The position numbers and the translations under genes are program-made. The notes under the pieces are model-generated. The model made no database searches. It was not told where the DNA came from and saw nothing but the letters and a program-made list of their open reading frames with translations. A stretch of DNA of 14,225 nucleotides from Candidatus Thorarchaeota archaeon (GTDB lineage: Archaea > Asgardarchaeota > Thorarchaeia > Thorarchaeales > Thorarchaeaceae): positions 1 to 14,225 of the forward strand of contig JAOUFI010000054.1 in assembly GCA_029858305.1 (NCBI GenBank). Direction: 5' to 3'. This document shows positions 1 to 14,225 of the stretch, piece by piece (within the stretch, counting starts at the first letter, position 1; each line of letters opens with the position of its first letter).

Positions 1-8492: not shown

Positions 8493-9272
8493 ATGGACTA
8501 TAGCGAAATAAAAGAAATGGAGCTCTTAGGCCATAATGCATGGGTAGCTGAGGAGAAGATGCGTATAGGCGGATGGTTGCTTCGCGCGGATCACGGAGTA
8601 ACTAGACGTGCGAACAGCGTTCTTCCGTTAGAGTCTCCGAATCTCTCTCTTCCCATAGCAATCAATTCTGTAATCGAATTTTATAGATGTAGGGATCTCA
8701 TTCCTAGATTTCAGATGACTGAAGCCAGTCAACCCTCTGGACTTGATAGTGAGCTGGAGCAACGAGGATTTTCGATAGGTCTTCAGGTGGAAGTCTGGAC
8801 CGCAAATCTATCCACACTTCTTGCGACTCAAACAGAATTGAAAACAGTCCTTTTACCTCAAGCAACAGATGATTGGATTGAAACGTATAAAATTTCATCC
8901 GGTCATGACCCTTTAACAATGAGCGTCCGCTTGGAAATCATGGAGAGGACCAGCCTACCGAGAACCTATGCAATAGCAATGGTTGAAGAAATCACCGCAG
9001 CCATCGGTTTTGGAGTTGTTGAGAGGCCTTGGCTAGGTATATTTGGTATAGCGACACATCCTGATATGAGACGTAGGGGTGCTGCAATAGCAGTGAATAT
9101 AGCTTTGGGTGACTGGGCGCAGAAACTTGGAGCTGAGTATGCCTATCTACTTGTTGAAAAAGAAAACCGATTTGCTAAAGCTCTCTATACGAAGTTGGGA
9201 TTCAAGCATGCCTATAGATACTGGTATAGAGAATTACTTGGTGCAAAAGAGCAAAGAAGCCGCAGTTGTTGA
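8493..9272 (+). CDS. GNAT family N-acetyltransferase
   Basis: N-terminal GWLLRADHGVTRRANSVLP. Acetyl-CoA motif A is IATHPDMRRRGAA and motif B is LLVEKENRFAKALYTKLGF. Strong RBS AAGGAGG at 8477-8483. Confidence 0.93.
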   Translation: MDYSEIKEMELLGHNAWVAEEKMRIGGWLLRADHGVTRRANSVLPLESPNLSLPIAINSVIEFYRCRDLIPRFQMTEASQPSGLDSELEQRGFSIGLQVEVWTANLSTLLATQTELKTVLLPQATDDWIETYKISSGHDPLTMSVRLEIMERTSLPRTYAIAMVEEITAAIGFGVVERPWLGIFGIATHPDMRRRGAAIAVNIALGDWAQKLGAEYAYLLVEKENRFAKALYTKLGFKHAYRYWYRELLGAKEQRSRSC

Positions 9273-9310
9273 CAGGCAACCTGCTGCGGCACTCTTAGAT
9301 TTTTGTAGAC

Positions 9311-10105
9311 TCAAAGAGTATTGACCATTTTTGTGAAATCTGATTTAATCTTCAGGGCTCCCTCTGAACCACCAAAATCCCCCGGTGTGATACTGATTTC
9401 ATTCTCCTTCAAAAGGACTTCAATGACCATGATTCCTGGTACTTCAATCTTCATTCCGGGTGTTCCACTTCGCTCGATTTTCTCTGTGTAGACAATATCT
9501 GAGTTCTTGATTGTCGCCATCATTAGGTAGCCGGCTTTCTTGTCTGCTAGTGTCACTGTGGGTTCTGATGTCAAGGGGGGAGTTGGTTTTGCTTTTGGTG
9601 GTGTATATTTTTGTCCTGCTGGTTCATCTCGTATCGTTCGAGCTGTCAGCACAGGTTCTGGTTCTGGCTCTCGTCGTTTGGTTGGGGCACCAGCAATAGG
9701 TTCGGTGCTACTCGTAGCTACATCCTTTTTGAAAGCCAAGAACTTGTCATCGAAACTCCACTTATAGTCTAGAATAGTTTTGAAAGACATGATAGCAGAT
9801 GCAACTTCAGGATCCGTGTCATCCTTCTCCATCATTTCTATGAGCTTTCCAGAAGCGAGTCCAATAGTTGTCACACCAATCTTAAACCCAGACTTCTGAA
9901 TGCTTCTCGCCATACGTGTCGCATGCATTCTTGTAGGCATACTCACGTGGCGACCAATCCATAGCCAACATGTGTCATTGTATTCATCAAGCACAATTAA
10001 CGCATGGTCTGCGTTCACAAGTCCAACATCTAACCGCACTGGAGCGAGCTCACCTGAATCATCGGATAGCATCAGCAAAAACGGTTTTCTTGAAAGCGTC
10101 TTCAT
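9311..10105 (-). CDS. Gelsolin-like domain protein with Pro/Thr-rich linker and unrecognised C-terminal domain
   Basis: N-terminal about 115 aa: LVNADHALIVLDEYNDTCWLWIGRHVSMPTRMHATRMARSIQ...LIEMMEKD...F follows the gelsolin core pattern (hydrophobic strand-D, W.W.G, long helix A...A..I, E...F). ATG at 10105 is preferred to 10156 because GGAGG lies at 10118-10122 and a TATA-like box at 10164-10170. Confidence 0.72.
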   Translation of the reverse strand: MKTLSRKPFLLMLSDDSGELAPVRLDVGLVNADHALIVLDEYNDTCWLWIGRHVSMPTRMHATRMARSIQKSGFKIGVTTIGLASGKLIEMMEKDDTDPEVASAIMSFKTILDYKWSFDDKFLAFKKDVATSSTEPIAGAPTKRREPEPEPVLTARTIRDEPAGQKYTPPKAKPTPPLTSEPTVTLADKKAGYLMMATIKNSDIVYTEKIERSGTPGMKIEVPGIMVIEVLLKENEISITPGDFGGSEGALKIKSDFTKMVNTL

Positions 10106-10162
10106 TATAGAATATAGCCTCCTATGGTATGGTATGTCCCTACAGCTTCTCATCACTCATTG

Positions 10163-10178
10163 CTATTAAGAAATTCTT
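10163..10178 (-). promoter_or_regulatory. Putative TATA-like promoter of the gelsolin-domain gene
   Basis: Minus strand AAGAATTT-CTTAATAG, about 60 nt upstream of ATG 10105. Same core as at 1225-1231 and 10948-10954. Confidence 0.4.
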
Positions 10179-10211
10179 GGACAGACTCCGAGCAGAGTAA
10201 GTGTCCTTTTT
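10179..10211. terminator. Intergenic stem-loop just downstream of the Lrp/AsnC gene
   Basis: GGACA(10179-83)/TGTCC(10202-06) outer stem with inner ACTC/GAGT stem. A T5 run follows on the plus strand, so the orientation and function are unclear. Confidence 0.35.
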
Positions 10212-10216
10212 GCCTT

Positions 10217-10483
10217 CTAGGAAGCCAAACTGGTGGATGTCATGTCAATCTCAGAATCTATTACCAGTATTGACTGTGTATCTTCAATGCCTTTGATGCT
10301 ACGAACCTTCTGTGTTATTATCTCGACAAGCGTTTCCATATCTCGTCCACGCACTTCTGCAACAATATCATAGGGCCCAAAGACTTTGTGTGCCTCTTCT
10401 GTAACTGAGAGTTCGAGTACTTCTTTTAGAACTGCGTCTTCTTGTCCAACATGGGTGTTAATTAGGATGTAGGCTTTCACCAT
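10217..10483 (-). CDS. Stand-alone Lrp/AsnC ligand-binding (RAM) domain protein (demi-FFRP type, no HTH)
   Basis: MVKAYILINTHVGQEDAVLKEV...EAHKVFGPYDIVAEV......L.EIIT.KVRSIKGI.DT.S is the classic RAM pattern (AYILI, GPYDI). Archaeal-type RBS GGTGAT lies just upstream of ATG 10483, giving 88 aa. Confidence 0.9.
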   Translation of the reverse strand: MVKAYILINTHVGQEDAVLKEVLELSVTEEAHKVFGPYDIVAEVRGRDMETLVEIITQKVRSIKGIEDTQSILVIDSEIDMTSTSLAS

Positions 10484-10638
10484 AGTCAGAATCACCGGCT
10501 CGAGTCTGAGGGCTGGCAAAATAGACAGATAATACTTTCTCTAAGCTACATTGCCACCCTCTTTTCTCTCAACTTCCTATATCCTTTCGAACAGTATACG
10601 AGAAGCGTTTCAGAATTAAAAGCAATGAGAAGAATATC

Positions 10639-10666
10639 AAAAAAGCTGAAAGGGGACTGAGCCCCT
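10639..10666 (-). terminator. Hairpin plus U-tract terminator downstream of the 45-aa ORF
   Basis: Minus strand AGGGG-CTCAGT-CCCCT-TTCAGC-TTTTTT: a 5-bp GC-rich stem followed by a T6 run. Confidence 0.6.
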
Positions 10667-10715
10667 ATGCTCAACCCACTGCATATTTGCTAGAAGTAGC
10701 GTGGTGCGTTGATGT

Positions 10716-10853
10716 CTAGCCAGACATAGCAAACCGCGGACACTTGTCCTTAGTTATACCAGGAGTTTCGCAGGGCTTGTTCATTCCCGTGTAAAACTTG
10801 AATCCGTCAACACCGCACTTACCATCGGCCGCATTATATTTTGGACAGGTCAT
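10716..10853 (-). CDS. Unannotated 45-aa four-cysteine microprotein (putative metal-binding)
   Basis: ATG 10853 to TAG 10716 gives MTCPKYNAADGKCGVDGFKFYTGMNKPCETPGITKDKCPRFAMSG, with C-x9-C-x14-C-x9-C spacing and CPxY/CPxF ends. It fills an otherwise empty gap of about 500 nt, has a GGAAG RBS-like sequence upstream, and is flanked by promoter-like and terminator-like elements. It is below the ORF-track length cutoff. Confidence 0.72.
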   Translation of the reverse strand: MTCPKYNAADGKCGVDGFKFYTGMNKPCETPGITKDKCPRFAMSG

Positions 10854-10880
10854 TGATACATTCTTCCAATTCGGTCTTTC

Positions 10881-10921
10881 TAGTCCACGGTCCCAAACTA
10901 CTAGTAGTCCGGTTTGGACTA
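10881..10921 (-). promoter_or_regulatory. Palindrome-dense putative 5' leader or operator region of the microprotein gene
   Basis: On plus: TAGTCCA(10881-87)/TGGACTA(10915-21), CCAAAC(10893-98)/GTTTGG(10912-17), TAGTCC(10905-10)/GGACTA(10916-21), and a perfect 12-bp palindrome ACTACTAGTAGT(10897-10908). Confidence 0.5.
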
Positions 10922-10946
10922 ATATTTTTGACCTTAGGGTCGATAC

Positions 10947-10962
10947 ATATTAAGCTATTTCG
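10947..10962 (-). promoter_or_regulatory. Putative BRE/TATA promoter of the microprotein gene
   Basis: Minus strand CGAAATAG-CTTAATAT: BRE-like CGAAA followed by TTAATA. Standard archaeal spacing would put the start site near 10924, immediately before the structured leader. Confidence 0.5.
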
Positions 10963-11002
10963 GTTAGTTGTATTCTAGTGAATGAGTTCGCCATTGCTTC
11001 GA

Positions 11003-11815
11003 CTATAGAACTCCTCTCTTCTGAAGAACTTGCTTCAATAGAGATGGTTGATCTGTGAATATCCCATCCACGCCCATTTCAAGAAGATAGTTCATCGTGG
11101 GTTCATCATTGATAGTCCAGACATGGACAGCGATGTTGTGTTCATGTGCCTTGCTTATGAATTTCCTAGTCACGATAGTTAGGGGTCCTGATTTGATTGG
11201 GACTTGAAAGGCTCTATATTGAATATCTTTTCTCTTAATCCTAGGTAGTCCTATCTTTGTGTTAAGCACGAATTTCTGAACTTCCCCTGGATGGGCGCTT
11301 GTAGCAACATCCGGCATCAGTTCACGGAAACGTTCAAGCTGTACGCCATTGAACGAAGCGACTATCACGGACTTCCTCCTGTCCATATTCGAAATAAGCT
11401 GTGCGAGTTCACTTGTTGCAGATGGGAAGTCATCTTTGATGTCCAAGTTGAAAATCACATCTGGGAATCTCTCGAACGCATTTTGTAGGGTAACTATTTT
11501 GAGATTCTTTCCCCTGAATGGAAATGATTTCCCATTATCTGTAGTAAATGTGTAGCCCAGATCAAATTGCAGTATATCATCAAGAGTGTATGAGCGAATA
11601 CTTCCTTCCCTGCCTGTCGTGCGCGAAAGGTCGTCATCATGGAAGAGAACAATTTCATTATCCTTGGTCAATCGAACGTCCGACTCGAGAACATCAACAT
11701 CTAATGCGACAGCTGACTCTAGAGATAACATCGTATTCTCTGGTGTTCTTCCGGACTCACCTCGATGGGCCATAATCAGCGGTCTACCAAAATCGAAAAT
11801 TGATTTCTCTATCAT
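11003..11815 (-). CDS. Glycerophosphodiester phosphodiesterase (GDPD, cytoplasmic UgpQ/GlpQ-like)
   Basis: IMAHRG...PENT, LESDVRLTKD...VLFHD..L.RTT, NLDIK, VASF, VHVWTIN, GVDGIFTD.P. Both catalytic His residues and the E-x-D metal ligands are present. Confidence 0.96.
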   Translation of the reverse strand: MIEKSIFDFGRPLIMAHRGESGRTPENTMLSLESAVALDVDVLESDVRLTKDNEIVLFHDDDLSRTTGREGSIRSYTLDDILQFDLGYTFTTDNGKSFPFRGKNLKIVTLQNAFERFPDVIFNLDIKDDFPSATSELAQLISNMDRRKSVIVASFNGVQLERFRELMPDVATSAHPGEVQKFVLNTKIGLPRIKRKDIQYRAFQVPIKSGPLTIVTRKFISKAHEHNIAVHVWTINDEPTMNYLLEMGVDGIFTDQPSLLKQVLQKRGVL

Positions 11816-11890
11816 GATATATCACACAACCTTTCACCGGAATAAGTCCTCCTAATCGTCTAAAACTGGTGTAGATGTATTTATGAGAAA

Positions 11891-12832
11891 ATGACCGATG
11901 ACTATGTATGGAAAGATATGGTGGATGGGAATTCAAGTTTTCCTGAGTTCGAAAGGCTTCTTGAAAAAGACGCTCGTTCAGTCTATCACGAAGATAATCT
12001 AATTGATGCCAGATTTGGAATTGGCATGTTGCTCGCAGTAATTGGACTGACGATTATACTCTTGGGCTCGAGTCTTTCTAGTTTCATCTCCCTTGGACTT
12101 GCCCTGATTACTCTTGGATTACTGATCATGATTGCGACCATCATGATGAATCAATCTAAGCAACGCAAATACAAATTCTATGGTCTCTCCCGTAGTCTAA
12201 TCTCTGAGGCCATCATGTATATTGACATTCAAATATCTCAATCCAAAGACTCCGAATCATCAGTACGTTCTGATGAGATCCCACAGTTTTCAAGTAGCGA
12301 GATTGTGTCCAAGAGAGACAAGTTTCTTCTATTCTTAAGATCGACAAAAGGACTGATTACTTGGCCTTCAGAAACCATCAATCCAATAGAGGAAACTCTA
12401 CGAATTAATCGTGAAAAGCTCCCCTCTTTCCTAACTTGTTTAATAGTGATATTCTTCGTCCTAGCAATTGCCACCTACTTTCTCCTCATCTCAGGAATTC
12501 TTTTGGTGGTTGCCATTGGATTAATTCTACTTATCTGCACCATTCAATATCCCTTCACTATCCTTCAATTTTTGAGGAAGAACTTGCATGTCTTCAAAGG
12601 AGAGTGGATTAGTGATGTTCCCAGATCTGAACAAATTCAATTGGAAGAATCTCTGAATGAAATTTTCTCACGATTACAATCCGAATTTCTGTATCCTCTA
12701 CGATTCTTCGTTGTGCGAGAATATCCAAGCCTAAAATACACTGGCCGAATGAAAACAAGTTCTTCACTCATTCGATTGAAAGAAGCTATATTGTACCCTT
12801 TGAGTTCTATTCAAAACGAAAAGCTACCTTGA
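11891..12832 (+). CDS. Hypothetical membrane protein with two TM hairpins (about 4 TM) and a soluble C-terminal tail
   Basis: 313-aa ORF with hydrophobic pairs at about aa 43-87 and about aa 180-227, separated by a polar region. No family recognised. The 3' end overlaps the convergent dehydrogenase by 26 nt. Confidence 0.75.
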   Translation: MTDDYVWKDMVDGNSSFPEFERLLEKDARSVYHEDNLIDARFGIGMLLAVIGLTIILLGSSLSSFISLGLALITLGLLIMIATIMMNQSKQRKYKFYGLSRSLISEAIMYIDIQISQSKDSESSVRSDEIPQFSSSEIVSKRDKFLLFLRSTKGLITWPSETINPIEETLRINREKLPSFLTCLIVIFFVLAIATYFLLISGILLVVAIGLILLICTIQYPFTILQFLRKNLHVFKGEWISDVPRSEQIQLEESLNEIFSRLQSEFLYPLRFFVVREYPSLKYTGRMKTSSSLIRLKEAILYPLSSIQNEKLP

Positions 12833-14042
12833 TTGTCTTATTCTCGCTCTTTTTTGAAGCTACAGAAAATGCTGTTCTATATTGATCGATGCCAAAGATA
12901 TGGGTGACAAGACCTTTCAGACAAGATTGATCAGCATTCATTAAATCAAATGCGAGATCGAATGTGTCCAGTGATTTTCCATTATGTTCCTCTTTACCAT
13001 GCATCATTGAACAAAGTATATCCAGTTCCTTATACATTCCAAGAGCCCAGTCAGTCTTCTTTGTTACACCAAAACCCATTCCTACAATCACAACTGTGCC
13101 ATTGTTCCTTACTAGATGTAGTGCATCGTCTAATGTCGAGTCAGATCCAACACTGTCAAAAATGATATCCGCTCCAGAACCATAGAGAATCCTTTTTCCA
13201 ATCGCAGGTTTCACCAGTTGCCCTCCTGTCAGGTTTTCGATGTTCTGATAAAGTAAGTCTAATTTCATTGTAGAGATTACGTCGTCCGCACCCAATCGCC
13301 TTGCTGCCTCCTCTTGGAACGGATATCTCGCCAATGCAATCAGCCTGCATTTTGATCCCAGCCCTCTTATAGCTCTAATAATCATGAGTCCTATAATACC
13401 TGCTCCAATGACAAGAACAGTATCGCTGTCTGACGGATACCTTCTCTTTACAGCATGAATAGCAACTGCCAGAGGTTCTGCTAAGATCGCTATTTCGTCT
13501 GGAAGTTGTTCGGGTATCTTTCGTAGTTGGTCTTCATAAGTGACAAAATACTCACTAAAACCTCCACTTCCAAAGCCTCCGAACTTGAATCGACCCCCAT
13601 ATTTATCCTCTAATTCAGAGCCATCTCCGATTCCTGCGATTGCCTGACAGACTTCGGGTCTTCCTTCTCTGCAGTTTCTACAATATTCAAAGCCATATGC
13701 CTCACATGAGGCAATAGGCGAATGTGTCACCCGATCACCAACCTTCAGGCCAGTGACCTCAGAGCCAATCTCTTCCACAATCCCAACAACCTCATGACCC
13801 AGAGGAAATGGATTGTCCTTCCTAGCGAGAATTGAAGCGGAATAGGATATGTCCACATCGATTTGGTGAATGTCAGACGCGCATATTCCTGCCATGATGG
13901 ACTTGACCAAGACCTGTCTAGGAAACTTGACGCTAGGTTTTGGAAAGTCCGTATCGAACTTGATCATACTGTATTTCCCAGCTAACCTCATTTTCTTCCG
14001 GATTACTGTGGAGATCTTAAGATTGTACATTATTGCCTTCAA
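12807..14042 (-). CDS. Zinc-dependent medium-chain dehydrogenase/reductase (threonine/sorbitol dehydrogenase-like MDR)
   Basis: GICASD, GHEVVG.VEE.G..V..LKVGDRV, structural Zn lobe C-x7-C-x2-C-x7-C (CEAYGFEYCRNCREGRPEVC), EPLAVA.HA, and Rossmann GAGIIG. TTG at 14042 (MKAIMYNLK) with GAGGG RBS is preferred over ATG 14132. Substrate unknown. Confidence 0.92.
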   Translation of the reverse strand: MKAIMYNLKISTVIRKKMRLAGKYSMIKFDTDFPKPSVKFPRQVLVKSIMAGICASDIHQIDVDISYSASILARKDNPFPLGHEVVGIVEEIGSEVTGLKVGDRVTHSPIASCEAYGFEYCRNCREGRPEVCQAIAGIGDGSELEDKYGGRFKFGGFGSGGFSEYFVTYEDQLRKIPEQLPDEIAILAEPLAVAIHAVKRRYPSDSDTVLVIGAGIIGLMIIRAIRGLGSKCRLIALARYPFQEEAARRLGADDVISTMKLDLLYQNIENLTGGQLVKPAIGKRILYGSGADIIFDSVGSDSTLDDALHLVRNNGTVVIVGMGFGVTKKTDWALGMYKELDILCSMMHGKEEHNGKSLDTFDLAFDLMNADQSCLKGLVTHIFGIDQYRTAFSVASKKSENKTIKVAFRFE

Positions 14043-14088
14043 TGGTAGACCCTCTGGATATTCAAATACGGGGACTGGTACAGATATA

Positions 14089-14103
14089 TCCATTGTCAAT
14101 GGA
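14089..14103. promoter_or_regulatory. Perfect 7-1-7 inverted repeat upstream of the MDR dehydrogenase (candidate operator)
   Basis: TCCATTG-T-CAATGGA, about 47 nt upstream of the preferred TTG start, next to an AT-rich GATATATC segment. Confidence 0.45.
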
Positions 14104-14225
14104 GTCCAAAGGGTTGCATGAATTAATATCATTCAGAAGGATAACAGACTCATTGCGACACTGAAAACAATAGACATATCCATAAGCAGGTCCGGCAGAA
14201 AGTGAGTAAGTATGACACCTCCCAA

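What the first reader, a model, noticed from the sequence alone, without database searches (positions are those of the whole stretch)
10639..10962. Hidden self-contained cassette: promoter, structured leader, 45-aa four-Cys microprotein, structured trailer, terminator
Seen: the largest apparent intergenic gap holds a minus-strand ORF (10853-10716) missed by the ORF track, MTCPKYNAADGKCGVDGFKFYTGMNKPCETPGITKDKCPRFAMSG. Its Cys spacing is symmetric (C-x9-C-x14-C-x9-C) and it has CPxY/CPxF at both ends. A BRE/TATA-like box lies upstream and a hairpin+U6 downstream, all on the same strand. Inference: a monocistronic, separately regulated small metal-binding protein (Zn or Fe/Fe-S) or a disulfide-bonded protein. 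I do not recognise the family. Having structured RNA on both sides is unusual in such a compact genome and suggests post-transcriptional control.
Basis: partly seen in the sequence, partly recalled or inferred. Interest (0 to 1): 0.8.

Follow-up and report, generated by a model that had tools for sequence, protein, structure and literature searches.

The report
Asgard-wide four-cysteine microprotein gene
This is a real, strongly conserved gene for a 45-residue protein with four fixed cysteines, carrying its own promoter and terminator, found only in Asgard archaea and matching no described family; it probably holds a metal ion, but its cellular job is still unknown.

Summary
The ORF at 10853-10716 (-) exists as described. 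It is a genuine gene.
- All 38 orthologous loci hold an intact 41-45 codon frame with the same start and stop.
- 40 of 42 third codon positions vary, against 19 and 15 for positions one and two. pN/pS is 0.14 on the sense strand and 1.99 on the in-phase antisense strand.

A profile finds the gene in 122 of 400 Asgard genomes, near-universal in seven taxonomic families and not found in the rest. A motif scan of 185,579 prokaryote species returned 70 stretches. 69 are family members, all in Asgard-named or unnamed archaeal records. One is a chance hit.

157 of 159 distinct sequences keep all four Cys, spaced x9(13)-x14-x8/9. Nothing matches in Pfam, NCBIfam, PADLOC, PHROGs, PDB sequences or the ESM Atlas.

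The promoter box, a 5' hairpin and a 3' hairpin with a T-run are conserved in Thorarchaeota relatives. In the window alone the folds are no better than shuffles.

Best reading: a stand-alone, probably well-expressed, cytoplasmic Cys4 metal-binding microprotein of an undescribed family. No conserved partner gene was found outside the Thor family.

The parts
10973..10979 (-). Conserved upstream element ACTAGAA, about 10 nt before the BRE; possible regulator site (inferred)
   Evidence: Present in the aligned upstream regions of most same-genus loci. This element combined with the promoter occurs once in the genome.
10946..10963 (-). BRE/TATA-like promoter box CCGAAATAGCTTAATATG
   Evidence: Its 16-mer core is exact in 25 of 34 Thor-family loci and has at most 1 mismatch in 27. 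A TTAATAT box lies 77-95 nt upstream of the ATG in 33 of 34. Unique in the genome. Its role as a promoter is inferred from the archaeal consensus, which I recall rather than tested.
10881..10921 (-). Leader stem-loop at the predicted 5' end of the mRNA (start site about 10923, inferred from the TATA distance)
   Evidence: MFE and centroid fold -17.9 kcal/mol, z -1.63 in the window. A hairpin at the same place but with different sequences occurs in divergent Thor genera. Across 38 leaders the mean z is -0.98 and 8 have z < -2.
10863..10867 (-). Shine-Dalgarno-like GGAAG, 9 nt before the ATG
   Evidence: GGAG, GGTG or GGAGG-like words stand at the same distance in most orthologues of all lineages. 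The 16S rRNA 3' end of this genome was not examined.
10716..10853 (-). Coding sequence of the 45-aa four-Cys microprotein (stop codon included)
10651..10680 (-). 3' stem-loop (core GGGTTGAGC / GCTCAGTCC, two G-U pairs)
   Evidence: -13.0 kcal/mol, in the top 4.7% of 150 gene trailers of this genome. A hairpin at the same position occurs in most Thor-family loci with at least three different stem sequences.
10639..10644 (-). T6 tract (U6 in the RNA), probable transcription stop
   Evidence: A run of T6 or longer occurs within 90 nt after only 6% of 400 sampled genes. T-rich tracts follow the stop codon in the other lineages too.

Best explanation
The locus is a self-contained transcription unit for a cytoplasmic 45-residue protein. 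The protein's small hydrophobic core (F18, F20, Y21, M24) is held together by a site made of its four invariant cysteines (C3, C13, C28, C38), most likely a bound metal ion. I favour structural Zn(II) or Fe in a Cys4 site.

Unlike classical zinc ribbons and rubredoxins, each ligand is a single Cys, not part of a CxxC knuckle.

A dedicated, strongly conserved BRE/TATA promoter drives an mRNA of about 285 nt. That mRNA starts with a stem-loop and ends in a stem-loop plus U-tract. These features should make it stable and well expressed.

Nearly every residue is conserved, there is no enzyme-sized surface, and no operon partner exists. The protein therefore most likely works as a stoichiometric small subunit or adaptor, or as a metal carrier, for a partner encoded elsewhere.

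Shown: the gene is real and under purifying selection; the four Cys are invariant; it is restricted to Asgard archaea; it stands alone; the promoter and 3' hairpin are conserved.

Inferred: metal binding, which metal, expression level, the mRNA ends, and the partner.
For: Real gene:
- 38 of 38 orthologous loci have an intact frame with the same start and stop.
- Variable sites by codon position are 19, 15 and 40 of 42. pN/pS is 0.14 over 528 pairs.
- pN/pS is 0.09-0.20 in 14 of 15 pairs from four other lineages.
- The in-phase antisense frame gives pN/pS 1.99.

Cys4 site:
- C3, C13, P27, C28 and C38 are invariant in the diverse alignment.
- 157 of 159 distinct sequences keep the pattern, and 136 of 157 have exactly 4 Cys and no His.

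Cytoplasmic: no N-terminal extension is conserved. Residue 2 is small (T, V, P or A in 204 of 215), and no signal-like segment is visible (read).

Disulfides less likely: 2,215 ORFs of this genome show no excess of even Cys counts (869 even against 1,004 odd).

Stand-alone unit:
- Own promoter, own hairpin and T-run.
- TATA-like boxes, Shine-Dalgarno-like words and T-tracts flank the gene in all six other lineages examined.
- No fused forms: the 5 longer proteins found are over-extended N-termini.

More conserved than its neighbours: 75-98% amino-acid identity across the Thor family, except 64-65% in G032 and G036. The same loci give 47-73% for the GDPD gene and 44-74% for the gelsolin-like gene.
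Against: - No metal-binding evidence of any kind was obtained. No structure model could be made.
- The Cys are single, without the CxxC knuckles that define known small Cys4 zinc and iron sites, so analogy with them is weak.
- There is no match to any metal-binding family at E up to 10.
- Expression is unproven, because no RNA run was listed.
- In the window alone the two RNA folds are not better than shuffled sequence.
- The adaptor or subunit role is pure inference. No partner was identified.
Confidence: 0.55

Rival explanations
1. The four Cys bind an iron-sulfur cluster or a soft metal (Ni, Co, Cu), possibly shared between two protomers or with a partner. The protein would then be a redox carrier or a metallochaperone rather than a structural zinc module.
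For: - Single, widely spaced Cys next to Pro (CP, PC), plus nearly invariant Met24 and Met43, fit cluster or soft-metal ligation at least as well as zinc.
- In 4 of 4 loci of lineage f12 the gene sits between the biotin-carrier gene and the B12-dependent methylmalonyl-CoA mutase, B12-binding-subunit and MeaB genes.
- In 1 of 4 f21 loci it lies directly upstream of CbiM, PDGLE, CbiQ and an ABC ATPase on the same strand.
Against: - No known Fe-S or metallochaperone motif or family matches.
- Methylmalonyl-CoA mutase does not co-occur with the gene. It is present in families that lack the microprotein (f8, f9, f10, f14, f15, f18) and was not found in G037, which has the microprotein and is 96% complete.
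- The cobalt-transporter neighbourhood is one locus only.
Confidence: 0.2
2. It is a disulfide-stabilised mini-protein: a twin-Cx9C (CHCH-like) helical hairpin, or two disulfide-closed loops, with no metal.
For: The window protein and 89 of 157 distinct family sequences have exact C-x9-C ... C-x9-C spacing. That spacing is the signature of mitochondrial CHCH proteins (abstract of PMC10653836 seen in the listing).
Against: - 67 of 157 sequences have x8 in the second motif and 1 has x13 in the first.
- The second Cys-Cys segment contains Pro or Gly in 153 of 157, which argues against a helix.
- No CHCH-type Pfam family matches at E up to 10.
- There is no signal peptide, and the proteome shows no even-Cys bias.
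- These organisms live in anoxic sediments. That is background recall plus the sample labels.
Confidence: 0.12
3. In Thorarchaeota it is an accessory subunit or regulator of the glycerophosphodiester phosphodiesterase (GDPD) encoded just upstream.
For: A GDPD orthologue lies upstream on the same strand in 33 of 34 Thor-family loci. Its end is 125-240 nt from the microprotein start in 31 of them and about 1 kb away in L029 and L031.
Against: - The microprotein has its own promoter.
- It persists without that GDPD orthologue in G036 and in all other lineages, where only 30-36% identical paralogues are found elsewhere in the genome.
- It evolves much more slowly than the GDPD gene.
Confidence: 0.07
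4. It is a precursor of a modified or secreted peptide (RiPP or bacteriocin-like).
For: Its small size, its Cys content, and the fact that it is a stand-alone cassette.
Against: - No radical-SAM, YcaO, lanthipeptide or peptidase-exporter gene was found next to it in any of the 18 loci from 7 lineages that were annotated.
- There is no leader/core division, and the whole length is conserved.
- It is single-copy, vertically inherited and under strong purifying selection, unlike typical antimicrobial peptides.
Confidence: 0.03
5. The conservation belongs to a non-coding RNA or to the opposite strand, and the ORF is incidental.
For: The in-phase antisense frame is also free of stops in 32 of 38 orthologues.
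Against: - That openness follows from the near absence of TTA, CTA and TCA codons: 0, 0 and 3 of 1,466.
- Antisense pN/pS is 1.99 against 0.14 for the sense strand.
- Variation is concentrated at sense third positions.
- There is no Rfam match at E up to 1.
Confidence: 0.02

Closest known systems
Archaeal zinc-finger micro-proteins with two C(P)XCG motifs (Haloferax volcanii HVO_0758 and HVO_2753; Halobacterium Brz)
   Same: They are very small (under 70 aa) stand-alone archaeal proteins whose fold depends on four Cys. In HVO_0758 all four Cys are essential for folding and zinc is bound (abstract of PMC10716476). Brz is a small zinc-finger-motif regulator encoded in an intergenic region (abstract of PMC2253796, seen in the listing).
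   Different: The window protein has no CxxC or C(P)XCG knuckle; each Cys stands alone (x9, x14, x8/9). Only a few f12-lineage members carry a fifth Cys forming C-P-I-C. There is no detectable sequence similarity. The family is restricted to Asgard archaea. Zinc binding is untested.
Twin-Cx9C (CHCH) proteins of the mitochondrial intermembrane space (Cox17, Mia40/CHCHD4 substrates)
   Same: The C-x9-C ... C-x9-C arithmetic holds in the Thor-type subfamily, and the size is similar.
   Different: The spacing is not conserved across the family. The second segment is rich in Pro and Gly. There is no HMM match, no oxidising compartment and no import signal.
Rubredoxin, desulforedoxin and zinc-ribbon mini-domains
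   Same: About 40-55 residues, four Cys, a Pro next to a Cys, and a predicted beta-rich middle (my reading of the sequence).
   Different: Those families use two CxxC (or CC) knuckles, which are absent from the window protein and from most of the family. Only a few f12-lineage members carry one C-P-I-C. There is no Pfam, NCBIfam or PDB sequence match.
DENR N-terminal zinc-binding domain (Pfam PF21023)
   Same: An 11-residue stretch around the last two Cys of 3 of 22 non-Thor members scanned singly aligns to profile positions 14-24.
   Different: Scores are 12-14 bits against a cut-off of 25.3, E 0.046-0.17, and only two of the four Cys are covered. Run over 61 relatives' genomes, the model gives only noise, none of it at the microprotein gene in the window's own genome. 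It also rings below cut-off in 7 of 14 control genomes. I treat it as chance.

Membership tests
Twin-Cx9C / CHCH domain | Two C-x9-C motifs conserved across the family | tested here: not met
   9/14/9 spacing in 89 of 157 distinct sequences, 9/14/8 in 67, 13/14/8 in 1. The window protein itself does have 9/14/9.
Twin-Cx9C / CHCH domain | Each Cx9C lies in an alpha-helix of a helix-turn-helix hairpin joined by two disulfides | not testable with these tools
Indirect evidence is against it: Pro or Gly in the second segment in 153 of 157 sequences, and no even-Cys bias in the proteome.
Twin-Cx9C / CHCH domain | Match to a CHCH-type profile | tested here: not met
   No such Pfam family matched at E up to 10 for the 37 + 18 members scanned.
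C(P)XCG zinc-finger micro-proteins / zinc ribbon / rubredoxin | Two CxxC (CPxCG) knuckles supplying the four ligands | tested here: not met
   The window protein has no CxxC. The family consensus has single Cys only.
C(P)XCG zinc-finger micro-proteins / zinc ribbon / rubredoxin | Four Cys invariant and needed for the fold | tested here: inconclusive
   Invariance is met: 157 of 159 distinct sequences. Necessity for folding was not tested.
C(P)XCG zinc-finger micro-proteins / zinc ribbon / rubredoxin | Stoichiometric Zn or Fe bound | not testable with these tools
   This needs the purified protein.
DENR_N (PF21023) | Score over the curated cut-off across the Cys4 domain | tested here: not met
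   Best score 13.8 bits against 25.3, with 11 residues aligned. Genome scans gave only noise.
RiPP precursor peptide | A maturase or exporter gene conserved next to the precursor | tested here: not met
   None was found among the neighbours annotated in 18 loci of 7 lineages, nor in the window.
Archaeal stand-alone transcription unit (BRE/TATA promoter ... oligo-T terminator) | A conserved BRE/TATA box at a fixed distance upstream and a T-run after the stop codon | tested here: met
   The actual transcript ends were not observed.
Known RNA families (riboswitch, sRNA, leader) | An Rfam covariance-model match in the leader or trailer | tested here: not met
   0 matches at gathering score over the whole window. 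0 matches at E up to 1 in 10520-11010.

The most novel reading that the evidence does not exclude
The family is an Asgard-specific protein fold in which four single cysteines, without any CxxC knuckle, build a metal or iron-sulfur site. It would serve as a dedicated small subunit, electron carrier or soft-metal chaperone of a complex present in Thor-, Hod-, Njord-, Frey- and Atabey-type Asgard archaea but not in the largest sampled Asgard family (0 of 135 genomes). That would make it a new kind of metal-binding mini-domain with a lineage-specific cellular role.
Probability: 0.2. Interest if true: 0.7.

Novelty: new variant of a known kind. Interest (0 to 1): 0.5.

Why it matters
Asgard archaea are the closest known relatives of eukaryotes, and genes that are both conserved and specific to them are few and mostly uncharacterised.

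This is one of the most conserved genes of its neighbourhood. Even so, every source that names it calls it 'hypothetical protein', gene callers give it inconsistent starts (44-98 aa, one call of 146 aa), and it belongs to no family library.

Its cysteine arrangement does not fit the known small zinc or iron modules, so solving it could add a new metal-site architecture. At 45 residues it is cheap to synthesise and ideal for NMR.

It also gives a clean example of a conserved archaeal promoter, 5' stem-loop and 3' stem-loop/U-tract cassette. That cassette could be used to study mRNA stability and termination in Asgard archaea.

Tried and rejected
Each retry came after twenty other calls, as the tool instructed. 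No model was made, so no fold search was possible.
- Complex prediction (GDPD alignment A5 plus microprotein alignment A1) was not available and nothing was folded.

Expression
- No RNA holder was listed for window 10200-11900.

Family libraries and look-alikes, all without a usable hit
- Pfam, NCBIfam, PADLOC.
- PHROGs (54): best E 0.0083 to an unnamed family in 3 of 21 members.
- PDB sequences with two profiles at E up to 10 (26, 102).
- ESM Atlas (21: best score 0.83, unnamed bacterial clusters; 51: nothing).
- Rfam (5, 67).
- The sub-threshold Pfam hits (DENR_N, Ectatomin, YNR034W-A-like, zf-CCCH_DUS3L, Cys_rich_VLP, Ribosomal_L11_N) I judge to be noise. DENR_N was followed up and rejected.

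Partner and context searches
- Longer or fused forms: only over-extended N-termini.
- Viral contigs: 289 pattern matches, none a relative.
- The search for related loci with the diverse alignment failed for lack of a conserved stretch. A degenerate DNA pattern replaced it.
- Methylmalonyl-CoA mutase co-occurrence: rejected.
- An obligate link to the GDPD gene: rejected.
- A regulon sharing the promoter architecture: none in this genome.
- Repeated copies of the hairpin arms in the genome: none.

RNA structure
- RNAalifold on MAFFT alignments of leaders and trailers gave only 4-pair consensus helices. The hairpins come in sequence types that do not align in register.

Literature and earlier notes
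- Six searches and passages of one preprint gave no description of this family.
- Supplementary tables of Asgard genome papers, which may list it as an unnamed cluster, could not be seen.
- Earlier notes of this scan hold no look-alike.
Full report
**What is in the window**

The minus-strand ORF 10853-10716 translates to MTCPKYNAADGKCGVDGFKFYTGMNKPCETPGITKDKCPRFAMSG. It lies in the 483-nt gap between a GDPD gene (11003-11815, -) and a ligand-binding-domain-only AsnC/Lrp gene (10217-10519, -). This is the largest gap between ORFs of 60 aa or more in the window.

Cys stand at 3, 13, 28 and 38. On the same strand the following features are found:
- CCGAAATAGCTTAATATG at 10963-10946, a BRE/TATA-like box. 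The end of its TTAATAT box is 93 nt before the ATG.
- A predicted stem-loop at 10921-10881.
- GGAAG, 9 nt before the ATG.
- A stem-loop at 10680-10651, followed by T6 at 10644-10639.

No tRNA and no Rfam family is present. The neighbours include a Vps62-like and a weakly gelsolin-like ORF. Homologues are named Thorarchaeota by their sources. The window therefore comes from an Asgard archaeon of the Thor group.

**Is the ORF a gene?**

Yes. A six-frame search of 61 relatives found it in 33 of 36 other genomes of the same taxonomic family, f1. Of the three genus-level misses, two are assembly breaks:
- In G016 the contig ends 17 nt after the upstream GDPD gene.
- In G021 the GDPD gene lies at a contig edge.
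- The third, G003, lacks both genes and is 85% complete.

I extracted 38 orthologous loci. All 38 carry an intact frame of 41-45 codons with the same start and stop. A 39th locus holds only a fragment.

Over 33 Thor-family sequences, the variable sites by codon position are 19, 15 and 40 of 42. Mean pairwise differences are 0.090, 0.086 and 0.449. pN/pS is 0.14 over 528 pairs. In four other lineages pN/pS is 0.09-0.20 in 14 of 15 pairs; the fifteenth pair is nearly identical.

The in-phase antisense frame is also open in 32 of 38 orthologues. This follows from the near absence of TTA, CTA and TCA codons (0, 0 and 3 of 1,466). That frame has pN/pS 1.99. The sense frame is therefore the coding one.

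**The family**

Alignments A1 (37 sequences) and A2 (21 diverse sequences) show C3, C13, P27, C28 and C38 invariant. G23, M24 and F20 are nearly so. Among all family sequences gathered:
- 157 distinct cores keep the four Cys and 2 do not. One has Ser for the first Cys; the other lacks the loop that holds the second.
- Spacing is 9/14/9 in 89, 9/14/8 in 67 and 13/14/8 in 1.
- 136 of 157 have exactly four Cys and no His.

The fixed element is the x14 middle segment with F-K-F-Y-x-G-M-x-K-P-C.

**Distribution**

A profile search of 1.84 billion representative proteins gave only 20 hits at E up to 0.001. One of them, P0040, is a translated repeat. Another long multi-stretch hit, P0035, I did not inspect.

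A profile search of 400 Asgard genomes found the gene in 122:

| Family | Genomes with the gene |
|---|---|
| f1 | 76/85 |
| f2 | 1/1 |
| f12 | 17/19 |
| f13 | 3/3 |
| f16 | 5/5 |
| f21 | 13/22 |
| f24 | 6/6 |
| f9 | 0/135 |
| f5 | 0/31 |
| f29 | 0/14 |
| f14 | 0/12 |
| f23 | 0/12 |

The remaining families also gave none.

Sources name members as Thorarchaeota, Promethearchaeota, Hodarchaeota/Hodarchaeales, Njordarchaeum, Atabeyarchaeum, Freyarchaeota and Asgardarchaeia. Every name given is 'hypothetical protein'.

A degenerate DNA pattern for F-Y-x-G-M-x-K-P-C-[DE], scanned over one genome for each of 185,579 prokaryote species, gave 70 stretches:
- 67 are full four-Cys members.
- 2 are members cut by the edge of the locus.
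- 1, in an Anaerolinea record, is a chance match without the family signature.
- The 69 members all lie in records titled Thorarchaeota, Promethearchaeota, Hermodarchaeota (one) or unnamed archaeon.

None was found in IMG/VR viral contigs.

A maximum-likelihood tree groups the sequences by taxonomic family. It needs 13 label changes against 23 in shuffles, and 0 of 200 shuffles are as low. This fits mainly vertical descent with losses. With 45 columns the deep order is unresolved.

**What it is not**

No family matched in Pfam, NCBIfam, PADLOC or PHROGs, nor in PDB sequences at E up to 10 with two profiles. The ESM Atlas gave nothing usable.

One lead was an 11-residue similarity of three Frey-type members to the DENR N-terminal zinc domain (12-14 bits against a cut-off of 25.3). 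Scanned over 61 genomes, that model gave only noise. None of it fell at the microprotein gene in the window's genome, and it gave similar noise in 7 of 14 control genomes. I reject it.

No fused forms exist among the proteins searched. The 5 longer hits are N-terminal over-extensions.

**Genomic context**

In the Thor family a GDPD orthologue lies upstream on the same strand in 33 of 34 loci. A stand-alone AsnC-type ligand-binding-domain gene and a gelsolin-like gene often follow. However:
- The microprotein has its own promoter.
- G036 keeps the microprotein without that GDPD gene; there it follows a 2-oxoacid:ferredoxin oxidoreductase beta subunit.
- Outside f1 only 30-36% identical GDPD paralogues occur, elsewhere in the genome.

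In the other lineages the neighbours differ:
- f12: between the biotin-carrier and methylmalonyl-CoA mutase / MeaB genes (4 of 4 loci).
- f13: divergent from glycerol kinase (2 of 2).
- f16: divergent from polyprenyl synthase (2 of 2).
- f24: behind a KaiC-HTH gene and before a methyltransferase and inositol-1-phosphate synthase (2 of 2).
- f21: beside thiolase and OB-fold-SDR genes (2 of 4), or upstream of a CbiM-PDGLE-CbiQ-ATPase cobalt transporter (1 of 4).
- f2: beside Phe-tRNA synthetase.

Several of these neighbours touch lipid, acyl-CoA or corrinoid metabolism. I defined that theme after seeing the data. Its one testable form, co-occurrence with methylmalonyl-CoA mutase, failed. No maturase-like gene is nearby in any lineage.

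**The non-coding parts**

Promoter. The core 16-mer is exact in 25 of 34 Thor-family loci and has at most one mismatch in 27. A TTAATAT box lies 77-95 nt before the ATG in 33 of 34. The exception, G032, carries a partial gene duplicate in between. The box is unique in this genome, as is its combination with the conserved upstream ACTAGAA element.

Leader. A hairpin begins about 25 nt after the TATA box, which is at the predicted 5' end of the RNA. In divergent genera the hairpin is kept but with unrelated sequences. This favours an RNA structure over a protein-binding DNA palindrome. Energetically the evidence is modest: mean z -0.98, with 8 of 38 leaders below -2.

Trailer. 24 of 38 trailers have z < -2. 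The hairpin comes in at least three stem types. In the commonest register 86.4% of cells pair, against 24-44% when slid. The covariation score is 0.183 against 0.098 in shuffles (0 of 500 as high).

Within this genome the window's hairpin (-13 kcal/mol) ranks in the top 4.7% of 150 gene trailers. A run of T6 or longer follows only 6% of 400 genes.

In the window alone, however, the folding energies do not beat shuffles. Nothing suggests a riboswitch or masking of the ribosome-binding site. In the other lineages the gene likewise has its own TATA-like box, a Shine-Dalgarno-like word and a T-rich tract after the stop. Several of them have their nearest TATA-like box only about 40-50 nt before the ATG, with no comparable hairpin leader.

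My reading, which is inference, is a stable and well-expressed monocistronic mRNA whose end hairpins protect it from exonucleases.

**Mechanism**

The protein has no signal peptide or membrane segment. Residue 2 is small (T, V, P or A in 204 of 215 sequences), so the initiator Met is probably removed; that rule is recalled, not tested.

Its core is too small to fold unaided, and its four Cys are invariant. Two readings are possible: a metal or cluster site, or two disulfides.

The proteome shows no excess of even Cys counts (869 even against 1,004 odd among 2,215 ORFs). That test comes from recalled literature on intracellular disulfides. Together with the Pro/Gly-rich second Cys segment (153 of 157) and the variable spacing, it speaks against a CHCH-like disulfide hairpin.

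I therefore favour a Cys4 metal site. The odds for the whole best reading are about 0.55, with the metal itself open. About 0.2 goes to an iron-sulfur or soft-metal role.

**Comparison and novelty**

The closest known kind is the archaeal zinc-finger micro-protein. Haloferax volcanii has 282 proteins under 70 aa, and 43 of them carry two C(P)XCG motifs (abstract of PMC10716476). The present family differs from it in four ways:
- It has no knuckles.
- It has a different, strictly kept x14 core.
- It is restricted to Asgard archaea.
- It is far more conserved than its neighbouring genes.

Six literature searches and passages of one preprint gave no description of it. Supplementary tables could not be seen.

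Earlier notes of this scan describe other uncalled Cys-rich microprotein families in Thorarchaeota, but none like this one.

I rate it a new variant of a known kind, of moderate interest. It is a clean, cheap target whose fold and partner are open questions. That Hodarchaeales are close to eukaryotes is recalled (Eme et al. 2023, not read here). No eukaryotic relative was found.

Noticed in passing
window 9311-11815 (-); loci L015, L016, L024, L027, L029, L032, L034: In Thor-family genomes the order GDPD, microprotein, stand-alone AsnC/Lrp ligand-binding-domain gene, gelsolin-like gene recurs on one strand. The gelsolin-like ORF (9311-10156) has only a weak Pfam Gelsolin hit (E 0.0074).
   Followed up: partly
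G032:C77:4241-4303 and G032:C7:1912-1977 (locus L039); G389:C9 and C11: Two genomes of one genus carry, besides the intact gene, fragments matching only its first 20 or last 20 codons. One C-terminal fragment sits directly before the AsnC-domain and gelsolin-like genes. This looks like a rearrangement with its break point inside the microprotein gene.
   Followed up: partly
window 10905-10921 (+): The complement of the leader hairpin is scored as a terminator-like site on the plus strand (stem of 7 pairs followed by ATATTTTTGA). No plus-strand gene ends nearby, so this is probably incidental.
   Followed up: no
loci L045-L048 (lineage f12): Here the microprotein gene lies inside a methylmalonyl-CoA gene row: carboxyltransferase, biotin carrier, microprotein, mutase, B12-binding subunit, MeaB. 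In three of the four loci (L046-L048) the protein carries a fifth Cys forming C-P-I-C near the C-terminus.
   Followed up: partly
window 10973-10979 (-): The element ACTAGAA, about 10 nt upstream of the BRE, is conserved in same-genus loci although the surrounding spacer varies. It may be a regulator site. No second copy of this promoter architecture exists in the genome.
   Followed up: partly
window 10839-10841 (codon 5): The window's protein has Lys at position 5, where 33 of the 36 other aligned orthologues have Glu, one has Gln and two have Ser.
   Followed up: no
window 1333-3627 (+) and 4664-5368 (-): A 764-aa ORF and a 234-aa ORF have no Pfam match at E up to 0.01.
   Followed up: no
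window 7616-8302 (-): A 228-aa ORF matches part of the eukaryote-type Vps62 family (PF06101, E 6e-07, profile positions 365-430 of 541).
   Followed up: no
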